DNA of 63,211 bases, filler included, from Cercozoa sp. M6MM (taxonomy: Eukaryota > Protista > Endomyxa: Ascetosporea): NCBI GenBank assembly GCA_040357565.1. It is 10 parts of 10 records of this genome, joined end to end, with 100 filler letters (N's around TTAATTAATTAA, not from the genome) between each part and the next. Parts side by side here need not be neighbours in the genome. Positions count along the whole stretch, not along the records: positions 13,782 to 30,797 come from JBDODJ010000273.1; 9 more parts are not named here. One strand, given 5' to 3'. Below the pieces are notes generated by a model. That model was not told the DNA's origin and did no database searches. It was given only the letters and a program-made list of their open reading frames with translations. The position numbers were made by a program, and so were the translations under genes. Each line of letters begins with the position of its first letter. The first letter of the stretch is position 1. This document shows, piece by piece, positions 1-63,211 of the stretch.

Positions 1-3000
1 TCTCGCCGATCGGTCAGGAGCACCTGCGCAGCTTTGGTGTCAAGGTGAGTTCTTTTTGTTTTAGTTAAGGGGGCGGTTTCTTTTGTGGTTAAGGCTGCGG
101 AGATAGTTAAGTGGGTGCTGTGTAGGTGGACTGGCGTCGCTCGTTCATCACGACGGACGCGAACCCGTACTACGACTCGTTCGTGCGCTGGCAGTTCACG
201 CAGCTCCACGAGCAGTACGTTGGTCTCCACTGCGTTCTTACCCCCCCCCCCCCCCCCCCCAGTTCCCCCTACGCTCCCTTTGCCCCCCCCCCAGAGGCAA
301 GGTGCAGTTCGGTACGCGACCGACGGTGTTCTCGCCGAAGGACGGACAGGCGTGCGCCGACCACGATCGCAGCAAGGGCGAGGGCGTGCAGCCCAAGCAA
401 TACACGCTCATCAAGATCCCGGTGCAGGAGGGCACCACTGTGCAGACCGAGAGCACCGGCAAGGACGCTCTGGCACCGCTGTACCATTAACCCCTACCCT
501 ACCTCTTACTCCCCCTTTACCCTCCTATCCCTCCTCAGGTTCGCGACGGGCAAGCCGGTGTTCCTGGTGGCTGGCACGCTGCGACCCGAGACCATGATCG
601 GTCAGACCAACGTGTGGGCGCTTCCGCGCGGAGACTACGTCGCCGTCGAGACCGTCCAGGATGTACTGTTTTGTTAAGGGTGTGTGTGTGTCGGTTGCTT
701 AAGTAAGCCGGTGTGCAGGAGATCTTCATCACGTCGATGGCATCGGCGCGCAACATGTCGTGGCAGGGTCTGCTCAAGGGCGACAAGGGCGTCGTGTCGC
801 CCGTCGCCACGCTGCAAGGTTGTTATGCCCCGCCCCCCTTTACCCCTTTACCCCTTTACTCCCACGTGAGTAGGCTGGGACCTCATGGGCCGCGCCGTGT
901 CGCCGCCGACTTCGCTGCTCGAGACGGTGTACGTGCTGCCGCTGCTGACTATTAAGGTGCATACAGATGGACCGTACATATGGACTGGTAGATATGGACT
1001 GGGGATATGGACTGGTATATATGGACGGTACAAGATATACTGGCTGCACAGATGGACATGGCGACCGGCATTGTGACGAGTGTGCCGTCGGACGCGCCGG
1101 ATGACTTCCAGGCGCTCGCCGATCTGCAGAAGGACGAGAAAATGCGCCGGCAGTACTACATCGCCGACCACATGCTGTAGCCACCTTTTCTGGACGGTCC
1201 AGATGGACCTCTTTGTATGAACTATCTCCGTATGAATTTTTTGGACAGCAAGGAGCCGGTGCCGATTCTCCGCATCCCGGACTCGGAACTGTATGCCCCC
1301 CCCCCCCCCCATCTCTCTGGTGTGGCAGGATGTCTGTCATATTGTCTGCTATACAAAGGGGCGACATGTCGGCGCCCTTCATGTGCAAGAAGCTCAAGGT
1401 GAAGAACCAGCAGGACGCCGCCAAGCTCAAGGAGGCCAAGGACGTGTGCTACAAGATGGGCTTCCACCACGGCATCATGATCGCCGGCGAGTGTGAGGGC
1501 CTGCCTGTGGTACACTCACATGCTCTGCCTTACAAACAAACAAGCACCACTTGTGCACCGCTCGCAGGAGGAGGCCAAGCCGATCCTGCGTGCCCGCATG
1601 ATCGAGCGCGGTGAGGTACGCCCCCTTAAAGAAACTCCCAGCATCTGTCTAAGCGCAATAAAAATCGGTGTGCGCACAGGCTGCAGACTACTGGGAGCCG
1701 GAAAGCCCGGTTGTTTCGCGTTCTGGCGACGTTTGTGTCGTTGCTGTATTTTTTTTTGTTTTGTTTTTGTTTGTATTTGGCAATTATAATTGTTGTTGTT
1801 GGGAAACAGCCGCTCGAGCAGTGGTCGCTGCCGTACGGCGAGGAAGAGGTACAATTAACTGCTTTTAACCGGCGACAACTTTGATTATCTCTGATCGTGT
1901 TGAGTAGTGGAAGGCTCCGGTCAAGTCGTACATCCAGGAGGGACTCGAGACTGTACGATTTGGTTGTTTGCAGTCTCGTTTCTTCATTTGTGAGTGCGTT
2001 TGGGGTGTCTCAGTACTCGGAGGCCACGCGTGATCGCTTTAAGTACGTCATTGACTGGCTGGGTAAGAACGACCCTTTAATCATTTTTGCAAGGTATACA
2101 GATTTATGTGATTGCTTGTGAGAGTAGGCCCGTGGGCGTGCTCTCGTCTGTTCGGTCTCGGCACCAAGCTGCCTTTCGTAACTTTATCTTTTCCGGCTCT
2201 AAAGTCTTGAAACCCTCTGCGCTTTACAGTTTTGCAACTTGAGTTTTGAAAGCTTTGCCATTTAAGTTTTTGCAAAAACTGATAGCTTTGACATTTTCAA
2301 GTAGAGTTTTCATGCGGCTTTTTTTGACAGGATGAGCGCTACCTGATCGAGTCGCTGTCGGACTCGACGATCTACATGGCGTACTACACGGTTGCGCACT
2401 ACCTGCAGCACGGTGTGTTTCCTTTGGATCACTCATCTTTAATCAGTACTGGTATTGGTGTATTTAAAGGTGTGCTGGACGGCAACGAGTCCGAGGTGCG
2501 CGCGGCGGCCGAGAAGAAGGGCGCCGCCTACGTGTCGCCCGAGTGGTGCGACGTTGCCTTCTGGAATGCTGTCTTCCTGGGCGAGTCGCTGCCTGGTGAG
2601 TCTTTATCCTNNNNNNNNNNNNNNNNNNNNNNNNNNNNNNNNNNNNNNNNNNNNNNNNNNNNNNNNNNNNNNNNNNNNNNNNNNNNNNNNNNNNNNNNNN
2701 NNNNNNNNNNTCCCTACACGACGCTCGCCCGATCTTTACCCTTACCCCCCCCCCCCCCCTACCCTCCCCCCTTTCGCAGAAAATGCGCGCCGAGTTCCAG
2801 TACTGGTACCCGCTCGACCTGCGCGTGTCTGGCAAGGGTACACTAGCTTCTTTACCCTAGCTTCTTTACCCCACACACCCATCCTTTTACCCCACCTTCC
2901 CCCTCGATGTCGTGCAGACCTGGTGGGCAACCACTTGACGATGTCGCTCTACAACCATCAGGTAGGCTTTACCCCCCCTCCTCCACTCCCGTCTTTACCT

Positions 3001-5292
3001 TCTGTCCCTATGATATAGGCCGTCTTTGGCGACGACATGATGCCGCGCTCCTTCTTCGCCAACGGACACGTGAGTTGCAGCCTTAACAAACCTTACGCAG
3101 CCTTAACTAGGATGTGTTATGCACAATGTGTAATGCACAGGTCATGATCGACAACGAGAAGATGAGCAAGAGCACCGGCAACTTCTTGTTGCTGCAGGTA
3201 TTGTTCACTCCTCCCTTATATCCCTCCTCACCCCATCTCCCCTTGTTCAGGACTCAATTCGTCTATTCTCTGCCGATGCCACGCGTCTGGTACTTTTGCC
3301 CCCCCCCCCCCACCCCCCTCCTTCCCTTTACCCCCTTGGTATTAGGCCATGGCCGATGCTGGTGACGGTCTCGAGGACGCCAACTTCAACGTGGCCCTGC
3401 GACCCAAGGAGGCACACCCACCCTCGCCCTACCCCCCCCCCCCATTTACCTCCTTGTTGCAGAACGAATCGGTCGCGCAGTTCCAGCGTCGTCGCGAAGG
3501 TGACGCAGCCAACACGTAGCGATTTTTTACCCCCCTGTCCCTCTCTCTTTACCCCCCCCCCCCCCGTGCAGTGCCATTCTGCGTCTGACGCGCGAGGAAG
3601 AGTGGCTACAGCAGATGCGCGCCGCCATCGACAATGTATCTTTGTGACACACGCGGGGGGGGGTAAACAGGGGGGTAAGACGGGGGTAAATGTGTGGCCA
3701 AACAGGGCGAGCTGCGTACCGAAACTGCCGAAGACGCCACCTTGCAATACGCCGATGAGTACCTTTGCTTCTCTGGGGGGGGGGTAAGGGAGGTTTAAAC
3801 TGTCTTTGTCTGCAGGGTGTTCGCCAACGCCATGAACCGCGCTGTACTTGAGAGTGACAAGGTGCGTTCATATGGGGGTAAAGGGGGGGGGGTAAAAGTA
3901 CTCCTGGCTGTCGTAGGCCTACGCCGGCATGCGCTTCCGCGACGCACTCAAGGACGGTTTCTACGGTCTGCAGAACGCGCGCAACGCCTACGTCAACCGC
4001 TGCCGTGGCGAGGTACTGAGGGGCAAAGGGNNNNNNNNNNNNNNNNNNNNNNNNNNNNNNNNNNNNNNNNNNNNNNNNNNNNNNNNNNNNNNNNNNNNNN
4101 NNNNNNNNNNNNNNNNNNNNNNNNNNNNNNGGGGGGGTAAAAAGGGGGGGGTAAGAATACACCCGTGTGTGACAGACGTCGCTGCTGAGCAAGGAACTCA
4201 TCGAGCGCTACATTCAGACCGAGCTGGTAGTCAATCTTTTTTGTTGTGTTGTTGTTTCTGTTTAAAAAACAACAACACTGCTGTCTGCGCAGGTGCTGCT
4301 GGCGCCGATCTGTCCGCACTTCTGCGAGGGTACACGCGAGTTTTACCCCCCTCCCGACACTCCTACCCCTACCCTCTCTACCTCTTTATCCCCCGTCCCC
4401 AGGTCTGTGGCAGAAGCTGCAGCTGCCGGGTATGTGCATCGATGCGCCGTGGCCGCAGGTGGAGCAGGAGGACCTCGCTCTCACGCGCATCGACAACTAC
4501 CTCAGCAAGTGCGTTTGCCCCCTCCTTTTACCCACTCACTTATCCAACCCAACCCAGGCTGGCGCACTCGCTGCGCACGGCGTTCAACAAGGCGAGCAAG
4601 AAGAAGACGCCGACGCAGGTCAAGATCTTTGTCGCCACTGAGGTACACGAGTGCTTTACCCCTCCCCCTCACACCCTCTTACTCCTTTCCTCCCTTGTAG
4701 TACAAGGAGTGGCAGCAAGCTGTGCTGCGTATTATGGCGGCCAAGGGTAAGTGTCCCCCCCTGCCCCCTATGGGGATCCTACTATGTCTGTAGTTGCGGA
4801 GGCCAACGGCGACCTGTCGGTGCTGTCGCCCAAGACTCTTGGTGCCGCCATCAAGGCCGATCCGGCTCTCAAGAAGGTAGCTTTGTCCCCCCCCCCCCAT
4901 TGCCCCCATTTGACCCTCCTATCGTGCTCAGGTGATGAAGCTCGCCATGCAGTTCGCTGCCTTCCAAGGCAAGCTGGTAATCCTGTCTGTAGTCTGCTGG
5001 AGTCCGAGTACTGACTGTGTCGGTAGGCCCAGGAAGAAGGCGACTCGGCGCTTGATCTGACCTCGCCGTTCGATGAGGTCGCCACGGTGCAGCGCTACCT
5101 CGGTACCCCTTACATAGGTTTGCCTCATGTATGTGTGTCTATTGTATCATAACCTCTTGCCCAGGCCTCGTGTTCCAGGACTTCCCGGTCGAGCTGGACG
5201 TGCAGGTCGTGCCGAGCACCGAGGCCGACGAGAGCTTCCGCAAGAAGGCCGAGCAGGCCAAGCCGGGCCACCCGGCGCTTGTCTTCCTGTAA
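1..5292 (+). CDS. LARS1: Cytosolic-type leucyl-tRNA synthetase, 5'-partial, about 36 introns
   Basis: Spliced exons give [35 protein letters not shown], the editing-domain motif [41 protein letters not shown] and KMSKSTGNF. Stop TAA at 5290-5292. Two N gaps fall inside introns. Confidence 0.98.
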
Positions 5293-5454
5293 GCCAAGTC
5301 AAATGGATTGCTTCGCAACAAACAGCAGCATTTTATGCTGCGTGCTCTTTAATTATGTACGGTATTTAACTTCAGTGGCTACAAAACGTGAGTCATAGAC
5401 AGAGGTTAGTTAACCGACAGACGATAGTTAAACGATGAAAACAGCAGACTGACG

Positions 5455-7020
5455 TCACCGACAGTTGTACTGCGAGAAGTTCTTGCGCACCTTGAGTAGC
5501 ACTGAGTGGTGGCAGCCCACCCTGCTCAGCAGATACGCATGCGTCTCTCCTCACATGTATACCAGGGAGAGAGAAAGGCTACGTGAGGCAGGCAATGGGC
5601 GCGTCGGTGCGGTACTTCTGAATGGAGCCACACTGACCGCACAGGTACTCGACCGACTGCACGTTGTCGTGTCTCTGTGTTCAACAGAACATGGAGGAGG
5701 GGGGTAAAGGTAACACTCAGTATACAACAACAGCAGTCGTACCTCGATAACAAGGCGCGCACCAGGTCGAACTCGCTGTTCCCAGAAGGGCTTCTCGCGG
5801 TCTAGTTCCTTCTGGTCGCAAAACACGCGGTCGTTCGGCCCGATGGTCTGAGCACACCGAGTACATGTAGGCGGGAGATATGGGATAGGGTCAAAAGGTA
5901 ACACAAAGAAGCAAGACAGAAGCAAGACAGAAGGCTAAGACAGGACAAGAGGTGGCTACCCGAGCGCCGGACTCATTGTAGGCGCGCTCGAACTCGCGCA
6001 GCGTGACTGAATCGGAGACCTGGACCTCCTGCCCGTCGACAATAACGTGGAAGGGCGGCATCTGGTACACGAGTCGCACGGCATCCTGAGTGGGGGCCGG
6101 GATCTGCGCCACCTCGCGGTTGTCGTCGAACACGTTGTTGCGGTTGAGCTCCTCCACCAGCTTGGCTCGCTCCAATAATGCTCCCGTCGGGTAATGCTTG
6201 ATCCTGGCAGTAAGGGGCGAGGAGTAACAAGGGATAACAGAGAGGTAACATGAGAGTCAAGGAAAGTAAAGCATCAGCTACTCGTGCTCGAATCGTTCGA
6301 TGAGCTCGCGCACTTTCGTAGTACCGGAGACTTCGAGCGTGATGCTTCGTCGTAGGTCCTGTCAATTACACACACATAGTCACAATAGATGACTACACTG
6401 GCTACTATAGGTGGCTACACTGGCGACTATAGGTGGCTGCAATGGCTATGGTACAGGTGAGGCGTCCGGGAACATCGTGATCAGCACCATGACCTGACCG
6501 GAACACTCGAACTGCAGCGGTTTCTCGTACTGCAAGTTCTCGGGTGCGTCCGGTGCCGATGCCTGCAGAGAGTAAAGCGGATAAGAGGGTGATAAAGGGC
6601 AGTAAGTCGGGGTAGGAGGGAAAAGGGTAAAACGGGTGACATGGGGGTAGCAGAGGGGTATAGCACCTCCGGAGGCGGCAAGAACTCGGCCAGCGAGTGG
6701 CCGAACTGCTGGATGATCAGGCCAAAGAGCGTGTCGCGGTGCAGCACCATCTCGCCCTTACTGACCGTTTTGATGTGCACGCCCGTCGAGCTTTCGATGG
6801 CTGCCAGCACTTCGCCTAGTCGCATCCCCGGGTGCACCTGGGACGTGTCTTGCTTGCCTGTGGGGGGGGGGGGGTAGACCAGGCAGTGGGTAGGCAGGTC
6901 GCATGGGATAAAGGGAGAAAGGAATAAGATACCCAGGTGATTAATCGAGACGGTGAACTCGTCTGAAACGACGCGCACCTACAAGTACGCACCATCTGAC
7001 CTCTCAAACACATATATACC

Positions 7021-7053
<33 letters not shown>

Positions 7054-7454
7054 CAATCGATGGTACAATGCCCTGGTCGGCCGACGGCAGCGGTTTGTCC
7101 GTCAATTTCAGTGGCTACAGCACCGTACTCTTAAACAATAGTTAATTTGGCTACTGGCTACATGTCAGGAGGTGCGTACCTTGTTATCCTCGGTGTACAG
7201 AGGCATCGTGAGTCGCAGCTTGGCGCCCTGCGAGATGCGGTGCCGCAGCACGTCGCCCCACGACGCAAAGTCCGCCAGCTGCAGCTCCGTGTACTCATCC
7301 TCGGCTACTTCGTGCAACACGAGCGTTGTGTCGCTCAGCTCGAGCTCGAGCTCCTCGTTGTCTTCCTCGTACTGCCCAAAAGAGTCAAAATATTTGATAT
7401 CGACACAGAAATATCATCTTGGGCGACAACTTGCGGAAAACTCACATCAGACAT
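5455..7454 (-). CDS. Protein with about three ubiquitin-like (beta-grasp) domains and a C-terminal Rpb12/RPABC4-like zinc ribbon
   Basis: ATG at 7454 (MSD|YEEDNEE...), in-frame GT-AG exon chain. Ubl-like segments include FHVIVDGQEVQVSDSVTLREF...RVFCDQKELDREKPFWEQRVRPGARLVIE. C-terminus VEYLCGQCGSIQKYRTDAPIACLTVGCHHSVLLKVRKNFSQYNCR*. Confidence 0.75.
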
Positions 7455-7681
7455 AGTCCTACTAGTGCCTATACACGAACAAGCGCACTGGGCACACACA
7501 CAAAGGCGCAGGGTCTATCTTCACGCAGCCTTAATTTTTGGCTCAGATAGAACAATACGGACAGCGGTAGACTGTGTTCTGAGTCAACAAAAACTCCCGA
7601 GCCGACTTGGGGGACCCGATCTGGTTCAACTGTGATCTGGCGTTATTGAGTTTGGGGGCGTGCTGCTACTTTCGACATACC

Positions 7682-9707
7682 ATGCCACCTCGGCGAAAGA
7701 GAACTGTGGTGACCCGGGTACCGATCGGAAATGCCCGCTTCGTGATGGGGAAGAATCTGTCCTACATGCGCGACAGGTGAGCTTCACCGCTCGTTGATCC
7801 ATTGATTTACTGCCCCAGTGATGTTGTATCGTCTGTAGTTCCGACCTGCTGAAGCAAGGCCGATTCCGCGACTTGCGGCAGCGACTGAGGTGATTGCTCC
7901 ACGAATGGTACCAAAATGACAAGAGTGATCAGTCTGTGTGTGCAGCAACGAAGGTTTCCTGTTTCTGCGCGGTCTGGTGCCGCGCGAAGTTGCATTGAAG
8001 GCGCGGCTGCCGGTGCTGAAGTTGGCGCATGAGAAGGGCGCGCTTGCACTTCCAAAGGGCCAGTCGAAAGCGACGCCGGAAGCACTGTCCGAGATGCTCA
8101 TCTCGTCCAGGAAGGTCGGTCGCCGCACAGTGCTCGCAGATGGCTACACGGTACAACATTGCCTTGTTTCACTAACCTTGAGACTCTCTTAGTTATATTT
8201 TTGCTGACATATAACATTGCAACAGGTGGATGCTCGCACAGGCGGCATTGGCGGTGAGCGTGACCCGGACTTTGAGTCCTGGGCCAAGGTGGGAAACACT
8301 GCCGACGTCGTGGCAATCTACGACGGCGACGTCATCCACACACTGCTGGACAACCTGTTCGGAAGCAACAAGGATGGCCAGCAGGAGCAGGACCAGGCCT
8401 GCTGGGAGACCTTCCCAGAGCACACGTGGCTGCGACTCAAGGAGAACGGCGGCGCCACCATCGAGCACGCTGACTACTACTACTTCAAGCGCGACACGGC
8501 CGTGTTCGAGGAGGGCGGCACCACGCTGCGCGACTCGGGCGACTCCGTGGGACATCAGGCTGGTCGTCCGGCAGTCCGTCGGCTCGTCAACGTGCAGCGC
8601 AAGAAGAGCGACGTGTCGTCGCACTGCATCAAGTGTGCCGACACCCAACCGACTGAGCTGCTGCACTGCGGTCTGTGTGGCCTGCGTGTGCATGACACGT
8701 GCTTGCCCGAGGAGCTGCAGCAGGCGCGGCAGGGCGGCGGCTTTGGTCAAGAAGGTGCCTGGCACTGCACGCGCTGTGCTAACGGTCCGCTCGGTGTGTT
8801 CACCATGTGGACCTGTCTCACCGACCTCGAGTCACACAAGCGCAGCATGCTGGCGGTACCCCTGTGTTTCTCTTTTTACATACAAATCTATATATATATG
8901 TGTGTGTGTGCATGTACATATAGGTGTGTCCGCGGTCGCACACGCTGCAAGGCGTAGACCAGGTGCCGCCTGGCACGCAGGTGCAGCGCAGCTACTGGCA
9001 GCGACGCAAGGAACTGCCTTGGGTAATCCCGGAGACCCTGTCACCCGGCGATGTCATCGTGTTCAACATCAAGACGGTGCATGCCGCCTCCTTTAACACC
9101 AGCAAGCAGTTCCGCTGCTCTTTCGACACGCGTTTCCAGTTGCTCCGGCCCGTGGTACCTTTGCTTTGTTGTGTACTTTGCCTGCTGTGTGTGCACACTT
9201 GGTACTCGTGGTATTGTAGCCACTAGACCAGGTCAGCAACGGTGGCCATGACATGACCGAAGAGCCGAGCGAGCCGCTTGAACATTTTGATGAGTCGGCT
9301 GCTTTGGTATCTTGGTGCTTTTGTGGGGCTATCTACTCATGCATCGTACTGATGAGACATCTGAGTGTGTGCAGGCCAAGATGCGGCAACCGGCGACACC
9401 TGATGTGGCCGAGGCGGGTGCTTTGCTAACTCCCAGCAAGATCGAGCCGACAGCGATCGACAACGAGAACAGCAACCCAGCGTTGAACCTGTCACGTTCC
9501 ACGCTCACTCCACACGAGACACCGTTTCAGAAACTCAAGATCGTCGGTCGCAGCAAGCAGGGCCAGCCCATGGCGAAACAGAAGCGCCGGCGTCGACTCA
9601 GTTTCTCCGACTGCGCCATTGATGATGAGCCGAGCGACGCCAGCACGGCCGCCACGGCTTCGTCTGCCGCTGCTGCCCCTGTCCCGGCTGCACTCCGTGA
9701 GGATTGA
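7682..9707 (+). CDS. PhyH-like 2OG-Fe(II) dioxygenase with an inserted PHD finger
   Basis: LSNEGFLFLRGLVP, HAD at 8466-8474, C4HC3 finger at 8625-8777, FTMWTCL, VCPRSH, PGDVIVFNIKTVHAAS.N (His at 9080), RCSFDTRF. Basic NLS-like PRRKR and KQKRRRR. Confidence 0.85.
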
Positions 9708-10182
9708 CCATACGCCTTCTGGCTTTCTGTTCCCCTGTCCAGACCGTATCGATGTATCGATGTCTCCGTCGTCATTGCAATTGCGTTGCTTTTGTTCGCT
9801 TCGCTTCAGTTTGTGTCATATAGATCATGATCTCTCATATGTATACGTACGGTACGCAGACTGTAGTTACGTTAGTTTTAGTTTTCAATTTAACCGAACT
9901 GTCAGTCGCAGCACTCGACGTCGCGTCGGAGAATTACGGCGTCAGATGGTCAACGTGAGTTAGGGATGGCGCAGTCGCCGGTTCGATGGGACAGTGGGAG
10001 TCAATGTCCTGTGCAAAAAGTGGTTATGCATCCCCTTTCAGGGAGGCGGGGGGGGGTGTGTGAGGAGTTGCTGCTTGTGTAGTGAGGTGGTGCCACTATC
10101 CCACAGTCTCCTCATTGGTATGGGGTTTTCCCGCCAGTGGTGGCATAAGAACTCGTGTGGTTCCCTGATGCGCTGGCATTCT

Positions 10183-10294
10183 CTAGACGTGTACAGTAAA
10201 AACTAGTTAGCTAGACGTGTACAGTAAAAACTAGTTAGCTAGACGTGTACAGTAAAAACTAGTTAGCTAGACGTGTACAGTAAAAATTAGTTAG
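10183..10294 (+). repeat. Four copies of a 28-bp tandem repeat CTAGACGTGTACAGTAAAAACTAGTTAG
   Basis: Directly visible; the last copy has one substitution. Confidence 0.95.
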
Positions 10295-10410
10295 GAGCTG
10301 TATGGTTCTACCCTAAGCGGGCGGTAGACACGGCCGTGCTCTTGTGACCCACCCCAGACTGGTGCAGGGGAACTACATAGTTGGTTTCCTAGAAGACTCA
10401 GCTAGCTAGT
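10295..10410 (+). mobile_element. Non-LTR retroposon 3' end, copy A
   Basis: Aligns with the reverse complements of 34512-34625 and 39666-39725, and partly with 52625-52646. Ends in a CTAG/CTAA-type tail. Confidence 0.75.
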
Positions 10411-10426
10411 TCGCTAGACGCCCCAG

Positions 10427-10538
10427 TCAGGAGAAACACGGCGATTCACATCGAATCGTTTCGCTTGCTTTGGCACCATTTTCCCTGTGCGCATGCGTAC
10501 CAGTGCAAATACATGTGTTTCTGGGCGACGGAGAGCGC

Positions 10539-10577
<39 letters not shown>

Positions 10578-11837
10578 GGAGAGAGAGAGAAAGGGGGGGG
10601 GCAGAGGGGAGAGGGTACACGCGATGACTGCGCAGAAGGCGGCTAGAGCGGCACCTAGCAGCACCTCGTGCAGTCGATGCTTGTGTTCCAGCACCTTGCC
10701 ACCTCCAATGAAGAGTCCAAACACCAGAGGAGACACCGAGGCCAGCACGGCCCAGAAGGGTGGCGCCACGGTCTCTCGATTCAGCAGACGCAGCTTGTGG
10801 CACAGATACAGGCACAGGAAGACGCCAAAGGCCGTGCTCTGACTCGTGTGACCCGACGGGAACGACAGGCGGCCCTTGGTGCTGGCATCTAGGTTTCAAT
10901 CAAGTTAATACATCTTGTCAGTGTTGCCTCCCTCCGACTACAACCCCCAGGTACCAGAGTTTCGACACAAGGTGGCAGCAAGGACAAACACTTGAAACTG
11001 TGATGCCATCGCTTCCTTCGCCTAAACAAAATATGCGAGCTACCCCTTCCCCTCCACCTCTGCCCTGATACCTCTTGCAGAACGGCAGGATCGGGATCGC
11101 ACTCGGCCATGAAGAGTCGACGAGGCACGGCGAATGCTGCCTTGGCTGTGGGGGACATAGGAGCAGAGCGGTATAGGGTGTAGTGGGGTAGAGGGTAGAG
11201 GGTATGAGGGGCAACAGGAGTAAGGAGGAGGAATAAGAAAACGGGCCAGGGTGTACCCATCTCGGTCCAGATCTGCGTGAGCACGTTGCAGATGACGAGA
11301 CCGTAACACAGCATGAAGGCGTCATACTGCCAGGTGCTGCCGGAACACTTGACATTTCCGTGTCGTTGCACACACTCGATCAGAACAATTAACGCGATTG
11401 GCACTGCTCAGATAGCCATCTGTTCAGCTCATTTTGATACTGTTTCACCCAGCACAGCGGGTACCGAGGTAGGAGACGGCCCAGACCAGGTGGAAGTTCA
11501 CCTGAGTCTTGGGCGTCTCCGGTCTCCAGACGTCGTCGTTTGCTAGGTCGATGAACGTCGTATCCAGGCCTGCGATCCAGGCCCGTGTCGCCGGTTGAAC
11601 GAAACCAATGATCCCAAAGGCGACTGTTCAAGTACAGAATCAGAAAGACCGAACAGTCTGTTGAGACAACTCACGCAAAAGCGACATCAACTGCGTCAGC
11701 ACACGTGCCTTGTTGCTGAAATGCTCGCCGAGAGTGCTCATTTTGATCGTTCTGCCTGTGCTGTCATCTTCGTTCGTGCCTGGTGAGTCAGTGTCAGTGT
11801 CCACTATCATTGCGACGGCACTCCCTTCCCGTTGCAT
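10427..11837 (-). CDS. PAP2-superfamily lipid phosphate phosphatase-like membrane protein
   Basis: Motifs KAAFAVPRR (C1-like), SFPSGH (C2) and GKVLEHKHRLHEV (C3-like), with several hydrophobic helices. The frame of the last exon is uncertain. Confidence 0.85.
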
Positions 11838-12495
11838 CGCAGCTTCCCTTCTTCCCTTCTTGTTTTTCTTACGTTTGATGAACCCCTCCAGGGAAAACGA
11901 ACAGACCACGTCAACAAATCGAGTGCATCACGCACGTCAACACTCGCGAAAAACAGGGTTTCATCAATTCAACATTGTTTAAAGGTGCGCCCGGAGCGCC
12001 CGAATCGTACAGTGATAATAAAAGCCCGGGACCCGTCCACGCGTGCCCCGTCCAGTCCAGCGAAGCGCTGTAGTGAGTAGTACCGGACGTTTGTACGCCG
12101 TGAGACAGGTACTCAGAGGACCAGAATAGAGACACTGGGCGGGGGACTGAGCGTGTTTTTCTGTCCCCGTTGGGGTTTTGTGCTTTGGAGCCATAGTTCT
12201 CGCCGCTTGGCCTCTCTGACGCCGATTGCTGTGTCTGTGTGGTGCGTAAAGTGTTTGAGACAGAGTTTATGCCCGTAAAGCGGCGTTGATTTGTTGTTTT
12301 GGACACTTGGCTTTTTGGCGACTTGGGCAATCCCGGGTTTTGACTTTTGTCTGTTTTGGGCCGTCGTGTCCATTTTTTTGAGTTATCGCCAGCTCTCTTT
12401 TCCTTTTGCAGTTAGCACTTCAGAGCTCTCTGTCCGCAGCAGCTATATGATGATGATGTGCTCGGTTTTGGAGCAGTTGCCGACTGGTCCCCGCG

Positions 12496-12759
12496 ATGGA
12501 AGGACAGAACGATGCGCCCATTGCAGGGCAAATCTCGCACGCGCAGATGGTAGCGCCCGGCAGCATGGATGACTCGATCAACGCGCATCACGCACACGTG
12601 CAGCACGCTCACGATCAGCACGCACACGCACACCAGCACCACCCGGGCATGGACGACATGACGACGGCCAGTCTGGGCACTGGCGGTCTAGGGAGCGGTA
12701 GTCTGCCAACCGCCATGAGTGCTGCGAGCATCCAGGCCGCCATGCAAGCTGCCGGCTCT

Positions 12760-12795
<36 letters not shown>

Positions 12796-13666
12796 CAACC
12801 TCAGCACCAGCAGCTGGCCACGATGCATGCCTCCATTGCAGGTGTGCCTCCGTCGGGATGGGTCAAATACTACTCGAACCCTGCCTTCTATACTCAGGTA
12901 CTTGCGCTCTAGTAAGCACTTTCGTTGACTTGACTTGACTTGCTTGACTTTGCAGCAGCAGCCTCAACAGCAGCAGCCGCAACAACAGCAGCCACAACAG
13001 CAGCAGCAGCAGCAACCCGTCGTGAACCACGGACTGCTGTCGCAGCAGGCGCAGCAGCCGGTGCCGCAGCAGCCCGAGCTGCTCACGGGCGACCCAGCTA
13101 CCGGTGCCAGCGAGGCCGCCACTGAGGGTACTACCGACCTTTCACCCTATCCCCCCTACCCTATCAAACCCCCACGCCGCAGAGATGAAGCACAAGAAAC
13201 ATCTGTACGAGACGGTGCCAGTGTCGAGCAAGGACTTTTATGTGGCCTACTACTCGTCGACGGAGGCGGCGCCGCTGATGACGCGTGCATTTGCGCACAC
13301 GGCCATGTCGTGGCCGAACTTCCTGCAGCGCGTGCAGGAGAACTTTGCCGCGCAGCCTGACAAGCTGCCCAGTGTCTCCTTGTACTACCGTCTGCTGCCG
13401 GTACCTCTTACCCTCTTACCACCCTCCGACTCCGTATACTCCCTGTTTACCCCCCCCCCAGAGCCCGACGTCGACCGTGCAAATCACGGGCAAGCTGTCG
13501 TTCGACGGCTTCGTGCGCAGTGCCAATGCCGACGTTCTCGTCGTACTCAACATGTAACCTTTACCCCCTTGGCCCTTGATTCCTCCCTCCCTTTAACCCC
13601 CCCCCCTGGACAGGGCGATGAACAACACGATGGTACCGATGCAGAGTCTGTTTGAGACTGCCGAGG
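12496..13666 (+). CDS. His/Gln-rich low-complexity protein with a possible PB1-like domain, 3'-partial
   Basis: MEGQNDAP... polyQ tracts, then spliced exons SWPNFLQRVQENF...SLYYRLLP|SPTSTVQITGK. Truncated by a contig linker. Confidence 0.6.
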
Positions 13667-13681
13667 TAGCACATGTCCTGG

Positions 13682-13781
13682 NNNNNNNNNNNNNNNNNNN
13701 NNNNNNNNNNNNNNNNNNNNNNNNNTTAATTAATTAANNNNNNNNNNNNNNNNNNNNNNNNNNNNNNNNNNNNNNNNNNNN
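13682..13781. other. Artificial contig linker N-TTAATTAATTAA-N; also at about 30798, 35271, 39068, 46965, 51480, 58545, 60470 and 61973
   Basis: Identical 100-bp six-frame-stop spacer at each site. Confidence 0.97.
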
Positions 13782-13822
<41 letters not shown>

Positions 13823-13904
13823 CTATAGCTGTATGGCTGAGTGTGCCATAGCTGTATGGCTGAGTGTGCGTGTGTAGCTTGGTCTGTTCGGCGGCCCCGT
13901 GCAG

Positions 13905-16562
<2,658 letters not shown>

Positions 16563-16886
16563 AAAATATAGCGTGTTTGTGTTGAGTGCGGCCGTGTGAT
16601 TTAACTGACGAACGGTGTGCGGCGCACGCCAACTGTGTTTATTTGATTTTGGTTGACTGCTTCCGTTTACACCCGTCACGTCCTACCGGTACGATACGAT
16701 CAGTGGTGCCCGTAACCGGCCGGGCACTAGTCGCCCGTCGCCGGTACGAGATCAGGCGATCAGCTGGAAACGGTCTGAGTGACCGCCCAGGGAAAAAACA
16801 TCGTTTCCAACAAGGGCGACGGACCGTAGAGTACAAGCCTCCAAAGGTGTCAGGGCGTGTGCAAAAGTGCTCGGGGCTGCGCTGTC

Positions 16887-17591
16887 ATGGGCAATCGCCA
16901 AAGTCGACGCAACCTGGCAGAGGTCTCCTGATTTTCAACCACTGGGCTCCCCACGTGCGTGCATGTTTTTTCCGTGCATGTGTGCAGGAATGGCTGCTCC
17001 AGACTGCGGTTATGCTCGCCCAGGAGTACTATGGCACAGCCGACAGCCCAACCGTTAGTCCGGCTAATAGTCGCGGCGGCACGCCGAGGAGCTCGTTCGC
17101 CGACGAGGATGACTCCAAGCATGACTGCGACCACGAGGAGGAAGACACGGCGACTGTTTACAGCATGGATAGTCTTGCCAGTACCACATGCAGTAGTACA
17201 CATTCGCTCAACGATCGTGATGGCAGCAGCAGTCTAGTCAACCTGCGCAGGCTGGTATGTGACTCTTTTGTCAATAGCAAATGTAACTGGGAACCCTATC
17301 CGTAGCGACGACTTAATGTCTGCACAAAAGCAGCTCGAAGCTTCGCAAAAAAATACGGCAACCTGGTATTAAGGACGTATGTTTCCGTTCTGTGCCTACG
17401 AGATTTGTGTGTTATACAGGATTTGCGAGGTGCCGTGGTCATGCTGCGAAATCGCATCCAAGATCCAGGTATATTTGCACGTAACAAGTGTACCATCAAA
17501 CTTGCTTACGTTTGTGTGTACTGTAGTTGTTGGTGCTGCGGCAATATATCTCATTTTCGTCGGAGCCAGAGAGTAAGTTAATCGATATCTT

Positions 17592-17624
<33 letters not shown>

Positions 17625-19009
17625 AACTTATATGTATATATATATGTATATAATCTGGACGTTCTGTAGGAGCGGAATACACTTGCAAAAAATTGCATCC
17701 AGCGCAGTCAGAGACCTTGGTACACTTGACTGTGAATAAATCAACAAAGGATAAATTTCGATCTTTTTGTGTCGCAGTTCCGTTGTCAAAGTTCGGCACG
17801 AATGTACCCATCTTGTGTTAATTATGGGAGTCTTAACACTGTAATGTAAAGTACCCTTTGAGACAGATTGAAGTGCCACGTTCTTTGCTGCGTGCCGTGC
17901 TGTACTTTGCGGGTGGTGCCGCAACTGCAGATGTTCTGTTGGCTGGAGTCAGGCAGGTCAGTTGATACAAATATTGGGAAGGAACCTATGCCATACAAAA
18001 CATTTGCCATTTAAATTTGCAGGGAACAAGTGTTATGAACCTTGCCGTGGAACGTAACTGCGTCAAGACGCTTGATGTACCACCACCATTTTAAACCTTG
18101 TCTGATCTTGTATGGCGAGGCTACAATCATTTTTGTTCAGGTACTATTGGAGTATGATGTGCGACGCCGACGAAAAGCGCGGCAGTTTTCCAGCTCTCGC
18201 TACCGACGGTGCTCAGTCTCTTTGTATTTCCCACTGAGCTCTTTTCGTTTCTCATTTTCCAATGTGCACAGGACAAGAAGGCAGCGTGAAAGGAGGTGGC
18301 TCAGTGCGGTATTTGCAGGGTCGAATTATCTGTGTGTTTTCTTGAAACTGAACCTTGTGTTTCTTCAGTTTGGACAAGCGGCGCAGTTGCAGCGTTTCGA
18401 GTGCATGGAACGGATATTGAATGTATCTTTGACTGCGAGATATATGTGTGCTTGCCCGAGTCATGTGTCCAGTGCGCCAAGCGATGCAGCGAACGCAGGG
18501 AACTCTTGCGAACTGCGATAGGTAAGAAGCACTATCACTGTATGTCCAAGTACTTAACTTCGAGGGTACTGAACAATTGTAGACACTGTGTGTTGGGCGC
18601 AAAATCACACAGGTGCAACTCTTAGAATAGGGACGTATGCATACCTATTGAATTCTTGTCTCGCAGAAGATACCCCCTCGGGTCGGCAGTCACTAGAACA
18701 CACCGTGAAGACAATGTTCACCTTTCTGGAGCAACACTTTGGCTCCCCTCGTAAACTTCTCTCGTTTGAACTCCTCTTATCTTACTTACTCTTGGCACGC
18801 TCTCATGTCTTGGCAGTGTTTTCGACGCACGATGAGTCGTTGCGAGTGTCGTGCGTTGCTCAATCGTTGGTACTCAATGGACTCCCATGCCTCCCGTGCC
18901 ACGTTTCTGTGTGTATCAAATTTGTTGCTATGCAGACTGCTCTAGAAGTGGTCGCTCAGTACCGACACACGGTATAACGTTTTCTCCGTTCTCTCCCTTT
19001 TTATACATA

Positions 19010-19040
<31 letters not shown>

Positions 19041-21240
19041 GCGTGTGTGTGTGTGTGTGTGTGTGTTTCTGTGCTTTGACGTTTGCAATTGTGGCAGGAG
19101 ACAGCCTGGCGCTACTCGGAGTTGGAAGATTTCGAGTTTTTTGTTGTCACCGCGCGCACAGCATTACATGCGGTACCGCCTGAGTGTGTTCTAAAATGTG
19201 TGCATACACTAAAACCCGCGTGCATGCACAGTTGCGAGCAAGTCCGTGGCAAGTGGCGGGCACTTTGGCCCGAGTTTCCACGTTTTTGCGCCTGCCTTTC
19301 GCCAACTCAGTACAGCATGGTCGCATGAGGGAGGCGCCGACCCGAGACGTGGCTTCACAAACGGAACAGGTGCAGGAGTGCACGCTGCAATACTGGTGTC
19401 TACTCCAAGGCAGCTTACTCGGTAACCATCACACTGGGGGGAAGAGAAGGGATAGCATTACCAGATTACTCTGTGCCTGCAGGAGACGGCGATCCACTGA
19501 TGCTGTTGCTGCCTTTGTTTCTGGATGCTGCATGCACGCCGGGTACCTTGTAGTGTATATGTATATTTGTTATGTATTTATTGTTTTGGATCTATTGTTT
19601 ATGTATTTATTGTTTTGGATCTATTGTTTATGTACTTATGATTTAGGTGCTATGTTTTTCCGTTATTTCTTTCTTCATTCATTTATCTCACAATTTATCT
19701 GTTCATTCATTTCTCCATTCGTTTACTTTGTTTACTCTTTGTATTTTGTTCTCATATTTAAGCGTTTTTTTAATTTAAACTGCAGGTTCGACTGCGCGTC
19801 TCGTGGCTGCGCTTCTGTCCAATGGTGCACGAATCACGGTAGCGAAAATGCACCTCCCTCTGCATATATTGGGACATCCGTCGATACACAAGTTTTGTAG
19901 AAGCAAACACTGGGCGACGGCTTGCGAATCGCTCGCGAGATGCGTACGAGTGTGCACTTCCTGGGCGCGTGTGCCAAAGTGCCGGCGCATGAGGATGACG
20001 ACACCATGGACTCCACTCTGGTGCAGGCCATCCTGGCCTCTGCGCGGGCACTGGTACTGTTAACTCTTCTAATATAAATATATCTTTTTATTTATATACT
20101 AAAAATAAATCAATCAGTATTAATTTATAATTCAACATAAATTAATTTAAAATAAAAGAAATATATTAAACATAGTCTCGTGCGGCCGGGCGTGAGCGAC
20201 ATGCGAGACTCGCCAGCGAGATCGGCGAGGCCGTGCCGTGCCTGGACCCGCTGTGCTTGGCCACTGTGGCCGATTTCATGTGCTACATGCCTGCCGTGTC
20301 GCACTCCACTGTGCCCAGGTATTTCCTAGCTTCACTCGAGTTAGTATATTCCTTTGCTCGTTATCTTCGTGTGTGTGTTTGTATGTCTGCAGACAGTACG
20401 AACCTATCACATCGATTCCAAACTACCCGGATGTGCCGGTCCTTGACTACTTCTTCACAGGTATAGTCTATACGCTCGTAAACGCCTACGTGCATGTATT
20501 TGGTTTGTATGTATACAGCCCTATCGAGCGATACTGAGCGACGCATCGTAGTTGAGGAACCCACCAAGAAACGAAGGTCAAGGTAGCTGGCCTTCTGTAT
20601 GTACATGTGTGTATTGATATGTCTGTATGTCTGTATATTTGTGTGTGTGTGCGTGTGGACAGAGACATTCGCACAGTGATGTTGCTGGGTGCCGGTGGCA
20701 GTGGCAAAAGCTGCCTAACGAAACATCTGTCCATGCGCTTCACTGGATGTAAAGCACTTTGTACATTATAGATATTATATGTCTATACATATATATAATG
20801 TACACCTGTGTTTATATATATAATGTATGTTTATCCCTGCTGTCCTTGTACACCGGAGTCGTTGGGCAGCGTCGCCGCAGAAACCCAAGGAAAATGCCTT
20901 CTGTGGCATGCGCGACATTGTGCGCACTGCTGCCACTAAACTGGGTGAGTCTTTTTCTGTATGTAGACATGCATGTATGTACGTATGTATGTGCGTGTAT
21001 ACATAGTGCAAAAATCCATCGATTTCGACAATGTGGGCCTGGAGAATCCGCGTAGCTACCGTGCCGCTTTGACCTTGGTATACACTCTGTATCTGTGTAT
21101 ATATGTGTACTTGTATTACCAATCATGTATTCCTGTAGACGAGTCGTACTGAGGCGATGCAACTGGCCGGTGGCTATGCCAACGTTGATGACCTGCACAA
21201 TCGATTGGGTATCATTTGTCAATATACATATACATATATC

Positions 21241-21337
<97 letters not shown>

Positions 21338-22509
21338 GAGGCAACGACTCCTGCCCCGTTGGAGGAGGACGAGGGTGGGCTCGCTCGACGTGATGCACAG
21401 GATATTCTGGTACACAGCAGGCACGCAGATGCACATACAGTTATGCAGGCTTGCACTCTGACATATGTGTCTCTATAGGCACTGTGGGAGGAACCGAGCA
21501 TTCAGCGCACTTGGCAGCGACTGCGTACCGAAGCTGAGGTACCCTGCATCTGTAGGTATGTGTGTGCATGCGAAGTGCTGAATGTCCCTGTTGTGTAGGA
21601 CCACATTCCGTACGTGCTGCCGCGTGCACTGCAGTTCGTGACAGACCAGCGCAGAATCACGCCACTGCAGTGGTCCATGGTATGACACACGTGTCTCTAT
21701 CCCGACCGACCGAAGTGAGGCTGCCGAAACATACCTACTGCTCGCACATAGGCACACTTTCGCACAACAGGAGTGCTGCCGACGGACTTCAACATCACTC
21801 AGGTTCGGCATCGAAACAAGCAGCAGCATGTGTACATGCAGGGGTGAGTTTGACCTATATCTTTGAACCTTTATGTTGTCGGATGTCTACGTGTATACAT
21901 GTATAAACAGATTAAATTCTGTATGTGTGTCTCATCTATCTATCTGTCCATCTATCTAGCTATCTAAAGACATAAACATGTATATTTATTCAACATGTAT
22001 TGTGTAATAGTGTGCGAGTCATGGACCCAGGTGGCCAGCGATGCGAACGACGAAAGTGGACCCTCGGTACTCTCGCAGGACTCGAGTTGGAATCACTAAC
22101 TTACCAAAGTGTGTTCATATACGCAAAAACGCAGCGGCCAGTCAGGCGGACGCTTTTGTCGTGTGTGTCTCCGCAAGCGACTTCCGACAGATCATGTTCG
22201 AAGACTCTGGCAATCGACTTGTTGAGGTAGAAGGGCAATCTGAGGTAGTGAAGAGGCTGCTCAGAGGTGTTCGTGTGTGCATTCAGAGCGTCGCAGTGCT
22301 GCGCTCGGTGATGAACGACATTGCGTTCGCCGACCGGCCCTTCTTCCTGACGGTGACCAAGTGCGACCTGCTGCAGCAACTTGTGCAGTTTGAGGTAACA
22401 AGTCCCTGTGTCTCTGTCTCACTTGTTGCATGTGTGTTGAGTATGTTTGAAGAACGTTCCTTTCTCGTATCACGGCGAACTCACGGATCCGTCGCTCACT
22501 GAGGTACAC

Positions 22510-22559
<50 letters not shown>

Positions 22560-22775
22560 TGCTAAATAAAATGCAGCTGATGGGCCTGTCGCCTCTGCCT
22601 GCCGATGGAAACAGTACCAACAGCACCAGCAACAGCGAGCGCAGCGGCGACAGGAACGACGTGCGTGCAGTGTTGTTGGCACTGCTGCAGTTGCTGCTGC
22701 ACGAATTGCCAACGGAACGACTCCGAGGTTCGTCTCCTTTTTTCTGCCGGTGGAACGACTCCGACTGACGTGTGC

Positions 22776-22829
<54 letters not shown>

Positions 22830-22963
22830 GTGTTTTCCTTGTGTCCTGTACGGATGGAGCAGCGCTCGAGGACATGCTCGCCGAGGTGTTGCTGCGCTCG
22901 TTCGGCAGCCGCTCCGAATCCACGGCGGTTCATTATTACTACTCCGATTGGCGCCATCGCTAA
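16887..22963 (+). CDS. Extra-large G-protein alpha-like protein: MGNRQS N-terminus, about 600-aa helical/ankyrin-like extension, C-terminal G-alpha domain
   Basis: A continuous in-frame GT-AG exon chain runs from ATG 16887. G1 GAGGSGKS, G2 HFRTTGV, G3 DPGGQRCERRKW, then EDSGNRLVES, G4 TKCD, G5 VSCTD. Confidence 0.85.
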
Positions 22964-23733
22964 GGTAGGCGCCGACGCGACCGGACGCGAACTGTACATG
23001 TGTCGCGCCCGGGTGTCGCAGCATCTCGATGCATAATATACTAAACTACCCAGATAGGCACGCAACTGCAGTGTGCGTGGTCACTACCGGCTGCACATAC
23101 AATAGGTATGCTGATGTGAGATTGTCAATAGGCAACGACTAAAGATAAGTAAGAATGTAAGGTCGTTTAATTTAGTGTTCGTTCGGCGTCTCAATATTAC
23201 CACAACGACAACGAGCTACACGCCGATGTTATTCGGCATAACTAATAGGTGCTTCCACGCGGAGCAAGTAGTTTGCCGAGTAGGTTGTTTGATGTTGACA
23301 GTAACAGGTAAGTGCGCTCGCTGGTCCCGCAGAACACGTACAATACCGTACTAGTATTTATGGCAACCTTGAAGAAGTATTTGTAGCAACCTTGAAGTCG
23401 TATTTGTGGCAACCTTGAAGAGTTGGATGTCCCCACCATAAGCCGGTGCACTATGGTCATGCACTTATGACCTACACCGGGACTGGCGCAAGGAACATAG
23501 TTAGTTTTTAGGTCTGAACTGATAAACTACCGTACTAGTATTAGCTGTCTCTTCATCTTTGTTGCGTTGTTGATACTGTACAGGCGAGGGTACCGTGACA
23601 CGACAGCCGAGTTGAGTTGTTCAGTTGTTATTGTACACACAAACGAACTAACGTAAGTACGATTGCTCAGGCTGTGTCGCATTGGTGAGGCCAGCGATTC
23701 GAATAAACCGAACCGAAACGCCGGTTTGCCGGC

Positions 23734-25194
23734 TTACGACAGCAGCTGCTGGGCAGCCTGCTTGTCACTCTGAGCGGACAAAAAGAGTCGATTTCAATGC
23801 CAATTTTTGCGGTCCGTGGGAAAAGTTGTGTGTTACCGAGAACGAGAAGCAAGCCGGGATCTGGAAGTTGTTCTGCTTGTCGAGGATACGCGGGGCGAGC
23901 AGCTGGAGTGCCGCCATCTTGTCGCTGCTCATGCTGAACTGGCCAATCACCTGCTGCACCTGCGCCACGTAGAAGCCGTAGTTGCCGATTCCCATGCGCA
24001 ACACGTTCATCTTGTTGCTGCTAAAGGACTCGTTGGCGATCTGCTGCAGCAGCGAGGCAAACCTGTGGGTGCGCGCGGGGGTAGGGGTAAAGAAAACATA
24101 GAAGGACCAGAATACGTGTTCTGCGGGATCGGGGAGTAGGTAGCGCTCATCTGCTGCATCGGTTGCATCGGCTGCATCTGGTGCTGCGGCATGGGCTGGC
24201 TCGGCATGGGCTGGCTCGGCATGTGCATGCCAGGCATGGGCTGACCCGGCATCGGTTGCATGCCGGTCGGCTGCATTGGCTGCATTGACTGCATTGGCGG
24301 CTGCATGTGCATGCCAGGCATGGGCTGACCCATGGCAGGCTGCATCGGCATGGCAGGTTGCATCGGCATGGCGGGCTGCATGGAAGGCATGGGCTGCTGC
24401 ATGGAGGGCATGGGCTGCTGCATGGAGGGCATGGGCTGCTGCATGGAAGGCATGGGCTGCTGCATGGAGGGCATGCCGCCGCCCACGATCTGGTAGGAGA
24501 AGTGCTCCCAGCCCTGCGCCTGCTGACGGTTGCATTCGAGGCGGCCGTCCTGTTGCGCGGACAGGAAGGTGTGGTGAGCCGCCGACTGCACGGCAACCTT
24601 TCCCGGACCGACCTGCGCGATGTTGAAATAGGGGATGGTGTTTCTGCTGAGTGTGTCAAATGTACGATGTGGATGCGGAAGTGCTCCCAGCCCTGGGCAC
24701 GGTCACGGTTAACGACAAAGGTGCCGTTCTGCTCGCAGCAAGCGTACTTGCCTGCAGGAAAATAAGTAGGTGGGTAGGTGGGTAGGTGGGTAGGTAGGTA
24801 GGGAGATGGGTAGGTAGGTAGGGAGGGAGGTAGGAAGATGGGCAGGAGGTAGGAAGATGGGCAGGAGGTAGGGAGATACAAAGATAAGACAAATAGGTAC
24901 AAATAGACCAGACAAAACAAACAGGCACAGACAAGACAGATAGGACAAAACAAATAGGTATGGAAGGCGAAGTACCATGGGCAGAACGGATGGTGACGAG
25001 ACCGTTTCCAACGGGCGACAACGTCACCTGCTCCCAGGCCTGCGAGCACACAATGCGATACAACACATAGCTGCCAATCTATGTCAGGAAAGTCGCATCG
25101 ACTCAATCAATACCTGAGCCATGTCGCGGTTGGCCACGGCCATGCCGCTTTGCTCAACGCACAAGTACTTGCCTGTGCATGTATACAAATCCGA

Positions 25195-25226
<32 letters not shown>

Positions 25227-25957
25227 TTATATGTGCATAGAACATTTATTCTCTTTACGTATATACGGAACACTTACCATGGGCAGAACGGAGCGACACC
25301 GTCACCGGCGACTGCGACATGCCCTGCGACAGAGCGACCACAGCATCGCCACCACGGGCAATAACCTGGAACTCCTCCCTGCAGGCAAAAACATATATAC
25401 AGCACGGAAAGACGCCCCTCAGAGCATGGTTTTACCAAGCCTGCACTTGCATGCGGTTGCACTCCAGGCGGCCGTCCTGCTGAGCCGACAGGTAACGTCC
25501 GTGGGCAGCCGACTTGATGGCGATCTTGCCGTTGCGGAACTGAACCTCAAACTTCTCCCTGCGAAAAAAGTTTTGGGAGAATACCCTCTGGGAATTCTGA
25601 TTGTATCACAATACCAGCCCTGCGGCGTGTCGCGGTTCACCGCAAAGTTGCCGTTTTGCTCGCAGCAGGCGTACTTGCCGTGGTGCGTGCGGATGTGGAA
25701 GATGCCTGCATGTAGCAAAGCAAGCAGGGACCAATTTAAAACAACCAGACTTTTATTTTCAAATATTTATAAATTTATATAAAGATACCGTGGCCGGCCT
25801 TTTGGAACTCGAAAGTTTCCCAGTCGCTCGCCTGGTCACGGTTGGCAACAGCGTAGCCCGACTGCTCGGCACAGACGTACTTGCCATGCGCGGTACGGAG
25901 GGCGACCTTGACCGAACCGAAGCCGTTCGAGTAGGCAAGAGATTGCAGTTGCTGCAT
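23734..25957 (-). CDS. Two fascin-like beta-trefoil domains, a Pro/Met/Gln-rich linker and a DUF4476-like C-terminal domain
   Basis: Six repeats of the type LRTAHGKYVCAEQSG.AVANRD..SDWETF, then MPSMQQP repeats. C-terminus FASLLQQIANESFSSNKMNVL...FSMSSDKMAALQLLAPRILDKQN...FSFSSDKQAAQQLLS*. Confidence 0.85.
24379..24477 (-). repeat. 21-bp coding tandem repeat (MPSMQQP), about five copies
   Basis: Visible in both DNA and translation. Confidence 0.85.
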
Positions 25958-26750
25958 GTGGGTGTTCGTGGGCCTGTGCACAACGAAAACAACATCAAGA
26001 TGACTGAGAGCAAAGTCGACAACACAACCGGAAAAATGCGTTTTGCTGGGTTAGATGTAAACTGGGTCGGTCAGAGCAGTGTTTTAGTACAGTTGCAAAC
26101 CTAAGAGAGGAGAACAAAACCGGAAGAAGTTCCACAGTGAGCACGTGTCAGATTTTCTTTTTTTTTGTGTGTGCTCCTGAGCAACAATCGTTGATCTGTC
26201 TTTCTTCGGAGCTATTCACTGTACAGTATCACACCGTTCTGTTTCTGCGTTCACATGTAGTACAAGTATCCCGACTTACGCTACCGTCTGCCTTATTTTA
26301 CAACCCTTAGAGTCACGTCCTGCCATCTTAGGACCGCGACGGGTACCCGGATACAGTATTTCTTACGCGTCTTATTAAATTTACGTTATGCACAGTACAT
26401 GTACTGTATCGCCCTGCGGTATGAAATCGGCATCGATAATGATGGTGCCCAGAAGTGCTGATTGGTGCACTTTGATCCCAGGTAGACGCTGCACTTCGAA
26501 TGACAACAACTACAGTTTTTGGAGCGGTGAAACCAATTGCGCTCCAAAGCAGCAACTATGGAAACTGTCCGAGCACACCGAACTGCACGGGCGATCGGAC
26601 TTACACCCCCGAGAAGTTTCAAGCTGGACTGTATGCATCAGGTGCTCGTTCACTCTCGATTTAGGCTCTGGCGCTCTTCTGACTCCTGGACTGGCAGCCC
26701 TGGCATTGAAGCTGTGACTGACAGTTTAAACTGAACTTCGAAGGATTGAA

Positions 26751-28976
26751 ATGCACTTACTCATCTCGGCACTCATTGCGAGCGTTGCTGCCTTTCCGAG
26801 TGGTCCCAGCTGCACTGCATCTGTTACAGATGTCCTAGCGGAGCACACCTGGTCGCGACAGGCCGACTCGAGTTCCACGAACAAGTATATCCTCGACACA
26901 GGCGGTCAGAAGTGGCGCCCAGGAGAGCGTCTGACCATCATGTTGCGCAAGGATCCCACTGCCGGTAACAGCTTTTTTCTTCCTCTCATTCCTTCCCTCC
27001 CTTAAGTTAATGTTACCCTCACAGCAATGACACGCGACTTTGATGGCTTTGTGATCGAAGCTATCGACGACAATAACAACGAAATGGTGCCCTTCGTCCA
27101 ATTGTAAATATACCATTGAACTGAGATGCGATGCTGCTTGGATAGAAAGTGGGTTCCTGGGGCTCCGCCGACGAGATCAACAACGAGCGCTTCGACGGCA
27201 AGTTGGTACTCCTCTGCGCTGACAGTCTAAAAACGGAGGTCACACGTGCGTGAGTGTGCAGGTGTTCTCGAACGGCATGCCGAGCGCCAATTGCGGCTTC
27301 AACGTACTCGGACACGGCAACGACTTCGTGGGTGCTCAGGTAGATTAATTGCATCTCACTTCGCGTATGAACCGCCAATGCTATGTCATCGTAGCATGGC
27401 AACGATCTCTTGGTGCGCTGGAACGCGCCTGCCAGCGCAGGCTCCGTGACTCAGGTTACCTTCCGCGCGCTCGTGTACCTCAAGTGCAGTCAAATAAGTT
27501 CGGTATAGCGGCTGTATGCATGCATTAGTTCAATAGATGTGTGGTATGGATCGTTTCCTTTTTCAGGATAAGATGAACTGCGATTCCACCGAAACAGACG
27601 CCGGACGCTTCTTCCCGCTGCTCGCAGATGTCGATATAGATACGAGTAACCTCAGATGTCTTTTAGATTCTATGGCACCATGTATACAATGTACGTGCAT
27701 AGGTACGGGCTTCCCAACAGCGACGCCAGACACGTTGTTGTTTAGGCTGACTCAACGCACGGACACTGCGGCATTCTTGGATCGCATTAAAGCACTCTAC
27801 GACACTGGTACACTGACAACCGCTCGCGTGATGCTGTTGTGGTGACATGTACGTACGATCGTGACTCCAGACATGCGCATCAAGCAACTCGTGGCCGACC
27901 TGAACAACCCGTTTACGCAGAATCTTTTGTTTGCACCGGCCGGCGGTAGTGTCGACACGCTAACCGCAGGCGACATTATTCGTACGGATTTTCTCTCAGC
28001 TAGGCACCCAAGCACTGTGAAAATTGTACCCCTTCGTGGTGAAACAGGGCACGTCGTGTCAGGCCCGCTAAACATGGGACTGCTGCAGCGAGATCCGACG
28101 ACGCTGAAGCTCTCGCTGTCGGCACAACTGATGAACGGACAGATCCTCAAGTCACGTCTTCGCACGACAGCGGCCCCGACGGACGATGCTGCTGTGGGCG
28201 ACTTGATCGTACGCGTCATGAACGACATCAGAATGCTCGCGCACGGCGCTGGAACCCGTACAGATATTCTTTTGCCTGTGCCTGTATGTGTGTCCGACGT
28301 GTGTGTTCGAACAGAGGCTGCCATGGTGGACCAAACTGTGCCGGCCAATACGGAGAGTGTGCGAAACGGCGTGTTGCAGATCATAGCTACACCTGTCGTC
28401 CTTCCGCCCACGATGGTCCATTTACTTGGAATGTTCGAGTGTACACTTTGAATTTGCGAGTGCGCAGATGTCATTCGCAGCAAGCACACTCCAGACCACT
28501 CCCGAAGCAACGACCTTCAACGACGTGCTGCAGGCAGCCATGACGCAGGATGGCATGGCTTACCTGACTCGTCTGCAGGAGATCGCAGCTACTGCCAACG
28601 GCGACGCTGTCACCGTCCTTCTTCCGTACCATCCAGTCTAGCGAGTACATTTATTGGATATTGGGTTTGGGCACACACCCTTATTGTTGCCTGGGTAGTG
28701 CCGACCAATCGGGTCTGAATGATAACACCTTGTCCGCCGATCAGCTGCGACTTCACACTATCGTGGCAGGCGATGGTGTCTTTGCCTCGCAACTCATGGT
28801 TGCTTGACCATTCTGTATACCTCTGTCTGTACGGTAACGTATGTGTATCCACTGTGCGCAGATGTTGCTTAGTCAAGGTGAGGTGACATTGCCGACCATG
28901 CTGATGCAGACGTGCATGTCCGGCTCGCGTTCACGCTTCCGTCTGAATCTGCTGCAGTGGTGGTAGTGAGAGCTTC

Positions 28977-29026
<50 letters not shown>

Positions 29027-29036
29027 NNNNNNNNNN

Positions 29037-29085
<49 letters not shown>

Positions 29086-29883
29086 GTTTGTTGTACAGGA
29101 GCTGGAGCAACGACGACAAAGAAGACAGTGACAACGAAAATGCAGGCGGCACTTGGGGCAACAATGACGTGTGGAAAGACTACGTGCCGCCCTCAATGAC
29201 CACGCCTTACCCCTCCAAGACTGCGACGACCCCACCAATGTCCACTACGCCTTCAATGACCACGACACCTTCAATGACCACGACACCTTCCATGACCACG
29301 ACACCTTCCATGAGCACAACACCTTCAATGACCACGACACCGTCGATGACTCCCACCACAACTGGTATTGGAACCACGACACCGCCGACCACAACGACTT
29401 CTCAGGCTATCACCACAGGTAGATCACCCCCCCCCCCCGCACTATGCTCCACTAAAATGCTGCCATGTTATTGACAATAGCACCACCGCCGGTCTCGTGT
29501 CCTGTGCACCTGCGTCTTCGCCTCAACGGCGGCAACGTCGAAATCACCGTGGCTAACAGCAGCAGCACCAACGCACCCGTTGCTACAGTCGATGCCACGG
29601 ACTTGCAAGTGCGTGCCGGCGTGTATCTTTACTGCATCTCTTCTCACAAACTACCCACTGAGTTGCTCATTGGACAGTGTGCACACGGTGCGCGTAAGCG
29701 GTGACACACGACTCCAGGTGCCTGGTGGCACTCAAGCAGGCTCGCGTCAACATGAGGTTAGCCTTTTGCGTTGAGGTGTCTGTCGGGTATGAATGTATCT
29801 CACAGGACGAGGCGGACGATGCACGTGCACTGTTCAGCGTCGCTGTCGTCGCATTGACTGTGCTGTGCGCGCTCGCACTCTAG
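26751..29883 (+). CDS. Secreted/surface protein: signal peptide, Reeler domain, FAS1-like domain(s), Thr-rich stalk, hydrophobic C-terminus (possible GPI signal)
   Basis: MHLLISALIASVAAFPSG..C, DFDGFVIEA, VRWNAPA...VTFRA (Reeler). LLFAP, HVVSG, NGVLQII.TPVVLP (FAS1). (MTTTPS)n stalk; ends ALFSVAVVALTVLCALAL*. Confidence 0.75.
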
Positions 29884-30171
29884 TGATAAACCCAAACTGG
29901 ACCGGTTACGTTAAACCATGAATTCAAACGTTGACCACACTCGGGCCAATTAAATTCACGATGGTACTAAATTTAGCTGGTACAATGATAGCTCGCGTCG
30001 CGATACCGTGCATCCATGACACTACCGGACAGCGCAGTATTTGACGATGCATAATCAGTCGGGTACTAGTCGCGTACGCTAGTCCATTAGGAGGTAGACG
30101 GTTAGTTCAGTCTATTTCGTAGTTGGTTACAGCGCGGTATTTCCGAGCACTAAAATTAAACTTACTTCCGT

Positions 30172-30797
30172 TCACTTGTACTCGTGCAGCACCAGTCGTG
30201 CCCTCCCATAGGTTCGTTCGACTCTTCGTTCCGAGTCGCCGTCAATGCCAGATCTGGGATCGGTGTTGCTGCGCGTGACGGTGCACACTCGGTCCAACAG
30301 TGAGCGCACGTGGTCGTGGAACCCAGGTACAGGACCACACAGCAGCACGATAATCTGCTTGGCTCCCTCTGGGGACAAACGTTCGTATCAACAGGACGTG
30401 TGGTGCTAACAAAAGCGGTACCGCCCAGAGCCAGCGCGCGCTCGATATCATCAGCACCGATACGTCGATTGATCACCTGATCGGTGGCACCGTCACTCTC
30501 GCTGTAGTCGGTTTGATCACCGTCGTGATCGGTTCCACGTGACAGAAAGTGGGTCACTTGGAAGTGCGCCGACAGCGCCGTCAACTCTCGCCGCAGCAGC
30601 ATGTCCCGGGAGGTCCTCTGTCTCAAAGTAACCGCAACACAGAATGACCAAAACGATCACTCAGCGATCACTCAGCGACCACCTCACTGGAGTACCTGCT
30701 GGATCAGCGCCGTCAGTGACGGAACACGTGCGCCCTTTTTCGCCTCTTTTTTCGTGTGCCGCATCACCGAGAAGATCGGCGCGATTCCTGCCCGCGG
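30172..30797 (-). CDS. FNR/cytochrome b5 reductase-like NAD-binding domain, 5'-partial
   Basis: GIAPIFSV, DMLLRRELTAL, IIVLLCGPVPGF. Confidence 0.8.
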
Positions 30798-30897
30798 NNN
30801 NNNNNNNNNNNNNNNNNNNNNNNNNNNNNNNNNNNNNNNNNTTAATTAATTAANNNNNNNNNNNNNNNNNNNNNNNNNNNNNNNNNNNNNNNNNNNN

Positions 30898-31108
<211 letters not shown>

Positions 31109-31109
31109 G

Positions 31110-32460
31110 TACGCACGGTGAAACGACGAGTTTCGACGATTCGCGTGTACTCACTCCTCAGTGCAGTCAGTGTCTACTACTTAGCCTGGTGCGTTTGGTT
31201 GCAGTGCCTGCCCAAGCACGAGTGGCGAAAGGACTTTCTCGATCCCGTTGCCTGTTGACGGTACTATCACTTGCCCAAACTTTATGTATTTTACCTCGTA
31301 TTTTTGTGTTATACTCGCAGATTCCAACGAGCAGCAATGGGATGTACTGTACGAGGTGTGCCTCATTTTGTGTTGCCGTATATGTCTGTTTAAACTTGGT
31401 CTTATTGCTACCAGGCTGCCAGACGAAAGTTTCCATCGCTGCAGCGACATGAACAACTGCGTGTCTGGCGAGCTCGCTCCAACGCCGACAGCGATTCCGA
31501 CAGCGAGGTATTGTGTTGAAGGGCGAAAGTAGCGATAAGGTACTTGGTGCACATCGTGCTTGGTTCCGATAGGAACAGGAGCTGTGCGAACTCGACACGG
31601 ACGAGCCGCTGCAGCAGCAGGCATTCGAACACGGTGCGCACATGTCAGTCGATGGTGCTTTTGCACATGTGCACTCGTCTGTGTAGGCGACTATGTGCTG
31701 CTGGAACCCGACATTGCGAGCGACGAGGAGGTCATGTCTTCCTCGGACATGGAGGAAGAAGAAAAGACGAAAGAAGACGAAAAGGCAGAGTTTCAATGGA
31801 CACTACACGCTGCCCGTGGTGTCTACTCCTCTTCTATCCCGTTCACGTTCCTACTCGCACATCTGTGACTCTCGGTGTAGACGCGGAAGATGTGGCGGTC
31901 GACAGCGTCGCTGCACGCGTCTGGAACCTTGACTTGGTGTGTTCAAAATGTAACCTCTGCCGCTCATGTGCATCGGTATTCGGGGTAGTTCGCGAGGGAC
32001 ACGCGTCTGCGTAAGCAACTGCCGCTGAAACCCGGCGCTCTTGATCACGCGTTCGACGGACCCTTTCGGTGCAACTATGCGCGAAACTATACATATCATT
32101 TGTGCGCTCCTATCCCCGGCATGGTACCCCTTGTGCAGCGTGATATCGCGCGATCGAAACAATCGTCGCGTGGTCTTGCTCTCTGAATCCACGGGACACC
32201 AGGTAAACTGACTTCCCCTCATCGTGCCTCTCTTTGTTGACTCCTTTGTTCACCACTTTGTCTGAATTTCGTGTATGCATGTAGTTCCGCGTGTACAGCT
32301 GCGTTCTAAACGAAGACAACTCAATCCCACACACTCGTACCACTGCGTACACTGTGTAAGTATTGCTTGTCATTTAGTTAATGGTATCAACAGCGACCAA
32401 GGGAATTCCGTCGCGCGGAAAGGCACGCGATATCGCACTCAAGTACACACACACACACAC

Positions 32461-32499
<39 letters not shown>

Positions 32500-32800
32500 C
32501 CTTGATGCATCTGTTGTGAGTGTATGTGCATATGTGCACAGAGAAGCTCGGGAGCACGGCGATGCCAGGTGGGTTTTGATCGGCTGCATGGGTGGTCGCT
32601 TCAGCGCGGTTGAACTCTGGCACGGACAGGTACCGCCGTATAGACGTCTGTTTGTGTATTTGTGTATTTGTGTCTGTGCAACGCTATGGGTGTGTATGTA
32701 GAGTCGTCGGCACAAGAGTTTCCACCGCTACGTCGTGCGTGCCAAGCAGGGCAAGCGACAGGCTTCGGTGGACAAAAGCGCTGGCCGAAAGATTAAGAGC

Positions 32801-32871
<71 letters not shown>

Positions 32872-33931
32872 TTCTCTCTCTCTCTCTCTGCATTTCCCAC
32901 TCCCCATATTGCACGAACCCTCCGCTTGTATACAGGCAGGCAGCTGGATGCGTCGGTATCACGAAAGTCAACTGCGCGAAGAGGTGTCCGAACTGCTCTC
33001 GCAGTGGCGACAAGCGAACGTCTTCTCCGGTATGCGCTACATACATATTCACACACACACGCACACGCACACACACGTACACATACACCTGGAGTGCAGG
33101 CGCCACCAAGATCTTTGTGTTTGCACCGGGCGCCATCAACAAGCGTCTCGTTTTTGACACCACAACGGGTGCACCGAGCTTTTCCTCCTTTTTGCCTGGT
33201 CGTGAAGTGCCCTCTGTGTGCTTTGGTAGAGAAAGACAAGACCATCCCATTGCGGCAGCAAGATAGCAAAGTCTTTTCGCTCCCCTTTGCCGTGCGTTTA
33301 CCTAGTTTCTGTGCCATCTGTATGCTTTGATGCGCACTGTGCTCAGGTGGGACGTCGATGCAACCGCACGGCACTCCTCGCGGCGGAGCAGCAACTCGTA
33401 CCGATTCATCAAACCTAAATTAACTTTTACGTCTCCATCTGACATCGCTTTAGTCTCGCATCGAGTTTCTGCCGCATCCCGACTCCATCGACTCGCAGCG
33501 AGCTCAAGTAAATTTACAATCGCCTGTCTGTCCTAGACCCGCATGTGGGTGCATGATGATTGTATGTGTGACACTATTAAAGGAACTGTACCGCCGTTCG
33601 CAGCCAGACCGCGTGCTAGTTGATGCTGCAGCACTCACGGTCGCCGTCACCGGCGAGGCCGAAACTGAAGCTGAGGCTGCCGCTGCCGAGGTTGACGCTG
33701 CTGATGCTGCCAGCCACAGTGATGACAGTGATGACAGCAACGACCATTTGGATTCGCTTGTCGCGATGACTCCCCCGAGGTAGCTCACTGCATACCTTGT
33801 GCGACGAGCGGAGACTTGGTCCGTCCTACTTGTATTCTTTGTGTTGTAGGAGTGCGACAACGTCACAAGCTTCGCTGCATAGTGATCGCGAGTCTGACAG
33901 TGATAGCGACCTTGAAGTGAACAGCGAGTGA
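31110..33931 (+). CDS. ANKZF1: Vms1/ANKZF1-like VLRF1-domain protein, 5'-partial, with an acidic tail
   Basis: HKSFHRYVVRAKQGKRQASVD...KIKSAGSWMRRYHESQLREEVSELLSQW...IFVFAPG...VFSLPF. Confidence 0.85.
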
Positions 33932-34511
33932 AATGAAACTCCAACGCAAATCGCAACCCGACCGAATTGAATATACGGAATGAATGAACTGACCTATGCA
34001 CCGCTTGACCGCTTGACCGGCGGTTATCCATCATCACATCTCGCTCGACGTGCCGGCGACTTGAACGGAATTCGATCGCGATCGCATTTGATTAATTTTG
34101 CATTCTGACTCGACTCAACTGCTTGCCGACCCTGCCGAACGTTAATGGTGCCGTCGCACCGCACCGTCGCGATGACATCGGCCGGATTACGTTATGCCGC
34201 TTGATGGCAGACTTAAGGGAATCGAAGCTGGATACGGATGGGTATCAAACAAACCCGAGCAAGTCAGACACAGGACGTCTGCATAAGCTCCCTTCTCCTC
34301 TTCCGCGCGGCCGAGGACGCCGGCGCCTCAAGACGTGAGCCTGCACGTGGACCTTACCAAGCTTTCTCGACGCTGCGCCCAAGCATGCCCCAAGGTTATC
34401 CATGTTCCGATAGAGGAGGATTGTGTCGCATGGAGAGGGTAGACGCCTGCAAGAGCGCGAGACCAAGCCATCCCTCGAAAAGATGACTCTCGCCTCCGGT
34501 TCACCCTGCAG

Positions 34512-34953
34512 TTTGTTAGTTGAGTCTTTTAAGAAACAACTAAGTAGTTCCCCTGCACCAGTCCAGGGTGGGTCACAAGAGCGTGGCCGTGTCTACCGCC
34601 CACTTGAGGCAGGACCACACAACTCTCCCTTTGACGTTTCCAGACGACGAAGTCGACTTCATGGTTGGTTCAAGTAGAGAGGCTTCGCAGGCAGTGTCGG
34701 GTCGTCCCGTCGTCGTCCTCCCGCCCCTCCACTCGATGGCTAAACAGAACAAGCTGACGTAGACTTAGGGCTACCACTGCTATGAGTGGTGGCCTAGTCT
34801 ATGTCGGACTTCTCAGTCCAATGCCAGCTGGGAGGCTGGTTGTCCTTCGACAGTAGCTGCCTCGTCCCAGGAGATCTTGGTGCCTTTGGTGCTTTCTGCT
34901 GGCCGGTAAGTTATGTCTTCAATTGTGCGCCATTACTCGTTTAATTCGCGCTC
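34512..34953 (-). mobile_element. 5'-truncated non-LTR retroposon, copy B, with a 12-bp TSD
   Basis: Its 3' ~115 bp match copy A. Flanks are TTCACCCTGCAG (34500-34511) and TTCGCCCTGCAG (34954-34965). Contains a decayed ORF end WRTIEDI...ISWDEA. Confidence 0.75.
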
Positions 34954-35218
34954 TTCGCCCTGCAGATCTGACGCGCATTCTAGACACCGACCTGGACTCT
35001 CGTTTCGAAATAGACTAAACTAACTACGACTAGCTAACGTAATGCGATACGGCTATTTGATTACGTGATACTCTAATGACAGGACGGGGAGGAAACAAGC
35101 CGTAATATTCAGTTGAAAGCAGAGGCGTTGCCTTGTAATCTGCGGCGCGGATTCATCTACAAAGCAAGCAAACAAACAAACACAAACACAAACACAAACA
35201 CAAACACAAACACAAACA

Positions 35219-35270
<52 letters not shown>

Positions 35271-35370
35271 NNNNNNNNNNNNNNNNNNNNNNNNNNNNNN
35301 NNNNNNNNNNNNNNTTAATTAATTAANNNNNNNNNNNNNNNNNNNNNNNNNNNNNNNNNNNNNNNNNNNN

Positions 35371-35418
<48 letters not shown>

Positions 35419-35420
35419 TA

Positions 35421-36066
35421 CCATTCTCGCACTTGATGATGACTTCTTCGTTGAAGTAAAACTTAACGTAGCGAGTGGTTCGGTCACACCAGGCACCCGC
35501 TGCAGGAATACGTATATCTTCATATATATCTATATATATATATATATCACATATATCTATATTCTATACAGATAGAGACACTTATCATAAGACAGGTACC
35601 AGAACACCGCCAGTTGGAATTTTGACGAATCCAGACAAAGGCCGGCGAGTGGCGTTGTTTCCGAAACTTGCGGGACATGGCGGCACATGGTACTCGCGGC
35701 TGCACCGGTAGGGCAGGGAGAGCAGGTAGAGGTAGGGTAGGGAAGGGTAGGGCAGGGTAGGGCATGGTAGGGTAGGGTAGGGTAGGATAGGGTAGACAGG
35801 GATACGTATTCTTGCAGGAGATTCGGCACGACCGCGGAGAGTGTTTCCATCGCTTTCGGCGGCAGGATGACGCACTGCCGCTTGTCCTGCAGTCGTTGGG
35901 ATGGCACAATAGCACAACAACAACAACAACAACAACAACAAACAACAGTAACAACAACAAGGATACCTCCAATTCGTTCTCATCAAACTCAATGCAATCG
36001 TCTGGGTCGCTCAGCGCGTCGTACTGGTCCAGAACACCTGAAGTGGATGGATAAAAAGACAGACAA

Positions 36067-36113
<47 letters not shown>

Positions 36114-36770
36114 GATAGATAGATAGACATATATATATATACATATAGATAGATAGATAGACATATATAAATATATATATATATATAGACAGATAGACAG
36201 ATAGATTGATAAACAGACAGACTTTATAGTCTTTGTGCACTACCATACTCGGGAAACTTCTCAATGTCGGACAACCGAACGCTCGTCGGGTCTGCGTAAA
36301 GAACGCCGTCGCTCGGATTGATCCAGCGAAAGTATGCTCGCGTGCCCACGATGCCGAGCAGCCTGAGCACCGACCCAGTGGACATGGATCGCACATGCGT
36401 ACCTCCGCCAGAGTACAGTGGAGGAATCCAGACAAAGCAGGAGGAAGTACATTGCAGGCCACATGCAGCCGCTGGAGTCGTCAAGAGCGTATATACTGCA
36501 AACAACTCACGAACCGTAACGTGCGCAGGTAGGTCTAACTCTAACTTACCACGTGCCTGCCACTGGCGTCCACGAGCGCAGCTTCCTCGCAAGCATGCGT
36601 TTCGCCTCCTTTGGCCGTAGCGCCCCTAATTTCTCGCTCTGATGGTTGGCGCCGGCGGCACCTTCCTCGTCCCCAGCAGTAATGATGCGCGACCTGCGAC
36701 GCGGTCGTCGCTTGTCTCGTGGCTGGTGGGGAGACATGTCCTGGCTCATCCAGTGACGCCCCTCATCCAT
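35421..36770 (-). CDS. Hypothetical spliced protein, 3'-partial
   Basis: MDEGRHW... GC-rich exons are separated by microsatellite-filled GT-AG introns. No family recognised. Confidence 0.55.
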
Positions 36771-36989
36771 TTTAGTGCGGGTAGATCACTGATAGGACTG
36801 CGCGCACACGCACACACTAGTTTTTATCTCGATCTTAGACTCAAGCTGGGTCCCAAACAGGCGTCTCCCGTTTTTTTTTAATTCTTTTTGTTGAAATGGT
36901 GGTTTTAGTAGAAAAATGCGTTAGGGGATCAGGGTCATGCGTTCAAGTTCATTCGTGGTTGAAAGCTCGACTCCCGGACAGGTCATTTC

Positions 36990-37499
36990 ATTTCAGTCGA
37001 CACCGCCTAAATCGCGTTCGCTTGGGCCGTGGTTGTCGTCGTCGAACCTCCTGGCACTGCCGATGAAAAAACACTCATTTTCGAAGCGTATGCGAAAACT
37101 TGAATTGAATCTGGCAAATACTACGGTTTGTCGGGCAACGTTTCTTCTTTATGTTGCGCCTGCAGTTTAATCGAGATACTGTAAATCGTACAGCCAAGTT
37201 CCATTGAAATCATCTGGGTAGTACCGTTCTTCCGCGTGCCAAGACAGACCAAACCGACACCACAAAAAGCAGTGACATCAGGATGAATCCGCTGCGATAA
37301 ACACGGGGTCAGGTGTCACATCGAGGCTGGTCAGAGCTTAGACATTCAGTTACGGGGAAAATCCGTCGACACCAGGTGGGCGAGGCAAGGCTAAAAGATA
37401 AAGATTAGATTTCAACGAGACTTCGCTGGAAATACAGTTGTACTTTCAGCACCGCCGGCATTGAACTGGGTCATCCTGCATCACACACACACACAAACA

Positions 37500-37552
<53 letters not shown>

Positions 37553-37775
37553 GGCATCAGTCCTGGGTCAGAGTCATAAAATGAATTTACATCGAGTCGA
37601 ACTGGGAGGCCATACGTCGTATTTCGGCAACCACGCAAGCGCAGAAATCGTTGTTGCTCATTTTCGAGTTTGCCAGTTGACCACGTGCGTATGTGAGACC
37701 AACGAAACCGTCCACTCTGGCTTTGCAAAAGCTCACGGCGTTTCTTCCCCTGTATTGCTTGAAACCGCGATCTAA
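36990..37775 (-). CDS. Possible small spliced gene
   Basis: Several GT-AG-bounded blocks, including a (TG)n intron. The reading frame was not securely resolved. Confidence 0.25.
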
Positions 37776-37981
37776 ACGACACAGAGTCCTAAAATCTAAG
37801 CCTTTGGTACAGATAACTGGCTTAAGCGACACGAAAACCCACGGAGCAAGTCTATCCCTGGGAGCTTTATTCTTCCAGAAAAGCCCGGCGTTCCTCAAAA
37901 CTCGCGTTTCTGGGCGGCTTTAACGTGTCTAAGCACGTGCCACTACGCGTTTTTTAACTACATTGGCACGATTTGCCAAAA

Positions 37982-38932
37982 ATGTGTACGTTCCACCCAA
38001 GGGCACATAGCTTTCTCGTTTATGCGCGAGTGAATAGCCGTCGTGGATCTCTTTGCCGAGGCCGGCAGGAAGCGCATCCTTGCAGAGGGGAGATGGTACA
38101 GCATGTAAAGTTTCGTTGTTCTTATAAACTGTGTCGCTCAAACAGGGAAGCAGGACAGTTCGAGGAAGCGGGACGCGAGTTCACAGCTGCAGCAGCGTTG
38201 TACATGCAGGTTCGTGTGTCCTGTGCTTCGGTCTTTATCTTCAGTCTCTGTCGACGTGGTGTGTTTGATTAGATCCGCAAAACGCTGTCGGCCAGTGGAG
38301 TCGCCGCCGGGAGCGGCGCTCACGGCTCTGCGCGCGTTTCTCTCTCTGGTAGATACCTAAAGGATAGAGGGTAGGGGGGCAAGGGATGCGGAGGAGTGTA
38401 TCAGCGCAGACGTGAAGCGCTACCTGATGCAATGTATCGAGAAGGCCGAGCAGTGCAAGCAGCGTGCTGTAGCCACAGCAACACCAGCAGCAGCAGTGAC
38501 TTCCTCTGTTCCTCCTTCGGTATACCGCACTGCCTTTTTCGAGGGATGTATCTGTTACTCATTGTGGCAACACGTACAGAGACCTCGACAGGCCTCGCAA
38601 ACTGCGTCAGTCGATGTAGAATTTCCTTTGCGCAGAGCACATGGTATACCCTGTCTAAGGGGACGGTACGCGGGCAAACGGGTAAAGCCTGCGGTGTGTT
38701 CCAGGTGCCATGCAGCGTGCCAAGGGTCACGACGAGTTCTACCGCTTCCAGAAGGCCTACGATGCCTACGTTGAGGCCGTAGGATTTCCTGCTGATTCTG
38801 TACATATATATATATATAAGTATATATATATATGTATACCCCAAACTGTACTGTCACGTACTCTTTGTGCAGGCGCACGTGTTCATGTCGATTCTGAGAG
38901 GCTCGGTTCGGCCGGAACGCGAGATTCGCGAG
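37982..38932 (+). CDS. Tandem MIT-domain protein N-terminus, 3'-partial
   Basis: MSVVDLFAEA...WEAGQFEEAGREFTAAAALYM...YLMQCIEKAEQCK, then a second unit AMQRAKGHDEFYRFQKAYDAYVEAAHVFM. The first coding exon is 4 nt (ATGT). Confidence 0.7.
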
Positions 38933-39021
38933 GTGAGTGGGATGTAAAGGGTTGGGGTAAAGGGTTAAAAGTGGAGTAAAGAGTTGGGCCGGGTATGAAG
39001 GGAGGGTCAAAGGTGGGAAGG

Positions 39022-39067
<46 letters not shown>

Positions 39068-39167
39068 NNNNNNNNNNNNNNNNNNNNNNNNNNNNNNNNN
39101 NNNNNNNNNNNTTAATTAATTAANNNNNNNNNNNNNNNNNNNNNNNNNNNNNNNNNNNNNNNNNNNN

Positions 39168-39212
<45 letters not shown>

Positions 39213-39214
<2 letters not shown>

Positions 39215-39643
39215 CATTTTCGAACACTTAGAATGATTGATGATGCTGAATGCAGGTTTCGCTGCACCAAATTCTTCCTCTAGCGCAACAAGGCCATTTG
39301 GCCACTCCTGCAGGTAAAACACACACACCGAGCATAAAACAAGGCGATTTGGTCACAGGAAAGCACATACCTCCTGGCACCGTGAGAAATACTCATCAAA
39401 GTGTCCGAGCTCACCGGAAACCTCGTTTGATGACATTTTAACTACTCTTGCACAAGTAAATTAGTCCAGCGCTGCAGCTTTTTTGCTTTGCGTTTTGAGA
39501 AACCGTCGTTGAGGACGACAAGAGTCGATCGACACGAGTTCGGTCATTATGTTACCGTTTGCATCAATAAAACGACTGCACAAGGGAAAAGTGCGATACC
39601 GACACAATTGTATCGAACCAAACACTGAGCGGTGGCGCATCAT
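39213..39643 (-). CDS. Hypothetical spliced protein 5' part, truncated by a linker
   Basis: GT-AG-bounded exons such as ELGHFDEYFSRCQE|EWPNGLVALEEEFG. Confidence 0.4.
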
Positions 39644-39665
39644 CTGCTCATTGGCTTGCTCAAGT

Positions 39666-39726
39666 TAGTTAGTCGAGTCTTCTAGGAAACCAACTATGCG
39701 CACCAGTCTGGGGTGGACTCACAAGC
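39666..39726 (-). mobile_element. Severely 5'-truncated retroposon, copy C, with a perfect 14-bp TSD
   Basis: TGGCTTGCTCAAGT at 39652-39665 and 39727-39740. The insert matches the family 3' end and has a CTAACTAA tail. Confidence 0.85.
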
Positions 39727-39878
39727 TGGCTTGCTCAAGTATCGATACTGCTCAAGACGAGACTTACGTATTAACTCGACTGTAACTCGCCTGGGGAAAC
39801 TGAACTAACTAACGTAACGTGGAGGGAAGTAGGCATCGGTCATAGTCAGGCTGGACTGACATGCAAATTGAATGTAAG

Positions 39879-41977
39879 TCAGAACTCCTCGGTGGCCTCT
39901 TCGCCCCGGTCACGCCGAATCTACACGCACGCACAGACATACAGACACAGATGAGAAGTGTGTTTGAAGGTACCGTCTGAAGCAGCACAGTGGCGAAGTT
40001 GGCGTACAGTCCGTCGAATACTTTGGCGCGGTCCTGGTTCGGCTTGATCTTGGAGGGCGCCATCGGCTTGTATTCGCCCGTCGCTTCGTTGAGTTCGGTG
40101 TACTTCTCATCACTGACCACATGCACATCACATAACGAGAGTGTAGCGAGAAGAGGCGTTCTGAAGAACATACGGAATGGCAAAGACCGGGTAGTTGGCG
40201 CGCTGCGCGATCGGCATTAGCGACAGGAAGTTCGGAATCTCGGCCAGTGTGCCCTGATTGTAGAAGGGCTGAATACACAATGGTGCACACAACACAAGAG
40301 AGTACCTCGGCAGGCAGGATATCCTCAACCGACACGACCATGTCACGTTCCTACCGGGGGAGGGGGTGGGTAACGTGTAGGATATCAACGACAAGGGAAC
40401 TACCTGGAGGGTAGGCACGAGACAGTGTTCGACTTGATTCTTCACATGTTGCATCCTGCAACAACAAAACACATATCAACAGTATACAACAAGGGGGATA
40501 GGACTAACCAGATGGCTGACTGTCGGACAGGACGACGCTGCGCACCAGCCACCTGGAACAGCGACAGCACAACGCCGAGGAACCTGTGCATCGCAGGAAG
40601 GGTAGGTAAGAAGGGAAGGGTGAGCTGGAGAAGGGGTACCTGGGTGCCACAGGATTCACCGGCATAGTCTGGTGCTTGGTGGCACGTGCCAAAGCACGCT
40701 GCTCGTGGTGCCACTGTCCACACAGCACACGCTTTCAGAGTTACAGGATAACCCACAGCACACAAGGGCACTACCTTGGGCAGCACAGTCTCCATAGTCT
40801 TGACAGTGTTGTGGCAGTACTGATCGGGCGCCACCGGGGTCACAAAGTAGTCGCACGACATGAAGAGATTCTTGTTGAGCCTGTTCTCCCCCATCCCCAT
40901 CGTAGGTGAAAGCTAACACAAACACGACAACAACAAAGGTAAGTGTACTCGCCAATGGAAGGACCCATGTCGAGCAGCACAATGTCGGCGTCGTAGTGAC
41001 GTGCCGTCTGTGTGTGCCCAAAAACGCATTGCACGTGCACGTGTATACACGAGATGGAAAGGTAAGGCATGCTACCTGTCTCAGCAACGAATGCGCACCA
41101 CCAGCGATGTTGAAGAACAACGGAAAGTTGCTCGCGTTACTGTGCAGACACTACAGATACTAGACAAAGCGCGAGGAGGGGGTAAAACCCAGCACCTGGT
41201 CAATGTGTGCGCCATGGTCAGCTGCGGCTCCAACGTCGCGAGTTTTAGCGATCCCGGCAGCAGCAGCAGCTCGCCTGTCCACAACCACTCAGACTGGTCG
41301 GGTCACCTGTCACCTACAGATCTAACCTACCATCACCAGCCGCGCGGAAGTGCTTCGGCTTGATCATCACCAGTTCGGCCGGCGGCAGCTGCTCGCCGGG
41401 GTCAGCATGGCCTACGTGTACGTGCATTGTCCGTGCATAACTACACCCCCTGTGTGCACGGACAAGCGCAAGTACCATAGTGCAGCGGCTGCAAGCAGGA
41501 GTAAAAGTTGCCGCATGGCACATCATCACGCCAGCCTAAAACAACGGGATCACAGGTTTAGGGCGAGCATGTATAGCAGGACTCAGCTACCGTCTTCAGT
41601 GCGACTGCGCGGCACCAGCGTCTGCGTCAAGTTACACCTGTCAGAGGAACACCTGTAACACAAAATACACCCAACTGGAAGAACACGATACTGCGGATCG
41701 CCATCGACCAGAATCACTCGCTGGCCGAACTGCTGCGCGAGCTTCCAGCCCTGTCGAAACAGACACACCACACCTCACCCAATCACCAATCGTCCATCAT
41801 CAGCACTCTACCAGGTGCAGGACGTTCGTGGTCTTGCTGACACCGCCCTTGTGCGCAAAGAACGCCACAATCGGCGCGTCCACTACGAACAACGAAACGT
41901 GTGAGGAAAAACAAAGTAGATTTGCAAAAGGATGCCCTAAATACAAAACTACCGGCTTCAGGGTGCTCCTCTGCCAT
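39879..41977 (-). CDS. ParA/Soj/MinD-family (deviant Walker A) ATPase of bacterial type, with many spliceosomal introns
   Basis: FFAHKGGVSKTTNVLHLGWKLA, RVILVDGDPQCNLT, LLLLPGS, YDADIVLLDMGPSIG, FMSCDYFVTPVAPD, LAEIPNFLSLMPIAQ. Confidence 0.92.
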
Positions 41978-42194
41978 CTCAAAGTATCCTACAATGTGAG
42001 AGGCAAACACTACAGCAGGATCGCCGGTGAAACAGGATCGCTGAAAAATCTGATTTTCCCCCAGACTGGGTCCAGTCCAACCGCCGACCTGATAGAACAA
42101 AAAAATAAAACAAGTCGACCTCTGCCAGTATTCCGGCTTGATCAGGCCAACCAGGACGTGCTTTGTTCACTGTATAGAGTTGTATCTTGTAAAA

Positions 42195-45170
42195 ATGCAC
42201 GAGCGCCCGCTGGTGAGTCAGTTTTATGCACATTTTCCAAACCCAAAAAATAATCGATCTGCTTGGCCACAAGTAGTTCCCTGTTGCTTTCAATGTTGGG
42301 AGGTTTTCTGTTGTGGGCAGCTGGCCGTGTGCAATGACGGCATCTTGGACGAGATGCAGCGGTACGTGCTGATCCTCCTGCAGCGACGTGGTGCCTCAGG
42401 TAGCACTGACCGAGCATATGTGCGTCTACAGTCATGGTCCATTGTGTTTCCAGTGGTCCGACTCCCAAACCTGGCATCCTACCGCGACGGTACCACTGTG
42501 TGGCTACATAGATTATTGTGTGTGGAACGTGTGTGTTCTATGGTGACTGTGCAGACAGGGAGGGCGTGCGATACCGTCGCGACCGACGCGTCGCCGTGCG
42601 AAGTCTGCGCGATGCATTGCACCGGTAGGGGGGGGGGGGTAACAGGAGGGAGGTGACAGGGGGAGGGGGTGAATGATAATAATATTCAGAGCAATGTCGA
42701 TCGGCGATGAACCGCTGCTTGTGGTGGTGGGAGGTACCTTCTGTTCCCAGCCTATCTTTGCCTTACCCCCTCTCCCCTCCAGGAAAAGGCACACTAAACG
42801 CAGCGATTGATCTGCTGGGCACTGCGTATTTTGCTCTTTGTGCTGTGTGACCTTCCTAGGTACGTTTGTACCGATGGCTATAGCTGTATGGACGAGACTT
42901 GTACCACTCCGGCCATTGCCATCCTGCCTGCTGGTAGGCTTCCTTTGCCCTTACCCTTGACCTCCTTAGCCCCCCCTATGTGCAGGCGCGCAGAACGAGA
43001 TGGCGCGACTCTTCGGTTGGCGCAGTTGCATTCCGAGCAACCGGCAGGAACTCTCGGCCGTCTTCTCTCGTCTCTCGCGCGCGCCCTATCGAACGGTCCT
43101 TTCCTGCCTTATATATTTCTTTTTTAAATATCTTTCTATTTTATTCTAGTAGATTTGTATTTGTATTTTTATTGATAGTGATGTTTCTCTTTGTATAGAT
43201 GTAATATATATATATATATATATGTATTTATTTATCTACATATAGATATAACATACATTTGTATTTCTTTATTTGTATTGATCTATTTGTGAATTTCCAT
43301 TTTTCTTTACATATATATGTGCATAATGTATGTATATTTGAAAGTTGATTTGTATTTTGATATTTATATTATATGTTGATACTTTTATGTTGATATTTAT
43401 ATGTTGATTTTTTAATGTTGATATTGATAAGCTTATATTTTTGGTGAATAAAATGAATGCAGATTTAATGATATAATATTCTACAGGTCAAATGCGACCG
43501 TTGGTGGGTCGAATCGCACCCATTAGGCATCAGTAATGGAGGTAACACCTTGTCTCTCTACCCCCCCCATCTAGCCCGTTTTTGTAGTGCCTGAAAACAG
43601 CGAGTTTTTCGAAAGGCCACGCGTCACCGCAGCGTAGTGTTCTTACCCTCTCTGACCCCCTCCTCTCTACCTCTCACTCTCTAGTGCGGTGTCGCCGTGC
43701 CACTTTTTGTGCGCCGTGTCGGTGGGATTTCTGGCCGATCAGATGGCGCGTCTGTCGCTGCACCGACGCGACCTAATGAGCGAGCAGCGCAGTGACTTTC
43801 GTACTCTCGCTCCTTATTAAGGGGGTTGCTGGGCTCTCTATAAAGGGGCAGACTTATTAATTAAGGGTGCTGGTTGTTTAAGGGTGTGATGAGTGTGTAG
43901 GGCCGCCGTTCGACTCGGGAATTCCGCCGACGTCGGCGCTGACGTGGCGAGCGCAAGGCAAGGCCAAATTGCGGTACACTGGGTTTTACCCCCCCCCCCT
44001 CCCCCTCCCCTCCTTACCCTTCTTACCCCTTCTTACCCCCTTCTTATCCCCTNNNNNNNNNNCGTGCCCTACTCGCTCGGGTAGCTCTCTTGCTCTGGGG
44101 GGGGGGGGGCGAACAGGGGGTACTACGGGGTAAGAATGCCACTGTGCGCAGGAACTACAACAAAGGTCGCGTGCGCGGTTTGTTCGTTTTGTCGGTGCCG
44201 CTGCTGCGCGGCGACGTCGATCTCACGGCCGCGCGGACTGGGAATACTGGTGTGTTTACCCCCTGTTTAGCCCGGCCGCCGGCGGGGGGGGGGGTTCGGT
44301 ACGGCGCCCCCCCGAGCAGAGTGGCTACACAAGCCGCACGCCGGCGACGGAGTACTGGAAGTGGTGGCAGTGAGCAACTTCAGCAACCTCGTCGGTCGCT
44401 CGCTCTTCGGCTCGCCGTCCGTGCATGTCGTGGGTGCTTTACCCTCCTGTTTATCCCCCCTCCTCTGTTTACCCCTCCTTGCTCCCCTCTTTGCCCTTGT
44501 TTACTCCCTTTGCCCCCGCCAGGACAAGGGCGGCGGGTGACACTGGTGCTGGAGGAGGCACTGCCGGTCGAAGTAGACGGCGAGGCGCGTCTGCAGCCGC
44601 CATCCCGACTGTCGATCTCGCATGCAGGTACACTTTCGACCCCTTAGCCAACGGTCCCTTAACCAACGGTCCCTTCAACGGCCGCTTAATTTAAAGCTCC
44701 TTATCAAGAGCCACTTATCGAATGTGCACGTACTGCAGGTGAACTCAAGGTGGTGCGAGGACCCTTCGTACCCAACAGCAACGGTCTCGACTTGGACGAC
44801 CGGCAGGTCGACGTGTTGCAGCCGACCGACGGCACCGAAACGCTCGTTGGTGAGTCTAGTCTTCCTCTCTTGTGTGTGCGTGTGTGTGTGTAGTCTGGAT
44901 GCGCACTCAAAGATTTTGCACCTGACGCACACAGGTCTGTACTCGCGCAGCGGCGTGCAGGAACTCCCGCTGCATTCGCGTGTCGGCGACGACGCTACTG
45001 TGGGTACCATCCGTCTCTCTCTCTCCTTCTCTCTCTCCTCTCTCTCCTCTCTCCTCTCTCTCCCCATTCCTCTTTATACCCACCCCTTCTTGGTGTGCAC
45101 AGAGAACGACGACACCGGCCAAGGCTTGCGCTGTCGTATGCAGATGCGACACCTGGCCGCCGACTCGTAA
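42195..45170 (+). CDS. Diacylglycerol kinase-like protein with degenerate catalytic motifs
   Basis: RPLLAVCN, VVVGGKGTLNAAID, IAILPAGAQNEMARLFGW, CDRW, GDGVLEVV, LPVEVDGEA.LQPP. Confidence 0.8.
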
Positions 45171-45473
45171 TGCCACGTCAGTCACTTCAGTCACTTCCGT
45201 TCACTTCAGTACCTTGCTATGGCTGTACTCGACTCGACTACCGTACGTCCAATGGATGCCCGAACGCAGTCAACCATGGCGGGATAGCATGTGGGCATCC
45301 CCCAGCGATCCAACATGTGTAGTGCCATTGACCCAAATTTACTAGTAAATGCGATAGACTTGAGTCGATTTCGAGCCGGAGAACTTAGCACATACCGACA
45401 CGAGTATGTATTAATCACTCGATCATAACCACACCACGCGACGACGCACGACAGTGACGACACGAAAAATAAA

Positions 45474-46950
45474 CTAAAGGATGCGCATGTCGACTAGCTC
45501 AACATCGTGTGCTTCGAAGCTGCAGTGCTTGGCCTATAATATTGATTTACATGTGCTCGTGCATCGGGAAATCAAAAGAAAGCAGGAAGCAGGCCAAGGT
45601 ACAAACACGAAAAGCGCCTGTGCAGCCGGGTGCTCGTGGAAGCCCGAGCGACCGCACTTCTGCTTTCATCCGGCAACACACAATAAAATGCAAAGCAGAG
45701 CATCCTCTGCATCCTGGGTGGATCTGTGTAAACCTACCGAGATGACGTCCATGCCTTGCCGTGTCAGGTGGAACACCTCCTGTACATCATCGAGTCACTT
45801 AAGCACCTCGCAGAACGTGTCACAGACACTACCGTCTGCTGGTAAGATGGGGCGCAAACCACGCCCACAGCCTCTGCTAGCTGCACCTGGTAGCCGTACT
45901 GAGTGTGGCTGCATGAGCAGTAAAACACATGGGCAATCAGTTAAACACACGAGTATCTTGCCATTCAAACGTTAAAAACAACATACACATCGACAGAAGA
46001 AAGAAAAGCGGTCTGGGACGGATGCTGTTGATGTCACACAATACAAAAAGGTCGGCACAGAGACAAACTGCAAAACGAGCAAAAGTACAGTGTGAATCCA
46101 GCCGACAACGACGCGTTCCTGCATGCCCCGTAACACGGCTGTTTCGTCCAACTGCTCGCAGCTGTTGGCATCGCCAGTCTGAGCAAAAACACGAGTGCCA
46201 ACAAGACTCATCATGCGCGCAAGTGATAAACACAGGTGCTCCTACTTGGGGAGGTAAAACGAGTCGGTCCACTTTGTAAATTCCGTCTGTACAAAGAGAC
46301 GGAAGACAGCAATAATATATGAGGTCTCTCGCGCAGTGCCACGTATACTGTCATGCCAAGTATACGTACCCTCCAAGACAGCGCCCAGCACTCCGCAGGT
46401 TTCCACGTCCTTGGTAGTGTTTTCTGCTGCTGCGTTCTAAGTGTGCCAAAGGGAGAAGGGAGGTACAGTACATGCACGAAGGAAGTTTGTTTCAAGAAAG
46501 GGTACCAAGAAGACCGAAGCCAGCGAAGCAGGCAAATGTACCGGCTGTAACTTTATGTTGTCGACCTCGCTGACAGTACCGGAGGCGGCGGTGTCATGAG
46601 GTGAGAATGAGGCTGTGTGAGTGCAGTTTTTTTTGATAAGTGCAGTTTAAGCATAAACTTCAATATACCGTAGGGATTGCTTGGATCGACACTGACAGGT
46701 TTTTGTACACTCGGACGCTGCTTTGGACTGGCACTTTCTCTTGCAGCTGTGGGTTGCACTGCGGCCGTGTCACTCGACTCGCCGTCCTTTGGTTGATCTT
46801 CTTCCTTTGACTGGACCACTGGCTTCTTTTTTGGAACTACACAGCGGCTCGTGCCTTCGAACAGAGACCACAAAGCGAGAAGAAACAACAGACACACCTG
46901 GCTTGGGTTTTGGAGGTGGCAGGACGGCCTTCTCCCGACCGAACTCATCC
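45474..46950 (-). CDS. STAMBP: AMSH/STAMBP-like JAMM deubiquitinase, 5'-partial
   Basis: [62 protein letters not shown], GFHEH. Confidence 0.93.
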
Positions 46951-47173
46951 TACACAGAACGAAANNNNNNNNNNNNNNNNNNNNNNNNNNNNNNNNNNNN
47001 NNNNNNNNTTAATTAATTAANNNNNNNNNNNNNNNNNNNNNNNNNNNNNNNNNNNNNNNNNNNNGTTTACCTCCTTCCTTACCTTCCTATTGGATCCCTT
47101 TTACTGCACCCCTTTCTCCCCCCCTTTTTTTTCACCAACCCCCCCTTTTAACCCCCCCCCCCCCTACCTCCTA

Positions 47174-49416
47174 GGCACTGTGGCCGAGAGATTCGGCTAC
47201 GCCGTGCAGTTCGGTCACGCCGGCGCGTGTGCCAACGCGGCGCGCGAAACGGCGTCGCACAAGAATCGCGCACTGCGTGAGAGTGGTAGTTTTACCCCCC
47301 CCCCCCCACGCCCTTACCCCCCTGTTTACCACCTTTTACCCCTCGGTTTACCCTCCCCCCCCCGGTTTACCCCCATCCCGTCAGGTGCGCACGTGCCGGA
47401 GTCGTACGACGGTTTGCCGGAACTAATCGTAAGCGTTGCTGTTGTTGTTGTTTTTCTGGTTGTTGTATTTTACGGGGAGAAACGTGCGCAGGCGCAGCAG
47501 TGGCAAAAACTGGTCGAAAATGGCGTCACGCCGCGGCCGGATTTTGGTGGGTTTACCCCCCTTATTACCTCCCATCTTACTCCTTTCTTACCTCCCTTCT
47601 TATCTCCCTTCTTATCCCCCTTCTTACTCCCTTCTTAGCTCCCTTCTTATCCCCCTTCTTATCCCCCTTCTTACCCCCTTCTTACCCCCTTCTTACCCCC
47701 TTCTTATCCCCTAGCGCCACCTCGCCTGCCGATGAACTTTGCCTGGGCGCGCCGTTTGGGTCTGGTATTACTCCCCTGCCTTACCTCCTTTACCCCCGCC
47801 TACCTCCTTTACCCCCCCTCCCCCAGGTGCGCAAACCGGCCGCGTTTGTGAGTGCGATTTCTGACGAGGTACTCCCTTAAGCACCTACCCCCTTACCCTA
47901 CCCCCTTTCTCTACCCCCTACTCCTTGCCCTTTTTACCCCCTCCCCCCGTCCAGCGAGGCGAGGAACTGCGGTACGCCAACGTGAAGATCTCCGAGGTGG
48001 TCGAATCTCAGATGGGAATCGGCGGCGTCATTGGACTGCTGTGGTTCCGTCGGTGCGTTCTTACCCCCCCCCCCCGTCTTACCCCCTTCTTACCCCCATC
48101 TTACCCTCCCATGTTACCACCATGTTAGCTTCCATCTTACCCCATGTTAACTTCCATCTTACCCCCCATCATACCCCCCATGTTACCCCCCCCCCCATGT
48201 TACCCCCATGTTACCCCCTCCCCAGTCGACTTCCAGAGTTCGCGGGTCGGTTCATCGACTTAGTGCTGCAGCTGACGGCGGATCACGGACCGGCCGTTTC
48301 GGGTGCGCACAACACCATCGTGGCTGCGCGTGCTGGCAAGGTTTGTCCCCCTGTTTATCCCCCGCTTTACCCCCTGTTTACCCCCTGTTTATTCCTTCCT
48401 GTTGACCCCCCTGTTTCCCCCCACTTTACCCCCACTTTACCCCCTACTTTATTCCCCTTTACCCCCCTGTTTACCCCCACTTTACCCCACTTTACCCCTA
48501 CTTCACCCTCTGTTTACCCCCACTTTACCCCCTACTTTACCCCCTCCTTTACCCCCCATTTACCCCCCTGTTTCCCCACACTTTACCTCCCCTGTTTGCA
48601 CGCAGGACCTGGTGTCCTCACTAGCAAGTGGCATGCTGACGATCGGTCCGCGTTTCGGCGGTGCTTTGGACCGCGCCGCTGCCATGTTCATGGACGGTTT
48701 TACCCCCTCTTTACCCCCTTAACCCCTTAACCCCCTTAACTTCTTACCACCCCTTTACCAGCCTACGACCGCGGTCTGTCGGCGATAGAATTCGTGGAAG
48801 AATGCGCGAAACGAAAGGTGCTGATTTCAGGCATTGGACACAAGGTCAAGTCGCTCGAGAATCCCGACATGCGCGTCACTCTGGTCTGATTGTTTTTGGC
48901 TTTTTGGTTTTTTTGGTTTTCGTATTTGTGCGACGTTTCTTCAGGTGCTCGACTTTGTGCAAAAGTACTTCCCGGCGCATGCACGTGGCAAGGTACTGTT
49001 TTNNNNNNNNNNNNNNNNNNNNNNNNNNNNNNNNNNNNNNNNNNNNNNNNNNNNNNNNNNNNNNNNNNNNNNNNNNNNNNNNNNNNNNNNNNNNNNNNNN
49101 NNTTCCTTTACCCCCTTACCCCCCCCCCCCTCGTATACAGTCGCAACTGCGGCTGCTTCACGACGCAAGAAGCCGATCAGTTTGTACCTTTCCACACTCT
49201 AAATAAAAAGGATATTAAAAAGGGGAGATTAAGAAAAGGGGAGATGTGTACACATGACTGTATTGACAGGTGAAAGACGGCGCGCTCAATGCGCTCTTCG
49301 TCGTCGGTCGCAGCATTGGTCTGGTGGGCCACTTTTTGGACCAGACGCGACTGCGCCAGGGCCTGTACCGCCATCCGACCGACGACATCGACTACATCAC
49401 CGAGGAGAACTTCTGA
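47174..49416 (+). CDS. ACLY: ATP-citrate lyase C-terminal half, 5'-partial
   Basis: [70 protein letters not shown]. Confidence 0.97.
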
Positions 49417-49497
49417 GCTGCACTCGGGCTAGCTTATTTTTACTTCTACTCGACTGCATTCCGCTACAGGCTAGCTTATTTTTTCGACTGCATTCCG

Positions 49498-50732
49498 CTA
49501 CATGTATACTGGCGTTGCACTCGCGTACAGGTAGGCAGCGTAGGCGAGAGTGGCAGTGCCGGACTGCAAGGCCACAAAGGTCGCGTTGGACATGTGCGTT
49601 CGCGTGAGCATGTCCAGTGCGAGTGTTGAGACACGTGCGGCGGTTTGAGTGGCCACTTGTGACCACACGGGCGGCTTGAAGACGCCGAAGCGCAAGAGAT
49701 CGGCGGTGATACTGCCAAAGTGGCCATGTGACAGGCACATGTGAGTCAGCACAGCGAGTGCCAGGACACGTGCCAAGTGACGCGTCGGGTGAGGCACACT
49801 CGTAAGTGCCAACAGTGTCAGTGGCGTCAGTAGCCACACGCGCCACTCGGGCCACGCGAAACGCAGAATGCCCAGTGCGGACACCAGGCACAACTGTAAA
49901 GTCCAGGCAGTGTCTCCACACACGAAGAAAAGGACCAGTGTACCGCAGAACCGTCACTAAGAAGACCGTGCTCCTGTAGCAGACTGGAGGCGACACTCAC
50001 GATGCAGCAGACACTTGTGAAGACTCGTAGCCACATGGGAATCTACAGGGCACGTGTACAGTAGGTTTGGTGTTGATAACTTGACAAGAGGAGCAACCAA
50101 CCGAGGTTAACAATAAGGTCAGCAGAAACACGACGGTCTGAGCGACAGTGATGCCCAGGATCATCAGTTTGCCTGGTGTTTCCACACCCACCGGGAGGAT
50201 ACTCTCGTGTCGGTGGATGCGTCGGTGTATCCTCGCCGACAGTGCATACACCTATTGTTCACACACCTGTTCGATTTATTAAGACTGCAGAATATGAGGA
50301 AACACACCGCTAGCAGCACGAGCAGCGACTCCAGGCACAGCAGCAGCGGCACAGAAACCGCCGAAAACCGTCGCCACACCGTCAAAACCGTCGCCGGAAC
50401 AAGACTGTTTTGTGAAACCGTCAAGCCCAGTGTCAGTGCATCCAGCACACGAGGCAGCACCCACTCGCGAATCAACTTTGCTTCCGCGCGGACAGCTTGA
50501 CCGTGGTCGTCCACGCGGACAGGAAACGCCACATCCTGCACAAAGGCTGCCACACAACGCAGTGCCAGCAGCAACGTTGCGTAGGGGATCGTGTTGTAAC
50601 CTGTCCAGGGTGACAAACGAGTCAACTGAGCGTCCCACGTTGGACGCAGAAAGTACCAGAAATGGCGACAAAAACCAGTCCGGCACTGCTCACCAGTGCC
50701 GGCTTCACTAGCGCCCACCACAGCAAAATCAT
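49498..50732 (-). CDS. Multi-pass membrane protein of unknown family
   Basis: Spliced ORF from ATG 50732 with many hydrophobic segments; stop at 49498. Confidence 0.6.
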
Positions 50733-50874
50733 GGTAGGACTGCTATGACTGATTTTCGTGCATTAAAGCGTGCGGGCGCTCTAACTACTGCGCCTGGAGC
50801 GATCGAAACAGTTTTAATCTCGGTTTCGTCGTGGGAATAATACATTGCAGACTGCGGGGGCAGAGTGGGTGGGT

Positions 50875-51337
50875 CTAGTTGTCGTAAGAAGACAAGAAAG
50901 AGTCGACAAAGGCTCCAACACTTTGACGCGGACGCAGGAGTTGGAGTTCTGCAGGGGAGGGGGGGGGGTAGAAGGCTAGGTAGTACAGAAGGGTAAAGGA
51001 AGACACCTGTGGCCGCAGTAAGAGCGACTTCGGCCGGCAGGGGTCGCATGTTGTAGTGCGAGGCCATGACGATGCCGTAGGCGCCAGCGCAGCCGATGCG
51101 CAGCACGTGGCCCTCGCGCGGTCGCGGCAGAGGACGCGCACGGGCAAACACGTCTGCGTGGGGGTATGAGGGATGGGGGTAAGGGGTGTAAAGGAGAGTA
51201 GTACCGCCAGATTCGCAGATGTTGCCAACGACGTCGACATTGACGATTTCGTCGTCGTCGGGATTGCAGGTTTCGATCGGGTGCTGACTGCCGTACATGC
51301 AGGGTCGGATCAGGTGGTTGAACCCACTGTCGGTGCC
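50875..51337 (-). CDS. lysA: Diaminopimelate decarboxylase C-terminal part
   Basis: [52 protein letters not shown]. Confidence 0.9.
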
Positions 51338-52650
51338 TACAGTGTGTATATGTAGACGTTTATAGAAATGTATATGTGTATATGTATATGTATATATGTA
51401 TATGTATATATGTATATGTGTATATGTATATGTGTATATATGTATATGTATATATGTATATGTATATATGTATATGTATNNNNNNNNNNNNNNNNNNNNN
51501 NNNNNNNNNNNNNNNNNNNNNNNTTAATTAATTAANNNNNNNNNNNNNNNNNNNNNNNNNNNNNNNNNNNNNNNNNNNNTTTCCTGTATCGAATCAGGTG
51601 AGCCCATGCTAGCACGAGAGGCCCGTGGTTGCATGGTTGCTCTCTCGTACATCGCTGGTGTGCTTAGTGCGTGTCGAGGCAAATACGAGTGACGTTTGAA
51701 GCGTTCCGTCTTGCGCCTCGACCACACGGCTGAGAAAATATTCGGAGGCGTGAGTTCCACTTTCCTATCCTTTCGCCCGTCTTGACTATGACTTGCCTTC
51801 GCCTGTCTTGACTGTGACTTGCCTGCATAGGAGCTTGCCAAGGCCCTTGACACCGAGCTGTGCCGATACAACAAGGAGGACGATGCGATAGTCGCCACCG
51901 CAACGCCTCAACGACCTGGTGGTAGCGGCGTGCAGGTACATCCGTTCTGCCTACTCATCATTAGCCTGGCACTTGGTTTTCTTGTGTGACAGCTGGGTGA
52001 GACTTTGGCACGCTCGCAGGAGAAGCGTACAGATCTTCTTTGCGCTTTATTCATTTTATCAGTCCATTACAGTCGTTTCGAGTGTCTTCGGTGAGTCTCG
52101 CGATAACTCGGCTATCCTCGAGTCGGTACTGATATTCAAAGCGGGTCCTGGTAAACTCTAACTCTCTGTAAATATGGTTAGATGGCCGAGCAACGCAACT
52201 GGTAGGATTTCCTGGTGCTTGCTTGTGTACCCAACATTGCTTGTAGAACGAGAAGCTCATCTCGCACATGGACCGGCAGTCGGCCCACATGGAGCACGTT
52301 TCGGCGAATCTTTCGGCACAGTCGCAACTGGTATATGATTCTGGTCGGTGAGGTGGCGCCAGATATCCGTTTTGCCGCCGGCAGCTCATGAAACTGGCCG
52401 ATCGCCTAAGTCAAGGCTGACGTGTTCTAAACCGCCCACACGCCCGTGCTTGTTGTAGTTATGTACATGAAAACGTTTTCTGAGCCCTAAGTCGATTTAG
52501 ACCGCGGTGTTTTTTAATTCGAATTAAACACGTGTTTTTAATTAATTAAAAACGCGTTTTTAAATGGTGTTTTTAATTCGCTTATGAAAAAACTCCCTGA
52601 CCAGAGCAGCATAGCTATAGTACAGTGCAGGGGAACTACCTAGTTGATAA

Positions 52651-54622
52651 CCCCAACATCCTGATTCCCGGAACTATTAGCCCGTTTCCGGGAACTAAGT
52701 GGTGATTCCCGGAACTATTAGCCCGTTTCGGGAACTAAGTGGTGATTCCCGGAATTACTGTCCAAATTGAATACGGAAGCACGATTAATGCAGCATGACT
52801 GCGTACTCAGTTGTGTTGGTAGCTTCCGGCTTAGTCGGGAGTGCACTGTATGCGGCGTAAAATCTTGGGCCAAAATACAGTACATGCACAAACCAAGCAG
52901 GAACACTGATGGAATCATTCGTTTGAGCCGAGGGTCGAAAACATAGCCGTTCCGCGCAGCATGCAGCAGGCGCGGCGGACAAGCATCCGCAGTGTGTGGC
53001 CACAGGGTTTCGTCGCATCAGCCCCTGATGCGGCATGTAGCGTGCTCCGATTTCTGTGATTTGTGTATGAACAGAAAAGGATGCAGGCGACGATTCCGAC
53101 ATTGGTGCGCCGGTCGAGAACACCGGAATGCAGCGTTCAAGTGACGAAATTGATAGGAGCGTCAGCAATAGCTTCAAAGATTTGCTCAACATTCTTCGTG
53201 CGGGTGCCACGACTGTTGAGGTAGCTGTCCACAGTATTTAACGTTGTCGTGTTCTTTTTGTTTTTGGGGAAGGTTTGAGATTTTTTCAGAGTGGAATGGT
53301 GTGGAAATGTACCGCTTCGGGGTTGTGGACTTGCGTTGGGATTGGCACGCACTCCGAGCGAAGTGTGCGACGTGCAAGCTGAAGCGCGGCGCAGCCGGCG
53401 TGGTTGAAGACCGACTGCCGACCAGTGCGAGTCGATTTGACGGATTTGTGCGTCCTTTCACTCCTATGGAGCTTTTGTTGACCTGCTGCAAGGCTCTTGA
53501 ACAGGACGAGACTTTGTCGAATGGCGCGATGTGCTACTGTGTGCGCTTTTCTGTGCTTTAATTTTTGTATTGTGCATCATCTCTGTGTCCCTTGTGTAGA
53601 CACTAGGCCACTTGCTGTGCACCTGGTGGAAACTCAGCGCAGCTGAACTGGTATAAACTCCCTACGGTTGGCTCAGGGTCGAGTTTATTGGGGTTTTTTA
53701 AGATGGGTACGTTATCCGGCGCTACGTCGCGCCAGAAACGTGCCCTCACCGATGACACCGCCGACCTGCTCGCAGCACCAGACGACCTCAAGCGCAGTGC
53801 GTGCACTTTCGCATCTCTTCTTGATTCTTCCGACCGGTACTCACGTTCCTTGCTTATACGATGCTGCATCACGTACGGGGAGCAGAGAACCAACTTGGCT
53901 TCTACGCTCTGGTCACATTCTTTAACGCGTGGAGTCTGTGCGCATGACGGATGACACCGTGGCAGCACGACTGCTTGCCTGTCACAGACACATTTTCTGC
54001 TGGCAGCCGCGAGCAGGTGCAGGGTTTCTCCTACTCAAGCCTTGCTTTCTTCGTACGTTGTGATTGCGTTCATAGGATCGATTTCTGTATCGTATCACAT
54101 ATACTGTATGCTTTTTTATAGAACAAAGCAGAATCACTCCTTTGTGAAGCTGGCCCTTCTCGCAAGCAGCGATACGTTGGCGCGAACTCACAGCGATGCA
54201 GTGGCGCGGACAACGTGGGTACTTAGTACTATTTTACTCACTCATTCTATCTACGCGGTTTTTTGTAGAGTCTTGTTTTGACTGGGAGTTCGATGACTTG
54301 GCGCGAATCTCGTTTTTGTCATGTGTCTGCTCGCTTCCCTCCGTCTCGTTTGGCCGTATCCTCGCGTCTTCTTCGCGCTTGCGTTGCTTGTGTCCAGGCT
54401 CGTCTCGCGTCGTCGCGTCCCCTCGTTCGGTTGGCGTCCCGTCCGGTCGTGCCGGTTCATTCTCGGAACTACGTTTATTAATTCTCGGAACTAATGGCAT
54501 TAATTCTCGGAATTAATTCTCGGAACCAATCATAATTCTGGGAACTAAGACGGAGTTAGTTCCGGGAACTAACCGTCCATATCGGGAACCAAAAATTAAT
54601 TCCGGGAATCAGGATGTTGGGG
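52651..54622. mobile_element. 1972-bp non-autonomous TIR DNA transposon with TAA TSD and subterminal repeats
   Basis: Perfect 23-bp TIR CCCCAACATCCTGATTCCCGGAA at 52651-52673 and 54600-54622. TAA lies on both sides. Arrays of TTCYSGGAA(CT) sit near both ends. Confidence 0.9.
53075..54450 (+). pseudogene. Intron-containing gene-like cargo inside the TIR element
   Basis: Several GT-AG-bounded exons join in frame (FEIFSEWNGVEMYRF...CYC|TLGHLLCTWWKLSAAEL|MGTLSG...). All three frames hit stops at about 53920-53955. No DDE transposase motif recognised. Confidence 0.5.
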
Positions 54623-54755
54623 TAAGACTTAATTAACTGTGGTACAGTAACGGTAGCTAAGGTACTGCGTATGTAGACTCAGTGCATTACACGCACGCAA
54701 ATTGGACAATTTTGGGTACTAGGACGGAAATGAACCGGTCGGTACCGTACGGAAA

Positions 54756-57215
54756 CTAAATAAAAGGAACTGCCACAGACGCCATAACCATCGCACGCAG
54801 ATGCGACGCGTACGGTCGATCGACACCGTCACGGTGCATGCATCTTGGCTCTGCTCTGCGGTGCGGAAGCGACGTTCGTGAAAGAAAGCCCCGAGTTGAC
54901 CTAGTATCGCGGTGTGGCAGCCCGCTGAGCTCTTTTAGATGGTTTTCGATGGAAGATCTTTTGCTAAAAATATTCGCACCATTCATTCCATCAGAGACAA
55001 TGCAGGGGTTGCCAACGCAGGATAGAGACATACCGTCGATGGCGGCTGCTCGAGGTTGCTGCAGGCGATGTGATGCGACAAGAATGCCCGGTCGCCGCAG
55101 AAGTCGGCGATGCACGAACGCACATCGAAACTCACTAGATCGCAATCGCGGAATACGAGGTCAGTCTCGATGAACTCACGCCTTCGTCTTCTGTCGATCG
55201 AGCACAACACCCAGCAAAAATGTACATAAACTATAAAAAGGAATGAATGTACCGAACTTCATTAAAAACAGGCCGCAACAGATCCCAGGCTTTGGTGGTC
55301 CTGAGGTTCCGAAGAGCCAGACCTGAGCAGTTGGCACCGCTCATTGTGAGTGCAAGCGCCAATTGCGTTCGACTTCGCTGACTGTGATTTTGCACGATCA
55401 ACAAACAACAAAAACAACAGGAGAAAGCAAGCACGCGGTGTACAGGTCGGGCGACATCGGCGCACTTTCTCTGCCGGCAAAAGCAACGAGATGATGACAC
55501 TCGGGGGAGTGTTGAGCCAGCACTGCCGACGCCTTGAGTTTAAACACAACCTCACATCGACGCAATAAAAACAGTACAATCCAATGGAGAGCAAGACTAC
55601 CTCTTGTAGCATAGACACGACATCCAGCAACAGATCGACTTCCGACGGCTCTTTGGCGTGTCGCATTGCGCTGTAGGTACAGTTGCGTTTGCTTCAGTTG
55701 CAATAAGAGAAAAAATTAAGTCACCGGAACAACAGGTTCTCAACTGCATCGGTTTGTGCCCAACTGGTGAATCGTTGCTGCCACCACGCGTATTGATCGA
55801 CAGGATAGCCAGCGGCAATGTCCACCACAGCACGGATTTCATCGCTCTGTGAGAAGAGTCGGAATTTTCCGGTTTGAACGACGGCTGAGGAAACACAGAG
55901 GTGACAGGACAAAGTTCCCAAGAAAGAAATTGGGTACAAGCCAGAATTTTGAAGACGCGTCGCAGGTTGTATTGCAGAATGACATTCTTCTTGTCGCACA
56001 AGTTGCGCACAATGACGGCAGGAATCGCCTGCTTGCAACAAATGACACATGCACTGACTGATCGCATGAACCAAAACGAGTATCTTTGACAAGAAACGCA
56101 CCGTGTTCAGAGGAACGAGCGGAGGAACGACAGACTTGTCGTTGTCGAGATGACACATGCGCTTTCGCAGAGCCACAATCGAATTCACGAGTCGCGTGGC
56201 ATTTTCCTCGTCTGTGCCGGTGTGAGGGAAGAGAAGTATCAACCGGATAAAGGACGGGAAAAAAGCAACTGTACCAAGGCGAGGTAGTCTCTTGAGCAAC
56301 AATTCAAGCGGTGCGTCGACACCGTCGTCGCTGCGTGCCATGCAGTCATCCACTAGTTTGCTATCAAGCACTTCTGTCACTTTGCTCACTGCAATATACA
56401 CACACCTTAAAGTAATTTACACAACCTGAAGCAGTGAAAGTCACTACCTGACAAGTGACGCATCGTGCGAGCCAGCACGACACCATCACGAGCACTCGCG
56501 AAACACGACGGAAAGGCTATGAAAGTCAACGAAATATCAGTTGGCTAATACCTCAAGAAGACAACAAAAAAGGTACATGGTGTGTTTTGTAAGAGTACTG
56601 CGGCATTCGCAAGTACATCAGAGGCTTCCGTGTCGCACGTGTACGTCAGGAACAACTGCATCACGGCAGCTAACCTTTCCGCAATCACAGGGTTCCTCAC
56701 GTCTGCCTCGGTCACACGACAGCGCACAAAGTCGGAAAACACTCGCGTTCTTTCACGAGCCAACAGGAGTTCCTGTGAGCACATTCGCATGCACTGAAGT
56801 TGCACCCAACATTCACTCTCGGAAAAAACAACTCACGCGCAGCAGCTTGAGGTCGACGGAAATGTCGCACTCGGCCACCTTGTGCAGGCAGATCGCCAAC
56901 AACAGACTCAAGCCGAGGTCGGCTTCCTCGTGCGATTGGTCGCACACGTGGTATCCGTACACTAAACGGTCGACGATATCGTCAGGGAGAGGACACCACT
57001 CGACCAGCAACTCTTGCGGCACCTTGCCAACTTTGCACAACACTCAACAGTCCAAGTATCACACTCAACACGGTTTCACGCACCAGAAAAGAAGGCATTG
57101 GCGCCATGCTGCACGACAATCTCCAGTGCTCTTTCGAGTTGCTTTTCGAGCCTGGAAAAAAGAAAGCAAATGGAGAAATTGAGCGCGGGAAAAGGCAAAA
57201 CACCTCAACGCTTCC
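54756..57215 (-). CDS. Hypothetical Leu-rich helical spliced protein (ends uncertain)
   Basis: A series of GT-AG-bounded coding-like exons, e.g. VPQELLVEWCPLPDDIVDRLVYGY and VTEVLDSKLVDDCMAR. Confidence 0.5.
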
Positions 57216-57431
57216 ATCAGTGGCCCTGCGTCGAATGCACACACGTGTGTCTGTGACGTGGGCATGCGGGACAACACGAAAACACCGTCAAATGCAGAGC
57301 TGCAGAAGAACTTCCTTTTTGGTGGCCACCCAACGATCGATCCGGTTAAGTAGCTGACCGATCATTTAGACCATCCATCAAACTACTGTAAATACGGCGT
57401 GAGGGCGTGAGAGCTAGCGTTAGCGCCCGAA

Positions 57432-58544
57432 TCACCAGACAAAGTCACTCGGCACGTGCATGGCCCACGGGAACTTGCGAATGAGCGCAGACTGGAAAAC
57501 GCGCTCGATGGGCATCTCGACTCGCTTGCACCAGGCCACCGTGATGCGCGGGTCCATGTAGTTGATCTTGGACGTGCCAAGCGCAATCTCGCGGTTGTCC
57601 ACCTTGAGTTGTCGGTCCTTCTTGAGTTTCACGATGCGCGCTTGCTGCTTCGTAATCTCCTTGCGAATCGAGGCCTCCGGACGAGCCTTGCGAGTCGCCT
57701 TCTCACCCTTCTTGGTGAGTCGTGTGGCACGCGGCTTGCTTTCGCCGGCTTCGGCCTCGAGTAGTTCGATTTCGAGCATTTCGAGCCACTGCTCGGCTTC
57801 AGCGACGCCTGCTCACACCCCAAGTCAACTCAAAGCGGTTTCATCTCAAAGCTGTTTCATCTCAAAGCTGCCTGATCTTCAAAAATTTCAACCCGAAGCT
57901 GTTCAACTTAGAAGCAAAGCAAGCTCAACCCAATTCAAGGCTCTCAACTCAAAGCTGTTACTCAACTCAAGGCTCTTTCAACTCAACTCAACTCAACTCA
58001 AAGCTCTTTCAACTCAACTCAAGGCTCTTTCAACTCAACTCAAAGCTCTCAACTCAAAGTTCTGTCAACTCAAGCTCTTTGAACTCAAAGCTCTTTGAAC
58101 TCTCCAAGCAAAAGCAAAGGCGAAGACAGCGTACGCTTGTTGAACTTGTCGACCTGCTCGTCAAAGTTCTTGGGCACGGTGCGCTGGTGGTTGCACAGGA
58201 TGGCGACCTCGCGGTTGCACCGGTCATAAAAGTGGCGTTTCTCGGCCACGACGGTGTCCTCGTTGACCTGGCCGGGATGACCGTCCTTGGTCCACGTGGG
58301 CTCCCTCAACTCGTCCTGCAGCGTGATCGACGCGTTGTAGGTACGGAACACCTTGGCCGACAGTCCGTCCATGTGTCCGTTCAGGTAGCGGTTCACCTTC
58401 TCCACCGAGATGCGGTCGAACACCTGTCCGGGGGAGGGGTAAAGGGGTAAAGGGGGTAAAGGGGGCAAGGAAGTAAGGTACATACCTTGTCAGATGGTGC
58501 CTTGCCTCGCGTGAACAGCAGCATGTTGAGGAACACCGGCTTGG
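57432..58544 (-). CDS. TOP1: DNA topoisomerase I C-terminal part, 5'-partial
   Basis: [50 protein letters not shown] (catalytic Tyr), KFPWA. Confidence 0.97.
57810..58133 (-). repeat. Degenerate minisatellite (TTGAGTTGAAAGAGC-like) filling a TOP1 intron
   Basis: Repeated CAACTCAA and AAAGCTCT units on the + strand. Confidence 0.8.
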
Positions 58545-58652
58545 NNNNNNNNNNNNNNNNNNNNNNNNNNNNNNNNNNNNNNNNNNNNTTAATTAATTAA
58601 NNNNNNNNNNNNNNNNNNNNNNNNNNNNNNNNNNNNNNNNNNNNCCCGCGCA

Positions 58653-59285
58653 GGTGAGCGAAGGCGGCATCAGTGTCATTGTGCCACGCTACGGCGCTGA
58701 GTGCGATGTCGATCTAGTCGATCGGTAGAGTCTATCCCCCATTACACCCCCCTCGCCATAACCCCTTCCCCTCACACAGCAAGCGACTGGCACGAGGTGT
58801 ATCGGACTGGAACTTTGACGAGGAGCGCTGTTGCATTACCAAGGGCAACGTCACACTACGTGTCTTTGACAAGGTTCGTCACGCGCCGCCGGGGGGGGGG
58901 GGTCGGGGGAGGTTATTTGTGTGTGTGTGTTTGCAAACACAGGTGTTTGTGGAGATCTTTGTCATCGAGAGCAAGACGCACCGACAGAAGCTGTGCATGC
59001 GAATGCTCTCGCCTGAGGTAATCTTTTTAAAAAACGATTGTGGGAAAATACCAAAAACACACAACGATTTGTATTCACGGTAGATCCCGCTGCCGCCGCT
59101 GCCACATGGCTGGCACGTTGTTGAGGACGCTGCTGCTGAGGTAATGATTGATTTGTTTAGGTTCAAACAGCCTTGCATTTTTTCCATTCCTGCTTGAACT
59201 GACTGAACAGCCGAGTGCCGAGAGCGCCGCTGCCACCGAAGAAAGCGTCGAGGACGCTCATGACGCACACCAGGCTGACGTTTAA
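58653..59285 (+). CDS. DIS3: DIS3/Rrp44 exosome nuclease C-terminal S1 domain, 5'-partial
   Basis: GISVIVPRYGAE, LRVFDK|VFVEIFVIESKTHRQKLCMRMLSPE|IP. Confidence 0.75.
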
Positions 59286-59666
59286 CCATGCTGATGCTTA
59301 ACGTCGGCAATTTCGGCTAGTTGAGCTGGTTCTCGTCTTTGTCCAGGCTCGTCAAAATAATAATACACACCAAAAATATTCGAATCCCGAACATATCACA
59401 CCACTTTGCTCGCTTTCCGGTCGATTTTTGTTGTCATACGCCAGTTTTTAGGAGACTGAACACACCCAACAGGCCCAAGGTGCGGTTTTATGCCACAGAA
59501 ATTTCACTGCATTCTTTTTTGTTTTTTGTGCGTTTTCGTGATTTTTCTGTCCTTGCAGCTCTAGACGAGCAAAAAGTGAAACTTCTGTCATTTCAGTTGT
59601 CAAAGCACTACGTGGAACTCACTGTAAGCACAAGAGAGCGTGGGTGCCTTTTTTCTGTGAGGAGAA

Positions 59667-60412
59667 ATGTCCTCGCCAGCCTCGGGTGCGTCACCCAAGA
59701 AAAAGAAGAACCGTCGCTACCGGTGCGGCGAGTACCACTTTGACACCGGCAAAGTCCTGGGCAGTACGTTGTGTGCTGTGAAGGTTTCAAGGGATACATA
59801 TATCTAGAATATAAGGATATACTGTAGCCGGCAGTTTCGCCAAGGTGTACGCGGGACACCATGAGACGCGGGTACTGTTCGAGAGATGTTTTTGCCAATG
59901 ACCTGCTTGCCTCCTTAAATGTGGCGTTTCTTGCAAATAATTGCAGGTGCACGAGAAAGTGGCCGTGAAGCGAATTCTGCTGCAGAAAATCGATGATCGA
60001 ATCGCCAAGGCGCTCGAGAGTGCGTTGGACGCTTTTGTCGCCTTTTACCCCTATCTGTTTACTTCTTTTACCCCCCCCCCCATACCAGGCGAAGTGCGCG
60101 CACAGCAGCAGATGGAGCACGCGAACATTGTGCGACTGCTGCACGTGCGGCGACACAAGGAGGCCGGCTGGTTTGCACCCTCCCATCCCTACCCCCTTAG
60201 CCCCTTACCCCTGACCCATTAGCCCCATAATCCCTTTACCCCCACCCCGTGTATCAGGCCGAGACTGCTGGTGCTGGAGATGTGCGAAGGCGGTATTTTT
60301 GTTGTTGTACTTTGGGCGTCCGCGCGGATGTGATTTGTTTTGACAAAGGTGACCTACAGCGCTACATTAAGCGAAATGGGCCGCTGCACGAGGTGCACGC
60401 GCGACGTCTCTT
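59667..60412 (+). CDS. Ser/Thr kinase N-lobe, ULK/Atg1-like, 3'-partial
   Basis: LGTGSFAKVY, VAVKRI, LESEV, HANIVRL, LVLEMCEGGDLQRYIKRNGPL.E. Confidence 0.85.
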
Positions 60413-60569
60413 GGTATTTTTACCCCTGTAACCCTACCACCTTGACCTCTCCTTTACCCTACCCCCTACNNNNNNNNNNNNNNNNNNNNNNNNNNNNNNN
60501 NNNNNNNNNNNNNTTAATTAATTAANNNNNNNNNNNNNNNNNNNNNNNNNNNNNNNNNNNNNNNNNNNN

Positions 60570-61314
60570 TTCACCGGCGATCAGTTGGAACGCATGGTGC
60601 CTTTACCCCCCCCCCCTATTTACCCCTTTTTATCCCTCTTCCCCTCCCCCTTTTTACCCCACCCCGTACCCCCAATGGCAGGTGTGTGGACGACGCGAAA
60701 TCGACATTGGCCTGCTGAGACGCAACACGCAGTATCGGTACGTTGTGGACATGGACAGGCTAGTTCGTATCGATGTGTGACTTGTGACAGACACGGCATC
60801 CACGCGGACGATGAGCACATCAAGGTTTTACCCTCCCCTTATTAAGGTGAGACCTTTACCCCCCTTTTTGAGCAGCGTTTCTGGCGCGTGCTGACATCGT
60901 TCTCGCACGAGCAGCGGCAGAAGTTCTTGCGATTCGTGGTGCCTCCCCTTCACCCCCGTCCCCCCCCCCCCCCGAAACTCCCTCCTCCTTGCAGTGGGGC
61001 CAGTCGCGTCTGCCGCACGACGACGCGGCCTTCGAGCGGCCATTCGAAGTGCTGCGCTACTTTCCGCCCGGCGTGCCGGCCACGGCGCCCGACCGCGACA
61101 CCGACGCCGATGCCTTTGCTGCCTTCCAGCGTGCGCACGATGCCGCCCTGCCTGTCTCACGTAGCACGCACTCATATATGCATATATGTCTATATATATA
61201 TATATAATATATCTGTATATATATCATATACAGTCAGTATATATATCTCATATACAGTCAGTATATATATATATATATATCATACACAGTCGGTATATAT
61301 CTCATATACAGTCA

Positions 61315-61350
<36 letters not shown>

Positions 61351-61611
61351 TATACAGTCGGTATATATATCATATACAGTCGGTATATCTATCATATACA
61401 GTCGGTATATATATCATATATATCATATACAGTCGGTATATATATATCATATGCAATGTTGTGCCTGTGTGCAGACACGTGCTTCTTCTCGATGGAGCTG
61501 CCGAACTACTCGTCGGACGAGACGATGCGTGAGAAGCTGCTGTACGCCGTGCACAACTGTCAAGCCATCGACACGGACTTTGCCGCCGACAACGTCGACT
61601 GGGAGCACTGA
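60570..61611 (+). CDS. HECT E3 ubiquitin ligase C-terminus (HERC-like), 5'-partial
   Basis: LERMVCG, FWRVLTSFSHEQRQKFLRFVWGQSRLP, LPVSHTCFFSMELPNYSS, AIDTD. Confidence 0.95.
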
Positions 61612-61644
61612 TCCCACTTGGATTTTTACTGCACCCGAACTGAC

Positions 61645-61719
61645 TAGTCCGGTAGGGTGCGTGGGTTCGAACCCCACCCTGGGCACTTTTCGATGCTGTC
61701 TGGATAGCCGAGTGGTCTA
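61645..61719 (+). tRNA. tRNA-Leu-like fragments: a 3' half followed by a 5' fragment (candidate permuted gene or pseudogene)
   Basis: T-arm GTGGG-TTCGAAC-CCCAC (61661-61677) plus CCTGGGCA. Twelve nt later comes GTCTGGATAGCCGAGTGGTCTA (61698-61719), an acceptor 5' strand plus A-box. No clear anticodon arm. Confidence 0.45.
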
Positions 61720-61805
61720 TTGACGCAACCTTTAATTCCGCATTCTGAACGTCTTTAAACCCAGACGAAAGTAAACAGATTTTAAGCGAGGGTTGATTGC
61801 GACGA

Positions 61806-61894
61806 TCACTCCCACTCGGTGGTGCCGGGCGGCTTGGCGGTGAGGTCGTAGCACACGTGCGCCCACTCGCGCAGAGCGTGCAGCCGGTCCACCA
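61806..61894 (-). CDS. GMPS: GMP synthase last exon
   Basis: HVCYDLTAKPPGTTEWE*. Confidence 0.9.
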
Positions 61895-61914
61895 CTACAC
61901 AAACACGTGCATTT

Positions 61915-61972
<58 letters not shown>

Positions 61973-62574
61973 NNNNNNNNNNNNNNNNNNNNNNNNNNNN
62001 NNNNNNNNNNNNNNNNTTAATTAATTAANNNNNNNNNNNNNNNNNNNNNNNNNNNNNNNNNNNNNNNNNNNNACCACTTGTTGGACAGAGCAATCATCCA
62101 CGGCGACATGCCGGCGTCGGCGAGACTCCTCTCGCGTGTCGACTCCTCCTCCATCCTGCACCACATCCTGACGTATATATGGGGGGGGGGGGGATAAATT
62201 ATCAGCGGTTATTTGGATCAGCAACCGTCTCTACTGGAGCCCACAGCTATGCCACACGTTTGGTGAACAGCGATGCAGTGGATGCCACGCCGCGATTCGT
62301 GATCTAGCGCTCGCTTTTTTTGACGCCAAGCACGATTTTTATTTGTTCGCTCGCACGCGAACTGCGTCCTCTCGCGTCGCTGTGACGACGATCTAGCACT
62401 ATGGAGACGCCTGGATTGCAGCAAAAGCAGGATCGCACTCTAACGAGTAAAAATCAGAATCAACGAACCGATCACTGTTTTGATCGCTAGACCGTCGAAG
62501 TGGCTCCAGCTCGCCATGGCATTGTCACTCGCAATCTACCGCGTGATTGTAACAGGCAGTGTGCTGGTACATCA

Positions 62575-63152
62575 ATGCAGTTTGACGTACAGTCAGTGCG
62601 TCCACTGAAGGGGTAAGTTGTTTTGTTTTCGGTGCCAATCTTGGTGTGTGAGGCATCTTGGAGCGATCCAGGACGGCCGATCGCATGGCAGTGTGCTAAA
62701 ATAAGGTCCTGGGTCTTAAGGGGTCTGTGAACACTGTTGTTTGCAGTTCGGCGAGCTTTGTGTGCGTCGAGAACGGTTTCGATGGCCCGGTACGGTGTCA
62801 GTAGTGACTGGGTGGACACGTGGCATGCACGTGCGCAGGTGGAACTGCGCGCGCGACGGCGGCAGTGTCTGCAGCTGCTGTGTCCGCGAAGTGGCCGCGT
62901 GCGACGCCGTTTCTCGTTTCTGTCGGCGGTGCGGCACGCGTGCTTTTTCGACTCGGTGCGGTGGTAGGGCAGCTGCTTTATACCCCCTCTTTTACCCCCT
63001 TTTACCCCCTTTTACCCTTTCTTATCCTTAATACCTTTACCCCCTGTACACCTTTCCTGTACACCTTTACCCCTGTACACCTTTACCCCCCCCCCCCTGT
63101 CTGAAGGCACAAGGCAGACGGGCAGATGAAACAAGTGGCCACGCGGACTCTG
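62575..63152 (+). CDS. Possible 5' part of a spliced gene
   Basis: GC-rich exon-like blocks separated by GT-AG introns, including a TTACCCC-rich intron. Product not recognised. Confidence 0.35.
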
Positions 63153-63211
63153 GTGTGTTTCTGCTTTTACCTTCCTGTCTACCCACCTGTTTACCCCCCT
63201 GTTTACCCCCC

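Follow-up and report, generated by a model that had tools for sequence, protein, structure and literature searches.

RPB12 is a small subunit common to the nuclear RNA polymerases (Pol I, II, and III) and is among the most size-constrained. The zinc-ribbon motif of RPB12 and archaeal RpoP has been described as CX2C...CX2C, and the conserved Lys and Arg lie in a C-terminal peptide of subunit P whose 17 residues suffice in vitro for the basic function of the polymerase; in yeast, the first Cys of subunit P is the only essential Cys, and changing the Arg before Cys3 had a weak effect (PMC2680338). RPB12 sits where assembly factors bind and is contacted by GDOWN1 (PMC13443923). As for ubiquitin joined to small subunits, it is reported to act as a cis-chaperone on eS31 and eL40, and Giardia retains an uncleaved Ub-eS31 (PMC8122580). 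A full-text literature search, with most subscription papers outside its scope, found no title or abstract on a fusion of ubiquitin or of ubiquitin-like (Ubl) domains to RPB12. The word "polymerase" is absent from the main text and one supplement of PMC6332867, PF03604 and RNA-polymerase terms are absent from one supplement of the ubiquitin-architecture review PMC8122580, and ubiquitin occurs in PMC12930898 in the reference list only.

The locus described here lies in a 63,211-nucleotide stretch of DNA, the whole of which we call the window, from Cercozoa sp. M6MM, an organism assigned to Apofilosa, which within Rhizaria is sister to Retaria (PMC11069148). On the minus strand, from 7454 to 5455, a gene of 11 exons and 10 introns encodes 392 aa. 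All 10 introns are GT-AG and measure 61 to 112 nt with a mean of 82 nt, and 82 nt is also the mean intron length given for M6MM in PMC13746701. The 11-exon translation is, letter for letter, the public protein P0001 (392 aa, "hypothetical protein MHM6MM_005396 [Cercozoa sp. M6MM]"), which forms a cluster by itself and was matched at 100% identity by an exon 8 query. Transcript reads are described as having been used to train the M6MM annotation pipeline; P0001 counts as an independent gene prediction, not as proof of expression. A 10-exon, 376-aa model was replaced, as the 48-nt exon at 7114 to 7067, present in P0001, was missing from it; this exon divides a 201-nt intron into introns of 65 and 88 nt, both GT-AG. 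Third-position GC is 0.63 to 0.90 over the whole gene model, including the ribbon exons. Three of the ten introns (at 6281, 5959, and 5582, minus strand) start with the donor GTAGC(C/T), an unusual consensus.

On the plus strand, a cytoplasmic leucyl-tRNA synthetase-like gene with a KMSKS motif (3111 to 5292; PDB E value, 0.08) lies tail to tail with the fusion gene, 163 bp from its stop, and a divergently oriented neighbor with matches to a PHD finger (E value, 2.8e-4) and a PhyH dioxygenase (E value, 8.6e-6) occupies 7682 to 9226, with an apparent start about 230 bp upstream. At these distances the neighbors leave little room beside the fusion gene. Elsewhere in the window are exons of a PAP2 phosphatase (10449 to 10895), a formin FH2 domain (14470 to 15749), and topoisomerase I (57435 to 58489).

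The RPB12-like ribbon is encoded by the last two exons. Exon 10 (5583 to 5674, minus strand; aa 341 to 370) carries a short linker, the first CX2C knuckle, a 13-residue spacer, and the third ribbon Cys, and exon 11 (5455 to 5521, minus strand; aa 371 to 392) carries Cys4, the K-x-R motif, the C-terminal Arg, and the stop. Of the Pfam families, PF03604 matches exon 10 best (E value, 0.0079; 16.3 bits) and is the sole family matched by the whole of P0001 (E value, 0.022; 14.9 bits), both scores falling below the 24-bit Pfam gathering cutoff. The protein has no NCBIfam match, and no match to Pfam, PDB, or NCBIfam lies above a formal threshold. We also built our own RPB12 profile from 15 intron-free rows (one of them incomplete) taken from RPB12 genes at 118 metagenome loci. 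Against this profile the C-terminal ~45 aa score 24.4 bits, a value reached by none of 2,000 full shuffles (maximum, 11.2) and by none of 2,000 shuffles in which the four cysteines were held fixed (maximum, 17.3). Because all shuffle scores are below 24.4 bits, the resemblance to RPB12 goes beyond chance and beyond that of a generic four-Cys ribbon. Exon 10 ranks first against the profile among 2,143 six-frame open reading frames of the window (E value, 2.5e-5; runner-up, 0.78). The match to an Rpb12 HMM that the original prediction proposed as a check is seen in the Pfam ranking, where it stays under the cutoff, and with our own profile. In a PDB sequence search with aa 270 to 392, 11 of the 12 matches are RPB12 chains (best E value, 0.041). 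A structure search of the Atlas with aa 342 to 392 places a PF03604 cluster in the top row (TM score, 0.65), and MCM and rubredoxin-like zinc ribbons score near RPB12, all of these below the bar of the tool; an Atlas feature search with the ribbon as the query gave no usable match.

The ribbon motif is CX2C-x13-CX4C, so that all four Cys residues and the 13-residue spacer are kept and the second knuckle is two residues longer. K381-x-R383 and R392, at the exact C terminus, are also kept, and the tail is in register with the RPB12 alignment. The pattern originally recognized in the tail therefore reads as described and ends in Arg-stop, with two exceptions: CX4C replaces CX2C in the second knuckle, and the motif is LLKVR. 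A CX2C second knuckle was sought through other splice sites and rejected: with other acceptors the knuckle becomes longer or the reading frame changes, and the junction in P0001 is the same. Among 13 columns that are near-invariant (at least 90%) in 69 distinct reference cores, a conservation inflated by the motif used to collect the references, which includes some of these columns, 8 are kept and 5 are lost (the G after Cys4, an R, a Y, a T, and the penultimate A). Yeast RPB12 also departs at one of the lost columns, with L at the Y position. The median identity of the ribbon to the 69 cores is 30%, compared with 63% among the references themselves; one residue is deleted after K-x-R, the G-x-R after Cys4 is absent, and the tail has 4 basic residues compared with 5 to 8 in the references. 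The residue before Cys3 is Ala. The kept parts (the four Cys residues, the spacer, K-x-R, and the final Arg) overlap those described as functional in the subunit P study (PMC2680338). The C-terminal ribbon is an RPB12 homologue, but a degenerate one. The homology originally proposed is supported by the profile, while the drift from typical RPB12 is greater than had been recognized, and in view of the CX4C knuckle we file the ribbon as an RPB12 homologue and not as a canonical member. It is not freestanding, being the C-terminal domain of the 392-aa chain.

The ribbon exons lack an independent start. Read upstream from exon 10, the frame meets a stop inside the 68-nt intron that precedes it, and the single ATG of this intron runs into a stop two codons on. 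The Ubl exons, for their part, lack an independent stop: read-through past the donor at 5742 stays open to 5553 and spans the first ribbon exon in another frame. Two separate genes would therefore have to overlap. The fusion holds on sequence grounds, since the zinc-ribbon exons lack a start, and the Ubl units and the RPB12-like ribbon form one in-frame fusion in the gene model. The in-frame joining claimed in the original prediction agrees with the identity of the gene model to P0001 and with the GT-AG borders of all introns; the intron that it placed at 5675 to 5741 exists and spans exactly 5742 to 5675. One explanation that would dispose of the finding altogether is that the ribbon is a generic four-cysteine ribbon present by chance on a Ubl protein, or that the gene model merges two genes. 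We consider this very improbable. It draws on the lack of any database match that passes a formal threshold, on the closeness of the MCM and rubredoxin-like ribbons to RPB12 in the Atlas structure list, and on the status of the public gene model as a prediction, and it has to contend with the outcome of the Cys-fixed shuffles (0 of 2,000 reach the profile score), with a K-x-R...Arg-stop tail that is in register, and with ribbon exons and Ubl exons that have no independent start and no stop, respectively.

The part ahead of the ribbon is 342 aa long, close to the approximately 350 aa first estimated, and its architecture is as proposed, with an acidic N terminus followed by Ubl units. Roughly three beta-grasp units had been counted; four fit the evidence better. 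The predicted head-to-tail units cover about aa 18 to 90, 90 to 184, 185 to 271, and 272 to 342 and are encoded as follows, all on the minus strand. Exon 1 (7446 to 7454) provides the start codon and aa 1 to 3, in agreement with P0001, and exon 2 (7180 to 7371) provides the acidic N terminus (aa 4 to 17) and the first part of predicted unit 1 (aa 18 to 67), which exon 3 (7067 to 7114; aa 68 to 83), found in P0001, would complete. Exon 4 (6933 to 6978; aa 84 to 98) holds the end of unit 1 and the start of unit 2, exon 5 (6667 to 6857; aa 99 to 162) holds the core of predicted unit 2, and exon 6 (6455 to 6562; aa 163 to 198) holds the end of unit 2 and the start of unit 3. Predicted unit 3 continues in exon 7 (6282 to 6358; aa 199 to 223) and ends in exon 8 (5960 to 6203; aa 224 to 305), which also encodes the first half of unit 4; the second half is in exon 9 (5743 to 5847; aa 306 to 340), which ends without a di-glycine.

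In an Atlas structure search with the whole protein, each of the 10 rows is a cluster of the ubiquitin family; the rows span aa 15 to 388, with TM scores by query of 0.24 to 0.36, under the bar of the tool. The alignments to tandem ubiquitin begin at residues 15 to 26 in 9 of the 10 rows. Several rows align aa 17 to 187 (134 to 145 residues) and one aligns aa 129 to 346, which fits two units followed by two more. Leads from the Atlas feature search with the whole protein were all below 0.9. A structural model of aa 270 to 392, built with RPB12 rows and without ubiquitin rows in the alignment, has a pLDDT of 79, and its first ~72 residues, corresponding to unit 4, match ubiquitin-like domains with a Foldseek E value of 4.9e-4 and a VIA-align Z score of 11.2 (root mean square deviation, 1.5 Å; 69 residues aligned). 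The prediction of a beta-grasp fold is strong for unit 4 and weaker for units 1 to 3. A full-length AlphaFold model made without an alignment (pLDDT, 31.5; no Foldseek row with an E value of ≤0.001) was set aside as unusable.

By sequence, unit 2 alone resembles ubiquitin above shuffles (z score, 2.9; 12 of 2,000 shuffles as high), the corresponding counts being 1,233, 163, and 112 of 2,000 for units 1, 3, and 4. P0001 has no match to Pfam ubiquitin, a ubiquitin profile scores the units below 0 bits, the units have no significant alignment to each other, and PDB sequence searches with single Ubl exons returned chance matches only. As the original prediction held, no GG precedes the ribbon; GG is in fact absent from all 392 aa, so that no LRGG occurs at the unit junctions, and residues 335 to 352 contain no Gly. 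When unit 4 is aligned to ubiquitin in a weak ungapped register, Phe, Val, and Glu take the positions of Ile44, His68, and Val70, and unit 4 is therefore probably not recognized by the usual receptors and proteases of ubiquitin.

These features bear on whether the chain is cut. A di-glycine-independent protease could cleave the ~8-residue linker after unit 4 and free an RPB12 of normal size, in which case the Ubl string would be a disposable leader. The distance between the ribbon and the last beta strand of unit 4 is about that of cleavable ubiquitin-RPB12 fusions, and ubiquitin-fused zinc-binding ribosomal proteins are described as normally cleaved (PMC8122580), both of which agree with such a precursor. 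Nevertheless, with GG absent throughout, with no Gly around the linker (residues 335 to 352), and with units that go undetected by the ubiquitin profile, which makes recognition by ordinary deubiquitinases unlikely, we consider processing of this kind improbable.

In the protein and locus searches made, no sequence relative of the fused four-Ubl-RPB12 form was found. A protein search with exon 8 returned P0001 alone among 109 candidates, and the N-terminal 342 aa had no match in 211 loci. The ribbon as a query against proteins of 30 to 214 aa, in a search that reaches close relatives only, yielded no candidate. Against 1.84 billion cluster representatives, the 32-aa ribbon exon matched P0001 and four other proteins, of which three are Cys-rich repeats and one (P0003) came with no matched stretch. 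Since searches of short proteins and of representatives reach close relatives only, an ordinary free RPB12 in this organism is compatible with them.

We also searched for RPB12 in longer proteins (106 to 2,000 aa), with 7,990 candidates scored and 120 of 152 matches listed. P0001 is not among the 120 matches listed, indicating that this search is blind to diverged ribbons. A ubiquitin domain is carried by 2 of the 120 matches listed (of 152). Two protein clusters (P0074, P0079, and P0126 to P0134) consist of a near-perfect ubiquitin followed by LRGG and a canonical RPB12, in 120 aa. LRGG directly precedes the ribbon in 10 of the 11 members, one member is from a transcriptome set, and in P0132 both ubiquitin and RPB12 are above the Pfam cutoff. 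These proteins look like cleavable ubiquitin fusions. Their 5 distinct cores rank 1 to 4 and 7 of 70 by pairwise score to the M6MM ribbon, and their identity to it ties with that of unfused rows. In a 43-column tree, P0001 sits on a branch of length 5.75, as long as that of an archaeal-type RpoP row, apart from ubiquitin-GG-RPB12; descent of the M6MM gene from the ubiquitin-GG-RPB12 fusions is thus not supported by the tree.

Other RPB12 genes came to light in these searches. Two loci (L048, 214 to 1155; L052, 1246 to 1650) carry RPB12 genes that resemble the RPB12 part of the ubiquitin fusions, but ubiquitin is absent from the surrounding 1.5 kb; in L052, the apparent start Met lies three residues ahead of the first Tyr-x-Cys. 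Thirteen loci from viral_contigs (L199 to L211) match RPB12, and the 12 that were inspected are intron-free RPB12-like genes, several of which are extended at the N terminus by long stretches that are acidic or rich in Ser (PF03604 E values, 3.3e-12 for L199 and 1.8e-10 for L206). A pelagophyte record (P0067) has a methyltransferase domain followed by RPB12 and may be a merged gene model.

A working polymerase subunit and a paralogue that tethers Ubl domains, the two readings originally offered, remain the right pair. The first is that the fused chain is the working RPB12 of this amoeba, uncleaved, so that RNA polymerases I, II, and III would all bear the Ubl string; we judge the chances of this to be about even. 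The second, which we find doubtful but well within reach, is that a free RPB12 elsewhere in the genome serves the polymerases and that the fused copy is a duplicate that has drifted into a side role, either at the RPB12 site, where it would compete or hold the place during assembly, or as a Ubl scaffold with a different binding partner for its ribbon. The drift of the ribbon from typical RPB12 is compatible with a paralogue that has lost polymerase binding. The 5 of 13 near-invariant columns lost, the CX4C knuckle, the less basic tail, and the very long branch (5.75) count for the paralogue and against a working RPB12, as do the score below the Pfam cutoff on the one side and the median identity of 30% on the other. 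The retention of the four Cys residues, the 13-residue spacer, K-x-R, and the Arg at the exact C terminus, as if under selection for the usual socket, speaks instead for a working RPB12, as does the result that no close free copy surfaced among shorter proteins or cluster representatives and no free copy among the longer RPB12 proteins listed, in protein searches that were all of limited reach.

If the fused chain is the working RPB12, the ribbon and the K-x-R...Arg tail would take the place between RPB2 and RPB3 that RPB12 has in other polymerases, and the Ubl string would remain attached, outside the enzyme. We infer that the string may descend from a ubiquitin-RPB12 or polyubiquitin-RPB12 precursor, a kind of fusion whose natural occurrence is seen in the two clusters above, that served the folding and supply of a tiny zinc protein, as shown for Ub-eS31 and Ub-eL40, and that the GG cleavage sites then decayed and made the fusion permanent, as in Giardia Ub-eS31. 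The string might now be a built-in folding and assembly aid and a docking surface and not a source of ubiquitin, a role that we propose by analogy. Against permanence, ubiquitin fusions that stay uncleaved are reported to be unstable and, in yeast ribosomes, poorly assembled (PMC8122580). Half-YFP and GFP have been attached as N-terminal tags to plant Rpb12 (PMC13152212), a weak sign that N-terminal cargo is tolerated. The boldest form of this reading, that the sole RPB12 in part of Rhizaria is a four-Ubl fusion that stays uncleaved on Pol I, II, and III, its polyubiquitin a fossil that has become a lasting polymerase module, is rather unlikely and is put forward tentatively.

Both parts of the protein are known folds; what appears to be new is an uncleavable tandem-Ubl form of a universal polymerase subunit. 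If the proposal is true, ~38 kDa of ubiquitin-fold domains on RPB12 would represent a polymerase architecture unlike those of the yeast, plant, and animal models. Free RPB12, cleavable ubiquitin-RPB12, and uncleavable four-Ubl-RPB12 would form a series, and this series would be a testable nonribosomal case for why ubiquitin joins small subunits of large machines. On the boldest reading, and together with the cleavable ubiquitin-GG-RPB12 of other protists, RPB12 would join eS31 and eL40 among the recurring tail proteins of ubiquitin and be the first of them from the transcription machinery. Fused genes of this kind pass as "hypothetical" and would make RPB12 seem lost from these genomes.

The M6MM protein can be compared with four known systems. 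With RPB12/RPABC4/POLR2K/Rpc10 (ABC10-alpha) and archaeal RpoP (PF03604), it has in common Y-x-C-x2-C, the 13-residue spacer, two further Cys residues, K-x-R, and the final Arg. RPB12 and RpoP stand alone, whereas the M6MM ribbon is fused to 342 residues and differs in its CX4C knuckle, the deletion after K-x-R, the loss of G-x-R, an identity of ~30%, and a score below the Pfam cutoff. Ub-eS31, Ub-eL40, FUBI-eS30, and the uncleaved Ub-eS31 of Giardia, as described in PMC8122580, likewise place a beta-grasp domain ahead of a small subunit that belongs to a large machine, but the M6MM chain has four diverged units instead of one ubiquitin, no LRGG, and a polymerase subunit as the partner. Among the ubiquitin fusions of Bigelowiella natans and Guillardia theta, those reported in PMC6332867 have actin, P1/P2, NiSOD, IMP, and RING partners and include a rhizarian precedent for one to three ubiquitin units on unusual partners; these algal fusions carry recognizable ubiquitin, unlike the M6MM units. 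The domain order of P0074, P0079, and P0132 is that of the M6MM protein, the ribbon following immediately on the final strand of ubiquitin, and these proteins differ from it in having one near-perfect ubiquitin, an intact GG, and a canonical RPB12.

Follow-up and report, generated by a model that had tools for sequence, protein, structure and literature searches.

Extra-large G-alphas (XLGs) are described as plant-specific proteins with a Cys-rich N-terminal region (PMC13185490). The mammalian XLalpha-s (GNAS) is presented as differing from Gs-alpha by an alternative first exon only and as being receptor-activated (PMC9294334). Moreover, Naegleria fowleri G-alpha1, a Trichomonas G-alpha and plant GPA1 are self-activating and/or slow-hydrolysing G-alphas (PMC9283941). 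Here, we analysed a gene of the rhizarian amoeba Cercozoa sp. M6MM that lies in a window of 63,211 nucleotides (the whole stretch of DNA analysed). In all of our 23 reference G-alphas, 37-68 residues precede the P-loop, whereas 640 do so in the one-gene model of this locus, as expected from the original prediction of a giant G-alpha.

Gene structure and splicing

The gene at 16887-22963 is genuine. When spliced, this interval matches the deposited 1051-aa model P0001 letter for letter, with 38 exons in one frame and 37 introns, all GT-AG and 50-243 nt long (median 64 nt); this exact mapping confirms that more than 30 exons splice in a single frame from MGNRQS. The intron sizes are consistent with the species mean of 82 nt given in PMC13746701. 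P0001 comes from a pipeline described as trained and updated with RNA reads (PMC11069148). The start ATG lies at 16887 and the stop codon ends at 22963.

16887..22963, + strand: whole gene, 39 exons, ~1031 aa (P0001 version: 38 exons, 1051 aa)
20054..20175, + strand: 122-nt intron, 13% GC, two AATAAA; stop at 20077, next in-frame Met575 at 20278 (sequence)
22227..22286, + strand: in-frame 60-nt GT-AG intron, retained in P0001 (G-alpha profile comparison)

The last of these introns is kept as coding in P0001. Without it, the protein scored 94.0 bits instead of 73.7 against the G-alpha profile; left in, it forms an insertion present in none of the 23 references. With this intron removed, the gene has 39 exons and ~1031 codons. 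Since P0001 retains it, that model cannot reproduce a spliced read exactly.

The extension portion of the gene comprises 24 exons. Splice matrices were built from the 12 introns of the G-alpha part alone; with them, the donors and acceptors of the 25 upstream introns scored higher, at p 1.5e-12 and 6e-9, than the other GT and AG in the region, which is more than expected by chance. A small gene finder, trained on the G-alpha part only and forced to build one frame, reproduced 19 of the 25 introns upstream with exact borders and in the G-alpha frame. Its score was 632, compared with 395-404 for the reverse strand (three frames) and 226-383 for 12 local shuffles; since one frame was imposed, this score is also compatible with two genes. 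The six other introns were placed differently, which makes residues about 250-335 uncertain. Among the 25 upstream exons, the model frame had the best coding score of the three in 18, and the summed score was -7 in this frame versus -236 and -249 in the others. Finally, 14 Met residues lie ahead of the P-loop, and the sole Met-Gly start is residue 1. Based on the gene models, the extension and the G-alpha are likely to form one protein.

The G-alpha domain and its altered residues

20439..20663, + strand: alphaN helix, residues 604-632, ending in PTKKRRSR (alignment, structure model)
20688..20711, + strand: G1 P-loop GAGGSGKS; Lys647 and Ser648 kept, Glu replaced by Gly644 (reference alignment)
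20881..21667, + strand: helical domain, residues about 665-800 (structure model)
21752..21772, + strand: G2/switch I AHFRTTG; arginine finger replaced by His806 (21755-21757), Thr809 kept (reference alignment)
22024..22059, + strand: G3/switch II DPGGQRCERRKW; catalytic Gln844, Arg845, Arg848 and Trp851 kept (reference alignment)
22356..22367, + strand: G4 TKCD; Asn replaced by Thr928, Lys929 and Asp931 kept (reference alignment)
22598..22705, + strand: Ser/Asn-rich insertion (965-981) and helix (982-1000) (structure models)
22832..22963, + strand: probable beta6, G5 box (SCTD), alpha5 (1017-1033) and 18-residue polar tail (structure models)

Residues 623-945 match Pfam PF00503 with 103.1 bits (gathering score 48.8, E 2.2e-29). 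Identity to the reference G-alphas is 19-25%, whereas the references share 33-85% among themselves. The references were selected by their G3 and G1 motifs, which makes invariance in those columns a product of the selection; the columns of His806, Gly644, Thr928 and Ala854/855 lie outside the positions fixed by this selection.

Residues 604-632 align with plant GPA1, transducin chimeras and the reference profile at the alphaN/beta1 junction, and model 2 places a helix at 604-631 (pLDDT 37-55). According to these alignments, the canonical alphaN helix ends in PTKKRRSR, which had first been proposed to be a basic linker but is not a separate one. The helical domain is inserted between G1 and G2, as in the G-alpha family (profile alignment), and is modelled at pLDDT 64-93. 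In a model built with a G-alpha alignment, residues 665-807 compare with the helical domains of Gs, Gi1 and Entamoeba G-alpha at Z 10.3-12.2 and an rmsd of 2.2-2.9 A over 110-111 residues. The Ras-like half is poorly modelled, with pLDDT values of about 40-65 and a Foldseek rmsd of 15-24 A.

Lys647, Ser648, Thr809, Asp840, Gly843, Gln844, Lys929 and Asp931 are retained, together with Arg845, Arg848, Trp851, Glu876, Arg881 and Glu884 in switch II-III, and G3 reads DPGGQ, which fits DxGGQ. The arginine finger, present in 23 of 23 references, is His806 here, and the register is the same against plant GPA1 structures. Arg808, two residues further on, might substitute for it; Arg occupies this position in 12 of the 23 references, all with the finger present. 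At the P-loop Glu position, where the references have Glu (21), Gly (1) or Asp (1), we found Gly644. The Asn of NKxD (23/23 references) is replaced by Thr928, position 649 is Cys in place of Thr, and TLAA follows DPGGQRCERRKW instead of IHCF. The most informative feature of the protein, the loss of the arginine finger together with its P-loop Glu partner, was absent from the original prediction.

A complete G-alpha fold had also been claimed; this holds for G1-G4, with the Asn of G4 lost, and for the helical domain, while beta6, G5 and alpha5 are placed tentatively. This last region gave no significant profile match in either register; model 1 has a strand at 1009-1012 and a helix at 1018-1033, and model 2 the helix only. 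The helix at 982-1000 would correspond to alpha4 in the preferred reading of the models and to alpha5 in a rival register. Counted from the SCTD box, the tail has 35 residues versus 26-29 in 21 of the 23 references (two were unmatched by the pattern), and is thus probably 6-9 residues longer rather than about 18. Since the protein end differs from the hydrophobic tail of the references in both registers, an absence of GPCR coupling is plausible from the sequence.

The predicted N-terminal anchor and the orphan extension

16887..16904, + strand: MGNRQS, predicted N-myristoylation motif (Gly2, Ser6) (sequence)
17033..17236, + strand: Ser/Thr/Asp-rich segment, residues 28-95, predicted disordered (composition, structure models)
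17237..20438, + strand: orphan extension, residues 96-603, predicted all-helical with low confidence (models, homology searches)
17954..18176, + strand: single degenerate ankyrin-like unit, residues 208-238, spanning introns 17957-18022 and 18077-18140 (home-made ankyrin matrix)
18162..18305, + strand: polybasic stretch, residues 234-260, 48% Arg (composition)
19518..19903, + strand: second ankyrin-like unit of the original prediction, residues 464-490 (HMM, matrix)

The protein begins with MGNRQS, which we take to be an N-myristoylation motif. The pattern, as we assume it, fits 21 of the 1416 open ATGs in the window, so that such starts are uncommon by chance, yet they are usual in G-alphas, with an MG start in 17 of the 23 references. 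There is no Cys before residue 59, and hence no palmitoylation site nearby. The Ser/acidic region that had been predicted corresponds to residues 28-95 (22% Ser, 15% Asp), which are coil in both structure models (pLDDT 27-47). Residues 96-603 form helices in both models at a pLDDT mostly below 60, and fold searches with these low-confidence extension models gave no match. Among 1.84 billion representatives, residues 98-632 match only themselves (E 0.001). With 3% Cys in about 600 aa and without a matching protein even among the XLGs, the extension is unlike that of the plant XLGs, in agreement with the original prediction. The composition of residues 234-260 would make a second membrane anchor or a nuclear signal possible.

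Residues 208-238 are the top window of a home-made ankyrin matrix, with a score reached by none of 60 shuffles; this score is +2, versus 43-69 for the repeats from which the matrix was built, and neither Pfam nor a home-made HMM reported this unit. In residues 464-490, only positions 478-488 resemble the second helix of an ankyrin repeat (HMM domain, P 0.014), and the matrix score is no higher than that of the reversed control. Pfam gave no ankyrin domain in the protein, and the extension contains no tandem array, internal repeats or self-match. Of the ankyrin-like units initially described, one degenerate unit is thus retained, while the second is weak, limited to its last 11 residues, and there is no array; 'ankyrin-like extension' is overstated.

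Proposed function, alternatives and known systems

Given the observed reading frame, G-alpha domain, residue changes and extension without relatives, we give about an even chance to a single ~1,030-aa 'extra-large' G-alpha that would be myristoylated at Gly2, bind GTP, hydrolyse it slowly and stay mostly 'on' at the membrane without a receptor, with the extension as a tethered partner or scaffold. It is likely that GTP/Mg binding and switching are still possible, because the catalytic Gln and the residues for phosphate, Mg and switching are kept at 19-25% identity. If GTP is bound, there is a good probability that His806 and Gly644 would slow hydrolysis and loosen GDP, leaving a GTP-bound resting state, because the arginine finger and its P-loop salt-bridge partner are both lost. 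Arg-to-His at the arginine-finger site (Gs R201H) impairs the GTPase. R201H is listed among GNAS disease variants (PMC12423288). An RGS-type activator, acting via the retained Gln, could still switch the protein off. Coupling to G-beta-gamma and receptors might or might not be weakened by TLAA in place of IHCF and by the altered C-terminus, the chances being roughly equal, with the extension replacing them as binding partner. The extension apparently entered the protein between the lipid anchor and alphaN, and its ~600 helical residues would likely be a tethered partner or scaffold. TKCD, Cys649 and the non-alignable G5 may, however, mean poor nucleotide binding instead of slow hydrolysis. We consider doubtful the fuller proposal that a rhizarian arrived at its extra-large G-alpha independently, through a helical module whose fold may be new or derived from ankyrin, and that the protein, which would naturally carry the Arg-to-His change of oncogenic Gs together with the loss of the P-loop partner, works as a self-loading slow timer with its own effector, free of receptor and G-beta-gamma.

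Gene prediction could have fused two neighbouring genes, a myristoylated orphan helical protein and a divergent G-alpha of near-normal size, which seems unlikely. The one plausible split point is at 20054-20175: the first gene would end at 20077 and the G-alpha would start at Met575 (20278), 66 residues before the P-loop, within the reference range of 37-68. All other splits leave at least 116 residues, or only three, ahead of the P-loop, so the break points suggested earlier would not yield a normal-sized G-alpha. The low GC (13%) and two AATAAA of this intron are in favour of two genes, and the halves are joined in no homologue found; moreover, the median intergenic distance in the species is only 162-176 nt according to PMC11069148 and PMC13746701, so a 200-nt gap could conceal a gene boundary. 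However, 102 nt of exon 20176-20318 would need to be non-coding, whereas this exon scores +4.0 in the model frame versus -22.8 and -22.1, and 16 bits against a spacer model. Intron 17573-17669 of the same gene is equally AT-rich (16% GC), the true spacers on either side of the gene have 56% and 47% GC, and the myristoylation motif would lie on the wrong gene by chance. A decaying duplicate, with odd residues of no meaning, is highly improbable: relatives were found nowhere and several conserved residues are altered, but ~1,030 codons in 39 exons contain no stop or frameshift, motif residues are retained despite ~22% overall identity, and the codon signal is specific to the frame.

Within one protein, a degenerate ankyrin array acting as a built-in effector or adaptor module, along the lines of the original prediction, is quite unlikely. 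In the Atlas, residues 98-625 have mostly ankyrin clusters as neighbours (scores 0.91-0.93), and the full extension reaches 6.8 bits, a value attained by 2/500 and 1/500 shuffles, in addition to the result for residues 208-238. However, the number of shared Atlas features is only 98-135 of 256, where 170 would be typical for family members; the two units are separated by 240 residues that contain no repeats, and neither structure model, at low confidence, has ankyrin-length helix pairs there. We regard with similar reserve a nucleotide-poor decoy or fixed scaffold comparable to Arabidopsis XLG2, in which the G-alpha shape is kept and partners are bound regardless of GTP. The lost finger, TKCD, the non-alignable G5 and the low identity to the references agree with it, and an XLG cluster ranks third among the Atlas neighbours of the domain, beside ordinary G-alphas, a ranking that is no phylogenetic placement. 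XLG2 is described as a poor GTP binder without the finger that nevertheless binds RGS and G-beta-gamma, but also as no longer having the G3 motif or the Gly and Lys of the P-loop (10.1101/795088), whereas GxGxSGKS, Thr809, DxGGQ and KxD are all kept here and a pure decoy would not need them.

If the preferred reading of a single slow-hydrolysing G-alpha is true, a rhizarian protein with the XLG plan and an unrelated extension would indicate that the design arose again outside plants and, as the residues for GTP/Mg binding are kept unlike in XLG2, would offer a natural test of the role of the Arg-finger/P-loop-Glu pair. The case rests on a single orphan gene, in a cultured marine amoeba with a chromosome-level genome.

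The protein shares with canonical G-alphas (PF00503; GPA1 8vgb/2xtz, Gi1 2gtp, Gs 9u3p) the alphaN helix, P-loop, helical domain, switch I Thr, DxGGQ with its catalytic Gln, ERRKW, KxD and Met-Gly start. It differs from them in the 640 residues before the P-loop (one-gene model), the finger His, the P-loop Gly for Glu, TKCD, TLAA, a different and longer C-terminus and the low identity. Like plant XLG1-3, it is about twice the usual size or more, with a long N-terminal region, a C-terminal G-alpha and a basic stretch as a possible nuclear signal; GTPase activity is described as reduced in XLGs (PMC13185490), and slow hydrolysis is only predicted here. The arginine finger is lost as in XLG2 (10.1101/795088), but the P-loop Lys and G3 motif are kept and a myristoylation motif lies at the start, and the extension, with 3% Cys, has no sequence match to XLGs. 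In mammalian XLalpha-s, a long N-terminal region likewise enlarges a G-alpha, whereas here 24 exons encode the extension and the catalytic core has changed. Finally, receptor-independent activation and P-loop changes that slow hydrolysis are described for the G-alphas of PMC9283941; here the P-loop is changed as well, while slow hydrolysis and receptor independence are predicted. The subunits assayed in that paper have N-terminal helices of about 25-35 residues, and N. fowleri G-alpha7, one of the examples, has the arginine finger that is lost in the rhizarian protein.

Gene structure of the G-alpha locus

The region is eukaryotic and rich in introns. When an 86-codon G-alpha stretch was compared with 88 candidates, longer proteins being searched, the only match, at 100% identity, was P0001, the deposited 1051-aa gene model (source name hypothetical protein MHM6MM_004882, Cercozoa sp. 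M6MM). According to the consulted parts of two genome papers, this organism is a rhizarian amoeba later named Lemnamoeba sinaloensis (PMC11069148, PMC13746701), and RNA reads were used for training and updating in the pipeline behind P0001 (PMC11069148). The gene coordinates of the original prediction and its junctions 17254/17306 and 20582/20663 are identical to those of P0001, whose introns measure 50-243 nt (median 64, n = 37).

Features of the locus
16887-22963, + strand: G-alpha gene, letter-exact spliced map of P0001 with 38 exons and 37 GT-AG introns
22227-22286, + strand: putative intron retained in P0001, in-frame GT-AG, 20 residues, an insertion present in 0 of 23 references (ordinary-sized metagenomic G-alphas)

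Removal of 22227-22286 raised the G-alpha profile score from 73.7 to 94.0 bits. Judged by sequence, its retention in P0001 is an annotation error of 20 residues; without it, the predicted protein has about 1031 aa from 39 exons.

The reading frame upstream of the G-alpha part is real, beyond chance. Splice matrices trained only on the 12 annotated introns within the G-alpha part gave mean scores of 4.8 to the 25 upstream donors and 4.6 to the 25 upstream acceptors, versus -0.6 for other GT (n = 263) and -1.8 for other AG (n = 161). We also trained a small gene finder solely on G-alpha exons and introns, with one frame imposed on its output. Of the 25 upstream introns it found 19 at their exact positions and in frame, departing from P0001 at six introns (18209-18816 and 19839-19903); its score of 632 compares with 395-404 for the reverse strand and 226-383 for 12 local shuffles. 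Since it was forced into one frame, this result speaks for the frame and not for a single gene.

From the gene models, the locus is probably one gene. Two adjacent genes, an orphan part and a G-alpha starting at Met575, are quite unlikely. The consulted parts of the genome papers give a median intergenic distance of 162-176 nt for this species (PMC11069148, PMC13746701), so that a boundary could sit unseen inside a long intron. Taking the 25 upstream introns one by one, we listed the stop met on retention of the intron and the next in-frame Met; only one split yields a G-alpha of normal size, with a stop at 20077, within the AT-rich intron 20054-20175, and a start at Met575 (20278), 66 residues ahead of the P-loop. 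Under this split, 102 nt would not code for protein although their exon scores +4.0 in the model frame versus -22.8 and -22.1 in the other frames; the segment 20054-20175 has 13% GC, unlike the true flanking spacers (56% and 47%), and intron 17573-17669 is equally AT-rich. The split points originally named, the TAG at 17305 and a start just before the G1 exon, fail, as the P-loop would then be preceded by 512 or by 3 residues. Residue 1 is the sole Met-Gly among the 14 Met preceding the P-loop; a myristoylation-type start occurs at 21 of 1416 open ATGs of the window, and 17 of the 23 references start with Met-Gly.

Around the gene, the upstream neighbour is a formin (about 12450-16563, + strand; FH2 domain, E 8.5e-14 and 8.9e-26) ending ∼320 nt ahead of the G-alpha ATG, and nothing indicates that this adjacency matters. 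The spacer 5' of the G-alpha gene holds a 9-nt direct repeat, CCGGTACGA, at 16686-16694 and 16741-16749 (55 nt apart), which may be a promoter element or have arisen by chance. Downstream, a convergent gene (23768-24700, - strand) encodes a DUF4476 domain (E 6e-19) after a Pro/Met/Gln-rich repeat. A + strand frame at 8208-8954 has a weak PHD-finger match (E 2.8e-4, under the gathering score).

G-alpha domain and C-terminus

The protein matches PF00503 in Pfam (E 2.2e-29). References were drawn from metagenome contigs picked by the G3 motif: 118 loci gave 26 complete uninterrupted frames, and 23 were kept after one near-duplicate and two 870-880-aa proteins had been dropped. Identity between the query and these is 19-25%, and 33-85% among themselves. 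Residues 611-634 align with plant GPA1 and with transducin chimeras at the alphaN/beta1 junction and form a helix in model 2 (predicted using a G-alpha alignment); thus PTKKRRSR, previously taken for a basic linker, would instead close a normal alphaN, and the extension, the ∼600 residues N-terminal of the domain, would lie between lipid anchor and alphaN.

The following residues are kept: Lys647, Ser648 and Thr809 in G1/G2; Asp840, Gly842-Gly843, Gln844, Arg845, Arg848, Trp851, Glu876, Arg881 and Glu884 in the G3/switch region; and Lys929 and Asp931 in G4. In columns not fixed by the selection of the references, as those of G1 and G3 were, the arginine finger is replaced by His806 (Arg in 23/23 references), the P-loop Glu by Gly644 (Glu in 21/23), the Asn of NKxD by Thr928 (Asn in 23/23) and the Cys-Phe after switch II by Ala-Ala (each 23/23). 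Position 649 carries Cys (Thr in 23/23), and Val841 is changed to Pro. An Arg-to-His change at the arginine-finger site impairs hydrolysis in Gs, and the Cys-Phe residues after switch II touch G-beta. R201H appears among GNAS variants in the consulted part of PMC12423288. The portions seen of PMC9283941 and 10.1101/795088 present the P-loop Glu and the arginine finger as a pair of residues that interact and have been linked to nucleotide exchange; both members of the pair are missing here. The same P-loop, GAGGSGKS, occurs with the arginine finger present in an ordinary-sized metagenomic G-alpha (L086:150-1214, + strand).

Reading VFLVSCTD (1009-1016) as beta6 plus G5 leaves 35 residues after it, versus 26-29 in 21 of the 23 references. 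The tail, first put at about 18 aa longer than usual, would thus exceed the references by only 6-9, although the stretch after the predicted helix is indeed 18 residues long. Strand 1009-1012 is present in model 1, the single-sequence prediction, and absent in model 2, and a profile of reference C-termini gave no significant match in the query C-terminus. MAFFT sets the reference G5 box onto a Ser/Asn-rich insertion; this register (alpha5 at 982-1000, which would mean a far longer tail) has an ungapped score of 12.1 versus below -10.8 for the SCTD register. Although that score favours it, we set it aside as main reading because no hydrophobic beta6 strand would remain. Under either register, the predicted protein end is unlike those of the references.

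The N-terminal extension

Residues 28-95 are rich in Ser/Asp, and 48% of residues 234-260 are Arg. Residues 98-632 matched only themselves among 1.84 billion representatives, and among 7,993 scored candidates (length 578 to 1,840 aa) the only hit was P0001 itself. None of 73 shorter candidates matched residues 745-895, in a word-based search that was insensitive, as it missed even ordinary G-alphas. None of 23 matches in a metagenome pattern search was a relative, NCBIfam gave no relevant match and viral contigs gave none to the G-alpha motif. Pfam found no extension domain, either in the whole protein or in the nine upstream exons of at least 20 aa searched singly (E 10). An F-box-like helix motif noted by eye at LDPLCLATVADFM (exon 20176-20318) is unsupported, since that exon gave no Pfam match at E 10.

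The extension is all-helical in both models, whose confidence is low (mean pLDDT 37 and 52). Model 1 (pLDDT 37) had no Foldseek match at E 0.001. The fold matches of model 2 are G-alphas only (helical domain Z 10.3-12.2, rmsd 2.2-2.9 Å; Foldseek E 2.5e-7, rmsd 15-24 Å) and are partly circular, as it was built with a G-alpha alignment; those of the extension reach Z 6.9 and reflect common helical arrangements. The 50 model 2 matches listed include no ankyrin chain, though the fold itself may still be present.

Ankyrin-like units had been proposed here, and the matrix and HMM tests were directed at that hypothesis alone. Profiles came from 37 reading frames of 38 viral-collection loci. The HMM gave 6.8 bits, equalled by 2/500 global and 1/500 local shuffles; its best piece was 478-488, and 208-238 was not reported. 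With a matrix built from 139 repeats (training repeats score 43-69), the best window was 208-238, the first proposed unit, at +2.0, reached by 0/60 shuffles (mean -8.3, sd 3.4) and versus -2.8 on the reversed sequence. The second window, at -2.9, is not above this control, and only the first unit is supported, in degenerate form. Self-comparison gave no self-match. The nearest ESM Atlas neighbours are ankyrin clusters (0.91-0.93), with 98-135 of 256 features in common, below family level. The extension is thus best described as an orphan region, probably helical, with one or two ankyrin-like remnants at most.

Proposed function and known systems

A G-alpha with a predicted myristoylated Gly would sit at the membrane; GTP loading would be easy, hydrolysis slow and receptors not needed, with the extension as tethered partner of the G-alpha domain. 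We give this combined reading an even chance. A nucleotide-poor decoy resembling XLG2, the plant extra-large G protein (XLG), is unlikely: P-loop and G3 residues gone from XLG2, as described in the part seen of 10.1101/795088, are kept here. A true ankyrin adaptor, compatible with the membrane G-alpha reading, is improbable, and a pseudogene extremely so.

No such rhizarian protein is described in the literature covered, outside whose scope lies a survey of G-protein architectures from 2011, which may bear on novelty; it reportedly covered protist G-alpha fusions. 'G protein' has 0 occurrences in the text seen of the two genome papers (PMC11069148, PMC13746701), and the gene number and PF00503 are both absent from four supplementary files of PMC11069148. 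Lineage-specific G-alpha expansions are reported for Bigelowiella and Naegleria (PMC3971589, seen in part). Two metagenomic G-alphas, L100:90-2711 (+ strand, 874 aa) and L114:35-2683 (+ strand, 883 aa), have canonical N-termini and motifs and ∼520 C-terminal residues without Pfam match at E 0.001; they are another sort of extra-large G-alpha, lengthened at the opposite end. Mammalian XLalpha-s differs as a form arising by an alternative first exon (PMC9294334, in part). By its predicted sequence, the protein is a G-alpha family member, yet non-canonical, and no XLG, because XLGs are described as plant-specific with a Cys-rich N-terminal region (excerpts of PMC13185490) and XLG2 is without the P-loop and G3 residues that the giant G-alpha has (10.1101/795088, in part).
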